A stretch of 64,000 nt of DNA from a phage, in the NCBI GenBank assembly GCA_026209155.1, contig GCA_026209155.1_3056.1; one strand, given 5' to 3'. This document shows, in pieces, positions 1 to 64,000 of the stretch. The translations under genes and the position numbers were made by a program. The stretch's first letter is position 1. Every line of letters starts with the position of its first letter. The notes beneath the pieces are model-generated. The model searched no databases, was not told the origin of the DNA, and saw only the letters and a program-made list of their open reading frames with translations.

Positions 1-524
<524 letters not shown>

Positions 525-551
525 AATAAAATGGGCCTTGTGGCCCACTCC

Positions 552-1730
552 TTAAAAATATTTTTTAAAACTCATCATAACTTTATCATCAACATCATTA
601 TCAATCTGTGCTACAAGGTAAGATGACAGTTCTACTTCTTGTGGCGCGGATTGAACATTATCAGAATTAAGATATTCACGAATCCAAGGATACGGATGTT
701 TAACCGGAGCATCAGTAATTGGGCATGGAAGACCGCACTGTTTCATACGAGATACAGTTAAGTAATCAATAAAGCTCCACATGCTATTTGTATTTAATCC
801 AGGAACATCGCCATCTTTAAATAAATGAACTGCCCAGTCTTTTTCTTGACGGTTAACTTCCATGAAAATATCAACTGCTTCTTGTTCACACTCTTGAGCA
901 ATTTTAACCCATTCATCGCCATCAGTACCAGATTGAAGTTGACGAATAATATATTGGGTGCCTTTAAGGTGAAGCTGTTCATCGCGTGCAATGAACTTCA
1001 TAATCTTGGCATTACCTTCCATGATTTCCATGTTTTTATGGAAGTTAAAGGTACATGCGAAAGATACATAAAAACGAATAGCTTCCAATGCGTTGATTAC
1101 ATGCAAACAGAGGTAAAGAGATTTCATTAGCTCATGCTTCCAATATGTCTCATGCTCAATAGCATCTTCAATAACGTCTTCGTCTGCATTAATTTCTTTT
1201 TGGTATTCGATATCAGCTTTAGCGTTTTCCCAATAACGAGTTTTAATCAGAACATCATCATAATAACGTCCAATGGATTCAGCACGTTTCATAATAGCTT
1301 CATCTAATACAATCTCATCAAATACCTTTGACGGATCAGTATAAAGATTTCGCATGATATGTGTATATGAACGGCTGTGAATAGTTTCACTAAAAGTCCA
1401 TGTAGCAACCCATGTATCAAGACTCGGGTCTGAAATTAATGACATAAGTACAGCAGATGGCGCACGACCCTGAATGCTATCCAAAAGTGATTGATACTTC
1501 AGGTTATTAGTAAAAATATTTTGCTGATACTGAGGAAGCTTATTAAACTGTGCAGCATCCATCATTAAGTTTACTTCTTCAGGACGCCAGAAAAATGACA
1601 ATTGCTTTTCGGTTAAATCTTCAAAAACTTTATGACGTTGAATATCATAACGCGCAATACCAAGACCTGAACCAAAAAACATAGGTTCTTTTAAAACATC
1701 AACTGGATTTGTATTAAAAACTGTGCTCAT
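552..1730 (-). CDS. nrdB: Ribonucleotide reductase small subunit, uninterrupted
   Basis: 392-aa ORF with di-iron RNR beta character, immediately downstream of nrdA; no intron. Confidence 0.93.
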   Translation of the reverse strand: MSTVFNTNPVDVLKEPMFFGSGLGIARYDIQRHKVFEDLTEKQLSFFWRPEEVNLMMDAAQFNKLPQYQQNIFTNNLKYQSLLDSIQGRAPSAVLMSLISDPSLDTWVATWTFSETIHSRSYTHIMRNLYTDPSKVFDEIVLDEAIMKRAESIGRYYDDVLIKTRYWENAKADIEYQKEINADEDVIEDAIEHETYWKHELMKSLYLCLHVINALEAIRFYVSFACTFNFHKNMEIMEGNAKIMKFIARDEQLHLKGTQYIIRQLQSGTDGDEWVKIAQECEQEAVDIFMEVNRQEKDWAVHLFKDGDVPGLNTNSMWSFIDYLTVSRMKQCGLPCPITDAPVKHPYPWIREYLNSDNVQSAPQEVELSSYLVAQIDNDVDDKVMMSFKKYF

Positions 1731-1781
1731 AAATTTTCCGCTTAGTTAATAGATAGTGACTCGTCCATGAGTCAAATTATA

Positions 1782-4046
1782 TCATAATTTACAGGATGAA
1801 CAATCTTCAGCTTTTGGAGTTTCTATTTCATAATCATCAGTACCAGAACCATCACGGGTATTATGATAATAGAAATTTTTAATGCCATAATACCATCCGT
1901 ATAGCATGTCATCAATCATTATTGACATTGGAACCTTTCCTTTTGGAAAAATCTGCGGGTCATAGTATGTATTTGCTGAAGCTGATTGACATACCCATTT
2001 CAGCATAATAGCTACCTGTGTAAGATAAGGTTTATTACCTTTCTTAGCTAATTTCCACGTATAATCATATAGGTCTATGTTATGCTCAATATTGGGCACG
2101 ACTTGATTAAAGGAACCCTCTTTTGATTCTTTAACAGAGACTGGTCCACGTGGAGGCTCGATACCGTTTGTACTGTTAGAAACTTGGGAAGATGACTCAC
2201 ATGGCATAAGTGCTGATAATGTGCTATTACGGATGCCAAAGAGCTTAAGGTCTTCCCGCAGCGACGACCAGTCACAAACGTATTTTGGAGCTGCGATTTG
2301 GTCAATCTTTTTATTGTACCAGTCGATAGGTAATTCACCTCGAGACCAACGAGTGTCTGAATAATATTCGCAAGGTCCTTTTTCTTTGGCGAGCTTAATG
2401 GATGCTTTAATGAGTCCATACTGTAATCTCTCAAATAGTTCATGTGTTAAATCGTTGGCATCTTCATAAGAAGCAAAGTTACTTGCCAGCCAAGCTGCAT
2501 AGTTTGTAACACCTACACCGAGGTTACGACGCTTTTTAGCTTTTTCTGCTTCAGGAACTGGATATCCTTGGTAATCCAAAAGATTATCAAGAGCACGAAC
2601 TTGAACTTCTGCCAATTCATTAATTTTATCTTGGTCTTGCCAGTCAAAATTATCTAGTACGAATGCAGAGAGAGTGCACAATCCAATTTCAGCATCAGGA
2701 CTATTCACATCATTTGTTGGAATAGCAATTTCACAACACAAGTTACTCTGGCGAATAGGTGCCTTTTCACGAATAAACGGAGTATAGTTATTCGTATTAT
2801 CAATGAACTGTACATAAATCCTTGCTGTTCCTGAACGTTCAGTCATGAGCAATTCAAATAGTTCACGGGCTTTAATACGCTTTTTACGAATATTAGGGTC
2901 TTTTTCTGCCGCTTCGTATAATTCACGGAAACGGTCTTGGTCTTTAAAATAAGAATAATAAAGCTCTCCACCCATTTCATGTGGACTGAACAAAGTAATG
3001 TAGTCGTTCTTTCCAAAACGTTCCATCATTAGGTCATTCAGTTGAACGCCATAATCCATATGACGAATGCGGTTTTCTTCTACGCCTTTGTTATTTTTCA
3101 AAACGAGAAGATTTTCAACTTCCAAATGCCAAATAGGATAATAAGCAGTAGCAGCGCCGCCACGAATTCCACCCTGTGAACATGATTTAACTGCAGTCTG
3201 AAAATGTTTCCAAAAAGGAATAACACCGGTATGGCGTACTTCACCCATGCCAATCTTAGAACCTTCGGCACGAATCATACCAACGTTAATACCAATTCCA
3301 GCACGTTTGGAGATATATTCAACAATTGAAGCGGAAGCCTTATTGATAGACTTCAATGAATCTCCTGCCTCAATAACAACACATGAACTAAACTGTCGAG
3401 TCGGAGTACGGCAACCAGCCATAATAGGAGTTGGCAATGAAATCTGTCGAGTAGATACTGCTTCATAAAAACGGATAACATGTTTTAATCTATCAACAGG
3501 TTCGTCTTGATGCAATGCCATTCCAATAGCCATAAATGCAAACTGTGGAGTTTCATAAATTTGACCAGTGGTTTTATCTTTAACGAGATATTTTTCTTTT
3601 AATTGCATCGCCCCGGAATAAGTAAATTCCATATCCCGCTCGTGCTTAATTTTTGATTCTAAAAATGTAATTTCTTCTGCAGAATATTTTGACAACAATT
3701 CAGGGTCATATTTACCTTCATTTACACAGTAAGAAATATGGTCAATAAATGAACGTGGTTCATATTGTCCGTAAACATGCTTACGAAGAGCAAACATTAA
3801 ACAGCGTGCAGCTACATATTGATAATCAGGCTCTTCAACTGAAATAGAATTCGCAGCAGCCTTAATTACAATGGTTTGAATGTCATCAGTGGTCATTCCA
3901 TCACGGAGATATGATTTAATATTTTCATATAATTCATAAGGATCTACAGATGTTCCTTCGGCTGCCCAAGATAAAACTTTAATAATTTTTTGCGGGTCAA
4001 AGCTCTGAGAAACACCACTACTTTTGATAACATTAATTAATTGCAT
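1782..4046 (-). CDS. nrdA: Ribonucleotide reductase large subunit
   Basis: 754 aa, same length as T4 NrdA; class I RNR alpha motifs; end signature CSSCKL-like. Confidence 0.95.
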   Translation of the reverse strand: MQLINVIKSSGVSQSFDPQKIIKVLSWAAEGTSVDPYELYENIKSYLRDGMTTDDIQTIVIKAAANSISVEEPDYQYVAARCLMFALRKHVYGQYEPRSFIDHISYCVNEGKYDPELLSKYSAEEITFLESKIKHERDMEFTYSGAMQLKEKYLVKDKTTGQIYETPQFAFMAIGMALHQDEPVDRLKHVIRFYEAVSTRQISLPTPIMAGCRTPTRQFSSCVVIEAGDSLKSINKASASIVEYISKRAGIGINVGMIRAEGSKIGMGEVRHTGVIPFWKHFQTAVKSCSQGGIRGGAATAYYPIWHLEVENLLVLKNNKGVEENRIRHMDYGVQLNDLMMERFGKNDYITLFSPHEMGGELYYSYFKDQDRFRELYEAAEKDPNIRKKRIKARELFELLMTERSGTARIYVQFIDNTNNYTPFIREKAPIRQSNLCCEIAIPTNDVNSPDAEIGLCTLSAFVLDNFDWQDQDKINELAEVQVRALDNLLDYQGYPVPEAEKAKKRRNLGVGVTNYAAWLASNFASYEDANDLTHELFERLQYGLIKASIKLAKEKGPCEYYSDTRWSRGELPIDWYNKKIDQIAAPKYVCDWSSLREDLKLFGIRNSTLSALMPCESSSQVSNSTNGIEPPRGPVSVKESKEGSFNQVVPNIEHNIDLYDYTWKLAKKGNKPYLTQVAIMLKWVCQSASANTYYDPQIFPKGKVPMSIMIDDMLYGWYYGIKNFYYHNTRDGSGTDDYEIETPKAEDCSSCKL

Positions 4047-4363
4047 AAGTCCTCAACTTGAAAATCGTCTTTAAACAATCGGTTAACTATATGAGCTATT
4101 ATATCACCATGACACGGCTTTGGTTTACATGTGCATCCTAGCCTCATTCCACGTAAAGGCTCTAAATGTGCTTTAGTTATTTCTCCGGATTTAATTCGAC
4201 GTATAAAATCTTTTTTGAATAATTCAATGGCAGCCTCCCGGCTGCCAGCATCTTTACCGACGTAATTTCCCCAAAATGTACCACGGTGAATATTAACATC
4301 AAAGTCGGATTTATATTTATTCACTACCCGACATAGACGGCCCGCGTGGTAATAATTCGTCAT
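4037..4363 (-). CDS. Hypothetical small protein upstream of nrdA (nrdA.1-like), Cys/His cluster [11 protein letters not shown]
   Basis: 108-aa ORF, same strand, start overlaps next ORF, stop overlaps nrdA start. Confidence 0.55.
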
Positions 4364-4592
4364 ATTGTTTTTCCGTTAAAACAGTAATATCATAATAACA
4401 ATCAGAAGAAGTTTTAACTGTAGAAATTTTATTATCAAAATACTCACGAGTCATTTTATGAGTATAATATTTTTTGCCATAAATGATAATAGGCTGATTT
4501 GGTCCTGGAACTTCTAACTCACTTGGGTTAGGAAGTGTAAAAAGAACTACACCAGAAGTATCTTTAAATCGTAAAATCATATATCCTCGCAA
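4317..4592 (-). CDS. Hypothetical small protein (nrdA.2-like)
   Basis: 91-aa ORF in operon context between td exon 2 and nrdA. Confidence 0.5.
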
Positions 4593-4603
4593 TTAATAAT
4601 TAA

Positions 4604-4915
4604 TTACACCGCCATTTTTCCTTTAATAGGAGGGTGTGATTCGTAACCTTTAAGAACGAAATCTTTAGGCCTGAGTTTAAGAACATATTTTAATTGTTCT
4701 TTAGTAGAAAGATAACGGAATTTATAAGGCAATCCGCTTATTACCAGTTCACAAAGCTCTTTAGGTTCACGACGTAAAATTTCTTTACATTGTTCTACGT
4801 GATTCATATAGATATGAGTATTACCGCCAGAAAATATCAAATCTCCAGGAATAAGATTACACATCTTAGCTACAATATGAACTAACGCAGCATATGATGC
4901 AATATTAAATGGAAG
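4604..4915 (-). CDS. td: Thymidylate synthase exon 2 (C-terminal 103 aa, begins LPFNIASY)
   Basis: TS motif LPFNIASYAALVHIVA; the track ATG at 4916-4918 is the last three intron nucleotides, not a real start. Confidence 0.9.
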   Translation of the reverse strand, partial: LPFNIASYAALVHIVAKMCNLIPGDLIFSGGNTHIYMNHVEQCKEILRREPKELCELVISGLPYKFRYLSTKEQLKYVLKLRPKDFVLKGYESHPPIKGKMAV

Positions 4916-5931
4916 CATTATGTTCAGATAAGGTCGTTAATCTTACCCCGGAATTATATCCAGCTGCATGTCACCATGCAGATCAGACTATATCTCCAAC
5001 TTGTTAAAGCAAGTTGTCTATCGTTTCGAGTCACTTGACCCTACTCCCCAAAGGGATAGTCGTTAGGCATTTATGTAGAACCAATTCCATTTATCAGATT
5101 TTACACGATAAGTAACTAATCCAGACGAAATTTTAAAATGTCTAGCTGCATCTGCTGCACAATCAAAAATAACCCCATCACATGAAATCTTTTTAATATT
5201 ACTAGGCTTTTTACCTTTCATCTTTTCTGATATTTTAGATTTAGTTATGTCTGAATGCTTATGATTAAAGAATGAATTATTTTCACCTGAACGATTTCTG
5301 CATTTACTACAAGTATAAGCAGAAGTTTGTATGCGAACACCGCACTTACAAAACTTATGGGTTTCTGGATTCCAACGCCCGTTTTTACTTCCGGGTTTAC
5401 TGTAAAGAGCTTTCCGACCATCAGGTCCAAGTTTAAGCATCTTAGCTTTAACAGTTTCAGAACGTTTCTTAATAATTTCTTCTTTTAATGGATGCGTAGA
5501 ACATGTATCACCAAACGTTGCATCAGCAATATTGTATCCATTAATTTTAGAATTAAGCTCTTTAATCCAAAAATTTTCTCGTTCAATAATCAAATCTTTC
5601 TCATATGGAATTTCTTCCAAAATAGAACATTCAAACACATTACCATGTTTGTTAAAAGACCTCTGAAGCTTTATAGAAGAATGGCATCCTTTTTCTAAAT
5701 CTTTAAAATGCCTCTTCCATCTCTTTTCAAAATCTTTAGCACTTCCTACATATACTTTATTGTTTAAAGTATTTTTAATCTGATAAATTCCGCTTTTCAT
5801 AAATACCTCTTTAAATATAGAAGTATTTATTAAAGGGCAGTCCTACAATTTAGCACGGGATTGTCTACTAGAGAGGTTCCCCGTTTAGATAGATTACAAG
5901 TATAAGTCACCTTATACTCAGGCCTCAATTA
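4916..5931 (-). mobile_element. Group I self-splicing intron in td (1016 nt) carrying the I-TevI gene
   Basis: Exon 1 ends ...CTTGGGT; intron begins TAATTGAGGCCTGAGTATAAGG (minus strand), ends ...AATG before exon 2 CTTCCATTTAAT; matches remembered T4 td intron ends and length. Confidence 0.9.
5063..5800 (-). CDS. Intron-encoded GIY-YIG homing endonuclease I-TevI (245 aa)
   Basis: N-terminal GIYQIKNTLNNKVYVGSAKDFEKRWKRH GIY-YIG motif; NUMOD3-like and Zn-finger region (CKCGVRIQTSAYTCSKC); lies inside the td intron. Confidence 0.92.
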   Translation of the reverse strand: MKSGIYQIKNTLNNKVYVGSAKDFEKRWKRHFKDLEKGCHSSIKLQRSFNKHGNVFECSILEEIPYEKDLIIERENFWIKELNSKINGYNIADATFGDTCSTHPLKEEIIKKRSETVKAKMLKLGPDGRKALYSKPGSKNGRWNPETHKFCKCGVRIQTSAYTCSKCRNRSGENNSFFNHKHSDITKSKISEKMKGKKPSNIKKISCDGVIFDCAADAARHFKISSGLVTYRVKSDKWNWFYINA

Positions 5932-6480
5932 ACCCAAGAAAACATCTACTGATCGTTGATACCACTGCAAATCCAAATAGCCATTACGCACATTAAACTG
6001 ATAGAACATATGACAAGGCGGTAATGCCATTTGCTTGAGTTCAGCTGGATTCCATGCTGAAACAACTTGACGTCTATCATTTGGCAGTTTTTTAATACGA
6101 TCAATAACTTCTACAATTTGGTCTACACCGCCAAAATCACGCCATTGTTTTCCATAAATTGGACCAAGTTCACCGCTATGGTATCCTAAATCTTTTGCTT
6201 GATTTTCGTAATTTTCATCCCAGACTGTTTTGCCTTGAATTAATGAATCATGCTGAATTAATCGTAAATCATTTACGTTAGTACTTCCTGACAAAAACCA
6301 TATTAGCTCAGCAATACAAGCTTTCCAGGCGAGCTTCTTAGTCGTTACTGCAGGAAAACCTTTAGTTAAATCCCAGCGTAATTTAGTACCGAACAAAGCA
6401 ATTGTTCCTGTGCCTGTTCGGTCATCGGTTTCATAGCCATTTTCAAAAATGTCTTTAATTAAATCTTGGTATTGTTTCAT
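5932..6480 (-). CDS. td: Thymidylate synthase exon 1 (N-terminal 183 aa, ends DVFLG)
   Basis: TS motifs (RTGTGT, active-site region PPCH); in-frame TAA is the first intron codon. Confidence 0.9.
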
Positions 6481-6525
6481 TTAGTACCTTATATAAATTA
6501 TAATACATTTTATGAAGCTAAATAA

Positions 6526-6885
6526 TCAATACGGTTTAGCATCAAATTTTCTTTCAATTTCAGGCGTGAAATACAATTCTTTACCGCGTTTGGAAAAGCG
6601 ACCAATAATATGATAATTATTCTCATCAAACGTAATATTGCCAATATCCATAGCTTTCAACCAAATATCGATATTTCTATCCAGTTTTATATCAAAATTC
6701 CAATACGGAGAACTATTACCGAAAATACTGCAAGCGGATTCAGTGAAACAACTACTATAAATCTTGTCTTTAGGAACTACTAATTGATAGACGCCTTTAA
6801 TAAACTGAGGACCCTGCCATTTTGGTTGTTTCGCGTCTTTTTCTAATAGAATAGGGTAATAATTAAAATTCATATTTTCCGCCAC
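6526..6885 (-). CDS. Hypothetical protein, 119 aa, between frd and td
   Basis: ORF in the frd-td interval; I remember frd and td as directly overlapping in T4, so likely an insertion. Confidence 0.5.
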   Translation of the reverse strand: MAENMNFNYYPILLEKDAKQPKWQGPQFIKGVYQLVVPKDKIYSSCFTESACSIFGNSSPYWNFDIKLDRNIDIWLKAMDIGNITFDENNYHIIGRFSKRGKELYFTPEIERKFDAKPY

Positions 6886-6893
6886 GTGTTATT

Positions 6894-7720
<827 letters not shown>

Positions 7721-7731
7721 ATCATCTCCAA

Positions 7732-8064
7732 TTAAAAAGGATCAGGAACGTATCCGCTAGCTTTAATCATTTTAATTAACGTTAACATTCCTTTGTTAAC
7801 TGCTCGTGAGATTTCATCAAAAGCTTCAGGATTAAAAAGTTCTAACACGCCCTTCTGAACTTTTAATTTACAGCCAACAATTTCTTCATCGCCTATAGTA
7901 AATTCATTACCACCAATTCCTCCGAAAAACTTAATTACACCAGTTAACTGTCTTCCACGAGAATATGGGTCGTGTGATAAATTAATATGAGTCACCCCGG
8001 GTACAGTTTTAAATTGGCAGCGAATGTTTACTTGGGAAATTCCAGTTACATGAATATCAGACAT
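7732..8064 (-). CDS. Hypothetical protein (frd.x-like)
   Basis: 110-aa ORF in same-strand array. Confidence 0.5.
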   Translation of the reverse strand: MSDIHVTGISQVNIRCQFKTVPGVTHINLSHDPYSRGRQLTGVIKFFGGIGGNEFTIGDEEIVGCKLKVQKGVLELFNPEAFDEISRAVNKGMLTLIKMIKASGYVPDPF

Positions 8065-8074
8065 AATATTTTCC

Positions 8075-8374
8075 TCAAACAGACTTTTTCACAATTTTCC
8101 AATCAGCTTTAAACTGTTCAACGTCAGAATGGTAAATCCAGAATCCTGCGCTTTCTCCATCCTCATAAAGAGGGCATCCATCACATTCATCTTCCCATCC
8201 CATATCACGCAAAAGACGTTCAGCTTTTTCAACAAGTTCAGAATCTTTACCAATAATATTAAAATACCATTTACCTCTAACTTCTGAATCTTTGATACTC
8301 TGACGTTGTAATCTCATTTTATTCTCCTTAGTTGATAAGGCTATAGTATCACTACCATAGCCTGTTGTAAACAA
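8075..8374 (-). CDS. Hypothetical protein (frd.x-like)
   Basis: 99-aa ORF. Confidence 0.5.
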   Translation of the reverse strand: MFTTGYGSDTIALSTKENKMRLQRQSIKDSEVRGKWYFNIIGKDSELVEKAERLLRDMGWEDECDGCPLYEDGESAGFWIYHSDVEQFKADWKIVKKSV

Positions 8375-8668
8375 TTATTTTTGAATTTTATCGAGCCACT
8401 TACCAAGCTTAATCATTTCTTTAGTAGCCTTTTCCATACTTCTGAACTTAACCAATAGAGGATAGGTATCGACACCCATAACTAAACTGGTTACAAGACT
8501 GTGTTCACCCACAAGCCATAACGAATACGTTTGAATATCGAGCCCGTAATTTCTGTCTTTGTGGACCCGTACACCCATCACTTCAAATTTCTCACTAGCT
8601 TTTTCTACCGCATCCAGGAAATCATCTTTAGTCATATTAGGCCTTAAAAGTTTTTCGCAAAAGTTCAA
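8375..8668 (-). CDS. Hypothetical protein (frd.x-like)
   Basis: 97-aa ORF abutting previous ORF. Confidence 0.5.
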   Translation of the reverse strand: MNFCEKLLRPNMTKDDFLDAVEKASEKFEVMGVRVHKDRNYGLDIQTYSLWLVGEHSLVTSLVMGVDTYPLLVKFRSMEKATKEMIKLGKWLDKIQK

Positions 8669-9017
8669 TGATTTCGTCTACATTGTTTTCATCTACAATG
8701 CAGTGAATTTTTGTTACGCCAGAAACCTTGTCTTTGACTTCATCTTTTTCAGAAGTCGGTTCTTTATACTCACGAAAACAATGAAATTCGTCTTCGCAAA
8801 TTTCTAAAAGTCTATCTTTGAGGTAAAAATGCTTTCCATTTGCGCATTCAATGTGTTTTACTGCTTTATATCCGTTAGCGACGGAAACTTCTTTAACTTC
8901 AAACCATCCGCCATTATCTCGAATGGCTTTAACTATTGATGAATTAGAACGTGGGCTATAATTAATAAATGTATCAATAAGTCTTGGAACAAGTTCATAC
9001 TTTTTACCAGTATACAT
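8637..9017 (-). CDS. Hypothetical protein (frd.x-like)
   Basis: 126-aa ORF. Confidence 0.5.
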   Translation of the reverse strand: MYTGKKYELVPRLIDTFINYSPRSNSSIVKAIRDNGGWFEVKEVSVANGYKAVKHIECANGKHFYLKDRLLEICEDEFHCFREYKEPTSEKDEVKDKVSGVTKIHCIVDENNVDEIIELLRKTFKA

Positions 9018-9061
9018 TACGGTTTCCTCATTTTGATAGGGGCTTGATAGCCCCTTGATAA

Positions 9062-9292
9062 TTATTGTTCAATCAGTCCCATGTAAAATTCTGCGTCTTC
9101 AGAATCCATGCCATCACAATATTCATTAGCCATAAAGCGGGTGAGGTCTTCAAGAGGACCTTCAATGACAATAGAAAAATTGCAATAATTGGGATCATCG
9201 TGAATACTTGTGATGCTAAGTTCAGGATAACGATTACGAATAATTTCTTCGATATATTTAAAATCAACGATGTCAATATCAACTTTAGCCAT
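9062..9292 (-). CDS. Hypothetical small acidic protein, first gene after an early promoter
   Basis: 76-aa ORF directly downstream of promoter element at about 9325-9370. Confidence 0.5.
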
Positions 9293-9324
9293 ATTATTTT
9301 CCTCTTTAATTATCAGCAGTATTG

Positions 9325-9370
9325 CCGATAGTTGTATAGTACCATAGAATGCTTTGGTTGTAAACAGTTT
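9325..9370 (-). promoter_or_regulatory. T4-type early promoter (-35 GTTTAC, 17-nt spacer, -10 TATAGT-like) with conserved leader
   Basis: Minus-strand GTTTACAACCAAAGCATTCTATGGTACTATACAACTATCGG...; same block recurs at 26560, 30420, 56510. Confidence 0.5.
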
Positions 9371-9383
9371 TGTGAAAAATTTT

Positions 9384-9415
9384 TAAAATAAAAAAAGGGG
9401 ACCCTAGAGGTCCCC
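9384..9415 (-). terminator. Rho-independent terminator downstream of gene 32
   Basis: Minus-strand hairpin GGGGACC-ucuag-GGUCCCC followed by UUUUUUUAUUUU. Confidence 0.7.
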
Positions 9416-9437
9416 AATTAATTAGTAATATAATCTA

Positions 9438-10343
9438 TTAAAGGTCATTCAAAAGGTCATCCAGGTCCGTGTCATCAGCACTAGATGAACTGCCAGAGCT
9501 TGAGCTCATAAAATCATCTTCAGTTTTTGTATTGAAGTCATCAACATTGAATGCATCCAAATCATCAGCAACTTTATCGGCTTTCTTAGCAGCCGTTGCC
9601 GCAGCACCACCCATAATAGCAGTTCCCATAACTTGACTGAACTTAGTGCTCAGTTCTTCAAACGATTTGAACTTATCTTTAGAAGTCATTTCAGAAAGGT
9701 CAACCATTTGTTCGAACAGTTCTTTCTGGAAAGATTTATCGTCAATGTTTGGAATCGCAGATTGATTCAGGAATTTAGATTCATCGTAGTTACTAAATCC
9801 AGAAACCTGTTTAACTTTCAGTACAAAGTTAGCACCTTCCCACGGACAAGTTACATCAACCGGAGTTTCACCCATTTCAACATCAACTGCAATCATCGCG
9901 TTGATTTTATCCCAGATTTTCTTACCGAAACGGTATTTAAATACTTTACCTTCGTTTTCTGGAGCAGCTGGGTCTTTTACTACAAGAATGTTAGCCCAGT
10001 AAGAAGTTTTACGTTTAACAAGACTGTACTCTTTATTGTCAGTGTTGTACAGATCATTTTTACTGATGTATTGACATACTGGGCAAGAATCATAATCACC
10101 ATGGGTAGATGAACATGTTTCAATATACCATTTACCATTTTTCTTGAAACCGTGATTTACAAGAATTGCGAATGGTGCTTGTTCATCATTTTTAGACGGA
10201 AGAAAACGAATTACTGCTTGACCGTTACCCGCATTATCGAGTTTCAGTTTCCACTCGCCTTTATCTTCAGAAGAAAAACCTTTATTGCCATTCAGTTTAG
10301 CCATTTGTGCAGCAAGTTCAGCAGTAGATTTACGTTTAAACAT
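9438..10343 (-). CDS. 32: Single-stranded DNA-binding protein gp32
   Basis: 301 aa, same length as T4 gp32; Zn-binding region [12 protein letters not shown]; acidic C-terminal tail. Confidence 0.95.
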
Positions 10344-10415
10344 TTTATTTCCTTTTTAATTTAATTTAATTTAATTAACAGTTGGTGCTATGACACTTTA
10401 CCTCATAGCTGGCAT
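10344..10415 (-). promoter_or_regulatory. Gene 32 translational operator: UUAAA-repeat leader plus upstream pseudoknot-like element
   Basis: Minus-strand ...GCCAGCUAUGAGGUAAAGUGUCAUAGCACCAACUGUUAAUUAAAUUAAAUUAAAUUAAAAAGGAAAUAAAAUG; matches remembered gp32 autoregulatory site. Confidence 0.65.
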
Positions 10416-11035
10416 AATTCGCAATACTCTGGGTCTTCGAGAGGTATCCAACCTGAGTTGAAATACTTTACCATCGATTTAGCAGTTGTATCAGTTATAT
10501 TTATATTACCTTTAACTCTTCGCCATCCAGGAGTTTTACCGTACAGATTAGAGGATAATAATAACACATAATTCTCGTAAGCAATATGAGATAATTTCCA
10601 AGACTCTATATTAGCTCGTGATGTTTTCCAAGGTCTAAAATCGTCACGGTTCATATAATTAGCCAATCTCATATGCTCTCTAACTTCCGGGTCTTTGGCT
10701 GGATGAGTTTCACCACTCACACCAAATCCACCACCAGCATATACCAGATTAAAATAGTCTGGATTATCTCTGGCATTTACTTCAAGTTGGTATTTTCGTT
10801 CTGCTTCAATAACATCCAAGTCATCATCAATTTGAATTATTTTAACGCTCGGTTTTTGAAGCATTAGCGCATTCAAAAATCTTTTTTGTTTACATGAGCT
10901 CCAGTATTCCTTTCCGGAAGAGTCATATATTATTCCGTTCTCAAATGAGCAATTTAATTTACTACCGATATAGTAGTATGGCGGAGTCTTATTTTTGACA
11001 CGGTCTTCAAATGTAAACCAATATACTATATTCAT
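10403..11035 (-). CDS. Free-standing GIY-YIG homing endonuclease, segG-like (between genes 32 and 59)
   Basis: N-terminal VYWFTFEDRVKNKTPPYYYIGSK (GIY..YIG spacing); locus equals T4 segG position; paralog of ORF 62077..62964. Confidence 0.65.
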   Translation of the reverse strand: MNIVYWFTFEDRVKNKTPPYYYIGSKLNCSFENGIIYDSSGKEYWSSCKQKRFLNALMLQKPSVKIIQIDDDLDVIEAERKYQLEVNARDNPDYFNLVYAGGGFGVSGETHPAKDPEVREHMRLANYMNRDDFRPWKTSRANIESWKLSHIAYENYVLLLSSNLYGKTPGWRRVKGNINITDTTAKSMVKYFNSGWIPLEDPEYCELCQL

Positions 11036-11036
11036 A

Positions 11037-11690
11037 TCAATACTTACAAGATTTCACAGTTTCAATGAAAACACTTTTAGCTTTCTGTGAATCAATATTT
11101 AAAATTTTTCTATAAGCCTTTAACTTTATAGAATAATTATTCCAGACTAAATTATCAGTCTGTTCATCATGTTTATCAATTATATTTAAAAACGAATCAA
11201 GCAAGATAAACGTCTCAAACGAAATTATGTTCGATTGCAGAAGTTTAAAAATATAACTTGATTGAACTTTTGGATTATACTCAAAGATTTCTTTAAAAGC
11301 AGAAACTTCAACTTTTTTACTAAAATAATAAATGTTGCGAATATCTTCTTCAAACTTAAACTTAATTTGCTTTAAGCGTCCGATATATTCACGATAAAAC
11401 ACAAGTGCATCAGCGTCAGAGATGTCACCAATCCAAGCATCTTGGTTAGCAACCAAATTACTTATAAAGATTAAAGCAAGTTCCTTTAATTTATATTTTT
11501 CTGATAACTTCTGGAAAAAATACTTATCCCTTCGCTTTTGATAAGCGGCATCAGACACCCGCATGCACCAATTATACTTAATTACATCATACTTTCCATT
11601 CATATGCTGTTTTATCATTAAGTATAATTTATAAACTGATTTACCATCAATGTATCTTTCACCACCAGCAGGCATGCGGAGTTTAATCAT
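11037..11690 (-). CDS. 59: Helicase loader gp59
   Basis: 217 aa, same length as T4 gp59; N-terminus MIKLRMPAGGERYIDGKSVYKLYLMIKQHMNGKYD. Confidence 0.88.
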   Translation of the reverse strand: MIKLRMPAGGERYIDGKSVYKLYLMIKQHMNGKYDVIKYNWCMRVSDAAYQKRRDKYFFQKLSEKYKLKELALIFISNLVANQDAWIGDISDADALVFYREYIGRLKQIKFKFEEDIRNIYYFSKKVEVSAFKEIFEYNPKVQSSYIFKLLQSNIISFETFILLDSFLNIIDKHDEQTDNLVWNNYSIKLKAYRKILNIDSQKAKSVFIETVKSCKY

Positions 11691-12025
11691 AGCAGAAAAT
11701 CTAATGTATTAGTTTTTTCACAACGAACAACAGAAGGACGTAAAAGATTTTCGTCAATAGCTTCTGACTGAATTTTTTCAATTATACCCGAAGGAATAAA
11801 TTTAGCAAATTGAGTTTCAGGAATAGAATTTTCTTCCAAGAATGCTGTTGTAGCTTCAAGATAACTCATTCCAAACTCTTCTACCATTTTTTCAATAATA
11901 AATCCGTTTTCTTGACGATCAAGAAGCTTTGCTATTTCATCCTTTTCTTTCTTGATTGAAAGTTCTTTTTCTGAAAGACCGGTCTCATCGACCGGACGAA
12001 TATCATTTAGAGAAAACTGTGTCAT
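11687..12025 (-). CDS. 33: Late transcription co-activator gp33 (112 aa from internal Met MTQFSLND; track ORF to 12034)
   Basis: Length and position match T4 gp33; overlaps dsbA 3' end. Confidence 0.75.
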   Translation of the reverse strand: MTQFSLNDIRPVDETGLSEKELSIKKEKDEIAKLLDRQENGFIIEKMVEEFGMSYLEATTAFLEENSIPETQFAKFIPSGIIEKIQSEAIDENLLRPSVVRCEKTNTLDFLL

Positions 12026-12272
12026 AAAGTTCAACTACCTCTTCAGTTTCAGCTTCAAACACATCACGGTTATCTTTATGATACAAAGCTAATAGACGAT
12101 TAAACATCTTACCATCAACGCCAAGTTCATCTTTAGCACGAATTCGAATATCTTTAATTAGTTCATTATAACCGGAAATTTTCAGTTTATGATCAGATGC
12201 TTCTTTAATAAATTTAGCCAAGTCTTCGCCATGGATAGCTTCATCAAATTCAACCATTTCTTTTTTAGCCAT
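12003..12272 (-). CDS. dsbA: Double-stranded DNA-binding protein DsbA (late transcription)
   Basis: 89 aa, same as T4 DsbA; between rnh and 33. Confidence 0.8.
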   Translation of the reverse strand: MAKKEMVEFDEAIHGEDLAKFIKEASDHKLKISGYNELIKDIRIRAKDELGVDGKMFNRLLALYHKDNRDVFEAETEEVVELYDTVFSK

Positions 12273-12280
12273 TATTCACC

Positions 12281-13198
12281 TCAAAATTCATTAATGCTAT
12301 TAGTTAATTTAGAAAGACCCGCTTTTACAAAATATGAATAAATTTTGCCACGCGGTGGTAATTTATATGAATTATAGTAATTCACAATGTTTGAAGCAAT
12401 ATTATCAGGAATATAATCAAAATCAATTAGAACTAAATTTTCTTTATATCGATTATATTCAGATTCAGTGAGAAGCACTTTAGCTTGCTCACGGTCATTA
12501 GCGATAGCTTCAACAATAGAGGTTTTCATTGAAGGAGTTCGTTCACCTTCAACTCTGGTAAACCAAAAGTCAGATCGTACTTTAACTGAAGCAACGTTAT
12601 CCTTTTTATCACCCTTAAGAATTTTAGTCATACAGTCAATTTCAGCAGAACCGCTTTTAATTTTAACCCATTTCTTATGCATCGGTGACCATTGCTTAAC
12701 ATTTGGATACTTGTGAAGTTGAGTAAAGTCACCATCCGATGAAATGATTAAAATCTTGTGTCCTTCTAAAGAGAACTTTTTAACAAGAACAGCGATATGG
12801 TCATCTGCTTCATACTTATCAATATCCATAACAGTGTATGGCATATAAGCTTTCAATTCATCTATAACTTTATGACTGGATTCAAAATAACCTTCCCAGT
12901 CCCAAGTAGATTCTTCTCGTGCTTTTCCGCGGTTTTTCTTGTAATAGTAAGCAAAATCACGACGCCAATATCCAGATTTCGCATTATCAATACACAGTAC
13001 AATTTTAGTGTATCCAAGAGTTTTTGCTTTTTTGACATTAAACTTAATTGAGTTCAATATCAAATGACGAACCATTGATAAATTAATTTTTTCTTTATCT
13101 GGGAAGTTTACTAGAGCAGTCGAAAGCGCAATTTGACTAAAGTCAATTAAGCAAATTCCTTCTTTATAATCTTCATCCAGCATCATTTCTAAATCCAT
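12281..13198 (-). CDS. rnh: RNase H / 5'-3' exonuclease, FEN-1 family (305 aa from Met MDLEMML with GAGG Shine-Dalgarno)
   Basis: FEN-like acidic motifs (CIDNAKSGYWRRD, ISSDGDFTQL); length equals T4 RNase H. Confidence 0.9.
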   Translation of the reverse strand: MDLEMMLDEDYKEGICLIDFSQIALSTALVNFPDKEKINLSMVRHLILNSIKFNVKKAKTLGYTKIVLCIDNAKSGYWRRDFAYYYKKNRGKAREESTWDWEGYFESSHKVIDELKAYMPYTVMDIDKYEADDHIAVLVKKFSLEGHKILIISSDGDFTQLHKYPNVKQWSPMHKKWVKIKSGSAEIDCMTKILKGDKKDNVASVKVRSDFWFTRVEGERTPSMKTSIVEAIANDREQAKVLLTESEYNRYKENLVLIDFDYIPDNIASNIVNYYNSYKLPPRGKIYSYFVKAGLSKLTNSINEF

Positions 13199-13260
13199 AT
13201 GAACCTCGTTCAATTAGTGAGATTTCTATTATATACCATCCAAATCTTAAAGTAAACAAG

Positions 13261-13268
13261 TATAAATA
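13261..13268 (+). promoter_or_regulatory. Late promoter TATAAATA upstream of gene 34
   Basis: Exact TATAAATA about 35 nt upstream of gene 34 ATG with AGGAG Shine-Dalgarno. Confidence 0.7.
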
Positions 13269-13302
13269 CTTATTATTGAAAACACAATAGGAGCCCGGGA
13301 GA

Positions 13303-16300
13303 ATGGCCGAGATTAAAAGAAAGTTCAGAGCAGAAGATGGTCTGGACGCAGGTGGTGATAAAATAATCAACGTAGCTTTAGCTGATCGTGCCGTAGGAAC
13401 TGACGGCGTTAACGTTGATTACTTAATTCAAGAAAACACAGTTCAACAATATGATCCAACTCGTGGATATTTAAAAGATTTTGTAATCATTTATGATAAC
13501 CGCTTTTGGGCTGCTATAAATGATATTCCAAAACCAGCAGGAGCTTTTAATAGTGTACGCTGGAGAGCATTACGTACTGATGCTAATTGGACAACTGTTT
13601 CATCAGGACCTTATCAATTAAAGTCAGGCGAATCAATTTCAGTTGATACTGCAGCTGGTAATGACATTACATTTACTTTACCATCTTCCCCAATTGATGG
13701 AGATACTATCGTTCTCCAAGACATTGGAGGAAAACCTGGAGTTAACCAAGTTTTAATTACCGCTCCGGTGCAAAGCATTGTAAATTTTAGAGGTCAGCAA
13801 GTACGATCAGTACTAATGACTCATCCAAAATCGCAGATAGTTTTAATTTTTAGTAATCGTCTGTGGCAAATGTATGTTGCTGATTATAGCAGAGAAGCTG
13901 TAGTCGTAACACCGGCAAGTCTTTATCAGGCGCAATCTAACGATTTTATCGTGCGCAGATTTACTTCAGCCGCGGCGATTAATATTAAACTTCCGAGATT
14001 TGCTAATCATGGCGATATTATTAATTTCGTCGATTTAGATAAACTAAATCCACTTTATCATACAATTGTTACTACATACGATGAAACTACTTCAATACAA
14101 GAAGATGGAACTCATTCCATTGAAGGCCGTACATCGATTGACGGTTTCTTGATGTTTGATGATAGTGAAAAATTATGGAGATTGTTTGACGGGGATAGTA
14201 AAGCACGTTTACGCATTATAACGACTAATTCAAACATTCGTCCAAATGAAGAAGTTATGGTATTTGGTGCGAATAATGGAACAACTCAAACGATTGAACT
14301 TCAGCTTCCAACTAATATTTCTGTTGGTGATACTGTTAAAATTTCCATGAATTACATGAGAAAAGGACAAACAGTTAAAATCAAAGCTGCCGGTGAAGAT
14401 AAAATTGCTTCTTCAGTTCAATTGCTGCAATTCCCAAAACGCTCAGAATATCCACCTGAAGCTGAATGGGTGACTGTTCAAGAATTAGTTTTTAACGGTG
14501 AAACTAATTATGTTCCAGTTTTACAGCTTGCTTATATTGAAGATTCTGACGGAAAATACTGGGTTGTACAGCAAAACGTTCCAACTGTTGAAAGAGTCGA
14601 TTCTTTAAATAATTCTACTAGAGCAAGATTAGGCGTAATTGCTTTAGCTACACAAGCCCAAGCTAACGTCGATTTAGAAAATTCTCCACAAAAAGAATTA
14701 GCAATTACTCCAGAAACATTAGCTAACCGTACTGCTACAGAAACTCGTAGAGGTATCGCAAGAATAGCAACTACTGCTCAAGTAAATCAGAACACTACAT
14801 TCTCTTTTGCTGATGACCTTATCATCACTCCTAAAAAGCTGAATGAAAGAACTGCTACAGAAACTCGTAGAGGTGTCGCAGAAATTGCTACGCAGCAAGA
14901 AACTAATGCAGGTACTGATGATACTACAATCATTACTCCTAAAAAGCTTCAAGCTCGTCAAGGTTCTGAGTCATTATCTGGTATTGTAACTTTTGTATCT
15001 ACTGCAGGTGCTACTCCAGCTTCTAGCCGTGAATTAAATGGTACGAATGTTTATAATAAAAACACTAATAATTTAGTTGTTTCGCCTAAAGCTTTGGATC
15101 AGTATAAAGCTACTCCAACGCAGCAAGGTGCAGTAATTTTAGCAGTTGAAAGTGAAGTAATTGCTGGACAAAGTCAGCAAGGATGGGCAAATGCTGTTGT
15201 AACGCCAGAAACGTTACATAAAAAGACATCAACTGATGGAAGAATTGGTTTAATTGAAATTGCTACGCAAAGTGAAGTTAATACAGGAACTGATTATACT
15301 CGTGCAGTCACTCCTAAAACTTTAAATGACCGTAAAGCAACTGAAAGTTTAAGTGGTATAGCTGAAATTGCTACACAAGTTGAATTCGACGCAGGCGTCG
15401 ACGATACTCGTATCTCTACACCATTAAAAATTAAAACCAGATTTAATAGTACTGATCGTACTTCTGTTGTTGCTCTATCTGGATTAGTTGAATCAGGAAC
15501 TCTCTGGGACCATTATACCCTTAATATTCTTGAAGCAAATGAGACACAACGTGGTACACTTCGTGTAGCTACACAGGTCGAAGCTGCTGCAGGAACATTA
15601 GATAATGTTTTAATAACTCCTAAAAAGCTTTTAGGTACTAAATCTACTGAAGCGCAAGAAGGTGTTATTAAAGTTGCAACTCAGTCTGAAACTGTAGCTG
15701 GAACGTCAGCAAATACTGCTGTATCTCCAAAAAATTTAAAATGGATTGTGCAGAGTGAACCTACTTGGGCAGCTACTACTCTGGTAAGAGGTTTTGTTAA
15801 AACTTCATCTGGTTCAATTACATTCGTTGGTAATGATACAGTTGGTTCAACACAGTCATTAGAATTGTACGAGAAAAATAGTTATGCAGTATCGCCATAC
15901 GAATTAAACCGTGTATTAGCAAATTATTTGCCGTTAAAAGCAAAAGCTGTAGATAGTAATTTACTGGATGGTCTAGATTCATCTCAGTTCATTCGTAGGG
16001 ATATTGCACAAACGGTTAATGGTTCACTAACCTTAACCCAACAAACGAATCTGAGTGCCCCTCTTGTATCATCTAGTACTGCTACGTTCGGTGGATCAGT
16101 TTCAGCAAATAGTACACTAACCATTTCTAATACTGGAACAGCAACTCGTCTGATTTTTGAGAAAGGACCTCAAACTGGAACGAACCCGGCTCAAACGATG
16201 ACAGTCAAAGTGTGGGGAAATCAATTTAGTGGTGAATCAGACACAACGCGTTCTACTGTATTTGAAGTTAGTGATGAAACGTCTAGTCACTTTTATTCTC

Positions 16301-17172
16301 AGCGCAATAAAGCTGGTAATATAACATTTAATATCAATGGTACAGTAACACCGATAAATGTGAATGCTTCAGGAACATTGAATGCGAATGGCGTTGCAAC
16401 ATTCGGTAGTTCAGTTACTGCTAATGGCGAATTTATCAGTAAATCGTCGAATGCTTTTAGAGCAATAAATGGTGATTACGGATTCTTTATTCGTAATGAT
16501 GGTGCTAACACCTATTTTATGCTTACTGCATCTGGTGATCAGACTGGTGGGTTTAATGGATTACGTCCATTATCAATTAATAATCAATCTGGTCAGGTTA
16601 CAATTGGTGAAAGCTTAATCATTGCCAAAGGTGCTACTATAATTTCAGGTGGTTTAACTGTTAACTCGAGAATTCGTTCTCAGGGTACTAAAACCTCTGA
16701 TTTATATACCCGTGCGCCAACATCTGATACTGTAGGATTCTGGTCAATCGATATTAATGATTCAGCCACTTATAACCAGTTCCCGGGTTATTTTAAAATG
16801 GTTGAAAAAACTAATGAAGTGACTGGGCTTCCATACTTAGAACGCGGTGAAGAGGTTAAATCTCCTGGTACGCTGACTCAATTTGGTAACACACTCGATT
16901 CGCTTTACCAAGATTGGATTACTTATCCAACGACCCCAGAAGCGCGCACCACTCGCTGGACGCGTACATGGCAGAAAACCAAAAATTCTTGGTCAAGCTT
17001 TGTTCAGGTATTTGATGGAGGTAACCCTCCTCAGCCATCTGATATCGGTGCTTTACCATCTGATAATGCTATAATGGGGAATCTTACTATTCGTGATTTC
17101 TTACGAATTGGTAATGTTCGCATTATTCCTGACCCAGTGAATAAAACGGTTAAATTTGAATGGGTTGAATAA
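13303..17172 (+). CDS. 34: Long tail fibre proximal subunit gp34
   Basis: 1289 aa, identical length to T4 gp34; repetitive fibre sequence. Confidence 0.95.
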   Translation: MAEIKRKFRAEDGLDAGGDKIINVALADRAVGTDGVNVDYLIQENTVQQYDPTRGYLKDFVIIYDNRFWAAINDIPKPAGAFNSVRWRALRTDANWTTVSSGPYQLKSGESISVDTAAGNDITFTLPSSPIDGDTIVLQDIGGKPGVNQVLITAPVQSIVNFRGQQVRSVLMTHPKSQIVLIFSNRLWQMYVADYSREAVVVTPASLYQAQSNDFIVRRFTSAAAINIKLPRFANHGDIINFVDLDKLNPLYHTIVTTYDETTSIQEDGTHSIEGRTSIDGFLMFDDSEKLWRLFDGDSKARLRIITTNSNIRPNEEVMVFGANNGTTQTIELQLPTNISVGDTVKISMNYMRKGQTVKIKAAGEDKIASSVQLLQFPKRSEYPPEAEWVTVQELVFNGETNYVPVLQLAYIEDSDGKYWVVQQNVPTVERVDSLNNSTRARLGVIALATQAQANVDLENSPQKELAITPETLANRTATETRRGIARIATTAQVNQNTTFSFADDLIITPKKLNERTATETRRGVAEIATQQETNAGTDDTTIITPKKLQARQGSESLSGIVTFVSTAGATPASSRELNGTNVYNKNTNNLVVSPKALDQYKATPTQQGAVILAVESEVIAGQSQQGWANAVVTPETLHKKTSTDGRIGLIEIATQSEVNTGTDYTRAVTPKTLNDRKATESLSGIAEIATQVEFDAGVDDTRISTPLKIKTRFNSTDRTSVVALSGLVESGTLWDHYTLNILEANETQRGTLRVATQVEAAAGTLDNVLITPKKLLGTKSTEAQEGVIKVATQSETVAGTSANTAVSPKNLKWIVQSEPTWAATTLVRGFVKTSSGSITFVGNDTVGSTQSLELYEKNSYAVSPYELNRVLANYLPLKAKAVDSNLLDGLDSSQFIRRDIAQTVNGSLTLTQQTNLSAPLVSSSTATFGGSVSANSTLTISNTGTATRLIFEKGPQTGTNPAQTMTVKVWGNQFSGESDTTRSTVFEVSDETSSHFYSQRNKAGNITFNINGTVTPINVNASGTLNANGVATFGSSVTANGEFISKSSNAFRAINGDYGFFIRNDGANTYFMLTASGDQTGGFNGLRPLSINNQSGQVTIGESLIIAKGATIISGGLTVNSRIRSQGTKTSDLYTRAPTSDTVGFWSIDINDSATYNQFPGYFKMVEKTNEVTGLPYLERGEEVKSPGTLTQFGNTLDSLYQDWITYPTTPEARTTRWTRTWQKTKNSWSSFVQVFDGGNPPQPSDIGALPSDNAIMGNLTIRDFLRIGNVRIIPDPVNKTVKFEWVE

Positions 17173-17180
17173 GAGGTATT

Positions 17181-18299
17181 ATGGAAAAATTTATGGCAGA
17201 GTTTGGACAAGGATATGTCCAAACGCCATTTTTATCGGAAAGCAATTCAGTAAGATATAAAATAAGTATAGCGGGTTCTTGCCCGCTTTCTACTGCAGAA
17301 GGACCATACGTTAAATTTCAGGATAATCCTGTTGGAAGTCAAACATTTAGCGCAGGACTTCATTTAAGAGTTTTTGACCCTTCTACAGGAGCATTAGTTG
17401 ATAGTAAGTCATATGCTTTTTCGACTTCAAATGATACTACATCAGCTGCTTTTGTTAGTTTCATGAACTCTTTGACGAATAATAGACTTGTTGCTATATT
17501 AACTAACGGAAAAGTTAATTTTCCTCCTGAGGTAGTATCTTGGATAAGAACCGCAGGAACGTCTGCTTTTCCATCTGATTCTGTATTGTCAAGATTTGAC
17601 GTATCATATGCTGCCTTTTATACTTCTTCTAAAAGAGCTATTGCATTGGAACATGTTAAACTAAGTAATAGAAAAAGCACAGATGACTATCAAACTATTT
17701 TAGATGTTGTATTTGATAGTTTAGAAGACGTTGGAGCTACAGGATTTCCTAAAAGAACATACGAAAGCGTTGAGCAATTTATGTCAGCGGTTGGTGGAAC
17801 TAATAACGAAATTGCACGTTTACCAACTTCATCCGCGATAAGTAAACTCTCTGATTATAATTTAATTCCTGGCGATGTTCTTTATCTTAAAGCACAGCTA
17901 TATGCTGATGTCGATTTACTTGCGCTTGGAACTACAAATATATCTATCCGTTTTTATGATGAATCGAATGGATATATTTCTTCAACACATGCTGAGTTTA
18001 CTGGACAAGCTGGGTCATGGGAATTAAAGGAAGATTATGTAGTTATTCCAGAAAATGCAGTAGGATTTACGATATATGCACAAAGAACTGCTCAAGCTGG
18101 TCAAGGTGGCATGAGGAATTTAAGCTTTTCGGAAGTGTCAAGAAATGGAAGTATTTCGAAACCTGCTGAATTTGGTATCAACGGCATTCGTGTTAATTAT
18201 ATCTGTGAATCTGCTTCACCTCCAGATATAATGGTACTTCCTACGCAAGCATCGTCTAAAGCTGGTAAAGTATTTGGGCAAGAATTTAGAGAAGTATAA
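17181..18299 (+). CDS. 35: Long tail fibre hinge protein gp35
   Basis: 372 aa as in T4; position after gene 34. Confidence 0.9.
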   Translation: MEKFMAEFGQGYVQTPFLSESNSVRYKISIAGSCPLSTAEGPYVKFQDNPVGSQTFSAGLHLRVFDPSTGALVDSKSYAFSTSNDTTSAAFVSFMNSLTNNRLVAILTNGKVNFPPEVVSWIRTAGTSAFPSDSVLSRFDVSYAAFYTSSKRAIALEHVKLSNRKSTDDYQTILDVVFDSLEDVGATGFPKRTYESVEQFMSAVGGTNNEIARLPTSSAISKLSDYNLIPGDVLYLKAQLYADVDLLALGTTNISIRFYDESNGYISSTHAEFTGQAGSWELKEDYVVIPENAVGFTIYAQRTAQAGQGGMRNLSFSEVSRNGSISKPAEFGINGIRVNYICESASPPDIMVLPTQASSKAGKVFGQEFREV

Positions 18300-18304
18300 A
18301 TTGA

Positions 18305-18330
18305 GGGAGCCTTCGGGTTCCCTTTTTCTT
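18305..18330 (+). terminator. Hairpin with UUCG loop plus U-tract after gene 35
   Basis: GGGAGCC-UUCG-GGUUCCC followed by TTTTTCTT. Confidence 0.6.
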
Positions 18331-18338
18331 TATAAATA
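18331..18338 (+). promoter_or_regulatory. Late promoter TATAAATA upstream of gene 36
   Basis: Exact TATAAATA 24 nt upstream of gene 36 ATG. Confidence 0.65.
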
Positions 18339-18361
18339 CTATTAAAATAAAGGGGCATACA

Positions 18362-19039
18362 ATGGCTGATTTAAAAGTAGGTTCAACAACAGGAGGCTCT
18401 GTCATTTGGCATCAAGGAAATTTTCCATTGAATCCAGCCGGTGACGATGTACTCTATAAATCATTTAAAATATATTCAGAATACAATAAACCACAAGCTG
18501 CTGATAACGATTTCGTTTCTAAAGCATCAGGTGGCACATATTTAAACAAAGTATCATTTAATGCAGGTGTACAAATCCCGTTTTCTAAAGACGGCGTAAT
18601 TCAAACAGGGAACATTAATGGTATTTTTCCTGGAGTTGATGATGGGGCCGATTTTACAGCAAACAACCTAGATATCGTTTCTTGGTATGGTGTTGGATTT
18701 AAATCTTCATCAGGTAATTCAGGATATACGATATCCATTAATACTCGTACAGGCACAATTAATACTAAAGGCGGTGTTTACGCCTCTGGACAAGTTCGTT
18801 CAGACATGGCTGCACCTGTTGCGGTTAACGATCTTACTCGTAAAGATTATGTTGATGGAGCAATAAATATTGTTACAGCAAACGCAAACTCTAGGGTATT
18901 ACGCTCTGGAGACACTATGACAGGAAATTTAACTGCGCCAAACCTTTTTTCACAGAATCCTGCGTCTCAACCTTCACATGTTCCACGATTTGATCAAATT
19001 GTTATTAAGGATTCTGTTCAAGATTTCGGCTATTATTAA
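18362..19039 (+). CDS. 36: Long tail fibre distal connector gp36
   Basis: 225 aa; position between 35 and 37. Confidence 0.9.
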   Translation: MADLKVGSTTGGSVIWHQGNFPLNPAGDDVLYKSFKIYSEYNKPQAADNDFVSKASGGTYLNKVSFNAGVQIPFSKDGVIQTGNINGIFPGVDDGADFTANNLDIVSWYGVGFKSSSGNSGYTISINTRTGTINTKGGVYASGQVRSDMAAPVAVNDLTRKDYVDGAINIVTANANSRVLRSGDTMTGNLTAPNLFSQNPASQPSHVPRFDQIVIKDSVQDFGYY

Positions 19040-19047
19040 GAGGACTT

Positions 19048-22000
19048 ATGGCTACTTTAAAACAAATACAATTTAAAAGAAGCAAAACTGCAGGAGCACG
19101 TCCTGCCGCTTCAGTATTAGCCGAAGGTGAATTGGCTATAAACTTAAAAGACCGCGTACTTTTTACTAAAGACGACCAAGGAAATATCATTGATCTTGGT
19201 TTTGCTAAGGGCGGTAGTATTGACGGGAATGTTATTCATAAAGGCAATTATAACCAAACTGGCGATTATACTTTAAACGGTACATTCACCCAGACTGGTA
19301 ATTTTAATTTAACCGGTATTGCTCGAGTAACTCGTGATATTATTGCTGCTGGGCAGATTATGACTGAAGGCGGAGAACTTATTACAAAAAGTTCAGGAAC
19401 GGCACACGTTCGTTTTCATGATTCCGCCGACCGTGAACGCGGTATTATTTTTTCTCCTGCTAATGACGGTTTAACTACACAAGTAATTAACATCAGAGTT
19501 CAAGATTACAAAGCCGGTTCAGAAAGCACTTTCGCTTTTAATGGAAATGGTTTGTTTTCTTCACCAGAAGTTTTTGGGTGGAAATCTGTATCAACTCCGG
19601 TAATTTATACCAATAAAGTTATCACCAATAAAAAAGTTAAAGATGATTATGACATCTATTCGATGGCAGACAATGTTCCATTGTCTGAAAGCACTACTGC
19701 TATTAATCATCTTCGTGTTATGCGTAATGCAGTTGGTTCTGGTATTTTCCATGAAGTTAAAGATAATGATGGAATAACATGGTATAGTGGAGATGGATTA
19801 GACGCTTATCTTTGGTCATTTACTTGGAGCGGCGGAATTAAATCAAGTCACTCAATTTCCATCGGTTTAACACCCGGACCTAAGGATTACTCAATATTAG
19901 GACCGTCTAGTATCGCTTTAGGAGATAATGATACTGGATTTAAATGGCATCAAGACGGATATTATTTCAGTGTTAACAATGGCACAAAAACGTTTTTATT
20001 TAGTCCAAGCGAAACAACTAGCCTAAGAAAATTTATAGCTGGATATTCTACTAACGGAACCGATTTAACTACTCCTCCAACTGAAAATTATGCTCTTGCT
20101 ACTGTAGTGACATACCATGATAATAACGCGTTTGGGGATGGTCAGACTCTTTTAGGATATTATCAAGGCGGTAACTATCATCATTATTTCCGCGGCAAGG
20201 GCACTACAAACATTAATACTCATGGCGGTTTGTTAGTTACTCCAGGCAATATTGACGTTATTGGTGGTTCTGTTAATATCGATGGTAGAAATAATAATTC
20301 AACTTTAATGTTTAAAGGCTATACCATGGGTCAAAGCTCCGTTGATAACATGTATATAGCTGTTTGGGGAAATACTTTTACTAATCCAAGTGAAGGCACC
20401 CGTAAAAATGTCATGGAAATTTCTGATGATATTGGATGGATGCATTATATTCAACGTAATAAAGATAATACGGTTGAAGCCGTGTTAAATGGTCAACAAA
20501 CAATTAATGAAAATATTATTGCGAAAAAGGATATTTGGGTTGACCGAGCAGTTCATACCATTGGCGAAATCACTACAAATGCTGTTAATGGTCTTCGTAT
20601 TTGGAATAATGATTATGGAGCCATTTTTAGACGTTCAGAAGGCAGTCTTCATATTATTCCAACTGCTTACGGTGAAGGTAAAAATGGTGATATCGGTCCA
20701 CTTCGCCCGTTTAGTATAGCTTTAGATACTGGTAAAGTTACTATTCCAGATTTACAATCAAGTTACAATACGTTCGCGGCAAACGGCTATATTAAATTTA
20801 CTGGTCATGGCGCTGGCGCTGGTGGTTATGATATTCAATATGTTCAAGCGGCTCCTATTTTCCAGGAAATCGATGATGATGCTGTAAACAAATATTATCC
20901 GATTGTTAAGCAAAAATACCTTCAAGGTAAAGCAGTTTGGTCTTTAGGTACTGAAATTAATTCAGGTACATTCGTGATACACCATATCAAAGAAGATGGA
21001 ACACAGGGCCATACATCAAGATTTAATGCTGATGGTACAGTTAACTTCCCGGATAACGTTCTGGTCGGCGGTGATATTAACATGAAAGGCTTGCTGACTT
21101 TTGATGCCGGACGTTTAGGATCACGAGATTATTTTAAATTTAACCATTGGGGTGATAGTAATAATGCTCGTGATAACATCATCCAGTTAGAAGATAGTCA
21201 AGGCGCCCATTTTTTCACTGAACGTACTTTAGCGACAGGTGCAATTAAAACTCGTTTCTTTGGCGAAACATTTACTGATGGTACATTATACCTAAATCAG
21301 ATGAATAATAGCTCTGAACAATTCCATATCAATAATTGGGGAAATTCAGAAGTTGGTCGCGCGGCAGTGATGGAAGTCGGTGATTCCAAAGGTTATCACT
21401 TCTATACAGAACGCAGGACAGATAACAGTTTGACGTTTGATGTTGCTGGCAATTTTACTGTGCATGGATCTGGCGGGATCACTATCAAAAACTCTGCTGG
21501 TGCACGACATATCTGGTTTAGAGATGATAGTGATGCGGAAAAGGCTGTTATCTGGGCTACAGATGATGGTATTTTACATATACGAAATAATTATGGGGGT
21601 TCATTTAGTCATCACTTCCGGGGTGCAATGATTCTAGCGGGAGAGCGTGTTCCATATAATAGTGAATACGCTCTTATCCGTGGTAATATTTCCGGTGGTG
21701 CATGGGTAGACTGGCGAGATCGTCCGGCTGGATTGTTGGTAGACTGTCAGGACTCACGAAATCAAGCATATAACATTTGGAAAGCTACTCATTGGGGCGA
21801 ACAGCACCTTGCGGCGATGGGTGTTCATGCTGGCGGTGGTAATCCTCATGTTGCATTGCATGTGGGTGGGAGTGATTATGCATTTGCAGTTAACGGTGAT
21901 TTTACTGCTGGTGCTGCTGTATATTGTAACGACGTTTATATTCGTTCTGACCGTCGTCTGAAAATTAATGTTGAAGACTACGAAGAGAATGCGGTGGATA

Positions 22001-22299
22001 AGGTAAATAAACTCAAAGTTAAAACCTATGATAAAGTTAAATCTCTTTCTGACCGCGAAGTTATCGGCCATGAGATTGGTATTATCGCACAGGATTTGCA
22101 AGAAGTATTACCGGAAGCTGTTAGCACCTCTAGTGTCGGATCTCAGGATAACCCAGAAGAAATTTTAACAATTTCAAACTCTGCTGTGAACGCGCTTTTA
22201 ATTAAGGCCATTCAGGAAATGAGCGAAGAAATTAAAGAATTGAAAACGCCTCTCTTTACTAAAATTGCTCGCAAAATTAGTAAATATTTTAAATTCTAA
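19048..22299 (+). CDS. 37: Long tail fibre distal subunit gp37 with C-terminal intramolecular-chaperone-like domain
   Basis: 1083 aa; N-terminus conserved with fibre proteins; C-terminal about 117 aa after the SDRRLK motif. Confidence 0.9.
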   Translation: MATLKQIQFKRSKTAGARPAASVLAEGELAINLKDRVLFTKDDQGNIIDLGFAKGGSIDGNVIHKGNYNQTGDYTLNGTFTQTGNFNLTGIARVTRDIIAAGQIMTEGGELITKSSGTAHVRFHDSADRERGIIFSPANDGLTTQVINIRVQDYKAGSESTFAFNGNGLFSSPEVFGWKSVSTPVIYTNKVITNKKVKDDYDIYSMADNVPLSESTTAINHLRVMRNAVGSGIFHEVKDNDGITWYSGDGLDAYLWSFTWSGGIKSSHSISIGLTPGPKDYSILGPSSIALGDNDTGFKWHQDGYYFSVNNGTKTFLFSPSETTSLRKFIAGYSTNGTDLTTPPTENYALATVVTYHDNNAFGDGQTLLGYYQGGNYHHYFRGKGTTNINTHGGLLVTPGNIDVIGGSVNIDGRNNNSTLMFKGYTMGQSSVDNMYIAVWGNTFTNPSEGTRKNVMEISDDIGWMHYIQRNKDNTVEAVLNGQQTINENIIAKKDIWVDRAVHTIGEITTNAVNGLRIWNNDYGAIFRRSEGSLHIIPTAYGEGKNGDIGPLRPFSIALDTGKVTIPDLQSSYNTFAANGYIKFTGHGAGAGGYDIQYVQAAPIFQEIDDDAVNKYYPIVKQKYLQGKAVWSLGTEINSGTFVIHHIKEDGTQGHTSRFNADGTVNFPDNVLVGGDINMKGLLTFDAGRLGSRDYFKFNHWGDSNNARDNIIQLEDSQGAHFFTERTLATGAIKTRFFGETFTDGTLYLNQMNNSSEQFHINNWGNSEVGRAAVMEVGDSKGYHFYTERRTDNSLTFDVAGNFTVHGSGGITIKNSAGARHIWFRDDSDAEKAVIWATDDGILHIRNNYGGSFSHHFRGAMILAGERVPYNSEYALIRGNISGGAWVDWRDRPAGLLVDCQDSRNQAYNIWKATHWGEQHLAAMGVHAGGGNPHVALHVGGSDYAFAVNGDFTAGAAVYCNDVYIRSDRRLKINVEDYEENAVDKVNKLKVKTYDKVKSLSDREVIGHEIGIIAQDLQEVLPEAVSTSSVGSQDNPEEILTISNSAVNALLIKAIQEMSEEIKELKTPLFTKIARKISKYFKF

Positions 22300-22335
22300 C
22301 AACAAGGGGGAAATGCCCCCTTTGGAGTATAAATT

Positions 22336-23118
22336 ATGGCAGTAGTTGGAGTTCCTGGCTGGATTGGAAGTTCAGCCGTAAATGAAACGGGTCAGCGCTG
22401 GATGAGTCAAGCAGCTGGTCAATTAAGATTGGGTGTTCCTTGCTGGATGAGTCAATTTGCAGGTCGCTCAAGAGAAATAATTCACACGCTTGGAGCAGAC
22501 CATAACTTCAATGGCCAATGGTTCCGAGATAGATGTTTTGAGGCAGGTAGTACACCTATAGTGTTTAATATCACTGGAGATTTAGTATCATATTCTAAAG
22601 ATGTTCCTTTATTCTTCATGTACGGAGATACACCGAATGAATATGTTCAACTGAATATACATGGTGTAACGATTTTTGGCCGTGGCGGGAATGGCGGTAG
22701 CAATAGTCCTGGCTCAGCTGGGGGTCATTGTATTCAAAATGATATTGGTGGGAGACTAAGAATTAATAATGGTGGAGCTATTGCAGGCGGCGGTGGCGGC
22801 GGTGGAGGCGGATATTATTCTCCTTTTTCACAAATGAGATTGACCTTTGGCGGCGGCGGTGGGCGTCCGTTTGGTGCACCTGGCGGATCTATTGATATGC
22901 AATCAGGCGCGACTGGCGGTACTATTTCTGCACCTGGCTCAGGATCCGTGAATGGTATTTATAATGGTGGAAACGGTGGTGAAGTAGGTTCCGCGGGAGG
23001 TAGATGCAATATTCGCGGTCAAGGATCTGAATATAATGGCGGCGATGCTGGTTATGCTGTTATAGGGTCTGCTCCAACGTGGATAAATGTTGGAGCAATA
23101 TATGGTCCAAGAGTATAA
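22336..23118 (+). CDS. 38: Receptor-recognising adhesin gp38, long Gly-rich-motif type
   Basis: 260 aa with several poly-Gly motifs ([29 protein letters not shown]) between variable segments; immediately after gene 37. Confidence 0.85.
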
Positions 23119-23148
23119 TTTGAATAAATATCCTTAAAAGGAGGGTCT

Positions 23149-23805
23149 ATGGCAGCACCTAGAATATCATTTTCGCCCTCTGATATTCTGTTGGGTGTTC
23201 TAGATCGCTTGTTCAAAGATAACGCTACCGGGAAAGTTCTTGCTTCCCGGGTAGCTGTCGTAATTCTTTTATTTATGATGGCGATTGTTTGGTATAGGGG
23301 AGATAGTTTCTTTGAGTACTATAAGCAATCAAAGTATGAAACATACAGTGAAATTATTGAAAAGGAAAGAAATGCACGCTTTGAATCTGTCGCCCTGGAA
23401 CAACTCCAGATAGTTCACATATCATCTGAGGCAGACTTTAGTGCGGTGTATTCTTTCCGCCCTAAAAACTTAAACTATTTTGTCGATATTATAGCATATG
23501 AAGGAAAATTACCTTCAACAATAAGTGAAAAATCACTTGGAGGATATCCTGTTGATAAAACTATGGATGAATATGCAGTTCATTTAAATGGACGTCATTA
23601 TTATTCCAACTCAAAATTTGCTTTTTTACCAACTAAAAAGCCTACTCCCGAAATAAACTACATGTACAGTTGTCCATATTTTAATTTGGATAATATCTAT
23701 GCTGGAACGATAACCATGTACTGGTATAGAAATGATCATATAAGTAATGACCGCCTTGAATCAATATGTTCTCAGGCGGCCAGAATATTAGGAAGGGCTA
23801 AATAA
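23149..23805 (+). CDS. t: Holin T
   Basis: 218 aa as in T4; single N-terminal TM segment and large periplasmic domain. Confidence 0.9.
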   Translation: MAAPRISFSPSDILLGVLDRLFKDNATGKVLASRVAVVILLFMMAIVWYRGDSFFEYYKQSKYETYSEIIEKERNARFESVALEQLQIVHISSEADFSAVYSFRPKNLNYFVDIIAYEGKLPSTISEKSLGGYPVDKTMDEYAVHLNGRHYYSNSKFAFLPTKKPTPEINYMYSCPYFNLDNIYAGTITMYWYRNDHISNDRLESICSQAARILGRAK

Positions 23806-24078
23806 TTATTTGTTCGTATACATCTCTAGATATCGATATACACCCTCAAAACCCTCGTTGAATTCGTCGATGAGGGTTTTCTTATCTTCTTGAGTTAATT
23901 CAGAAACAATTTTACGGAATGAATTCTGATTTAATTTTCTACCTTCATGCGTTACTCCAATCTCATTCAGAAATGCAATAAAATTAGCACGATTTTCAAC
24001 AATATCTTCTCTGGAAAATTTAATTAAAATAGACGCAACAGTAATAATTTCACGAACTGTATCAATATTTTTATTCAT
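23806..24078 (-). CDS. asiA: Anti-sigma-70 factor AsiA
   Basis: 90 aa; sequence MNKNIDTVREIITVASILIKFSREDIVENRANF recognised as AsiA. Confidence 0.9.
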   Translation of the reverse strand: MNKNIDTVREIITVASILIKFSREDIVENRANFIAFLNEIGVTHEGRKLNQNSFRKIVSELTQEDKKTLIDEFNEGFEGVYRYLEMYTNK

Positions 24079-24090
24079 TAACTATACCAC

Positions 24091-24243
24091 TCAATTAGTT
24101 GACTTTGTTATAATATCATCAGACGCTTGATTTGTAAACTGGTCTGTGTTATTTTCTTCAAAAATTTTTTCTACGAATTCCTTGAACGACTCGCGTTCCT
24201 GAGCTACATTATGCTCGATTACCTTTTCAAGATTATGACTCAT
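24091..24243 (-). CDS. Small acidic hypothetical protein (50 aa), not in ORF track
   Basis: ATG overlaps arn stop (ATGA); hand-translated MSHNLEKVIEHNVAQERESF... Confidence 0.35.
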   Translation of the reverse strand: MSHNLEKVIEHNVAQERESFKEFVEKIFEENNTDQFTNQASDDIITKSTN

Positions 24244-24518
24244 TCGAAATAATCTTCAATTTCGTAATCATGGACATAAATCATTATAGTTTCTAATACA
24301 TCATCAATACTTTTTCCTGGAGCTGGAATTACGTAAAAATATCCTGCTTTTGAGAGGTCTTTATAAGTTCCAATCAAGAAATCATTATTCTCAAGATGTA
24401 ACTCTTCAACTAATTCATTGACAATTGAATGGTATAGGTTTGGTAGAAACTTATATAGCTTTTCTAGAATATCAATTTTGATTGTGTATTGAACCACGGA
24501 CTGAGAATCAATAATCAT
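24240..24518 (-). CDS. arn: Anti-restriction nuclease Arn (McrBC inhibitor)
   Basis: 92 aa, acidic; length and position next to asiA as in T4. Confidence 0.8.
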   Translation of the reverse strand: MIIDSQSVVQYTIKIDILEKLYKFLPNLYHSIVNELVEELHLENNDFLIGTYKDLSKAGYFYVIPAPGKSIDDVLETIMIYVHDYEIEDYFE

Positions 24519-24601
24519 AGACCTTCCCCTTATGTTTCTGTTTGCGATTAGATTCTTTAAACGCTTTCTTCTTATCCTTATGGACAGAAGCTTTATTAAA
24601 A

Positions 24602-24820
24602 TTATGTTTTGCGACTAAATTGTTCATAGTGCTGAATTACCTCTCTTAGACATTTGCATGTGAATGAAAACTTTTTAGCTACACCACATTCAAATATATG
24701 TTCTCTTAAATCATGCGTGTCAGTATATCCCATCTCAACAATAAAATGTCTTATTAGATTTTTATCTTTATCATTGAGAGAATTAAAATAATCGGATTTT
24801 GAATTAATTTCCCTGGCCAA
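24602..24820 (-). CDS. Hypothetical protein with Cys cluster (FECGVAKKFSFTCKC)
   Basis: 72-aa ORF (arn.x-like). Confidence 0.5.
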   Translation of the reverse strand: MAREINSKSDYFNSLNDKDKNLIRHFIVEMGYTDTHDLREHIFECGVAKKFSFTCKCLREVIQHYEQFSRKT

Positions 24821-25100
24821 ATTGAATCACCTTCAGTTGACGTTTTAGTTCTTTTATCATTTCTTCGTTCATCGCAATATAAAGATCGCGTAAAGCAGGT
24901 TTTAACATTCCATTTACTGGAGAACTAAATGGACATACATAATCTTTTCCTACGAGCTTTTTGGTGAATTCCATATCACAGAACTGAAATGCCGGTTCAT
25001 TGGAATAAATTCCCCAATTAGTTGACATCATTTTATTGGCATATTCCAATGCTTGGATTTGATTAGTAATTCCATCAATTTGAAACTTTTTAATATTCAT
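24804..25100 (-). CDS. Hypothetical protein
   Basis: 98-aa ORF (arn.x-like). Confidence 0.5.
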   Translation of the reverse strand: MNIKKFQIDGITNQIQALEYANKMMSTNWGIYSNEPAFQFCDMEFTKKLVGKDYVCPFSSPVNGMLKPALRDLYIAMNEEMIKELKRQLKVIQFGQGN

Positions 25101-25561
25101 TAGTAAAGGTCCTCAGAGTAAAGTTCTTTTTCACTACCACCGCGTTCAATACGTACTTGTCCAGCGTAAGTTGCAATAATCATTGCTTCTTCACGTGTCC
25201 AATAATTACTATATTGGTCAATAAACCCTTGGTCATCATCACAAACTTGCTGAGTAACTAATTGGGGTTTAACTACATCTAAAACTTCTGCCATATCTTT
25301 AGAATAATGACGAGCACCCGGAATAATAAGAGTTCGTCCATCTTTTAATTTAAAACGGTTGGCTGCGCAAACAATTCGTCGTTGATACTTTTGGTTTTCA
25401 TCCCAGTATGCAGACTGCCAGCAAATTTCAGGAACTTCTTTCAGAATATCTTCTTCTGTGCATTTATAACCATGTGCTTTAAATTTTTGAACAAGACTTT
25501 CTGGAGTCTCACGAGATAAAGGAACATTCAACATTTTTAAACGATTAATAAATGGGTTCAT
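25100..25561 (-). CDS. Hypothetical protein
   Basis: 153-aa ORF, start/stop overlap with neighbours. Confidence 0.55.
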
Positions 25562-25887
25562 TTAAACCATCCTTTAATACGCTGCCACAAAGTTTTCTGT
25601 TGAGCTTTGTTAACACCAATTGAACGAATAACCGGTTGAGATTCCTGGAATTCTTTATAATCAGCAAGGTAAATTTCGTAAGCTGAATCCGTAAAGGAAC
25701 TTATCGCTGCCATGAAATTATTGCGAATACCTACTGGAGCATCTTTACTTTCACGAATAATCATGTATTTGCCAGTCTTAATCTTTACAATAGTTCCAAG
25801 ATAAGCCCCATGGTACCAAATGTCCCATCCCTCTTGAGTAGGTTCTGCGCAACGACGAAGTTCATTGACAATTTCTAACTTGTTCAT
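25558..25887 (-). CDS. Hypothetical protein (motA.1-like)
   Basis: 109-aa ORF directly downstream of motA. Confidence 0.5.
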
Positions 25888-25897
25888 TATTTATTCC

Positions 25898-26533
25898 TCA
25901 CAGTTCAGATGCTACGGTGATTACAGCTTCAATGTTTTCTGCTGAGCGTTTAATGTCAAGATACACATTACCGTTTTTAGCGATTTTACATGACATTCCG
26001 ATATCAATAAATTTCTGAATATGATGTTCCATCATTTTGTATCCAAAAATTCGCATATTTCCATTATTGTTAATTTCAAAATTGCGAATTCCGTGAGTGC
26101 GTTTTTCTAAAATGGCAAGATAATTACTACGATAAGTTTCAACCTTTTTAAGAACAAATCCATTTTCATCTAAAAGTTTTAGCATGTGGTCTTTATCTTC
26201 TTCCATATCGGAAGTAATCTCACGAGCTTTACGAGTTGCTCGTTTTTTCAGTAGTTCCGGAGCATTTTCTTGCGCGTATAAAGTTGCTGCATTTGAAATA
26301 ATATCCTGAGCTTCACCAGTAATGATTAATCCATCACCAGATTTCTCCACCAGGCCTTTTTTAATCAATACCCCAATATTACTATTAACTACTGCGTTAC
26401 CTAAATCTGGATGCACCTCACGAACTTCTGCAGCTGTAATGAAATCTTTCTTAGCAATAGTAATTAAAATCGCAGCAGTTTTTTCATTCAGAACATCGTT
26501 AGAAGCTTTGATGATGTAAGTTACTTTAGACAT
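25898..26533 (-). CDS. motA: Middle-transcription activator MotA
   Basis: 211 aa as in T4 MotA; N-terminus MSKVTYIIKASNDVLNEKTAAILITIAKKDFITAAEVREVHPDLGN. Confidence 0.9.
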   Translation of the reverse strand: MSKVTYIIKASNDVLNEKTAAILITIAKKDFITAAEVREVHPDLGNAVVNSNIGVLIKKGLVEKSGDGLIITGEAQDIISNAATLYAQENAPELLKKRATRKAREITSDMEEDKDHMLKLLDENGFVLKKVETYRSNYLAILEKRTHGIRNFEINNNGNMRIFGYKMMEHHIQKFIDIGMSCKIAKNGNVYLDIKRSAENIEAVITVASEL

Positions 26534-26559
26534 TTTCTAATCTCCGTAATTCTGTATCA

Positions 26560-26605
26560 GTAGTTGATAGTTGTATAGTACCACAGTATGCTTTGGTTGT
26601 AAACC
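26560..26605 (-). promoter_or_regulatory. T4-type early promoter for motA
   Basis: Minus-strand GGTTTAC-17 nt-TACTATAC, conserved leader, Shine-Dalgarno GGAG then motA ATG. Confidence 0.55.
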
Positions 26606-26623
26606 GTTTTGTGAAAAAATTTT

Positions 26624-26655
26624 TGAAATAAAAAAGGGAGAGCCTCGGCTCTCCC
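26624..26655 (-). terminator. Rho-independent terminator downstream of gene 52 / small ORF
   Basis: Minus-strand GGGAGAGCC-GAG-GCUCUCCC followed by UUUUUUAUUU. Confidence 0.65.
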
Positions 26656-26660
26656 TAAAA

Positions 26661-26810
26661 TTACTGCATGACTGTGATAACTGTCATGATAACACGTTGA
26701 ATTCCGAACGCAAGAAGACCTCCTGCTACGGCTGGAACAACGCCTAAACCCGCTAGTAAAATGCCGCCAGATACTAATGCTGCGCTTGTAATACCTATAA
26801 ATGGACTCAT
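26661..26810 (-). CDS. Small hydrophobic Gly-rich membrane peptide (49 aa), not in ORF track
   Basis: ATG overlaps gene 52 stop (ATGA); hand-translated MSPFIGITSAALVSGGILLAGLGVVPAVAGGLLAFGIQRVIMTVITVMQ. Confidence 0.45.
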   Translation of the reverse strand: MSPFIGITSAALVSGGILLAGLGVVPAVAGGLLAFGIQRVIMTVITVMQ

Positions 26811-28135
26811 TTGATTTCCTCTAAATCTTTGGTGTATTCAGTAACTACATCAGTAGTTTTCCAATATTCGTTTTCTTCTTTTTTAGCTTTAGCTTCTTCA
26901 GCAAGTTTCTTTGCTTCATCGGAAGTCATATGAAAAATATTCATTCCAACTAGTTTATCAACATAAGAAGAATACATCTCAATTTTAGAAAGTTCTTCGG
27001 TCAGTTCTTTGCGAGTTTTACCCTGTACAACGATTTCACCTGAAATTACTTTCTTAATGAAATGTGCCTTGGCAAAGGCTAAACGAAATGCTGATTCAGT
27101 TTCTTTGATTTTGTTATCAATTCGTTTTTGGACATAAGTTTTACGAACTTCAACAAAGTCTTTAATTAAATCAACTACGTTATCGTAAACTTGCAGCTTT
27201 CCTTTCTCATTAATGACTGTAATATTCTGAGAACGACGCTCAATCAACCCGAAGTCTTTCATAATTTTTGCATGGCGTTCTTCTTCGTTATCGCTCAAGG
27301 AATATTCTTTGCGGAATTTAACTTTAAAGCCAAAGCCATGCTCACCGCAAGCATCATCCCATGTAATGAAGCCTTTATCTTCAAGCGGATCTAAGATTTT
27401 ACTCACGTAAGTTTCACGATCATACTTATACGGAATCTCAGTGATATTCATTTGAGTTCGTGAAGTAAACTTGTACGTTCCACGAATTTCATATTGACCG
27501 TCAATTTCAACGACTTCACCACGAAATTCTGGGAATTCTACCTTCGGTTTAGTTACTTTCTTTCCTTGAAGAGCTTGTAGTACAGCTTTCTTGACAGAAG
27601 AAACACTATGAGGAAGAATGTAAGTTGCATAACCAGTTGCAATACCGGAAACACCATTAAGAAGAACAGTAGGAATAATAGGCAAATAGAAAGCAGGAGG
27701 AATGTGTTCTTTATCTTGATGTACCGGAGCATATTCAGTATCTTTATATACGTTATAGAAATTTTTACTTACACGAGCAAAAATATAACGGCTTGCCGCT
27801 GCTTTTTGAACGGTACGAGAACCAAAGTTTCCTTGACCATCTAACAAAGGAAAGTTATTATTCCAAGTATTAGCCATCAAAGCCCCCGCATCTTGTGCAG
27901 AGTTTTCGCCATGATGATATCCAAGGTCAGCTACACCACCTGCAATAGAAGCGAGTTTGTGAAACTTATCTTTATTTCCCCGTGCCAAATCAAGAGCTCG
28001 AGCGATAACAAATCGTTGAACTGGCTTAAATCCATCAATCATATTTGGAATAGCACGGTTTTCAACCGTGTACATAGCATAAGCCAATGCTTCATTATCA
28101 ATGATACTTTTTAAATCGCGATTATTCAGTTGCAT
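26807..28135 (-). CDS. 52: DNA topoisomerase II medium subunit gp52 (GyrA-like)
   Basis: 442 aa as in T4 gp52; GyrA-like N-terminus. Confidence 0.93.
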   Translation of the reverse strand: MQLNNRDLKSIIDNEALAYAMYTVENRAIPNMIDGFKPVQRFVIARALDLARGNKDKFHKLASIAGGVADLGYHHGENSAQDAGALMANTWNNNFPLLDGQGNFGSRTVQKAAASRYIFARVSKNFYNVYKDTEYAPVHQDKEHIPPAFYLPIIPTVLLNGVSGIATGYATYILPHSVSSVKKAVLQALQGKKVTKPKVEFPEFRGEVVEIDGQYEIRGTYKFTSRTQMNITEIPYKYDRETYVSKILDPLEDKGFITWDDACGEHGFGFKVKFRKEYSLSDNEEERHAKIMKDFGLIERRSQNITVINEKGKLQVYDNVVDLIKDFVEVRKTYVQKRIDNKIKETESAFRLAFAKAHFIKKVISGEIVVQGKTRKELTEELSKIEMYSSYVDKLVGMNIFHMTSDEAKKLAEEAKAKKEENEYWKTTDVVTEYTKDLEEIK

Positions 28136-28139
28136 AAAT

Positions 28140-28280
28140 TTACCATACTAGTGAATGTAGTGCCATAATAACATCAGAAATGAAAAGCACGACTTGAATT
28201 AATCCGAACATTACTCCATAATATAGTGCTACCAATAAAGCAGCAAGGGCTAATGAATAGCCCAAGATTTTCTTAATCAT
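28140..28280 (-). CDS. Small hydrophobic membrane peptide (46 aa), not in ORF track
   Basis: Hand-translated MIKKILGYSLALAALLVALYYGVMFGLIQVVLFISDVIMALHSLVW; between ac and 52. Confidence 0.4.
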   Translation of the reverse strand: MIKKILGYSLALAALLVALYYGVMFGLIQVVLFISDVIMALHSLVW

Positions 28281-28428
28281 TAGATAACAACGCAAATGTT
28301 AAATATGCACACATACCCTGAGCTAAAGCTTGCGAAAACACGCTGCTGACATCAATACAGATAGTTAAAACACATGCTACTATCCAACAAATAAATGAAA
28401 TAACTCCTAATAATTTTGCGATATTCAT
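28273..28428 (-). CDS. ac: Small membrane protein, 51 aa, probable Ac (acridine sensitivity)
   Basis: Hand-translated MNIAKLLGVISFICWIVACVLTICIDVSSVFSQALAQGMCAYLTFALLSND; 51 aa equals T4 Ac length; between stp and 52. Confidence 0.5.
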   Translation of the reverse strand: MNIAKLLGVISFICWIVACVLTICIDVSSVFSQALAQGMCAYLTFALLSND

Positions 28429-28435
28429 ATTTTCC

Positions 28436-28516
28436 TCACTGGCGTCCGAAGACGCCTTTAGTTTTAAGATTGTTACGATAGAACTGCATCACATGTTCAT
28501 TATGGAAATTACTCAT
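28436..28516 (-). CDS. stp: Stp peptide (26 aa), not in ORF track
   Basis: Hand-translated [26 protein letters not shown]; ATG overlaps ndd stop (TAATG); 3' end contains a CUUCGG hairpin. Confidence 0.8.
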
Positions 28517-28971
28517 TAATATGCCTGCAAAACAAATTTAAAGTTATCAGCCAACATACGGTTCATTTCTTCAAGTGTTTGATACTCAGAATGATGATTA
28601 CGAGTAAACGCTAAAGCTAACTGACCCTTTCCAAATCCCGTCGTCAGAGGTTTCATCTTAGAAGCAGGCAAATAAAATACCGTGTATGGAACATTGTTAT
28701 TTGCAATAGTACGCGCAAGCTGAGACCGACGCTGGCGAATATGACTTAGAACTGCACTGAATCCTTGTTTAGAACGCTGATTACCTACATAAAATCGTGC
28801 AGATACACACGGACTATCAAATGGACCACCAAATTTACTCACTAAAAAGTAAAATCCAGGGTTAGACAAAATGTCTTTATGCGGAGTTCCAAAAACCCAT
28901 TCACCGCCCTTGATTGTACCAATAACAGTTGCGCCTGCATTATTCAAATCAGTAACAGTCATATATTTCAT
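28516..28971 (-). CDS. ndd: Nucleoid disruption protein Ndd
   Basis: 151 aa as in T4 Ndd; position between denB and stp. Confidence 0.88.
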
Positions 28972-29030
28972 GTTAATTTCCTCTAATTATTTTCTACTCC
29001 AAGGCCGCATGAATACATACGGCCGATAAA

Positions 29031-29246
29031 TTAATCGTCGCAGTCGACGCTCAATTCCCAGAACTCTTCTACAGTATAAGTTTCAGTATCATTTTCAATA
29101 CAGAAACGTTCATTACTGTTATTTGCTAAAGTAGCGTTAACTGTCATTTTCTCGCTAGTGCTTTTAAGAGGTGAAATACGAATTAACTGATCACCATTAT
29201 CTAAACAGAAAATTTCACCAACTTTTACATCTTTAAAAATTTTCAT
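29031..29246 (-). CDS. Hypothetical small acidic protein (ndd.x-like)
   Basis: 71-aa ORF. Confidence 0.5.
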   Translation of the reverse strand: MKIFKDVKVGEIFCLDNGDQLIRISPLKSTSEKMTVNATLANNSNERFCIENDTETYTVEEFWELSVDCDD

Positions 29247-29361
29247 AATTCACCTCAAGGAGTATAAAATCCAAATGCAGTTGTTGACCATCCCATCCAA
29301 TATGGGAAATTTGCGCCAATGTAAAACATGAGAATATAAAACCAACCGCTCAGCAAATTCA

Positions 29362-29580
29362 TCATTTTACACCATTCCAAATTGTTTCAACCACAGATTT
29401 CAAACCATTTTGGTGAATATCCATTCCGACAACTGCCATCAAATAGATTCCAACCACAACTGAACCCAAGGAGAAAATCAGCATGAAAATGAATAAAGCT
29501 GGAAAAATATTATCGAAAAACCATTCAATAAATGTAAAAGCACTGCGTTTACGCTTCATATTTTCCTCACATAAATCCAA
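29362..29580 (-). CDS. Hypothetical small membrane protein
   Basis: 72-aa ORF with hydrophobic core ALFIFMLIFSLGSVVVGIYLMAVVG. Confidence 0.5.
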   Translation of the reverse strand: MDLCEENMKRKRSAFTFIEWFFDNIFPALFIFMLIFSLGSVVVGIYLMAVVGMDIHQNGLKSVVETIWNGVK

Positions 29581-29680
29581 AGTAAGCGTTTAATACATCA
29601 ATCATTAAAACGATTGGGAATATACTCAAAACTACTAGTATTATAACTACATTCCATATAGCTTTAACAATCTTTTTCAT
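29567..29680 (-). CDS. Small membrane peptide (37 aa); track ORF 29567..29815 trimmed to the internal Met after the promoter
   Basis: MKKIVKAIWNVVIILVVLSIFPIVLMIDVLNAYFGFM; upstream part of track ORF is read-through of promoter DNA. Confidence 0.45.
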   Translation of the reverse strand: MKKIVKAIWNVVIILVVLSIFPIVLMIDVLNAYFGFM

Positions 29681-29923
29681 TTTCTGTTCCTCCGTAGTTG
29701 ATAGGGTAATAATACCACAGAGGAACAGTCTTGTAAACAACTTTTTTAAAAATATTCGTAATAAATGTGAATGCCAATCACTACTGCCGAAACTTGCGCA
29801 ACCCACCATGCACAAGCAATAAGTACAGAATTCAAAATTTTCATAATAACCTCATCACAAAAGTAAATGTTAAACAAATTAATGGAATACTAATTAACCA
29901 AATAAAACACCACCATAATGAAC

Positions 29924-30196
29924 TCATAGTTCAATCTCAGCGATTTTCATTTCATTACTATTAATAGCCGCTTTAAGACTATCTGAAAGAATTACATCCC
30001 AGTGGTCATTCATATGACCATTAACTAAACGTGTAATTTCTTCGGGAGTTGAAAAATAAGGCGTATCAGACTCCCAATGCGATAGTCCCAAGCGAGTATA
30101 AATCATACCTTCATCATCGCTAGAATATTCAACTGACACAAACTCATCAGTTATTTTATGTTTAGCGTAATAAAATTTAAATTTCATTTTACTCAA
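29924..30196 (-). CDS. Hypothetical protein
   Basis: 90-aa ORF. Confidence 0.5.
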   Translation of the reverse strand: MSKMKFKFYYAKHKITDEFVSVEYSSDDEGMIYTRLGLSHWESDTPYFSTPEEITRLVNGHMNDHWDVILSDSLKAAINSNEMKIAEIEL

Positions 30197-30399
30197 TAAT
30201 CCGCTAAAAGATCGACGATTGCATCACGAAGACACTTATTCGCAATACGTTTAAGAGCAATTTCAGTTTCTGGAGCATTTTGAATAATCATTGAATTCAA
30301 TTCAGCCTCAGCAAACTGAAGTTCTTTAACTAATTCAGCTTTATATTTTCCTTGCCCTTTCTTAGCTTTTGCTCGTTTTAATTCAGCTGTAGTAAACAT
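30193..30399 (-). CDS. Hypothetical protein (68 aa); track ORF 30193..30498 trimmed to the Met after the promoter
   Basis: MFTTAELKRAKAKKGQGKYKAELVKELQFAEAELNS...; upstream codons lie within the promoter element. Confidence 0.5.
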   Translation of the reverse strand: MFTTAELKRAKAKKGQGKYKAELVKELQFAEAELNSMIIQNAPETEIALKRIANKCLRDAIVDLLADY

Positions 30400-30419
30400 T
30401 TTATTCTCCAAATCCGTAT

Positions 30420-30465
30420 CAGTTGATAGTTGTATAGTACCACAGTCCTTGTGGTATGTAAACCA
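30420..30465 (-). promoter_or_regulatory. T4-type early promoter immediately downstream of denB
   Basis: Minus-strand GTTTAC-17 nt-GTACTATAC with conserved leader CTATCAACTGATAC. Confidence 0.5.
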
Positions 30466-30479
30466 CTTTGTGAAAATTT

Positions 30480-31037
30480 TTAAATGGAAAGATACCATCC
30501 GTTGTAGTTGCTTTTTCTTACAACCTTACGAAGGTCTTCTCTATCACCGATGAACTTCGGAGTGTACTGGATGACACCTGGATGAATTTCTTTAGTGTTG
30601 AATATAATTATACAGTCAGCGACTTGGTGATTCAGAATGGGCCCTAGATTTATTCCAGAACCGTATGGATACTCTCCGCTGCATCCGGTTGTTACCGAAA
30701 TCCAACGTGAGTCAGTTTGATGTGTTTTGACTTCTACACGAAGCCCGCAGTATTTTGGATGCGCCAGTACATCCCATGCATATGTATACGGGTCATTAAC
30801 ATCCTCTTGGCCTTTGTTAACATACCCGCTCAGCCAATCTGCTACAAAAAATTCTGCGTACACAGCGATACGACATCTTTCAATAACTTCTGCTTTATCC
30901 TGATTAGGATTTTGTTTTAAAGAGTATCTTGCTGTATCAGCAATTTTGACCTTCATTTCACTAGTCAAGTCACTGTTCGATAGGGTAAATGTCGGAATCT
31001 GAAATAGTCTCTGTAAACCTGGATTCGTTTTCTGCAT
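30480..31037 (-). CDS. denB: Endonuclease IV (cytosine-DNA-specific)
   Basis: 185 aa as in T4 DenB; between rIIB and ndd. Confidence 0.88.
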   Translation of the reverse strand: MQKTNPGLQRLFQIPTFTLSNSDLTSEMKVKIADTARYSLKQNPNQDKAEVIERCRIAVYAEFFVADWLSGYVNKGQEDVNDPYTYAWDVLAHPKYCGLRVEVKTHQTDSRWISVTTGCSGEYPYGSGINLGPILNHQVADCIIIFNTKEIHPGVIQYTPKFIGDREDLRKVVRKSNYNGWYLSI

Positions 31038-31089
31038 TAAACTTTCCTTTTACGTCGGAATCACTGATGTTAATATAATAAATCATAGT

Positions 31090-31120
31090 TTCCCTTAAAA
31101 CAAAAGGGCCGAAGCCCTTT
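31090..31120 (-). terminator. Hairpin with UUCG loop plus U-rich tract
   Basis: Minus-strand AAAGGGC-UUCG-GCCCUUU followed by UGUUUUAAGGG. Confidence 0.55.
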
Positions 31121-31123
31121 ACT

Positions 31124-31318
31124 TTATTTGAATTGTGCAATTCTTTTCTCTAAACAATCTGCGTAAGATTTCATTGAAATAAACTGCGAAAGCAGTAATT
31201 CTTGCTCAACTTCATTAATCGTTAGAAACTTTGTGCTTTCTAAAAATTTGCTCAGTGCATTAATTTTGAGCATTAATTGATCGTATTCTTCTTTTACTCG
31301 TGCTTGATAACCTAACAT
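31124..31318 (-). CDS. Hypothetical small coiled-coil protein
   Basis: 64-aa ORF flanked by two UUCG hairpins. Confidence 0.5.
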   Translation of the reverse strand: MLGYQARVKEEYDQLMLKINALSKFLESTKFLTINEVEQELLLSQFISMKSYADCLEKRIAQFK

Positions 31319-31346
31319 AATTTTCCTTAGTTAAGGGCCGAAGCCC

Positions 31347-32285
31347 TTATTTAAATTGTTCAGTAACGTCTTCAACTACTTCGTATTGACAGGTACGCAT
31401 TTTAGCATCGTTGTAATCAATCGGAATTGATACTACATCGCGAGGATGTACTTTAACTTTTACAACTCGGCTGGTTGAACTGCCAAAGTGACGAATATAA
31501 GATTTAGAACACACATGCAGACCACGAGAACAAGTTTGTGTATCATCGTCATTCACACGAGTACGTGGCATTTTAACTACTTTACCAGGACTGTTATCAA
31601 AGGTATTTGAGTGACAGTCAAAGTAATTGCTGCGAACTACTTTCCAAGCATAGAAGTAGCCGTCTTCTGTAATTTCAATATCGTTTGCTACCAAGAAATC
31701 AAAGAGTCGAGATACTGCTTTTTGGCTTGGGTTTTCCAGCAGATTTTCCAAGAACGGAAAATAAAATTCAAAGTTTTCACCTTTTTCCATCGAATCAAGA
31801 ATACGATCAACTAAACCAGACCGCAATTCAATATTTTGATAGAACAGGCTTCCACCTTCAATTCGAACATCACCGGAAATATATTTTTCAACAGCGCGAC
31901 GAACATTAATTTTTTGTGCCGCTTCTTCCAATTTATCTGCAACAAGCAGATTAAGAATTTCCTGGAAGTTTGAATGAGTATTAGGAGTTGCGTTATAAGT
32001 TACGCCATCAACAGTAATTGAAATGAATTTTTTAGATGCATTCCAAATAATGTCAGATTTAGCAACTGGAGCAATAGCTACATCACTCTTAACTTCAACT
32101 GTAATGTCACCGCTAATGGTAACTTTGGAGCGCTCAACTTCTTCAGCATTTTTCAAAACACGACGGATTGTGTCAACCGATACACCTTGCCAATCAGCCA
32201 ATTCCTGCTGGGTATAATTACCACTTGAATACAGTTTGACAATTTCAGCTTGTTCGTTTTTGGTCAGGCATTTAATATTGTACAT
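31347..32285 (-). CDS. rIIB: rIIB protein
   Basis: 312 aa as in T4 rIIB; N-terminus MYNIKCLTKNEQAEIVKLYSSGNYTQQELADWQGVS. Confidence 0.93.
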   Translation of the reverse strand: MYNIKCLTKNEQAEIVKLYSSGNYTQQELADWQGVSVDTIRRVLKNAEEVERSKVTISGDITVEVKSDVAIAPVAKSDIIWNASKKFISITVDGVTYNATPNTHSNFQEILNLLVADKLEEAAQKINVRRAVEKYISGDVRIEGGSLFYQNIELRSGLVDRILDSMEKGENFEFYFPFLENLLENPSQKAVSRLFDFLVANDIEITEDGYFYAWKVVRSNYFDCHSNTFDNSPGKVVKMPRTRVNDDDTQTCSRGLHVCSKSYIRHFGSSTSRVVKVKVHPRDVVSIPIDYNDAKMRTCQYEVVEDVTEQFK

Positions 32286-32296
32286 AATTTTCCTTA

Positions 32297-34474
32297 TTAG
32301 GCCGCAAGGGCCTTCATAGTTTTAGCGATTTGGGAAACTTCATCATCACTTAAAGAGTTGCGATAACCGATGAAGTCGGAAACAATACGGAATTTCTTGG
32401 TAAACTCAGCAACCATTTTATCACTGTTTTTTGAAGCATTATTTGATAATACATCAAAAAGATTAGTTACTGTCCAGATGTCATGACCGATGGTATCTTT
32501 TCCACCGTTGAAATATACACCCTGTAATGAACTAACCATATTAGCGAGTCGTGTATATTCTTCAGAAACTTCATCTACACTGAAGTACTTCATCATAAAA
32601 TCTAGTTCAGGATACTTAATAATTTTATCAATATATCGTTTAGCTGAACTTGAATAACCTACATACTTATCATAATCTACATCATCAAAAGCATCTACAT
32701 ATAAATCACGCAAAGTTTCAAAAATACATTGGCACTGACCAAGTTCTTTTACCTTTTTCTGCAAAAGCGGACGAATAACATAAAATTCATTAATGCCAAT
32801 AAGATTAGCCATACGAATCAAAATATTCGTAGATGGATGACAAAGCGATGTAGTACCATCCATAGAGAAAATATCAGAATGATGCATGTATGCTACATAA
32901 CCAGTAATTTCATCTGCTTCTGACGTAAGTGTAAACAATTCCTCTTTTTCCCAGCGCCCGTCTTTAATTTCAAACTTAAATGCGGTGGCAGCTTTAGGAC
33001 GAGGAGCTGTACTTTTTACTGCCTTTGGAATATAACTTTTAACTAAAGCTTCAATTTCTGACAAATAATGAATGTTAACTTCATCACTTTCAAACATTGC
33101 CATAATATCAGGAAGCAAATCAATCTGCGATTCTACTTCCGGATTAATAAACAGAAGACGCTCATTGTGATGAATATTCAAAGTGTTATTAAATTCACTA
33201 TCATCTAATGCACGTGCTAATCCACGGACAATATTAACACGATTTTTAATATTATCAATAACGATATTAATTTTTGTTGTGTTAATACCAAACAGACGAT
33301 AACTTGATGCAACGGCTGAAGTTTCATGACTTTGCTTAATGCGTTTTAGTCGAGGGTCAAGATTTACTTCATACACAACCCCTGCATTGCATAACTTACT
33401 GTCAGGTTCAAACATGCTTTGCATCTTCTTATATGACAGATTTTTAGTCGTGAATTTGACCGAATTACTAATCATATAATCTCGAGCAGAATATCCCATC
33501 TTCATCAATTCACGGTATGTATGACGAGGAGATGTAGATTCTTTAAATCGTTTTACATCTTCATTAAATGCCTTCTCACTGAGCTCTTTAACACGCTCAA
33601 TAATATTTTTACGAGTACGATCATCTAGTGAAAGAGCCTCACGCGATGGAGCAATATCAAGTGAACCCATTGGAAACTTAATGTAATTCACTTCATTACG
33701 AATGCTTAACCAGTTACGGTCTCTAATAACACCGTCGATAGGATAAACAATACCACCATAGATAGCATATAATCCACCACGATCTGGCCAGTATCTTTCT
33801 GGATTTACGCCGTAATAATCATCAAAATCAGGAAAATAATCAATTTCGCGGTCAAGACCATTAATGATAGCCAAATCTTTGAATGGTCGCATGATATAAG
33901 AAACTTCATAAGCAAAGTTTCTAAAGTCTTTTTCTTCAACTGGAACTACGATTTCAATACCAGTTTTATCGTCTGGACCCATTTCTTTTACGAATGTAGG
34001 TTTAATCTGCGGACCGTCACCATCCATGTAAGCTACATAACCACGAATTTCGCCTTTATGATATGAAGTGATACTAAACGTATCAGTATAACTAAACGGA
34101 GATTTAGAACCTAAACCAAATCCACCAATGAAATCATTAGATTCAGCCTTAGATGAACTGAAGTATGAATTATACAACCCAGGAGAATTATCATCACCCT
34201 GAATATCAAAATCGCTCATACCCGGACCAAAATCTCGACAAACAAATCGCGGATCTAATCGTCCTGGAACTTGAATGATAAATTTTTCAGGATTTCCATT
34301 AAGAGCATGGGCATCAATCATGTTGGTAATCAATTCACGGACTACTGCGCGAATCTTGTTTGTATACAAATCAGATGATAGAATTTTAAATACTTTAGGA
34401 GATGCTGTGATGCTAAATGCTTTTGATTTAGAACCATTACCAAGAATTGTTTCTTTTTCAGTGGTGATAATCAT
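32297..34474 (-). CDS. rIIA: rIIA protein
   Basis: 725 aa as in T4 rIIA; directly upstream of rIIB. Confidence 0.93.
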
Positions 34475-34484
34475 AATTTCCTCA

Positions 34485-34688
34485 TTAATTCATATTGCGT
34501 TTAATAACTTCAACAACTTCTAGTAGTTCATCTTTAGTTGCGGTGTCGGATTGAATTTTATCTCTAATATCCTTAAAGCGGTTTTTAAACTCTTCAGCTT
34601 CTCCCATATCGAAAAAGCGTTGAATGATTCTATATTCTCGATGAACTGCTTTATCAAAAAGTTCTAAATTTACTTTATATGATTTCAT
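34485..34688 (-). CDS. Hypothetical small protein (rIIA.1-like)
   Basis: 67-aa ORF downstream of a canonical early promoter. Confidence 0.5.
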
Positions 34689-34711
34689 TTCAATATCCTC
34701 ATTTGCCCAAT

Positions 34712-34745
34712 TAATTATACCACATCCTTGTGGTAAAGTAAACTA
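34712..34745 (-). promoter_or_regulatory. T4-type early promoter (-35 GTTTAC, 17 nt, -10 GTATAAT) overlapping the gene 39 stop
   Basis: Minus-strand GTTTACTTTACCACAAGGATGTGGTATAAT. Confidence 0.55.
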
Positions 34746-36563
34746 TTGGCTCATCCATTCTTTACGAAGGTCAGCATTATCTCCCATGAGCATTTCAAAA
34801 AGCTCTTTCCAGTTCTCAGGAAGTTTAACAACATCATATACTGGGTTTTGAATCATCTCACGATATTCAGATTTTTCCAAAGAGCCAAGTCCTTTAATAT
34901 AACGGATGCTATGTTTAGGTAGAGCATCTTTGGCACTCTCATATTCAGCGACTGTATAAAACCATTCTTGTTTTTTACCGACCTGAGCGATGATTACAGG
35001 AGTTTTGACAAAGCGAATTCTTCCTTGTTCAAACAATTCTGGCCAATTACTAAAAAATCCGAGCAGAGAAGGATAAATGCTTCCTAGACCATCATGGTCA
35101 GCATCAGTCATAATAGCAATATTATGATAATTCAAGTTTTCAGCCTTTTCACCAAGAACTAATCCAGTGATTGCACAAATATCGAACAGTTCTTTGTTTT
35201 TAAGCATATCAGCATATGACATGCCCCAACTGTTAAGAACTTTACCACGCAATGGATAACCACCATGAAGTTCTTTATCACGAACATCAATAAGATATCC
35301 GATAGCAGAATCACCCTCAGTCAAGAAAAGAGTAGTATCAGCATCTTTACCGCAAAGATTCGCTTTGATATGTTTATGAACCTTAGCTTTAGAAGCCTTT
35401 TTAGCTGCTTTAGTTTCTGCTGCTTTTTCTGCCGCCAATTTACGAGCCAAAGCAGCTTCAATAATCGGCATTAGAATTGCTTCATTATTTAGAATAGCGC
35501 GTGAAATCTTTTTAGCATCAAGCTGAATATGACTACGAATTTCGCCAAATGGAGAAGTCAAACGCTCTTTAGTTTGAGAATCAAATCGCATGTTTTTCAT
35601 ATCACGAACAAACATAACGATAGTCAAACATTCTTTAACACGTGCTTTAGTTACATCAATTTTGAACTTACGTTTGATTTGTGGAATAAGGTCTTCACAA
35701 ATATCATCCATAACGCAGTCAATGTGATGGCCACCATTCTTAGTATGAATGTTATTGACGTATGTTAATTGACGAAAACCATCCGGTGAACGACCAACCG
35801 CAATAGAACAATTTTCTTGTTCTTGAACAATAGCATGTTCATCATATTGGCGTGCATATTTCTTAAAATTACCCTGAACCTTTTTACCATTAAAGGTAAA
35901 TTGAATATCAGGATAAACTACTGCAAGTGTCTGGAGACGATCTAGCGTAATGTCAAGATAAACTTGAGATAGTTCATTAGTTTCAAATGACATAAAATCA
36001 GGAATGAAAGTAACACGAGTTCCTTTCCATTTTCCAGGAATAGTTTCCCATGATTTATTTTCCATGCCATTTGAACAACGAACTACAATATTATTTTGAC
36101 CATCGCCAGTTTCACCGACAAACATCACAGAAAAAATGTTAGTTAAACTAGAGCCAACACCGTTCATACCGCCAGTGACGCGTTCTTTATCATCACCAAA
36201 GTTACCACCTGCTTTTGGAATAGTCCAGGCAGCAACAGGACCAGGAATTTCTTCACCAGTAGGTGTTTTAACCATCGCTTGTGGAATACCACGACCGTTA
36301 TCTTCAACTGTTACTTGATTGTTTTTGATAGTAACATTAATTTTATTTGCGAATTTAAACTTAGTACGAATACCTTCATCTACTGAGTTATCGATAATTT
36401 CATCAATAAGCTTAACAAGACCAGGTACATACTGAACACTTTCCCATTTACCAAACAGAAAGCGCTCATGCATTTCATTAGCGGAAGAGCCAATGTACAT
36501 GCCGCTACGCTTTTTGATATGTTCAATATCGCTCAGAATTTTAATTTCATTCTTAATCATCAC
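34743..36563 (-). CDS. 39: DNA topoisomerase II large subunit gp39, uninterrupted (GyrB-like ATPase plus Toprim region that is gene 60 in T4)
   Basis: 606-aa continuous ORF; C-terminal IAIMTDADHDGLGSIYPSLLGFFSNWPELFEQGRIRF segment is contiguous. Confidence 0.9.
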   Translation of the reverse strand: MMIKNEIKILSDIEHIKKRSGMYIGSSANEMHERFLFGKWESVQYVPGLVKLIDEIIDNSVDEGIRTKFKFANKINVTIKNNQVTVEDNGRGIPQAMVKTPTGEEIPGPVAAWTIPKAGGNFGDDKERVTGGMNGVGSSLTNIFSVMFVGETGDGQNNIVVRCSNGMENKSWETIPGKWKGTRVTFIPDFMSFETNELSQVYLDITLDRLQTLAVVYPDIQFTFNGKKVQGNFKKYARQYDEHAIVQEQENCSIAVGRSPDGFRQLTYVNNIHTKNGGHHIDCVMDDICEDLIPQIKRKFKIDVTKARVKECLTIVMFVRDMKNMRFDSQTKERLTSPFGEIRSHIQLDAKKISRAILNNEAILMPIIEAALARKLAAEKAAETKAAKKASKAKVHKHIKANLCGKDADTTLFLTEGDSAIGYLIDVRDKELHGGYPLRGKVLNSWGMSYADMLKNKELFDICAITGLVLGEKAENLNYHNIAIMTDADHDGLGSIYPSLLGFFSNWPELFEQGRIRFVKTPVIIAQVGKKQEWFYTVAEYESAKDALPKHSIRYIKGLGSLEKSEYREMIQNPVYDVVKLPENWKELFEMLMGDNADLRKEWMSQ

Positions 36564-36629
36564 TTATCCTCGTTTGGTTTCGGGAATATTATACTCCGGT
36601 AATCATAAAGCTAAAGGCCCGAAGGCCTT

Positions 36630-36902
36630 TTATTTAAAACGGATAGTCGAATCCTTGAAGAATAGACCAGAACACACGGTTCCTTCTACTTTCTGCCCAG
36701 TAGGTCCAATAGCACGAAATCCAGTATGCTGGAAATCATTTTCAGAGCAACCGAACCAATTATATCCAGTGATTTCAATATTAGTAAAACCACTTGAAGA
36801 CAAAACTTTGGTTGCATTATCGGCATCAGTACATCCTACTAAAGATACTGCTAATACTAATGCCGCGATAGAACGATTAACATATTTCATAATTTCACTC
36901 AA
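36630..36902 (-). CDS. Putative lipoprotein (signal peptide plus lipobox LVGC)
   Basis: 90-aa ORF, N-terminus MSEIMKYVNRSIAALVLAVSLVGCTDADN; followed by UUCG hairpin. Confidence 0.55.
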   Translation of the reverse strand: MSEIMKYVNRSIAALVLAVSLVGCTDADNATKVLSSSGFTNIEITGYNWFGCSENDFQHTGFRAIGPTGQKVEGTVCSGLFFKDSTIRFK

Positions 36903-37272
36903 ATTTAATGGCTTGAAGAAGACTAATAATTCTCAAGCGACTTCTTTCATCTTTAACTGTAAAAGAAAGAGGGTCACCAGATTTCATAGTGATGGTGCAT
37001 CCAAAATCAAAATCTTCTGTAACTTCTTCGAATAGGTCAAATTCTTCATCATAAATTAGAACATTACTCTGAAAACTGTGAAGAATTTTTCCATCATTTC
37101 CAGATGCTGTACTAATCACTGTAACATTATTACCTTTCATATCTTCAACGATAAATTCGCTTGTAGATATTACATTACTAATAGAACCATTCCTATAAAT
37201 AGCAGAAAATAGATATTTCTTTTCTTCACCTTCGCGAATGCGATATTTCTTACCGATTTTAAACATAATCAC
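36895..37272 (-). CDS. Hypothetical protein (39.x-like); start may be GTG or the third-codon ATG
   Basis: 125-aa ORF. Confidence 0.5.
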   Translation of the reverse strand: MIMFKIGKKYRIREGEEKKYLFSAIYRNGSISNVISTSEFIVEDMKGNNVTVISTASGNDGKILHSFQSNVLIYDEEFDLFEEVTEDFDFGCTITMKSGDPLSFTVKDERSRLRIISLLQAIKFE

Positions 37273-37445
37273 CCTTTAAGTAAGTCGTAAAAACCGCCAT
37301 TTACATGCTTAGGAGCAGAAGGCCGACGAGTAGACAAACGATGACATTTAGGGCAAACATCATTTTCTCGTTCAGAAATCTTTTTAATTTTTTCATATTC
37401 ATGCCCACAATCTTCGGATTGGCATTTATAATCATACATTGGCAT
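37269..37445 (-). CDS. Small zinc-ribbon protein, FmdB-like (58 aa), not in ORF track
   Basis: Hand-translated MPMYDYKCQSEDCGHEYEKIKKISERENDVCPKCHRLSTRRPSAPKHVNGGFYDLLKG; two CxxC pairs. Confidence 0.5.
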   Translation of the reverse strand: MPMYDYKCQSEDCGHEYEKIKKISERENDVCPKCHRLSTRRPSAPKHVNGGFYDLLKG

Positions 37446-37447
37446 AA

Positions 37448-37867
37448 TTATTCCTTAAAATGTGCTTTCAACATCTGATACAAAGACCATGCATGTTCAT
37501 TATTTTCAATAGTAACTTTCATTACCGGGAATTCTGTGAAATCTTCTATTTGTTCTTGCTCTTCCTGCTCTTGTTCTTCAGCAGCCTGATATGGATTTTC
37601 AACTTCATCAAAGAACCCAGCTTCACTTTTTGAAAGCCAAATAAAGTCTTCATCCAAAACATCTTTATCAGGAGATAGTACTAAATTTCCAGTAGATGAC
37701 AAAATTTTAATAGGACGCCCAAGAGCGTCCACATCTAAAATTTTAAAAGGATACATACCTAAACGGCGCGCATAAATTCCGTTATTAATATGGTCTTTAA
37801 TAAAATTTTCTTGAGCTTGTTTATTTTTAAATTGATACCATTTATTAACTTCAAATCTAATAGCCAT
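37448..37867 (-). CDS. Hypothetical protein with acidic [10 protein letters not shown] segment (possibly goF-like)
   Basis: 139-aa ORF. Confidence 0.5.
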
Positions 37868-38082
37868 TAATAAATTTCCTTCCAGTAAGTTGTACCGTCT
37901 TCAGTGATTTCACGGAATACACCGTAAATTGGCTGTTTATCACCAACCTTTTCATACACATAAACCGAAGTCAAGTGAGTAAACTTAATGGTGTGTTCCT
38001 TTTGAACCACTACCAAATCTGGATCGAATAATACATCTTCAAATTCGTCATTAGTGCATTTCTGAACAGTTTTACGTTTCAT
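37867..38082 (-). CDS. Hypothetical small protein (possibly cef-like)
   Basis: 71-aa ORF downstream of inverted-repeat/promoter region. Confidence 0.45.
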
Positions 38083-38175
38083 TACAATTTCCTCATTAAT
38101 TGAACAGTGGAGCGATGCGTTTCAGAAGAGTAGCAGCACCTTTGGCAAATTTTCCATTTTATTCTCCAAGTTGTT

Positions 38176-38222
38176 TTCTGTATCAGTAGTTGATATTGAT
38201 ATAATACCATAATCAACTACTG
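38176..38222. repeat. Perfect 13-bp inverted repeat (ATCAGTAGTTGAT / ATCAACTACTGAT) around a 17-nt AT-rich spacer, inside an early-promoter-like region
   Basis: Read directly; the left arm is the conserved early leader block, the right arm is its exact reverse complement. Confidence 0.6.
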
Positions 38223-38253
38223 ATGTATATAGTTTTATGAAAAAATTTAAACT

Positions 38254-38751
38254 TTATGCACAGCGGGCTTTGCTATAGTGTTTAATCCAACTTTCGGGAA
38301 TGACTTTGTATGTTCCTAAAAATACCGCGTTGTACAACTTAACGCCATCTTCTACCCATTGATCGGTAATGTATGCACACATAGCACGAGTACGGTGTTT
38401 TTGAACAACCCCTTCCTCATCTTCAGTAAATTCGAATTCATAAGGAGCAATGAACTTAATAGCCTGACCGAGTTTCCACTTAAAGTCTACACCTACATGC
38501 GAAGTATCAATCGTTTCAATTCCTTTAGCAGGAACAGCTTTCAAAAACGCAGATTCAAGAAATTTCGCACGAACATAGCCAAACTGAGGTTTAGACTTTC
38601 CATCTTTAGGAATGATACGCACTTTTACTTCAGAATCTTCATCTTTAACGCCATGTTTAAGCTGAATGCTTACAATTTCGACCAATTTTCCTGCTGCTTT
38701 AGAACGGGATTTATCAGATACACGAGCAATTTCACCAATATTAATAATCAT
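38254..38751 (-). CDS. Hypothetical protein, paralog A of tandem pair (possibly MotB-like)
   Basis: 165 aa; C-terminal motif AYITDQWVEDGVKLYNAVFLGTYKVIPESW shared with next ORF. Confidence 0.55.
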   Translation of the reverse strand: MIINIGEIARVSDKSRSKAAGKLVEIVSIQLKHGVKDEDSEVKVRIIPKDGKSKPQFGYVRAKFLESAFLKAVPAKGIETIDTSHVGVDFKWKLGQAIKFIAPYEFEFTEDEEGVVQKHRTRAMCAYITDQWVEDGVKLYNAVFLGTYKVIPESWIKHYSKARCA

Positions 38752-38827
38752 AGTTATCTCTCACTTGTTAAAAAGATTTTATACTCCACAGGACCATTAT
38801 ACTCTGGTCCCAAGAGTTTGTAAACTA

Positions 38828-39370
38828 TTAATTCAAAATAGCTACCACCGCACTACGAGGTACTACACTAAAATCACCTGCATGAACAACGTTCAGAAGT
38901 TCAACACCATCTTCAATCCACTGGTCTGTTACCCAACCGCAGACTGAAATAAATGGAGTCTTGATAGCTACCGCACGAGTTAGAAGGTCTGTAGGGTCTT
39001 GTTCTTCAACTTCTTGGAACAGGATGAACTCTGCTTCATAAACCAGGATTTTCTCTATTTTGTTATTGTCTAAACGACGACCGTGTACAATATAAGATTT
39101 AGTAAACCATTTACTTTTTTCAAAGTCTTCAACAGTAAATTCGCCTTCGCCAAAAACATCAGTCAGAGTTTTATGGCCGGAAATCAAGGCATTAGTTTTA
39201 ATTTCAGGTTCAACCAGTTTGTAGGTTTTGCCGATTTCAATAGCGGTAGTCATAGTAGGTTCCTTAATTTCCAGTGGTTTAACAGGGCATACATAAGTGC
39301 TTACAACATCAAAATCAATCAGTTTAGCTACCGGATTTGGTATGTATTCAGGATTATAATTAAATTTCAT
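38828..39370 (-). CDS. Hypothetical protein, paralog B of tandem pair
   Basis: 180 aa; C-terminal motif GWVTDQWIEDGVELLNVVHAGDFSVVPRS. Confidence 0.55.
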   Translation of the reverse strand: MKFNYNPEYIPNPVAKLIDFDVVSTYVCPVKPLEIKEPTMTTAIEIGKTYKLVEPEIKTNALISGHKTLTDVFGEGEFTVEDFEKSKWFTKSYIVHGRRLDNNKIEKILVYEAEFILFQEVEEQDPTDLLTRAVAIKTPFISVCGWVTDQWIEDGVELLNVVHAGDFSVVPRSAVVAILN

Positions 39371-39372
39371 AA

Positions 39373-39912
39373 TTATCTCATTTCAATAAAATCTATGAGT
39401 TCAGCATGCGATTTGCGGAACATTACTTGGTGCCCGCCAATGATAACTTCATCTTCAGGAACTTCGTATACAGCGAGATAAAATCCTTTAGAAGATAATT
39501 CTTCCCGCTCTTCTCGTGTGAACCATCTCATCATATCATATTCACTAGCGAAAGCAAAATGATAAAGAGCTATAAACCATCCTGGAATATGATATTCTAC
39601 TCCAACATAATCTTTCTTGAACTTAGTATTAATTACTATATTAGCGTTTTTAACTAATAGTTTATCTTCGTGTGGTAAAGGAATTCTTTTATTATTATCG
39701 CTATGATGCATAAAATTAGGTCTGTCATAACCTACGTGTAATAGCCACTCTTCGCTCCATGAATCTATTATACTCCTGTACGGCGTTATTTGAACACAAA
39801 GATTTCGACGTATTGTTATAGCATCTTCATAATCAAGAATACTAAACGATGATTCAACACGATAAATTTTCATTTTATTATCCTCAGTAGCTATGGTGTT
39901 ATAATACCACAA
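39373..39912 (-). CDS. Hypothetical protein
   Basis: 179-aa ORF immediately downstream of early promoter after dexA. Confidence 0.5.
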   Translation of the reverse strand: MWYYNTIATEDNKMKIYRVESSFSILDYEDAITIRRNLCVQITPYRSIIDSWSEEWLLHVGYDRPNFMHHSDNNKRIPLPHEDKLLVKNANIVINTKFKKDYVGVEYHIPGWFIALYHFAFASEYDMMRWFTREEREELSSKGFYLAVYEVPEDEVIIGGHQVMFRKSHAELIDFIEMR

Positions 39913-39932
39913 CTAACCGAGGAAGTAAACAA
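39895..39932 (-). promoter_or_regulatory. T4-type early promoter (-35 GTTTAC, 17 nt, -10 GTATTATAA)
   Basis: Minus-strand GTTTACTTCCTCGGTTAGTTGTGGTATTATAA. Confidence 0.55.
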
Positions 39933-39936
39933 CTTT

Positions 39937-40620
39937 TTATCGTTTTGTTGGAAGAGAAAGAGGATCGCACTCTTCTTCTGACGGAGCATCTTCAAGACCC
40001 ATAGCATATCGCAAAGCATACTTCATCATCAGGATGTCTTTCGCACAGTCATGAATAGAATCATGTGCAACGAATCCATCTAAAGTTCCCTTTGGAAGAG
40101 GACACGTGGTCATATCACGAACAAGGAGAAGTGCTTCAATTCTGGTACGAATATCACGCTGATTCCAGAATTTACACGGTTCTAACTTAAATGTGTCAAG
40201 TTCATTCTCAGAAACGCCATTAAGACGTTGAATATCGCGAATGAGATCGACTAAAATTGGAAAATCAAACGACATTCCACGGCACCAGCCTTGAGATTTC
40301 CAAGGATCGATGTTATGTGCATTGATGTAATCATTAAATTTTGCAATACCATCGATAGTGCTTACATCTTCATCTGATGGTGCAATATTTTTTCGAGCTT
40401 CGGGAGACTGATTTTTCCACCATTCGATAGTGCTTTTAGTAAAAAGACGATGTCCTTTTTGGCTTTTTAAATCAAATTTGATTTTAATGCCGCGCGAAAC
40501 TAATTCATCAAATGATTCAACTACTTCTGGATTAGGGTCAAAGGCAATAACAGCCAAATCAATAACAGCTGCCTTTTCACCGCTTCCCATTGTTTCAAAA
40601 TCTATAATAAAATCAAACAT
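39937..40620 (-). CDS. dexA: Exonuclease A (DEDDh 3'-5' exonuclease)
   Basis: 227 aa as in T4 DexA; N-terminal FIIDFETMG exo motif. Confidence 0.88.
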   Translation of the reverse strand: MFDFIIDFETMGSGEKAAVIDLAVIAFDPNPEVVESFDELVSRGIKIKFDLKSQKGHRLFTKSTIEWWKNQSPEARKNIAPSDEDVSTIDGIAKFNDYINAHNIDPWKSQGWCRGMSFDFPILVDLIRDIQRLNGVSENELDTFKLEPCKFWNQRDIRTRIEALLLVRDMTTCPLPKGTLDGFVAHDSIHDCAKDILMMKYALRYAMGLEDAPSEEECDPLSLPTKR

Positions 40621-40895
40621 TAAATTTTCCTCGCTAAATCGCGAATTTGACCTACAGTATAATCTTGGATATAAACTTTATTAATGGGCTCATCAATAAA
40701 TTTTGCCATAGATTCAATATCTTTTTGTATCTCTTCAAGACTGTATACTATCTTTAAAGCTTTTTCGCGAATAGTAACATTATCAGGTCCTAGATTTTCC
40801 TCAATGACAGCTTTAACATTTGTCATAAGAGATTTAAATTGATGCAAACTTAATTCAATCATTAATAACCGCCTTATAAAGATGGCTAATTTCAC
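40620..40895 (-). CDS. Hypothetical protein (dexA.1-like)
   Basis: 91-aa ORF. Confidence 0.5.
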   Translation of the reverse strand: MKLAIFIRRLLMIELSLHQFKSLMTNVKAVIEENLGPDNVTIREKALKIVYSLEEIQKDIESMAKFIDEPINKVYIQDYTVGQIRDLARKI

Positions 40896-41115
40896 CTAAA
40901 ATGTAATCACTGATTGTGACAGTTTTCACTTCACCACAAAAGAATTCTAACGCAATCAAATCTCGTTCAATTTCTTCCAATTGAAGCATTAACTTGCCTG
41001 ATTCAATTTTCACGTTTTTGCGATTTTTACTATAAGCTATTTCATAAATTTCGTTCACTTTATCTTGAAGTAGATAAAACTGGTCTTTAGTTATTTCCAC
41101 GAATAGCTTCCTCAA
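40855..41115 (-). CDS. Hypothetical protein (dexA.2-like)
   Basis: 86-aa ORF. Confidence 0.5.
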   Translation of the reverse strand: MRKLFVEITKDQFYLLQDKVNEIYEIAYSKNRKNVKIESGKLMLQLEEIERDLIALEFFCGEVKTVTISDYILGEISHLYKAVIND

Positions 41116-41121
41116 ATTTAA

Positions 41122-42441
41122 TCATACATAAAACACATCATAACGACCACGTGTTACACCAACATAAAGAAGCTGCTGAGCTAGTTCAGCATCTGCATAA
41201 TGAATACAAGGCGTATAGATAAAAGCACGGTCTACAGACATGCCCTGAGCTTTATGGAATGTTGATGCGGGAAGTGCTTTCACTTTACTAAACTGTGATT
41301 TAGCATCCCAAAAATCACTCCACGGAGCTTTTCCACCTTTATTCCAATTTTTATAAGTTTCTGCCGTTTTACCTAAAAATAAGTTAAACTTATACAGCTC
41401 TTCATCAGATGAAATTATTTTAATCTTTTCACGATAATATTCATCATCGCCGTAAGTTTCTACTGTTAAATCCCAATGACGAATTAGATATTCTCCAGAA
41501 ACACCACGAGCTTTAACAAATGTTGATGTATACTCTGCTTCTATAATACGAACTAATTGTCCGTTATTAAAAATAATTTCTGACACAGGCTTTCCATCAA
41601 TTTTATATGTTTTAATTAATGGTTCCTGCATTACAATAATTTCACCAACGATAAAATCTTTATCAGTTTCAAAAATCTTTTTGCGAATAATGCTATTCAA
41701 CTTATCAACAGATTTATTCGTAAATGCCATTACGCGATTTTCAAACAAATCATCTAGTGATTTAACGATTGAAAAATAATTTACCATAAAATCGCGTAAA
41801 GCGGTATCACCAGTAAATCCACGTACTCCGTGTCCGTCAACAATTTTATCATAAATCCACTTACCGTTACGAACATCAGTAGCTACATCAATAATAGGAG
41901 CATTACTGCGTTTAACTTCAGTGAGTTCACACTGATAAAAGTCTTTGTGTGTAAAGAATGGACTGATATAAGCAGTGTTTTCTCCTGGGTCAACAGGTCT
42001 AATTTGCTTATTATCGCCTATTCCAATTATAGTACACCACGGCGGAATAGTTGAAAGCAGAATTTTAAATAGCTTTCTATCATACATTGACACTTCGTCG
42101 CAGATTAATACTCTGCATTTAGCCAAATCCGGTACTTCTTTTTGCTCAAAAAGAACGTTTTCTTCGTATGTTACTGGGTTAATTTTAAGAATACTGTGAA
42201 TAGTACTCGCTTCTTTCCCTGATAGTTTTGAAAGAATCTTTTTAGCTGCGTGTGTAGGAGCTGCTAAAATAATTCCAGTTTCGCCTGTAGATATTAAGGC
42301 TTCAATGATGAACTTAGTAAGAGTAGTCTTACCGGTACCAGCAGGTCCATTAATAGTTACATGATGTTTCTTTTCTTTAATAGCCCTCATAACAATGTTA
42401 AAGGCATTTTTCTGGCCTTCGGTCAAATCATCAAATGTCAT
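41122..42441 (-). CDS. dda: Dda DNA helicase (SF1)
   Basis: 439 aa as in T4 Dda; Walker A GPAGTGKTT. Confidence 0.92.
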   Translation of the reverse strand: MTFDDLTEGQKNAFNIVMRAIKEKKHHVTINGPAGTGKTTLTKFIIEALISTGETGIILAAPTHAAKKILSKLSGKEASTIHSILKINPVTYEENVLFEQKEVPDLAKCRVLICDEVSMYDRKLFKILLSTIPPWCTIIGIGDNKQIRPVDPGENTAYISPFFTHKDFYQCELTEVKRSNAPIIDVATDVRNGKWIYDKIVDGHGVRGFTGDTALRDFMVNYFSIVKSLDDLFENRVMAFTNKSVDKLNSIIRKKIFETDKDFIVGEIIVMQEPLIKTYKIDGKPVSEIIFNNGQLVRIIEAEYTSTFVKARGVSGEYLIRHWDLTVETYGDDEYYREKIKIISSDEELYKFNLFLGKTAETYKNWNKGGKAPWSDFWDAKSQFSKVKALPASTFHKAQGMSVDRAFIYTPCIHYADAELAQQLLYVGVTRGRYDVFYV

Positions 42442-42749
42442 CGTAAATTCCCTGCAATTGGTATACTAACAATACGCCCAGTATCTAAAATTCGCCGATA
42501 TAATCTTTGTGTGTCTACATCAGGCTTAACGTGTTTAACTTCTATTTTATTAAACCAAAACTTGCGTGGAGTCTCAACTAATCTCGGAATTCCCATACCT
42601 AAAGCTAGTTGATACTGCTCTTTAAGAGTTGTAAATACTTTATCAGCAATCTCCCTTTCAAAAAATACAGCAGGGCGATGTTCATCAAGAGGAACAGGCA
42701 CCGCAAATCCATCTTTATCTCTATACACTATCGCATATACATAAAACAT
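42438..42749 (-). CDS. Hypothetical protein (dda.1-like)
   Basis: 103-aa ORF. Confidence 0.5.
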   Translation of the reverse strand: MFYVYAIVYRDKDGFAVPVPLDEHRPAVFFEREIADKVFTTLKEQYQLALGMGIPRLVETPRKFWFNKIEVKHVKPDVDTQRLYRRILDTGRIVSIPIAGNLR

Positions 42750-42750
42750 A

Positions 42751-43497
42751 TTATCCTCGGATAAGTTTAAAAATTGAACAATTTAGCGGGTATCCTCTTT
42801 TCAGTTTAAGTTTATCAATAAAAGACAAGTTTTGATACCGCTCTACACCTTGAATAATTTTATCACACATATCATATTGCATTTCTGCTTCTGACAACTT
42901 TTTCACAGTTTTCCAATCCGAGCCTTTAAGAAGAACGTTCAATTTAACAACTTCAGCGCCTTCTGCTATACGAGAACCATCAATACGAGCTTTAAGTGCT
43001 ATAATCGTTAGCTTAACGTCAGAGGTTTGTTTTGATTTAGAAAGCTGAGAAATGTGCTCAATTCGGTTTTCGCGTTTTTTCTGTATAGCTTTAATTTGAT
43101 TATAAGTCTTTTTGATTTTAGCCCATTTCTTTTCATCTAAATTTAGTTTATGAACTTTTTTCGCAGATGAACGACCAATTCGCAAAGCAAATAAATCACG
43201 CTTTTCAATCAACTCTTCTAAAGTATAATCAGAACGAAATGTATTATACTTTTTCTTTACTGCAATAACATTCCCTTTAATGTATCCAACGTTATTATCA
43301 AAACGTTCTAATGATAATTTCTCTCCTTCAATACGATTATCAAAAGGTTCTCCCGAGTAAGCGCAAACTTTCTGATCTAAAATGTTCTTAATGTAATTGA
43401 AGTCTAAGTTAAAATCTTTAGAACGTCTTTTAGCTGATGCCTGAGTATGCTCTAGACGACGTGTAATTTTACGAATTTGATTTTTAGACAGTTTCAT
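42751..43497 (-). CDS. srd: Srd-like protein (putative sigma-factor-related early protein)
   Basis: 248-aa basic ORF at the srd position between modA and dda; assignment by position and length only. Confidence 0.55.
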   Translation of the reverse strand: MKLSKNQIRKITRRLEHTQASAKRRSKDFNLDFNYIKNILDQKVCAYSGEPFDNRIEGEKLSLERFDNNVGYIKGNVIAVKKKYNTFRSDYTLEELIEKRDLFALRIGRSSAKKVHKLNLDEKKWAKIKKTYNQIKAIQKKRENRIEHISQLSKSKQTSDVKLTIIALKARIDGSRIAEGAEVVKLNVLLKGSDWKTVKKLSEAEMQYDMCDKIIQGVERYQNLSFIDKLKLKRGYPLNCSIFKLIRG

Positions 43498-43612
43498 ATT
43501 TTTCTCACGGACGATTAACTACTTATACTATATCATTTTTACTTCAGCTTGTAAACAACTTTATGAAAAATGCTTTAAAACTTTCATGGTATAATGAATC
43601 TAAGTCCTTCCA

Positions 43613-44215
43613 TTATAGATTAAATCCTTCAAAGTCAAGAGTATAGATAGTGTATGTTGAATACTTTTTATACTCATATCTATCCGCAATTCTAAATACA
43701 CTTCCAGCTGGTATCATTACTTCTTGTTCATCTGAAACTAATTCCATATTACGATAGCGATGACTATCCGGAAACTTAAAACTTGGACTGTATTCTTTAC
43801 AGCGTAGAGCTTTTATAGCATACTCCTGGAAATTAAATACCATAGGAGCTTTGAATTCAAAAATAACTTGTGTGTTATACTCTAAACCGGAAGCAAAATG
43901 TAGAGCTATATTTTTATCATATGAAGCTGATACTACTTTATCAAATGTAATAATATCAATTCCTTGATTTAATGCTTGTTTAGTCTCAGCTGGAACACCT
44001 CTCCAAAGAGGTTTATCGTTTGGAACCAAACGAGATTTGATTATTTCATTTAACCAAGTATGGTCATCTGGTTTATTAGTAATACAATGAATTAAAAGTT
44101 CAATTTCAGATAAATTAAACCCTTCAGAAAGTAATTCTTCACGAATAGAAGCACGCACCGATGCATCCATTGATTTTATTTTAAAATCTTTTAGTTGCAT
44201 TACTGAGTATTTCAT
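43613..44215 (-). CDS. modA: ADP-ribosyltransferase ModA
   Basis: 200 aa as in T4 ModA; R-S-E ART motifs (LWRGV, SAS, EQEVMIPAGS). Confidence 0.85.
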   Translation of the reverse strand: MKYSVMQLKDFKIKSMDASVRASIREELLSEGFNLSEIELLIHCITNKPDDHTWLNEIIKSRLVPNDKPLWRGVPAETKQALNQGIDIITFDKVVSASYDKNIALHFASGLEYNTQVIFEFKAPMVFNFQEYAIKALRCKEYSPSFKFPDSHRYRNMELVSDEQEVMIPAGSVFRIADRYEYKKYSTYTIYTLDFEGFNL

Positions 44216-44847
44216 TCAACTACCTCAATATCATAAACTTTAAATGTTCCAAATGAATTGTGTAATTTTTCTTTTGAAATAGAAGTTATTTTATACTTTC
44301 CAATTGGAATCATCCATTCTTGTTCACGCACAATCATCATTAAGTTATCAGTACGCTCTGAATCTAGCCCATCAGTATCTTCATATGTGTACTTAAACTC
44401 AGTATTAGGAGAAGAAAGTATAATATCGCTGATATGGTCAGAATAATTAAAAGCTTTATCAGTTTTTAAGCGAAATATTATTTCAGTGAAATACTCAAAA
44501 TAAGAAAAACCACATGCTGTGTGCAAACTAGTAGTAAATGAATCTACTCTGTTCGTTGAAAACACTTCTCCAACTTGTAAATCTTTAATGAGTTCTTTTG
44601 TCGATTTTGATATACCACGATATAGCTGATAAGGCGATTTAGTTAAATGTTTTTTAACGATTTTATTCAACTGCTGATGAAGAGCTTCATTCTTTTTGGC
44701 TTCCATACATTGCCAAAGAACTGACTGTTCAAAGTCAGTAAATTTTTCACAGACCTTTTTATACATATCATATTGAAAATCAACGCTTTCAGCTTTTATA
44801 GATAACTGTTCAACATCTACAAGATTAATAATCATGATAGCCTCCAT
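44212..44847 (-). CDS. modB: ADP-ribosyltransferase ModB
   Basis: 211 aa; tandem paralog of ModA with LYRGIS ... EQEWMIPIG. Confidence 0.8.
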   Translation of the reverse strand: MEAIMIINLVDVEQLSIKAESVDFQYDMYKKVCEKFTDFEQSVLWQCMEAKKNEALHQQLNKIVKKHLTKSPYQLYRGISKSTKELIKDLQVGEVFSTNRVDSFTTSLHTACGFSYFEYFTEIIFRLKTDKAFNYSDHISDIILSSPNTEFKYTYEDTDGLDSERTDNLMMIVREQEWMIPIGKYKITSISKEKLHNSFGTFKVYDIEVVE

Positions 44848-44902
44848 ATACTTCAGAAGCTATCATATCATTGTTAGGAAGGAAAGTAAACAACTTTTTG
44901 AA

Positions 44903-45085
44903 TTATTTTGCCCAGGGAGCCCAGGGCGGAGGGTCAAGATGGTATGAAGCTAGTTCTTCTAAAAGAGCATCTGGGGCTTCAATTCCATAATTCTGTAATA
45001 CTATACGGTACTCTTTCTTATAATCACTAGAATCATTCTGGATATTCGTAGAATGATTATCTTCTAACATCTCAAATAAATCCAT
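44903..45085 (-). CDS. Hypothetical small acidic protein
   Basis: 60-aa ORF. Confidence 0.45.
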   Translation of the reverse strand: MDLFEMLEDNHSTNIQNDSSDYKKEYRIVLQNYGIEAPDALLEELASYHLDPPPWAPWAK

Positions 45086-45093
45086 ATTAATTC

Positions 45094-45564
45094 CTAGCGA
45101 TAAAAACCAAAATAACGATTAGCTTCAATAATTTTTCTTTCTTCTTCGGACATTCTCCAGCGTAGTCCAACATCAAAATGAGCCCAGACCATCTTAACAA
45201 ATGCATTTATATCTTTAATATCTTCAATAATGAATGTTTTACTTTTAAAAGGTTGACTCGCTAATTTAACTTTATCATCTTCAAACAGGTCAAAAAGACC
45301 ATATTCATGAGCTCTTTTATATCCTTTAATAGTTAAAGCTTCAGAAGAAGAAAATGGTGAATCAGTATTCTGCAAAATATCTTCAGTATGCTTTATAATT
45401 AGAATAACATTTTCTGGATATTTTCTTTCTTTTATATCTTTAATTAAAAGATCCGGATTTTCTGCTAAAGGAATAATTAATGAGCACTTTTTGTCAAGCG
45501 TATTTACTGATTTACCGTCTTTAGACATAAATTCTATTGAATATAGTTTTGCTACTTCAATCAT
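45094..45564 (-). CDS. Hypothetical protein (possibly mrh-like)
   Basis: 156-aa ORF. Confidence 0.5.
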
Positions 45565-45717
45565 GCGATTTCCTCTTGCCTACTAATGGGCCGTCAGGAA
45601 TTTTGTTTTCCTGGATATATTTCTCATTTTCTTCCATCATTTTACTGCCAATTTTAAGAAGCAAATCCAGTGCTTCATTTGCTTTAGCCTTGGCCTCTTC
45701 TAGCGTCATATCTTTGT

Positions 45718-45921
45718 TCATGATTTATCCCCATAGATGTCTCTCATCAATTTAAGCGCTGAGCGTTCTAATTTCTTTTCTTTCTCAGCGCTAATCATTG
45801 ATTTCATCCATTCTTCTGATTCGTTCTGCATTTCTTTATTTGCCTGTTCAACCCAACCATCGTCAATATACATTGAGTTTGGTCTACTGAACCATTCAAG
45901 CATTTTCTTCAGAACTTTCAT
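45718..45921 (-). CDS. Hypothetical small protein
   Basis: 67-aa ORF. Confidence 0.45.
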
Positions 45922-46414
45922 TTACTTTACCCAAAACAACAGTAGGAGCATCATCAAATTCATGAATTTTTAGCAAATTTGGATGTAAACTATTCCATAC
46001 AGAAGAAATAAAGTATGATAAAGCATCTTCACTCGCAATTATAAATTTGTTTCCTTTATCTATTTTCCAGTTATATACTGAATCGTACGAATAAAAAGAT
46101 AAGGGTTTATCATTATATTGTTCTGCGCTAACATTAATGTATTCGGATTTAGTAAATGCTTCAATTGCTCTAAACGGAATATTTGGTACAGTTTCAATAA
46201 TACCAATCTTTTTAAGTTTTATTTCAGCATCTTCTGGAACTGGCATTGAAACGAAATTTTCTACGAGATACATTGGGTCACAATAACCCTTATCAATCAT
46301 TACTGCTACTGTAATTGGAACATCTTTAGCAAACGACATACTATTACTGCTAATATACATTTCAAACAAAATCGCTTCCATAATTTTCCTCAATCGCAAG
46401 ATGTAGATGAACAA
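45896..46414 (-). CDS. Hypothetical protein
   Basis: 172-aa ORF. Confidence 0.5.
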
Positions 46415-46731
46415 CTAGAATCACAAGAACTTCCACACGAATCGCCCGTCCATACATGAACAGGAACATTAGTGTCATATGAATCAGAACTAGACTGTGT
46501 ATTCTGCGTATTAGATGATGTAGTAGGTGTTGACCAGCGCCAAGGATTTTTATAATATTCTTGGGCTTCTTCATAAGTCATAGTAACTGCTTCTACTGTT
46601 CCATCTCCCATATAAACATATTCAATTACGGTTAAAGGAAGGTAGTCATTTGAAATAGGAACTACACCTTCTCCAGGAGCTGTAGAGAAAAAATCCGTAA
46701 AGAAACTTTTAAACCAATTAAAGATAAACAT
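46390..46731 (-). CDS. Hypothetical protein with Ser/Thr-rich linker and Cys/Ser-rich C-terminal tail ([15 protein letters not shown])
   Basis: 113-aa ORF. Confidence 0.5.
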
Positions 46732-46937
46732 TACAAAAAGCCTCTCTTGAATTCAACTTGCTTCTCACCATAATCATATCGAATCTCTGCGTTAAATTCG
46801 ACAGAACCATCTGCGTACATCATAAATGAATGCACAACAACTTCTGTAGACCATGGCTGTAGTTCATATTTCTTCATTACATGCCGTGAAATGATAATAT
46901 CTAAATCTTCATTTGGTTTAATCCAACGATTTAACAT
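46731..46937 (-). CDS. Hypothetical small protein
   Basis: 68-aa ORF. Confidence 0.45.
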   Translation of the reverse strand: MLNRWIKPNEDLDIIISRHVMKKYELQPWSTEVVVHSFMMYADGSVEFNAEIRYDYGEKQVEFKRGFL

Positions 46938-46994
46938 AGTGCTCTCCTCTATAAGATAATTTTATTATACCATACTCATTTTGGAAAGTAAACC

Positions 46995-47028
46995 AGTAAA
47001 ATAAAAAAGGACTCCCGAAGGAGTCCTT
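46995..47028 (-). terminator. Rho-independent terminator downstream of soc
   Basis: Minus-strand AAGGACUCC-UUCG-GGAGUCCUU followed by UUUUUUAUUUU. Confidence 0.7.
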
Positions 47029-47034
47029 GAATTA

Positions 47035-47280
47035 TTAACCGCCAGTTACTTTCCACAAATCTTCGTTTGCAGCAATCCACGCAGCACGTTGATTTTCTTC
47101 ATATACAGTAGTATATGCTGCTTTTTCTGAAGGGAATGTCTGGTAATGAGCACCAGAAATTTTGTGAACGTCAGAATAAAGAGGGAAAGCTACAGAAATT
47201 TCCTTTCCTTCAATTTTCTTATTTCCATCTAATTTCTGCTCAAATGTTTTGATATTAACATAACCGCGAGTACTAGCCAT
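47035..47280 (-). CDS. soc: Small outer capsid protein Soc
   Basis: 81-aa ORF; N-terminus MASTRGYVNIKTFEQKLDGNKKIEGKEISVAFPLY. Confidence 0.88.
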   Translation of the reverse strand: MASTRGYVNIKTFEQKLDGNKKIEGKEISVAFPLYSDVHKISGAHYQTFPSEKAAYTTVYEENQRAAWIAANEDLWKVTGG

Positions 47281-47310
47281 GTAATTCTCCTTTTATTTAA
47301 ATTACATGAT

Positions 47311-47318
47311 TATTTATA
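47311..47318 (-). promoter_or_regulatory. Late promoter TATAAATA upstream of soc
   Basis: Plus-strand TATTTATA is TATAAATA on the minus strand, about 30 nt upstream of soc ATG. Confidence 0.6.
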
Positions 47319-47364
47319 ATAATAATTCTCGCGGCTTTTAAGTCGTCGTTAAAAAAACGAGCTA

Positions 47365-47883
47365 TTAATAACCTCGGTCTTGACGAGCGAAGTTTTCAGC
47401 ATTTTTCAGATAATAAAGTTTAAAGATTTCTTCAGCCGTAAGACCGAGACCTTGGAACATGTTCAGAACGAAATGAAGAATATCAATCATTTCGAATTTA
47501 ATTTCCAACTGGTCTTGCGGAGACAAATCAGTAATTAGAGTTTCACGACGTTCACCATGTTGAGCTTTCCAAGGCTTCCATACAGCAGATGCATCTTTTT
47601 CGCCATTGCTCATACCGCCAAGAGAAGTTAGAAGTTCACGGAATTCATCGTCAATATAATCTTTCTGATTACGCAGCCAATCAACAACTTCACCTGCAGT
47701 AGCCAAATCATCAGGATGACGGTTATATTCAGGTTTATCTTTAGCTAAACGAACTTGCAGAGATTTCTGCATATCAAGCATAACCTGCAGTGGGTCTTTT
47801 TCATCACCGAGAATATCCCAGTATTCATTTTGAGCTTTATCAGCGCCTTCGATCAGTTGTGAACATTCATTAAAGTATGCCAT
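47365..47883 (-). CDS. 56: dCTPase/dUTPase gp56 (MazG-like), from internal Met MAYFNE; track ORF 47365..47976
   Basis: 172 aa from internal Met; MotA-type promoter lies inside the track N-terminal extension. Confidence 0.85.
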   Translation of the reverse strand: MAYFNECSQLIEGADKAQNEYWDILGDEKDPLQVMLDMQKSLQVRLAKDKPEYNRHPDDLATAGEVVDWLRNQKDYIDDEFRELLTSLGGMSNGEKDASAVWKPWKAQHGERRETLITDLSPQDQLEIKFEMIDILHFVLNMFQGLGLTAEEIFKLYYLKNAENFARQDRGY

Positions 47884-47917
47884 TATTTTTCCTTTCAATT
47901 CATGGGTTAGTAGATTA

Positions 47918-47942
47918 ATTATACAATAAATATATAAAGCAA
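47918..47942 (-). promoter_or_regulatory. MotA-dependent middle promoter for gene 56
   Basis: Minus-strand TTGCTTTA, 11-nt spacer, TATAAT, about 30 nt upstream of gp56 ATG. Confidence 0.6.
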
Positions 47943-47954
47943 TAAGGAGGACAT

Positions 47955-48155
47955 ATGGTGCAAAAATTAATGGCACTTGTTGATGCCATCAAAGGTAATA
48001 AAAAACGTATAGCTTTTACTATTTCTGCTATGATAGGAATTTTACTTTGGAATTTTGTTTTATCGCCAGTTGCTATTGCTCATGGCGTTAGTATTCCAGT
48101 AATTACTCTTGATACATTCGTAGATTTAGCATTTGCTTTAGTTGGGTTAATTTAA
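47955..48155 (+). CDS. Small hydrophobic membrane protein (66 aa) on the opposite strand between genes 56 and 61
   Basis: AGGAGG Shine-Dalgarno 5 nt upstream of ATG; two predicted TM segments; stop overlaps gene 61 stop. Confidence 0.55.
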   Translation: MVQKLMALVDAIKGNKKRIAFTISAMIGILLWNFVLSPVAIAHGVSIPVITLDTFVDLAFALVGLI

Positions 48156-49180
48156 ATCTTAGCATATTTAGATAGCCGCATTTTAGCCATCAACCCCTGC
48201 GCAATATTATTTTTCATATATTCCATAATTTGTTCAGGGGTTGCACCTTCCTTTCTAATCATATCATTGACATCTTTTGATTTCCAGGGAGATTTATCCC
48301 AAAACATAACCCTTTCTCCTGCATCAACTAATTTAGTCATTCGTTTAATAGTGTCAGGGTGACGAGGTTCATTATCTAAAACCCATACACGTCTATCTTT
48401 AAATGGAACAATTTCTAGGTCTAATTGACCACCCGTAATAGCTATACCATTTTCAATAAAAAGTGAATCTATAGGTCCTTCTAGAACATATACATCACCA
48501 TCTTTAACCCGTTCGACTCCATAAATTTTTGTTGCCTCAGGATAAGCTTTGATGGTGATATATTTTTGGGGAGCGTCTTTCTTTAATGCACGTCCTTGAA
48601 AAGACTCAGCTTTTCCATTAGCATTATAAATTGGAATAACAAGACGAGGCTCAGGTATTTCCTTTTTATATGTTCCTGGCGCTATGCTATTAACTAATTT
48701 AGGCCATTCGGTTGTAAACCAAAGATATTTCCATTTATCCTTTGGAATACAGCGAGCTTTTACGTATTTTATAATTGGATGGTCTTCCGTCAGTTTATCT
48801 AATCTAATGCATGACGGAAGAGATTTAATTATTTTCTTCTCGGGTTGTTTAGGAAGTTCTTTAGGTTTTTCTACTGGACGACTTTTACCTTTTTCTTTTC
48901 TTATTTCAAAGATATACTCACGATATAAATCAGGTTCAAACTCCTTTAAATATATTCCGATTGGTGCATGATAGTTACAGTTATAGCAATGAATATTTCC
49001 TTCATTATTATCACCATAATACCATCCACGGGCTTTATTTTGGTCGGTTTTTGAATCTCCACAAACAGGGCATCTAAACCGTAATTTAAAAGTTGAACTA
49101 TTATTTACTTGTGTAAATTTAGGTAAATGAGCTAGCGCACGATATGCAAACTCATTATCAATCCAAGGTATTGATGACAT
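48152..49180 (-). CDS. 61: DNA primase gp61
   Basis: 342 aa as in T4 gp61; zinc ribbon CPVCGDSK...CYNC and Toprim region. Confidence 0.93.
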   Translation of the reverse strand: MSSIPWIDNEFAYRALAHLPKFTQVNNSSTFKLRFRCPVCGDSKTDQNKARGWYYGDNNEGNIHCYNCNYHAPIGIYLKEFEPDLYREYIFEIRKEKGKSRPVEKPKELPKQPEKKIIKSLPSCIRLDKLTEDHPIIKYVKARCIPKDKWKYLWFTTEWPKLVNSIAPGTYKKEIPEPRLVIPIYNANGKAESFQGRALKKDAPQKYITIKAYPEATKIYGVERVKDGDVYVLEGPIDSLFIENGIAITGGQLDLEIVPFKDRRVWVLDNEPRHPDTIKRMTKLVDAGERVMFWDKSPWKSKDVNDMIRKEGATPEQIMEYMKNNIAQGLMAKMRLSKYAKI

Positions 49181-49182
49181 TT

Positions 49183-49347
49183 TTACTCTTCTTTTTCTTT
49201 AGATTCCTCTTTTTTCTTTTTAGGAATCTGTTCAGGGCCTTTATTTACTACAGCACCTGATGTTGTTCCAGTGGAGATATTTTCAGGATTACCACCTGAA
49301 TCTCCAGCGACCATATCTTCTTTGATAAATTCTTTAAACGTTTTCAT
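49183..49347 (-). CDS. Hypothetical small Lys/Glu-rich protein (54 aa, 61.1-like), not in ORF track; coordinates +/-1
   Basis: Hand-translated MKTFKEFIKEDMVAGDSGGNPENISTGTTSGAVVNKGPEQIPKKKKEESKEKEE. Confidence 0.4.
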   Translation of the reverse strand: MKTFKEFIKEDMVAGDSGGNPENISTGTTSGAVVNKGPEQIPKKKKEESKEKEE

Positions 49348-49348
49348 A

Positions 49349-49975
49349 TTAACCTCTATTCATAAAAGCGTTAAAAATTTGGTCATCAATAGAAACATTT
49401 ACTTTAGACTGTTTTTCAGATGGCAATTCATATCCACATATTACAATTTTATGATCAATATCAAAATACACAGAAGCAATATGATTAATGATATTTTCAG
49501 TGAAGTCTAAATCGACATCAATATCTTTTTGACCAAAGCCAAAAGGATAAATAATGCGAGTAATTCGATTATCTTTAACAAAGATTCCACCGACATACTC
49601 TGTACTGCGTTTAAAGTCTACACGCCGACGAAATGAAAAATATTCAGGCTCTTTATGAGCTCGGCTCATAGGACACAACGAATAACTAGAATAAGAGATG
49701 TCAAATCCTACGCCTTCGATATGAGCCAAAGTGTCATGATTAAACCAATTATAATCGTACGCCAAATCCATTAGATTATAATATGTAAAAGGCACCGGAT
49801 TAACATCATTAGTCACAAGCATATAATTAGCAACTGCTATAATTTCATTGTTTTTAACGAATACAAACCGTGATTGATGCGAATGGCCTGAACCCGCGTT
49901 TTCACGATTAATGATATAACACTGGGCACCTTTATATTTGTATGTATCTTTGCACTTGTGCATTTGATAGAGCAT
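49349..49975 (-). CDS. Hypothetical protein (61.2-like)
   Basis: 208-aa ORF between 61.1 and sp. Confidence 0.55.
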   Translation of the reverse strand: MLYQMHKCKDTYKYKGAQCYIINRENAGSGHSHQSRFVFVKNNEIIAVANYMLVTNDVNPVPFTYYNLMDLAYDYNWFNHDTLAHIEGVGFDISYSSYSLCPMSRAHKEPEYFSFRRRVDFKRSTEYVGGIFVKDNRITRIIYPFGFGQKDIDVDLDFTENIINHIASVYFDIDHKIVICGYELPSEKQSKVNVSIDDQIFNAFMNRG

Positions 49976-50268
49976 TATTCACCTACCACTTCAGCGATGA
50001 TATTTTTGTTATTAAAGTTTTTATCGCAATACAGAACATAATTATACTGCATTACACCACCAGACTTAAGTTGTTTTTGCACTTCAGCTTTCATTTCAGG
50101 ACGATCGCGCTCAACGATATTCATAATATCCGCTTCAATTTGAGTTTCAACTTCAGTCTGATCCGCAGTCATAGACCATTCGCACAAATCTTTATCATAA
50201 CCTGCCATAGCAGGCTGAGCAGCACAAGAAGCTAAAGCAAAAATTGCGGCAAAGATAAATTTTTTCAT
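49975..50268 (-). CDS. sp: Spackle periplasmic protein (superinfection exclusion)
   Basis: 97 aa with N-terminal signal peptide MKKFIFAAIFALASCAAQPAMA; position matches T4 sp (61.3). Confidence 0.8.
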   Translation of the reverse strand: MKKFIFAAIFALASCAAQPAMAGYDKDLCEWSMTADQTEVETQIEADIMNIVERDRPEMKAEVQKQLKSGGVMQYNYVLYCDKNFNNKNIIAEVVGE

Positions 50269-50295
50269 GATAATCTCCTCAGTAGTTTATGTTTA

Positions 50296-50328
50296 TATAG
50301 TATCTCAATTTCCAACAAAAGTAAACAG
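50296..50328 (-). promoter_or_regulatory. T4-type early promoter upstream of sp
   Basis: Minus-strand GTTTAC-17 nt-TACTATATAA. Confidence 0.5.
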
Positions 50329-50628
50329 TTATTTTAAAACTTCTGCGTAATCACATGTTACAAACTGTTTCTCTAGCTTGACGATTTTACGAAAGTATCT
50401 TTTACATTGACGAATCTGTCGCTTAGTAGGGCGCACAGCAAACTTAATAAATTCCACTCGACCAAATGGAGGGCTTTCTTCTGATGGAATATCTAACACC
50501 AATTCCCACGTATCTGCAATAAGTGCTTTGAATTGAGTATTTTTCCTAACGTTATACGGAGTAGGTTTAAATAAAACAATATGCATATTATCCTCGGCAA
50601 TCCACTTCACATACTTTCTTGTCATCAA
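50329..50628 (-). CDS. Hypothetical protein (61.4-like)
   Basis: 99-aa basic ORF directly downstream of dmd. Confidence 0.5.
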   Translation of the reverse strand: MMTRKYVKWIAEDNMHIVLFKPTPYNVRKNTQFKALIADTWELVLDIPSEESPPFGRVEFIKFAVRPTKRQIRQCKRYFRKIVKLEKQFVTCDYAEVLK

Positions 50629-50770
50629 TGAAAGCTTTAACTAATGCTTTATTAACTTCAGCATACTGAGTAGTAGCCCATTGAACGTCATCTTTCATCA
50701 TTGTGGTTTCTTTAGTAAACATGCTTTCATTCTTAAACCACCCCATAAAAACTACCTTTACCAATTCCAT
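50588..50770 (-). CDS. dmd: Dmd antitoxin (blocks host RnlA/LsoA RNase toxins)
   Basis: 60 aa, same length as T4 Dmd; first gene after gene 41. Confidence 0.75.
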   Translation of the reverse strand: MELVKVVFMGWFKNESMFTKETTMMKDDVQWATTQYAEVNKALVKAFIDDKKVCEVDCRG

Positions 50771-50797
50771 AACAATCTCCTCATTTAACCAACAAGA

Positions 50798-50830
50798 CTA
50801 CTATACCATAGTCTCGTCAGCTTGTAAACT
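50798..50830 (-). promoter_or_regulatory. T4-type early promoter for dmd, abutting the gene 41 stop
   Basis: Minus-strand GTTTAC-18 nt-GTATAGTAG. Confidence 0.5.
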
Positions 50831-52256
50831 AAAATTTTAATTCATTCGCCAAAGCATCTAACTGAGCTCGAGTGGATTCATTTCTTTGATAGCGATTCTG
50901 CTCAGCCTGAATCTGTTGTGAACCTGCTACTTCGTTCACTTCAGTTGGAGTAGAATCTTGTTCAATTTCTACCCATTTCTGATTTCCCTTTTGAACACCC
51001 ATCAAAAACTTATTCCACTTATTCTTATCGCCATATCGTGATTTGATTTGCTTAATGAGTTGTTGTTCAGCAGCTGCTAGCTCCTCGGTTTCAATGACCG
51101 CAAGCATAAAATCAGCTGTTGCTGGAAGACCGGCAGATTCTGCGATATCACTCATGTTAACATCAGAAGAATCCCAAGCTTGTTTACCAACCTGTGCTGC
51201 AGTCCAAAGAACAGTTTCGGTTTCAACAGCCAGAGCACGCAATTCCTCTGCAATAGCTTTAACAGTTGTGTAACTATTTTCTGAATAAACTCTAATGCGG
51301 CAAGATTTACAAATACCTAGATAGTCGACAATAATGATTGTTGGAACAAAATTCTTCTTGAGCTTCAATTCGTTTAAAAGTGATCGAAATGTATTAGCAT
51401 CTGCTCCACCGGTAGGATACTGTTTAACGATTAAACGACCGAGAGTAGATTTCTCACGCCATTTTTCCATTTTTCCTTTATACTCAGCGTAAGAAATATG
51501 CCCATCATCAATGTCATCAAGAGAAACATCAAGCATATTAGCATCAATACGCTTAGCACAGACTTCTTCTGCCATTTCCATGGAAATGTAAAGAACGTTA
51601 TGACCAAGCTGCAAATAATCTGCTGCCAATGAACACAATCCTAATGACTTACCAACGTTAACGCCAGCCATTAAAACGTTCAGTGTTCCAGTCTCAGCTC
51701 CGCCTTTAGTAATTTTGTTTAGAATTCTGAGTTTAAATGGAACCTTACGAGCTTTATTCATATAAGATAGCCAACGTGCTTCGTAGTCATCCATCCAGTC
51801 ATGACCAACGTAGCTATCAAATGAAATTGATAATGCTTGCCGCATGATGTCAGGAATAGCACCAACATCCGGCATTTTCTTATTTCGTTTTTCCGGAGGA
51901 AGCTCAGCATTAGTTTGAATTTCGATTATTTTAGACGTAGCATTAAACATCGCCCTTTGCTGAACATATTTTTCTGTTTCTTTTACTAACCAGCTGTGGT
52001 CTTCCGGAGAATCAGCCAGTTTTGAAATAAGTGTTTTTACACCAGAATATTCTGTTTCAGTAAATGAACTATTTTCTAATGCAACATTTAACGCATTAAT
52101 AGATGGAACGCTATGATACTCATTAACATGAGATTTAATTAATTTGAATGTATTTTTAGCTGGACCACTTTCAAAATATTCTGAATCCATATATGGCCAA
52201 ACTTTTGAAAAATAAGCTTGATCAAATATGAGATGAGAAAGAATAATTTCTACCAC
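50829..52256 (-). CDS. 41: Replicative DNA helicase gp41 (DnaB-like)
   Basis: 475 aa as in T4 gp41; Walker A GVNVGKS. Confidence 0.93.
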   Translation of the reverse strand: MVEIILSHLIFDQAYFSKVWPYMDSEYFESGPAKNTFKLIKSHVNEYHSVPSINALNVALENSSFTETEYSGVKTLISKLADSPEDHSWLVKETEKYVQQRAMFNATSKIIEIQTNAELPPEKRNKKMPDVGAIPDIMRQALSISFDSYVGHDWMDDYEARWLSYMNKARKVPFKLRILNKITKGGAETGTLNVLMAGVNVGKSLGLCSLAADYLQLGHNVLYISMEMAEEVCAKRIDANMLDVSLDDIDDGHISYAEYKGKMEKWREKSTLGRLIVKQYPTGGADANTFRSLLNELKLKKNFVPTIIIVDYLGICKSCRIRVYSENSYTTVKAIAEELRALAVETETVLWTAAQVGKQAWDSSDVNMSDIAESAGLPATADFMLAVIETEELAAAEQQLIKQIKSRYGDKNKWNKFLMGVQKGNQKWVEIEQDSTPTEVNEVAGSQQIQAEQNRYQRNESTRAQLDALANELKF

Positions 52257-52265
52257 ACTTACTCC

Positions 52266-52634
52266 TTAAAAGAATTTAAATTTTTTCTTTGACCTTTTAT
52301 TAAATGCATCTTGTAGTTGCATTGTAATACATTTTTCTACATGAGGAGCTAACTCAGCTTTTCTTTCTTGGTCAAGAACAGCAAAGTCCATTACAACCTT
52401 TCCATCAACCCAATCCAGTTTAGTTACATACACTATATGTGTAGAACCATCTTCTAGTTTAATGACAATCTCCTGGATAACATTTTCCATAGCGGATTTA
52501 ATTATCTTAAGAGACTCATTAAAAAGACGTTCTTTTCTTTCTTCTTCCCCCTCCGAAGAGGGGGATTCATCGATAATTTCTAGATCTAAATCTAAATCTA
52601 AATCATCTTTATTCATTAAATTCTTCCATATCAC
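52266..52634 (-). CDS. 40: gp40-like protein (head assembly) with DLDLDLDLE acidic repeat
   Basis: 122-aa ORF between uvsX and 41. Confidence 0.6.
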   Translation of the reverse strand: MIWKNLMNKDDLDLDLDLEIIDESPSSEGEEERKERLFNESLKIIKSAMENVIQEIVIKLEDGSTHIVYVTKLDWVDGKVVMDFAVLDQERKAELAPHVEKCITMQLQDAFNKRSKKKFKFF

Positions 52635-53790
52635 TTAACTGTTCGAGGTCAGTTTCTAAATCAGCAGCTGATTTACTTTTACTTTCTGGAGATTTAAATT
52701 TTTCAACCTTTGAGTTAATCAATTCATCAACTTCAGCTTCAACAATTTCATTGCTATCAATAGCACCTAACTGATAAGCACGTTTAATAGCATCTCGGAA
52801 TGGTTGATGCTTAAATAAAGGACCCCAGAATGTAGTGCAGTTGGTATCTTTTGCACGCCAAGATTTTTCTTCGCGAATCATCTCACCGGTTTCTTCATCA
52901 AGAAATTCACGAGCATACCAACCGTTCTTAGGTTTTACCACGAATCCTAATTCTAGAGCCATATCTAACAATCCAGAATAAGGATCGATACCACCATCAA
53001 ATTTAACATCAATAAAGAATTTACTTTTTTCTTTAACGGTACGAGATTTTTCTACATTTAGAACAAATTGATACCCCTGAAGATCAGAACCATCTTTAAT
53101 CTGGCGTTTACCGATAATGAATACGGTATCAGCCGAATACATTACGCCTGTACCACCTGTCATCACGGTTTTACTAAACATTTCAATTGTTTCAATTGTA
53201 TGGTTAACCGCAACACATGGAATATTTTTAATGCTAAAATAAGGAGTAACAATACGGAATAATGACTTCAGTGATTTAGCACGAGTCATATCTGCCACAG
53301 ATTTTTCATTCAAGGCATCTTCCGTTTCTTTCTTAGAAGCCATATTACCAATTGAGTCGATGAATACAATAACTTTTTCACCACGCTCAATAGCTTCAAG
53401 CTGATTCACCATATCAATTTTCAGCTGTTCAACTGACTGGATTGGTGTATGAATTACACGTTCCGGATCAACTCCCATGGATCGCAAATAAGCTGGAGTA
53501 ATACCAAATTCGCTATCATAGAATAGACAAACCGCGTCAGGATATTTGTTCAAATACGCCGCAACCATAGTCAAAGACATATTTGATTTAAAGTGTTTAG
53601 AAGGCCCTGCGAAAATAGTTAAACCAGACTGCATTCCACCATCAATCGCACCAGAAATAGCGATATTGAGCATTGGGATTTTTGTACGGATTACATCCTT
53701 TTCATTAAAGAATTTAGATGTAGTCAGCTCAGCAGTCATTTTAGAAGTGGAAGCTTTAATCAAACGGGATTTTAAATCTGCAATAGACAT
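52609..53790 (-). CDS. uvsX: Recombinase UvsX (RecA-like)
   Basis: 393 aa; Walker A GPSKHFKS; RecA-fold. Confidence 0.92.
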   Translation of the reverse strand: MSIADLKSRLIKASTSKMTAELTTSKFFNEKDVIRTKIPMLNIAISGAIDGGMQSGLTIFAGPSKHFKSNMSLTMVAAYLNKYPDAVCLFYDSEFGITPAYLRSMGVDPERVIHTPIQSVEQLKIDMVNQLEAIERGEKVIVFIDSIGNMASKKETEDALNEKSVADMTRAKSLKSLFRIVTPYFSIKNIPCVAVNHTIETIEMFSKTVMTGGTGVMYSADTVFIIGKRQIKDGSDLQGYQFVLNVEKSRTVKEKSKFFIDVKFDGGIDPYSGLLDMALELGFVVKPKNGWYAREFLDEETGEMIREEKSWRAKDTNCTTFWGPLFKHQPFRDAIKRAYQLGAIDSNEIVEAEVDELINSKVEKFKSPESKSKSAADLETDLEQLSDMEEFNE

Positions 53791-53867
53791 TCATTTTTTC
53801 CATAGGCATCATTATATTTTCCTCACTGGTTAAAGATAGAGTAATTATAACACAATAAATTTAGGCA

Positions 53868-54716
53868 TTAATCAACTGCTATTGGATGAATAGCATTAAA
53901 CTTATGAAATGCTTCTGATTTTTCTTTACGAGAAATACACATGCGAAGAACCTTTAATGGCTCGTCTTCTTCACCCAACGATTTTCGTTTTTCAATATTA
54001 GAAGTTTTCCAACGAGCTTGCTCTGGAAACTCTCTATTGATTTGTTCAAGCGCTCTATTATGTTTAGAATTACTACGAATTGAACTGCACCCGCCGGGAG
54101 CGTGTGATTTTCCAGATACAACTAGATATTTGAACAAGGCCAAATGCGGATAACCTTGATTAATTAAATTGAGAAATGCGTACATATCTTCACATAAATC
54201 AATTTTTCCATACCCAATTTGTTCTGTCGTAAGTTTTCCGAGGTCATACCATGTATTCGTGAATCCATATGAGTTTTCACGATAATTACCCCAAGATGAA
54301 GTAATTTTAAAAATAGGTAGACGAGCATGGCCATGATAATACCCACAATCCATGGCATCCTCAACGTATTGAATTAATTCATAGAACTGTTCACGAGTTA
54401 ATTGATTAATTTTATCTACGCGCCGTTTATCGTCTCTCTTTCGTATTGAACTCATACGAATAGTAGTATCATCATCAATCATCCAGATTCGTTGACCTGC
54501 ATACATGTCAGTAATTGCTTTACGAGTACCGGCAATTCCGTTTACATCATCAGGAATAGTTATAATTTTAGCTCTAGACCCATAGGCATCATAATAAGCT
54601 TTTTCTTCGTGTTCACGCACTACAATATGTGGTTCATAATCAGTCGGAAACATATCAAGGGCAGAAACTGCCCCTACACGTTGATAGCTTGGAATTACGA
54701 ATTGAATCATTTCCAC
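53868..54716 (-). CDS. Putative DNA glycosyltransferase (DxD-type) at the beta-gt locus; likely beta-glucosyl-HMC alpha-glucosyltransferase
   Basis: 282 aa with IWMIDDDTTI DxD motif; does not resemble remembered T4 beta-glucosyltransferase; sits between uvsX and 42. Confidence 0.55.
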   Translation of the reverse strand: MEMIQFVIPSYQRVGAVSALDMFPTDYEPHIVVREHEEKAYYDAYGSRAKIITIPDDVNGIAGTRKAITDMYAGQRIWMIDDDTTIRMSSIRKRDDKRRVDKINQLTREQFYELIQYVEDAMDCGYYHGHARLPIFKITSSWGNYRENSYGFTNTWYDLGKLTTEQIGYGKIDLCEDMYAFLNLINQGYPHLALFKYLVVSGKSHAPGGCSSIRSNSKHNRALEQINREFPEQARWKTSNIEKRKSLGEEDEPLKVLRMCISRKEKSEAFHKFNAIHPIAVD

Positions 54717-55447
54717 TCACCGTTATAATCTTTTTTCACAATATGAGTTTCGCCAGTATTCCACCAATGATCAACCAAGTAAAAATGACGAGAATATACA
54801 TGAAGACTTCCAACATTCCATATAATAGAACCTGCTTTATACTGACGAGTTGAATCGCCTGCATTCAAATCAGATACTAATTTATCTAATACGTATTTTT
54901 GCCATGCATAATCATTACGGAATCCGAAGACCACGTCATTTGAGCGCATGCTTACTACTGCATTGACTTTCTTATCACGAATCAGGTACTGTACTGTATT
55001 AGTACACATGAAATCTGACATACCATCTTTATTGTAGTCAAATTGCATGGATGGACGAGTATAAATCATGATACCACGTCGAGAATCAGGATTTTGACCA
55101 AGTTCAGCTAAACACATATCATACTGAGCATAGTTATCTTCTGACCAGATAGCCCAACCGTAATTCGAGTTAATTTCACCTTTAGAAGATGCTACTTGTT
55201 GCCAAATCTTCGGTGTTTCACCCGGAATATCTTTAACGAACAAGCTCTTAGATTTATACCATTCAAGTTCACGCTGAATGTATTCATCATTAAGAGCGCC
55301 AAAAATAAACGGTTCATCTGCTACAAATGATGCGCCAATAATTTCAATAGTTTTAACACCAGTTTTATCAACTACGAAATCTTTTTCTTTTAATGCAAGC
55401 CCCAAATGAAGACGGATTTCTTCAACTGTCATAGAGTCACTAATCAT
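54707..55447 (-). CDS. 42: dCMP hydroxymethylase gp42
   Basis: 246 aa as in T4 gp42; TS-family fold. Confidence 0.92.
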   Translation of the reverse strand: MISDSMTVEEIRLHLGLALKEKDFVVDKTGVKTIEIIGASFVADEPFIFGALNDEYIQRELEWYKSKSLFVKDIPGETPKIWQQVASSKGEINSNYGWAIWSEDNYAQYDMCLAELGQNPDSRRGIMIYTRPSMQFDYNKDGMSDFMCTNTVQYLIRDKKVNAVVSMRSNDVVFGFRNDYAWQKYVLDKLVSDLNAGDSTRQYKAGSIIWNVGSLHVYSRHFYLVDHWWNTGETHIVKKDYNGEWK

Positions 55448-55454
55448 TTAAACC

Positions 55455-55604
55455 TCAATTGATACATTCATATTTAACTTGTAACAGTAATAAACTCCAA
55501 CCTAAAATAATAGTTGGAATCATAAGAGGAACCGTTACACTATAGTATATACTTATTATAACCATCAAGATTAAAAGCAACACTGCTATAATTTTGCTTT
55601 TCAT
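55455..55604 (-). CDS. Small hydrophobic membrane peptide (49 aa), not in ORF track
   Basis: ATG overlaps imm stop (ATGA); hand-translated MKSKIIAVLLLILMVIISIYYSVTVPLMIPTIILGWSLLLLQVKYECIN. Confidence 0.4.
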   Translation of the reverse strand: MKSKIIAVLLLILMVIISIYYSVTVPLMIPTIILGWSLLLLQVKYECIN

Positions 55605-55852
55605 TCTTTCTCTCTGATGATAATTACTTGATTTGGCTGTGCAGACTTTTTGGTTTCACCCGCAATTGACCAAATAAATGTAATAAACCAACCAATAATT
55701 GACCAGTTAAACAGTAAAGATGTGAAAAAGATTCCTACTGTCGATTTTGACCCACGCATCAAAGCAATAAACCATGGAAGCATGTATATAATAATAGCCA
55801 ACACGCCTGAAACTAAAACCATAAAAATTGAACCTGCTACTAAAGTTTCCAT
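55601..55852 (-). CDS. imm: Immunity protein Imm (superinfection exclusion, membrane)
   Basis: 83 aa as in T4 Imm; two TM segments. Confidence 0.88.
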   Translation of the reverse strand: METLVAGSIFMVLVSGVLAIIIYMLPWFIALMRGSKSTVGIFFTSLLFNWSIIGWFITFIWSIAGETKKSAQPNQVIIIREKE

Positions 55853-55859
55853 GTTTTCC

Positions 55860-56240
55860 TCACTTAGTCAAATTTTTTACGCATGAATTATAAGAATTCA
55901 CTACATACTCCATCGGAGCATTTTTACCGGTACGCCATTGGTAATTATTAGCCCAATTAGCCCAAATTTCGGCGCAGTAGTTTTCAATTTTTTCTTCGCG
56001 TGTAATTACATCAGAATTACGATATGCTTGAGCAGATTCATCTGGACGAATAGCTTCGTCAAAATTCGCCTGCATTTGTTCGACTGTTTGCTTTGGAGCT
56101 TCTTTATAACACTTGACATTAGGATTATAAAATTTGCTTGAACAGTTTACAATTTTTCCTACATCAGACTGATTTACTACCGGTCCTTGAGCTACACAAC
56201 CAGTAAGACCTAATGCAATAACCAAAATAGCGATTTTCAT
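55860..56240 (-). CDS. Putative lipoprotein (imm.1-like)
   Basis: 126 aa; signal peptide plus lipobox LTGC. Confidence 0.55.
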   Translation of the reverse strand: MKIAILVIALGLTGCVAQGPVVNQSDVGKIVNCSSKFYNPNVKCYKEAPKQTVEQMQANFDEAIRPDESAQAYRNSDVITREEKIENYCAEIWANWANNYQWRTGKNAPMEYVVNSYNSCVKNLTK

Positions 56241-56250
56241 AATAATTTCC

Positions 56251-56487
56251 TCAAATGCAAGTAGTAATTACTCCAGTAGTGCTTATGCAGGTATTACCCA
56301 TTTGCACACCTAAAGATCCATTTGTATTCACATGAAGATTATCATCAATTTTAACTGATATTTTACCATTAGTGTGAATAACAGTGCTAGATTCAATCAC
56401 AGGTTGAGTATCATTTTCAACACTAACAAATGGAACTGCTGTTAATGCAACTAAACAAACTGCTAAGCATCCCATAACAATTTTCAT
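56251..56487 (-). CDS. Small secreted protein (78 aa); track ORF 56251..56601 trimmed to the Met after the promoter
   Basis: MKIVMGCLAVCLVALTAVPFVSVEND signal-peptide-like N-terminus; upstream codons are promoter read-through. Confidence 0.5.
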   Translation of the reverse strand: MKIVMGCLAVCLVALTAVPFVSVENDTQPVIESSTVIHTNGKISVKIDDNLHVNTNGSLGVQMGNTCISTTGVITTCI

Positions 56488-56509
56488 TTTATTCTCCAAA
56501 TCTGTATCA

Positions 56510-56556
56510 GTAGTTGATAGTTGTATAGTACCATGGAAGAACAGTCTTGTAAACAG
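56510..56556 (-). promoter_or_regulatory. T4-type early promoter downstream of gene 43
   Basis: Minus-strand GTTTAC-17 nt-GTACTATAC with conserved leader. Confidence 0.5.
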
Positions 56557-56631
56557 TTTTGTGAAAAAATTTTTTAATGAATCCAAAAGGTCCAGAATCA
56601 TCTGTTTTTCACAAGTATAGATTTATATTAC

Positions 56632-56660
56632 TTGTATGAAAAAGGGACCCGGAGGTCCCT
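56632..56660 (-). terminator. Rho-independent terminator downstream of gene 43
   Basis: Minus-strand AGGGACC-UCCG-GGUCCCU followed by UUUUUC. Confidence 0.65.
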
Positions 56661-56672
56661 AGATTTATTCTA

Positions 56673-59369
56673 TCAGCCAAACAGGAAGTCTAACGAAGCT
56701 TTTTCTTCATAGTCCATACCAGCCGATTCACACATACCCGCAAGCGGTTTAACAAACGATTTTTGGAACAAAGTTGAGTAGTCAATCCAAGACAGTACAT
56801 CAGAACGAATTTCTTTTGGAAGTTCTGTGCCCGACGGCCAAGCAATGCACTTGTCACCAAATGGATTTCCTTCACGCAATGGAAGAACCATTACCTTATT
56901 TCCATCCAAAATTGGAGCTACACCTAAACCGCTAACAGCTCGACGATAAGTTAGCACACCACGAATATGGAACGGGCATTTAAATCCTGGCCAACCTTTA
57001 TCATCATATTTCGCTATATCGTTCGCAGTTTTTACTTCAGCAATAACTTTATAGTCAAGTTGACGATATTCTTTCTCGAAGTTCTTGTAATATTCTTGGA
57101 CAGACTCTTCACCTTCCTGAAGAATACGACGAATACTTTCTTCGAGAGCTTCTTGCACTGCCTTTGGTGTTGAACTCTGCTGAGTTTCCATACCCATGAT
57201 TTTTAGATGCGGTTCAGCAAATCGCTTATCTTCCATATCATAAACGTTCAGAGCATAACGCTTTTTCGCTTTCCAAAATCCACCAACGCCCTTTGAACCA
57301 AGCGGAGGGCAAGAAATAGCTTCACGGTCCATATGCATCAGATGCTCGCGGTTATTCATATAATCACATAACTCACGATATGCAACATCAATCATAGGTT
57401 CCATCTTTTTCTTACCGAACTGATTCATGAATTCAACTAAATCGTTCTGCTCTTTGAATCGGTCAAGACCAACTTTTTCAATAACTTTATCTACACAAAC
57501 ATATACCGAATCAGTATCACCTGCTGCAATGAAATCTTCACCATTAGTTCCGCATACTTTATTCAGATATTCATTAATTTTACGAGCAATCCACTGAATA
57601 CCAACTTGGCCGAAAATTGTGATAGCAGTAGCATTTCGCAAATCATAGTAACGGAAATGAATATTACCAAGAGCACCATAAAGACTGTTAATAAGAATTT
57701 TACGGTTCAGCTGATTTGTGTTAGCAAGTGTAGCCGCTTTTTCGCATTCCTCAATCAGACTATTGAGAACAGATTCAGTATAATTCGATAGTTCATTTAA
57801 GAAATCATCACTGAACTTAACATATCGTTCAACTTCTGGTTTAGTTGAACAGGACCCTGCGCCTTTCATAATAATCTTTTTAATAGCTTCGGCATTCATT
57901 TCTTCAGCGAACATTTTCTTTTTCCAATCTTTACGCTGGAAAAATACTTTAGCGATTTCCTTTGGAATGATACCTTCTTGATGCTTATCATACATCCATC
58001 CATTCGGAGAACAAGAATATTCATCACTCGGTTTAGGAGCTGTTCCTGCGATATATTCATGAATTGGATGAACTTTAAACTGCCCACGAATAGTCTCAGG
58101 ACTAATGTTAACCTGACGAATAATGCTCGGATACAGAGACGTCAAGTCAAAACTCATAATATATCGACGAGCAATTGGTTTAGGTTCAAATACAAATGCA
58201 CCCGGAAAACTTTGTTTAACGTGCGAACCTTGTTGAGGAATAACCTTGTGTTCACCTTTCAATGAGTTAAAAATAATAGCATCCCAAGTTTTAATAGGAC
58301 TCATTACACCAGAAAAAGGCATTTTAGCGTAATAAGACATACTTAAAACTAGATCGATAAACCCGCGAATTTTATCAATTGCTTGAACTGATTCTACGTC
58401 AATGATGTTATAACTAATGTATCGTTGATGATTAGTCTCACGAAGTTTATTAATAGGACCGTCGTATGGTAATTTACCTTTTTTGGTTTCATGTTGAGCA
58501 ACTGATTCCAAAGAGAATGACGGCAAATTAGTAAAAGCGAATTTCTTGTACAAATCTAAATAATCAAGAATAGATACGCCATCAATAGAATAAATTTCTT
58601 TGCTACCGTACATATTTTGAATTAGTTTAGATTTTACTCGACCGATTGGAGAGAAGCGTTTCATACTGCGTTCGCCCAGAACCATTTTAACACGATTCAT
58701 GATATACGGAACGTCAAATCCCTCAATATTCCAGCCGGTAAAAATAGCAGGTCTTTTCTGTTCCCAGAGATTAATATATTCCATGAGCATATCACGCTCA
58801 TTATCAAATGGCATATAAATTACTCGGTCAAGAATTTCTTGAGGAACTTCATCACCACCTTCACAGTCAAGCTTAGCAGCTAACTTTGCATCCCATTTTG
58901 ATACTGAACCATACATTGAATTCAAAAGGTCGAAAACATAAAAACGATCGTCAATTGAATCATAATGAGTGATAGCATCAATTTCATATTCTGCTTTCAT
59001 TGGGTCAGGAAATTTATCACCAGTAACCTCAATGTCACAGTTAGCTACACGAACAAATTTTCGGTCATAAACAATTTCTGAACCATACGTATCACTGATA
59101 TAAGCGAGTTTAAAATCGTTCATACCGAGAGCTTCGAGACCGATGTCTTCCATTCGCTTCATCCAATCTCGAGCATCTTTCATTGATGGAAATTTTTGAG
59201 GAGCGCAGTTTTTACCATAAATGTCTTTGTATTTTGACTCTTCCTTACAATGCCTAAACATAGTTGGAAGATATTCTACTTCACGAGTACGTTCCTTTCC
59301 GTTTTCATCAATATAACGTTCAACAATGTTATTTCCGACTGTTTCAATAGAGATATAAAATTCTTTCAT
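56673..59369 (-). CDS. 43: DNA polymerase gp43 (family B)
   Basis: 898 aa, identical length to T4 gp43; exo and pol motifs (FDIE, YGDTDS). Confidence 0.95.
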   Translation of the reverse strand: MKEFYISIETVGNNIVERYIDENGKERTREVEYLPTMFRHCKEESKYKDIYGKNCAPQKFPSMKDARDWMKRMEDIGLEALGMNDFKLAYISDTYGSEIVYDRKFVRVANCDIEVTGDKFPDPMKAEYEIDAITHYDSIDDRFYVFDLLNSMYGSVSKWDAKLAAKLDCEGGDEVPQEILDRVIYMPFDNERDMLMEYINLWEQKRPAIFTGWNIEGFDVPYIMNRVKMVLGERSMKRFSPIGRVKSKLIQNMYGSKEIYSIDGVSILDYLDLYKKFAFTNLPSFSLESVAQHETKKGKLPYDGPINKLRETNHQRYISYNIIDVESVQAIDKIRGFIDLVLSMSYYAKMPFSGVMSPIKTWDAIIFNSLKGEHKVIPQQGSHVKQSFPGAFVFEPKPIARRYIMSFDLTSLYPSIIRQVNISPETIRGQFKVHPIHEYIAGTAPKPSDEYSCSPNGWMYDKHQEGIIPKEIAKVFFQRKDWKKKMFAEEMNAEAIKKIIMKGAGSCSTKPEVERYVKFSDDFLNELSNYTESVLNSLIEECEKAATLANTNQLNRKILINSLYGALGNIHFRYYDLRNATAITIFGQVGIQWIARKINEYLNKVCGTNGEDFIAAGDTDSVYVCVDKVIEKVGLDRFKEQNDLVEFMNQFGKKKMEPMIDVAYRELCDYMNNREHLMHMDREAISCPPLGSKGVGGFWKAKKRYALNVYDMEDKRFAEPHLKIMGMETQQSSTPKAVQEALEESIRRILQEGEESVQEYYKNFEKEYRQLDYKVIAEVKTANDIAKYDDKGWPGFKCPFHIRGVLTYRRAVSGLGVAPILDGNKVMVLPLREGNPFGDKCIAWPSGTELPKEIRSDVLSWIDYSTLFQKSFVKPLAGMCESAGMDYEEKASLDFLFG

Positions 59370-59386
59370 AGATATTCCTTAGTTTA

Positions 59387-59406
59387 TAGCCCGAGTTATT
59401 AGGCTC
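59387..59406 (-). promoter_or_regulatory. gp43 translational operator hairpin (5-bp stem, loop AAUAACUC) next to the Shine-Dalgarno
   Basis: Minus-strand GAGCC-UAAUAACUC-GGGCU then AUAAACUAAGGAAUAUCUAUG. Confidence 0.65.
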
Positions 59407-59420
59407 TTGATATATTATAC

Positions 59421-59446
59421 TCCAAATAAGGGGCCGAAGCCCCTTG
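59421..59446 (-). terminator. CUUCGG hairpin terminator/stabiliser downstream of regA
   Basis: Minus-strand AAGGGGC-UUCG-GCCCCUU followed by AUUUGG; -10-like TATAAT follows. Confidence 0.55.
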
Positions 59447-59447
59447 C

Positions 59448-59816
59448 TTAATTACCAATCGTATATTTAGGAACGAGTTTCCATTCATGTTTTTGCTTAA
59501 AAGAAATAACTCGGAAGTTATTAGTTAAATCTTTCATAAAAGTTCTTTGACCGGGAGCGATTTCAATCAGTCCCCAATCTTCTAACAGCCATGCAATCGA
59601 ATCACGACGAACTTCATCTTCTTCTGTCATTTCAACCTGGCGACCATCCATACGAAGCATTTCTTTAAAATGAACGATATAGTATAGTCCTTTTTTCTGG
59701 AGAATATGGCAGGATTGATACAGAACTTTATCTTTATTATTAGCAATTCCCATACGAGTCAGAGTTTCTTTAACTTTCAGAAAATCTTCAGGTTTTTTAA
59801 GAGTAATTTCAATCAT
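59448..59816 (-). CDS. regA: Translational repressor RegA
   Basis: 122 aa as in T4 RegA; N-terminus MIEITLKKPEDFLKVKETLTRMGIANNKDKVLYQSCHILQKKGLYYIVHFKEM. Confidence 0.9.
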   Translation of the reverse strand: MIEITLKKPEDFLKVKETLTRMGIANNKDKVLYQSCHILQKKGLYYIVHFKEMLRMDGRQVEMTEEDEVRRDSIAWLLEDWGLIEIAPGQRTFMKDLTNNFRVISFKQKHEWKLVPKYTIGN

Positions 59817-59817
59817 T

Positions 59818-60381
59818 TTACCATTCCAATGCTAGTTTTTTGAGTTGTTTCTGTTCTTTTACATTCTTAGTCACTTCTTTCAAAAAATCATCCGTGACTA
59901 AACCTTTTAGTTCTTTTAATACTAAAGGAAGTTTTCCATTTTTAGTAAGAATTGATTTATAGTTAATTGCATCGTTTGTATTAACTTGATACCGCTTAGC
60001 AAGTAACTTAATAATCAATACTTCAGTAGAATCTTCGACCAGTTTTGCCCATTTACCATATCTTTTACCCCGAGGAACAGCAGCCATCAGATAATTAAAA
60101 TGGGCTTCATCGCTTAAACCTGATCCAATTAAATTCATAGCATATACAGCTGGCATGCACTCAGGAAATTGTGATAATGCATTCTCAACCATGTATTTTG
60201 AATAATCTTTTTGAGCAATAGAGCATTTAGTTTTATTATTGATAGCCCCAATTATTTCAAAAAATTCATTTTCAGCTTTTTCCTTAAAAGAATCAGCAGC
60301 AGATTGGACAGCTGTCCAATCTTTTGAATACCAAGCAACTTGATGCTCGTTTAATTGAATATCATCTTCAAATAAGCTCAT
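59818..60381 (-). CDS. 62: Clamp loader small subunit gp62 (187 aa from internal Met MSLFEDD; track ORF to 60402)
   Basis: Position between regA and 44; length matches T4 gp62. Confidence 0.8.
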
Positions 60382-60382
60382 A

Positions 60383-61342
60383 TCACTTCCACTGCATTTC
60401 ACATGCTAATTGAATGAAAAGATAAGCTAGATGCAATTCAGTATTAGCTGCAATACCATGATACTGATTATTTTCGCCGACAATTTCGTACATACGAATA
60501 ATACTCTGCGGAGTTACACGTGAATAGATTTCTTCGGCAAGTTTACCCACGAACCACGAATAATCAGCTGCATATTTTGGTGCTAAAGCTCTGAGTTGTT
60601 TAACATCTTTATTTTTGAGAGACTCAAGAACATCATCAATAGCACCACGATCGTTAGTAACCAGTGATAAAATACCAGCATCCAAAACACCTTTAGATGA
60701 ATAACTATCGAGCTCGCCAATAGTTTTACGAAAATCAGGAAAATTCTTTTTAACCAAAGCTGCTACAACTTTCATATCAGCTATAGCAATTCCTTCGCGC
60801 TTACAGATTTCAGTCAATCGCCGAATCATCTGCTTCATCATTTCAATTTTATCTTCATCGGTCGGTTGACCGAATGTAATAACTCGACAGCGTGACTGAA
60901 GTGGTTTAATAATACCATCAATATTGTTAGCAGTAATAATAATACTACAGTTTGAACTATAAGCTTCCATAAAGGAACGAAGATGTCGCTGAGACTCTGC
61001 TAACCCTGAGCGGTCAAATTCATCAATAACGATTACTTTTTGACGACCATCAAATGAAGCGGCGCTGGCAAAATTAGTCAAAGGACCACGAACGAAATCA
61101 ATTTTACAATCTGATCCATTCACAAACATCATATCAGCATTTACATCATGACACAATGCTTTTGCCACAGTTGTTTTACCTGTTCCTGGAGAAGGAGAAT
61201 GAAGAATAATATGTGGAATCTTACCTTTACTTGTAATAGATTTAAAGGTTTCTTTATCAAAGGCGGGAAGAATACATTCATCGATAGTAGATGGACGATA
61301 TTTCTGTTCAAGAATGTGTTCTTTTTCATTTACGGTAATCAT
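60383..61342 (-). CDS. 44: Clamp loader large subunit gp44 (AAA+), 319 aa from internal Met MITVNEKE
   Basis: Walker [11 protein letters not shown]; DEFD Walker B; length equals T4 gp44. Confidence 0.9.
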
Positions 61343-61365
61343 AATTTCCTCATTCAAGTTTTAGT

Positions 61366-61390
61366 GTAAATTATAAAGGGCCGAAGCCCT
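61366..61390 (-). terminator. CUUCGG hairpin between genes 45 and 44 (partial terminator / RNA stabiliser)
   Basis: Minus-strand AGGGC-UUCG-GCCCU followed by UUAUAAUUU. Confidence 0.5.
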
Positions 61391-61393
61391 CTA

Positions 61394-62080
61394 TTAAAAA
61401 TCGTGGGTAGAATCAGCTTCAAGAGCTACTACATAATTCGCATGTTCACCTTCAAATTTAGCAGCACCTTGTTTACCTTTTGCCCAGAGCAGAAGTTTAT
61501 AATTTCCTGGTTGCATTTTCATATTTGCCATATTGATAATGAAATTAAATGTATTTTCACCATCATAATCACCAAGAGTCAAAGAATATTTAACACGGGT
61601 TAAAGCAGAATCTTCTACTTTATTAAAACCGTTAATTACGATTTTACCTTCTTTTACCGTGATAGCAATTGTATCAATTTGCAGACCACGGGATACACGC
61701 AACAGTTGTTGAAGGTCTTCAGCTTTAATTTCAGTAACAACAGATGCTACCGGGAATGGAATTGGTTTATTAGGAGCAACTACTGTACTCGGATCGGCTG
61801 CTGGCCAAAAAATTGTTGAACGAGCATCAGCAATTTTAATATTTCCATCTTCTGACTGGGAAATTTCTGCATCATCATTAACTAGAGACAGAATACCGAG
61901 AAAACCGTTCAAATCGTAAATTGCTACATCAAAATCAATAACGTCAGAAATATTTGCTTCCGCATAAGTTGTACCATTAACTGCACGAGTCATAATAAAT
62001 TGACCAGATTTAAGCATAATACCGGAGTTAATAGTAGCGAAATTTTTCAAAATATTCAGTGTGTCTTTAGATAATTTCAT
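61394..62080 (-). CDS. 45: Sliding clamp gp45
   Basis: 228 aa as in T4 gp45; N-terminus [46 protein letters not shown]. Confidence 0.93.
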   Translation of the reverse strand: MKLSKDTLNILKNFATINSGIMLKSGQFIMTRAVNGTTYAEANISDVIDFDVAIYDLNGFLGILSLVNDDAEISQSEDGNIKIADARSTIFWPAADPSTVVAPNKPIPFPVASVVTEIKAEDLQQLLRVSRGLQIDTIAITVKEGKIVINGFNKVEDSALTRVKYSLTLGDYDGENTFNFIINMANMKMQPGNYKLLLWAKGKQGAAKFEGEHANYVVALEADSTHDF

Positions 62081-62964
62081 TTCAATTTCCTATTTACATA
62101 ATAGTTAGACCAGGACCGTACAGCACCCTGATAAGATTCGTCGTTAAACCCATTAGCTACTGCAATTTTACGAAATTTATTATAACTCGGTTTTCCGTAA
62201 GCATGCCATAAAGTTTTTAATTCATCTTCATGTTCAATCCAAGTTCCTCTAGCTTTAGATTTTCTAAATTTTGATTTGAATTCCGGTAAATTATTTCTAA
62301 CAGTTGCTTGAATTGAAGCTCTCTGTCTTCTTTCAGCATTATTCCATAACTCTTTTTGAGATTTAGAAATTTTTGATCTTACACTTTCTGAATTCATTAT
62401 ATCACTAAACTTTTTAGCATAACTACAATCAAGATATTTCAATTTCATCTTATTTGAAAGTTTAAGCTTTTTCTCATCGGTCCAGTGATTCTTCATTGAA
62501 TTAGATATTTTATATTTTACGCCAGAACTATGTTTGTAACCTTTACGAATACCAACATAATCGGGCGTAATTTCAGATTGCGAAAGCTTTACAATTTTTC
62601 CAGTTAAAACATTTTTATATGTTCCATATCCTTTAGCGCCAATTAAAGTATTTTCATCTGCGTATGCTTTATTAAAATATTTTATATTGCTTTTTGCTTT
62701 AACTTTTAATTGAAAAAATCTTTCCAATTTTCTTGGATCTAATATAGTTTCAGCTAAAATTTTGACGGTATATTTAGTGGTTTTAATAAGCTCAAAATAT
62801 TCATCACTATAACTCGATGACACGCTTCCAGTATAAATCTTTCCAGCTGAATCAATTATATTTGTTCCATCGAAAATTGCGTTAATTTTTGAACCTATAT
62901 AATAACACGGAAAAATATTTTTAGCTTCCCGCTCTGGAAAGCTAATAAGATATACTAAATTCAT
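62077..62964 (-). CDS. Free-standing GIY-YIG-like homing endonuclease candidate with NUMOD3-like repeats, inserted between rpbA and gene 45
   Basis: N-terminal [26 protein letters not shown], paralogous to the segG-like ORF; basic C-terminal half with SxxxKxKIS-like repeats. Confidence 0.6.
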
Positions 62965-63350
62965 TTATTAAACTCGGCCACAATTGTTTCCGCAACAATT
63001 TGAGCAGCAACAATCAGACGTTCATCTGCATTACCGCAATATTCATCTTCAAGGCGTTCACCACATGAAGTCATAATAAATTTAGCACCAGCGTTTAGGG
63101 ATTCTGTAGTATGTTTGCGCATTAGTTCAATCCATTTATTACTTACTTCACGATCGATAGCTTCATAATACGCATGACGAGCAGGTGCAGATTTAATTTT
63201 GTTCTGAATAACTTCCATTGCGTTATCAGAAAGAGACAAAACCCATGCTCGACGAATTTTATTTTGGTTTTGTGGATTTGATTCAGAACGCACGTGTTTT
63301 GGCTGAATATCTTTTACGTCAACAGTATAATTCACAGTAATTTTAGTCAT
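62961..63350 (-). CDS. rpbA: RNA polymerase-binding protein RpbA
   Basis: 129 aa as in T4 RpbA; position between 46 and 45. Confidence 0.75.
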
Positions 63351-63359
63351 AATACACCT

Positions 63360-63548
63360 TTAGTCATAATAATCAGTAACAGTCCAAGCTTCATTTCTAT
63401 TGGACATTATTTTTGTATATTCTGATTTAAATGCATTCCTAAGCATAGATTCAGTAACTATATGCTCTTCATTAGAAAAATTATTTCTCAGAATATATCG
63501 TTTTATTTCAGGAATAGTTAATAGATGCTGTCCAGTTGAATATTCCAT
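63360..63548 (-). CDS. Hypothetical small protein (45.2-like)
   Basis: 62-aa ORF. Confidence 0.5.
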   Translation of the reverse strand: MEYSTGQHLLTIPEIKRYILRNNFSNEEHIVTESMLRNAFKSEYTKIMSNRNEAWTVTDYYD

Positions 63549-63603
63549 GTTTTTCCTCCATAGAGATTATACTCTAATAAATTAAAGCATAATCTCTTAT
63601 AAA

Positions 63604-64000
63604 TTAAACCATTACAGTAAATCGACCAACTTTCTTCATTTGAAGATGCTGACCATATTCTTGCGGGTCATGGTCTTTATGCGAAATTATAAAAACATTA
63701 GTATTTTTCATTGAATTTATAATATTAGCTACACCTTTAATACCTTCGGCATCAAATGACCCATCAAACACTTCATCAAGAATTAATGTACTAATACTAA
63801 CACCAGATACGATAGAAGCAATATCACGCCAAGTAAATAAAAGAGCAATATCGATTCGTGCCTTTTCACCTTCACTAAATGAAGCATAACTAAAATCTTC
63901 ACGACCACGGGATTTAATTGTCTCATTAAATTCTTCATCTAATGTAAACACATAATCCGCTTCCATTATTTTAAGATAATGGTTAATCTGCTTATTAAAT
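63604..64000 (-). CDS. 46: Recombination endonuclease subunit gp46 (SbcC/Rad50-like), C-terminal part; gene continues past the window end
   Basis: ABC ATPase signature and D-loop (LILDEVFDGSFD) and H-loop (FIISHKDH) at C-terminus; open to window edge. Confidence 0.85.
   Translation of the reverse strand, partial: FNKQINHYLKIMEADYVFTLDEEFNETIKSRGREDFSYASFSEGEKARIDIALLFTWRDIASIVSGVSISTLILDEVFDGSFDAEGIKGVANIINSMKNTNVFIISHKDHDPQEYGQHLQMKKVGRFTVMV

Follow-up and report, generated by a model that had tools for sequence, protein, structure and literature searches.

Among the mobile elements of bacteriophage T4, the closest described counterpart of the gene considered here is segG (gene 32.1). SegG is listed as an active, mobile endonuclease, and promoters for the essential gene downstream of it, gene 32, are documented as lying embedded within the segG open reading frame (ORF) (PMC2988022). 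The gene is free-standing, sits between genes 32 and 59 in the orientation of its neighbours with an essential replication gene directly downstream of it, and has gene 32 as its presumed target. A second point of reference is I-TevI, which is encoded within an intron of the T4 td gene. The locus between rpbA and gene 45, the latter encoding the sliding clamp, is absent from the loci listed in the 2010 review of T4 mobile elements (PMC2988022), and a literature search found no paper mentioning a homing endonuclease at rpbA/45. Some public records (PaulHMueller, RefSeq SHBML-50-1, F13076 and SholemSchwarzbard) already carry the label 'homing endonuclease'.

The gene at this locus is an uncharacterized member of the SegG branch at a site unoccupied in T4, and as such it is a known kind of element. 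Like segG, it is free-standing and lies just upstream of an essential replication gene in the orientation of its neighbours, its presumed target being gene 45. The reading favoured here, with a probability of roughly 0.8, is that of a free-standing, T4 Seg-type homing endonuclease gene from the SegG branch of GIY-YIG nucleases, which has replaced the 55-bp rpbA–45 spacer as a cassette; that estimate covers the expression, action, immunity and promoter exchange proposed below.

The rpbA–45 locus

The window is the whole stretch of DNA that was analysed, 64,000 nucleotides of phage DNA (GenBank assembly GCA_026209155.1, contig GCA_026209155.1_3056.1). It is a Tequatrovirus (T4-type) genome segment that spans from before gene 32 to gene 46, and its minus strand has the gene order 43, regA, 62, 44, 45, a 295-aa ORF, rpbA, 45.2 and 46. 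A sequence-only reading of the window had placed this ORF at 62077-62964, and both its coordinates, on the minus strand, and the N-terminal sequence quoted for it proved exact. The genes concerned are:

61394..62080, minus strand: gene 45 (sliding clamp), downstream flank and presumed target gene
62077..62964, minus strand: homing endonuclease gene, 295 aa plus stop; PHROG 655 at 7e-32; dN/dS 0.245
62961..63350, minus strand: rpbA, upstream flank
10403..11035, minus strand: segG orthologue between genes 32 and 59, paralogue of the endonuclease N-terminal domain; PHROG 7504 at 1e-133
62092..62966, no strand assigned: insert DNA, 875 bp in place of 51 bp of T4 (32614-32664), from BLASTN of the window against T4

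The neighbours are identified by matches of the rpbA product to Pfam Phage_RpbA (6.6e-42) and of gp45 to its Pfam model (1.6e-51), with both gp45 domains recognized. The endonuclease ORF is fitted tightly between them, sharing the 4 bp ATGA with each: the stop of rpbA overlaps its ATG, and the start codon of gene 45 overlaps its TGA. The inserted DNA begins immediately after the rpbA codon AAT and ends about 11 nt upstream of the gene 45 ATG, and the final two codons of rpbA read NK* in the window versus NR* in the empty-site allele. That rpbA directly adjoins gene 45 in T4, as stated in the sequence-only reading, is borne out by NC_000866.4, where rpbA (32659-33048) and gene 45 (31917-32603) are 55 bp apart with no annotated gene between them.

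Distribution of filled and empty sites

A megablast search with the 1957-bp region as query against 50,697 phage records returned 692 matching records, 25 of which have the insert. The flank-only matches among those listed (H26-H40) align over both flanks at approximately 98 % identity. When flank identity of at least 90 % is considered (approximately 504 records), 25 sites are filled and about 480 are empty, such that approximately 5 % of these phages are carriers. The junctions of the filled site are identical in all ten loci aligned (the window plus nine records), and the spacer is intact in all eight aligned empty loci as well as in T4. Up to the junction, the rpbA haplotypes of the aligned loci are common to filled and empty phages; the rpbA haplotype of the carrier G10400, for example, is that of the non-carriers L008, L011 and L012. 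The endonuclease gene is hence present or absent among phages that are otherwise approximately 98 % identical. A stand-alone ORF, in the orientation of its neighbours and showing presence or absence with a precise junction, is what distinguishes a Seg-type locus, and each of these traits is found here. The proposal made from the letters alone, i.e., a free-standing homing endonuclease at a locus not occupied in T4, is supported by the empty site in T4, the homology to SegG and the precise presence/absence pattern. It would have been undercut by a gene universal among T4 and its close relatives; in the junction comparison, T4 and most close relatives proved to be empty.

A copy of approximately 60 % identity occurs in four records, and the three inspected are Mosigvirus phages AV114, FL18 and AV111. 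These copies occupy exactly the same site, from the rpbA stop to the gene 45 start, and encode a protein of 296 aa with the same architecture and 60 % amino acid identity to the window ORF; the gene also shares the MotA-box/-10 motif discussed below, but it is separated from rpbA by a 5-nt gap rather than overlapping it. Of the Mosigvirus phages, AV114 has an intact copy, whereas those of FL18 (L005) and AV111 (L006) are frameshifted. Apparent frameshifts are also seen in ESh24 (L023 4684-5572) and EC121 (L025 4684-5568), so that the ORF is split or truncated by apparent 1-bp indels in 4 of the 13 other carrier loci inspected, namely nine Tequatrovirus records, the three Mosigvirus phages and PaulHMueller. 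These indels reflect either real decay or homopolymer sequencing error, the ESh24 record being flagged UNVERIFIED. Patchy presence, mixed haplotypes and broken copies constitute the usual homing-endonuclease cycle of invasion and decay.

It is conceivable that the gene is instead an ancestral component of the rpbA–45 region that most lineages have lost, its patchiness arising from ordinary recombination without any endonuclease-driven spread. Such a history would account for the use of the same site in two genera, and the divergence of the endonuclease (60 % aa identity) does fall between that of rpbA (45 %) and gp45 (79 %). Moreover, a dS of 0.065 among the Tequatrovirus copies indicates that they are no recent clone. 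However, every empty site examined (T4, the Tequatrovirus empties, Mosigvirus, L013/L014 and L016/L017/L022) consists of a short spacer with rpbA adjoining gene 45, and the Tequatrovirus empty spacer holds a mapped promoter, P45. No gene remnant was seen at the empty sites examined, and loss would need to have been precise every time. The GC content of the endonuclease gene, 29 % versus 35 % for the window, also speaks against such a history, as do the two recodings of gene 45 described below, and this ancestral history is considered quite unlikely.

Carriers also differ in nearby accessory genes. Some have an HNH endonuclease gene that lies between 45.2 and 46 in the opposite orientation (6210-6926 in both N2 [L028] and L030), and some have another ORF, of 284 aa, between 46 and 46.1 (8623-9477 in N2, where it is annotated 'homing endonuclease', 7910-8764 in L025 and 7909-8763 in L029). 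The 45–47 replication/recombination cluster looks like a hotspot for accessory nuclease genes.

Protein family and catalytic domain

The 295-aa protein can be divided into four parts:

62650..62964, minus strand: N-terminal catalytic domain, aa 1-105, SegG-type GIY-YIG fold; invariant Y5, Y22-I23-G24, K26, Y44, S50, E81 and N98, with R12 at about 90 %
62530..62649, minus strand: linker module, aa 106-145, conserved beta-strands, including DYVGIRKG; conserved across 74 relatives
62251..62529, minus strand: basic run of six short helices, aa 146-238, degenerate NUMOD3-like repeats, presumed DNA-binding on the basis of pI, the repeats and the NUMOD3 motifs of relatives
62080..62250, minus strand: C-terminal three-helix domain, aa 239-295, specific to this ORF and its Mosigvirus counterpart; presumed target determinant

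The N-terminal domain places the protein in the SegG family. In BLASTP, the ORF and the window segG orthologue share 41 of 103 residues (40 %; E 1e-16), and a search of all phage records aligned residues 1-102 with T4 SegG at 39.8 % identity (E 3e-9). An HMM of the family, run over the whole window, matches solely the endonuclease ORF and the segG orthologue, and the ORF is matched by both PHROG 655 and PHROG 7504, each labelled 'homing endonuclease'. A full HMMER scan of 1.84 billion cluster representatives yielded 267 clusters of relatives, with E<=1e-10 for 146 of these. A scan of IMG/VR for protein relatives found none.

Paralogy between the N-terminal module and the ORF at 10403..11035 had been recognized in the sequence-only reading and holds; its GIY-YIG character, in contrast, has no counterpart in the standard profile and is a resemblance at the level of fold and family. 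In the Pfam/NCBIfam scan, neither GIY-YIG (PF01541) nor a related NCBIfam model matched the ORF, its Mosigvirus counterpart or the window segG orthologue at E<=1. PF01541 matched I-TevI (2e-18) and SegA (3e-9) as controls but missed T4 SegF, a proven member, and a profile match is therefore no necessary condition for GIY-YIG membership. None of 49 database relatives has a precomputed PF01541 match and none of 74 scanned relatives was matched; SegE_GIY-YIG gave a weak match in 4 of the 74. Likewise, a sequence-profile search of the PDB with the family alignment returned noise alone (E>0.04), Foldseek did not detect a GIY-YIG domain, and hhalign of the family with I-TevI left the catalytic domains unaligned. 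As a side observation, T4 SegF (L003 15606-16280) and the window segG, both established GIY-YIG enzymes, are missed by PF01541 and by all NCBIfam models; automated annotation therefore systematically under-calls the SegG branch.

Further evidence for the assignment comes from structure and from conserved residues. The structure prediction for the ORF is confident, with a specific fold match, and contains the three-stranded antiparallel sheet flanked by helices that typifies the GIY-YIG fold. Residues Y5, Y22, G24, K26, Y44, S50, E81 and N98 are invariant across the 74 relatives (K26 being 98-100 % conserved), and I23 is conserved in 97 %. The GIY tyrosine, the YIG Tyr-x-Gly, the catalytic glutamate and the structural asparagine thus occur in the appropriate order and at appropriate spacing, with 59 residues from Y22 to E81 and 17 from E81 to N98, compared to 58 and 15 in I-TevI (its sequence checked against the PDB). 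SegG has the same invariant residues.

The departure from I-TevI concerns the catalytic arginine. Across the 74 relatives there is no conserved Arg within residues 27-80, i.e., no counterpart of I-TevI R27, and the structure model predicts a beta excursion where I-TevI has the post-YIG helix that carries R27. SegG has the same missing canonical Arg. R12 is conserved in 88-90 % of relatives and lies on a family-specific short helix between GIY and YIG; R12 or K26 could take the catalytic-Arg role in space.

Linker, repeats and C-terminal domain

The protein is 85 aa longer than SegG. Its conserved beta linker and its run of six NUMOD3-like helices have no equivalent there, and its C-terminal domain is unrelated to that of SegG at the sequence level. 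The linker, with strands predicted at 113-139, has the consensus YATYKHxxTGKxVRLP...YVGVTKG in the 74 relatives. The description of a basic C-terminal half with NUMOD3-like repeats, like those of I-TevI, was correct for its charge and its helices: residues 146-238 have a pI of 10.3, with 24 K+R in 93 residues, and the helix S/T-x3-K/R-x-K-I/L-S-x3-K recurs three to four times. The link to NUMOD3 itself exists only at the family level. Pfam NUMOD3 (PF07460) does not match the ORF at E<=1, and the ORF retains the helical half of the motif alone; NUMOD3 matches occur in 57 of the 74 relatives and, in those displayed, lie opposite ORF residues approximately 150-240. In hhalign, this NUMOD3 stretch was the sole part of the family to align with I-TevI (residues 166-194), at 37 % probability. 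I-TevI further differs in having a single NUMOD3 versus six degenerate repeats, and the ORF is without a zinc finger and has no Pfam I-TevI_DNA-bd match.

Also related are NUMOD3-bearing, SegG-like endonucleases from phage metagenomes (e.g., P0010, P0015 and P0060), which are homologous over approximately residues 1-250, encompassing nuclease, linker and repeats. Their NUMOD3 motifs are canonical, whereas the repeats of the ORF are degenerate and its C-terminal three-helix domain is different. Among the metagenome relatives displayed, the C-terminus is a beta motif, a zinc-finger-like tail (CxxC...RWHxxNC) or a tail of the GRT type, and the consensus has the zinc-finger-like tail.

The endonuclease ORF is a conserved gene under purifying selection. 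Relative to the Mosigvirus copy, dN/dS is 0.245 overall, with minima of 0.16 for the nuclease domain and 0.15 for the C-terminal domain; the copies within Tequatrovirus differ by a dN of 0.006 and a dS of 0.065. Together with the database homologues and the confident structure prediction with its specific fold match, this purifying selection has already refuted the notion of a chance ORF or annotation artefact, for which the absence of Pfam matches was the sole argument and whose likelihood is negligible. A more substantive alternative sees the protein as a relic, inactive or domesticated, that binds DNA but has lost its nuclease activity and is kept only for the promoter and translational coupling needed by gene 45. 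The lack of an Arg at the canonical position, the failure of standard profiles to match, the tight overlaps with both neighbours and the presence of a candidate essential promoter inside the ORF would all suit a relic. Yet the catalytic domain is among the most constrained parts of the protein, Y5, Y22, G24, E81 and N98 do not vary among 74 relatives, and SegG has the same deviations but is listed as active and mobile (PMC2988022). Frameshifted copies in 4 of 13 loci mean, moreover, that the protein is dispensable and therefore not recruited. A relic is thus deemed very unlikely, and an active Seg-type endonuclease remains the preferred reading.

The start of gene 45 as predicted target and immunity site

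In the loci aligned, the sequence immediately beyond the insert distinguishes carriers from non-carriers:

62063..62080, minus strand: gene 45 nt 1-18, silently changed at three positions (T at nt 7, A at nt 9, C at nt 18), from the alignment of carriers and non-carriers; predicted target/immunity site

The changes, C>T at nt 7, G>A at nt 9 and T>C at nt 18, are found in 10 of 10 carriers aligned and 0 of 8 non-carriers, while gene 45 polymorphisms past about nt 33 are shuffled between the two groups. When the whole phage collection was searched for the carrier-type 44-mer with <=2 mismatches, 28 records were obtained versus 25 carriers, a count that fits all 25. One Escherichia phage, LH2 (L031, OQ378934.1, 2440-2545), has an empty T4-type spacer, including P45, and yet has a carrier-type gene 45 start, ATGAAATTATCTAAAGACACG; LH2 either once had the endonuclease gene and lost it or has an empty site with natural resistance. 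The counts (28 vs 25) imply two further records like it.

In Tequatrovirus, Mosigvirus and the L013/L014 group, which matches S16/STML-198-type Salmonella phages, the non-carriers all start gene 45 with ATGAAACTGTCTAAAGATAC. Mosigvirus carriers start it with ATGAAACTTAGCCGTGAAACCGTA, i.e., the same 20-mer is recoded, but differently from Tequatrovirus carriers. The first 27 nt of gene 45 are heavily recoded in these Mosigvirus carriers, including K5R, D6E, I8V and A9N relative to non-carrier Mosigvirus. Differences between carriers and non-carriers in a neighbouring conserved gene, a pattern consistent with target-site immunity, are thus evident. Linkage within 18 nt of the insert could alone produce the Tequatrovirus pattern. 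Since the same 20-mer has been altered in two ways in two carrier lineages, the recoding is read as target-site immunity, which would put the recognition/cleavage site at the gene 45 start. Two different recodings of a conserved neighbouring target are the expected product of nuclease pressure, which argues against descent of the gene by ordinary inheritance and loss.

The carrier-type 20-mer, ATGAAATTATCTAAAGACAC, was also tried as a marker for carriers in IMG/VR; it was found at 12 loci, all in distant T4-like phages, and was uninformative on carriers. In these 12 environmental T4-like contigs (L032-L043), ATGAAATTATCTAAAGACAC is the gene 45 start, with gp45 approximately 32-37 % identical to that of the window. 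In nucleotide sequence, the first seven gp45 codons (MKLSKDT) are much more widely conserved than the remainder of gene 45.

Gene 45 is a target of RegA. RegA operators overlap the AUG or sit just 5' of it in A+U-rich sequence (PMC3014915). The recoded bases and the replaced upstream sequence (62063..62095, minus strand) fall within the gene 45 translation-initiation region, and clamp synthesis in carriers may be regulated somewhat differently.

Promoters and RNA signals

T4 has mapped middle promoters with starts at 32626 (P45) and 33257 (P45.2) (PMC2988021), and the P45 start falls within the spacer that the insert replaces. The corresponding elements of the window are:

62179..62203, minus strand: candidate MotA-dependent middle promoter within the ORF 3' end, TGCTTAC, 12 bp, TATAAT; consensus from PMC2988021
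63566..63589, minus strand: counterpart of T4 P45.2, nearest upstream promoter able to drive 45.2–rpbA–endonuclease–45; T4 start 33257 maps to about 63559
62921..62945, minus strand: hairpin with a 10-bp stem and then an interrupted T run, lying 20 nt within the ORF; weak evidence

The TGCTTAC-12-TATAAT arrangement fits the MotA-box consensus and the spacing of 12 +/- 1 bp, and it is preserved in the Mosigvirus copies in the form TTGCTTTA-12-TATATT. By its position, the embedded MotA-box/-10 pair would start transcripts approximately 90 nt before gene 45, replacing the lost P45. A loose MotA-type motif occurs 31 times in the window versus 14.5 expected by chance, with 25 of the occurrences on the coding strand. 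The promoter motif shares its bases with conserved codons (W-x-A-Y/L-G-K-P-S-Y), and the conservation of the motif may thus be due to that of the protein.

The late-promoter motif, TATAAATA, was not found in or near the endonuclease ORF. Within the window segG, upstream of gene 32, this motif lies at 10498..10505 and a MotA-type TGCTTAC-N-TATTAT at 10558..10583 (minus strand), in agreement with the literature on gene 32 promoters embedded in segG (PMC2988022). The MotA-like heptamer TGCTTAC is identical in the window segG and the rpbA–45 endonuclease gene.

The nine Tequatrovirus carrier loci inspected all have the 5' stem-loop, which might attenuate transcription or translation. As a conserved regulatory structure, it was rejected, being missing from the Mosigvirus copies and having a fold z-score of only -2.0.

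Other differences from T4 in the window

The window departs from T4 at several further accessory loci. It is without segF, 84 bp standing in place of approximately 700 bp of T4 (47318..47402, 47402..47923 and 47923..47944 region), and, in the same 47318-47944 region, without the approximately 900-bp T4 stretch that holds dam; gene 56, beside the missing segF, is 76 % identical to that of T4 versus approximately 95 % elsewhere. At 53778..54725, between uvsX and gene 42, 1.9 kb of T4 comprising segA and the beta-glucosyltransferase gene is replaced by a 282-aa ORF (53868..54716), presumably a different glucosyltransferase, as in T2/T6-type phages. Lastly, T4 has a 1.1-kb segment comprising gene 60.1, mobA and the gene 60/39 split that is missing from the window (34743..36563 and 35078..35143), and the topoisomerase large subunit is here a single ORF of 606 aa.

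Proposed mode of spread and retention

Under the preferred reading, early promoters farther upstream and the middle promoter P45.2 would drive transcription of the endonuclease gene together with 45.2 and rpbA, and the AUGA overlap would couple its translation to that of rpbA. During mixed infection, the C-terminal part of the protein is predicted to bind the genome of a non-carrier phage at, or adjacent to, the gene 45 start (ATGAAACTGTCTAAAGATAC, conserved across genera), whereupon the tethered catalytic domain would make a double-strand break nearby. Recombination-dependent repair would then copy the endonuclease gene and short flanks from the carrier genome. The carrier itself would be spared, as it no longer has the spacer half of the site and its initial gene 45 codons are recoded. 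Having removed the middle promoter P45, the insert probably restores middle transcription of gene 45 through the MotA-box/-10 pair in the ORF 3' end, and this embedded promoter would also penalize loss of the element.

A more far-reaching version is put forward tentatively, as somewhat doubtful. In it, the SegG branch, including this ORF, may be a structurally distinct GIY-YIG subclass in which the Arg helix has been replaced and its role moved to R12 or K26; the ORF would specifically recognize the translation-initiation region of the clamp gene, carriers of two genera would escape self-cleavage by two recodings of the same 20 nt, and the element would have taken over the job of P45.

Implications

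The gene at rpbA/45 adds an eighth kind of Seg locus for T4-type phages, one that adjoins the essential clamp gene. The target prediction is unusually specific and testable: non-carriers of three genera do not differ over the ~20 nt at the start of gene 45, and natural variants can serve as controls, i.e., the allele with three substitutions, that of LH2, which is empty but recoded, and the heavily recoded allele of Mosigvirus. The entire SegG branch escapes the GIY-YIG model of Pfam, with the consequence that many such genes are filed as 'hypothetical protein'. Finally, an endonuclease cassette has at this locus removed a mapped promoter, P45, and apparently brings a substitute; it is a clean case of an arrangement that helps to explain the retention of such selfish genes.
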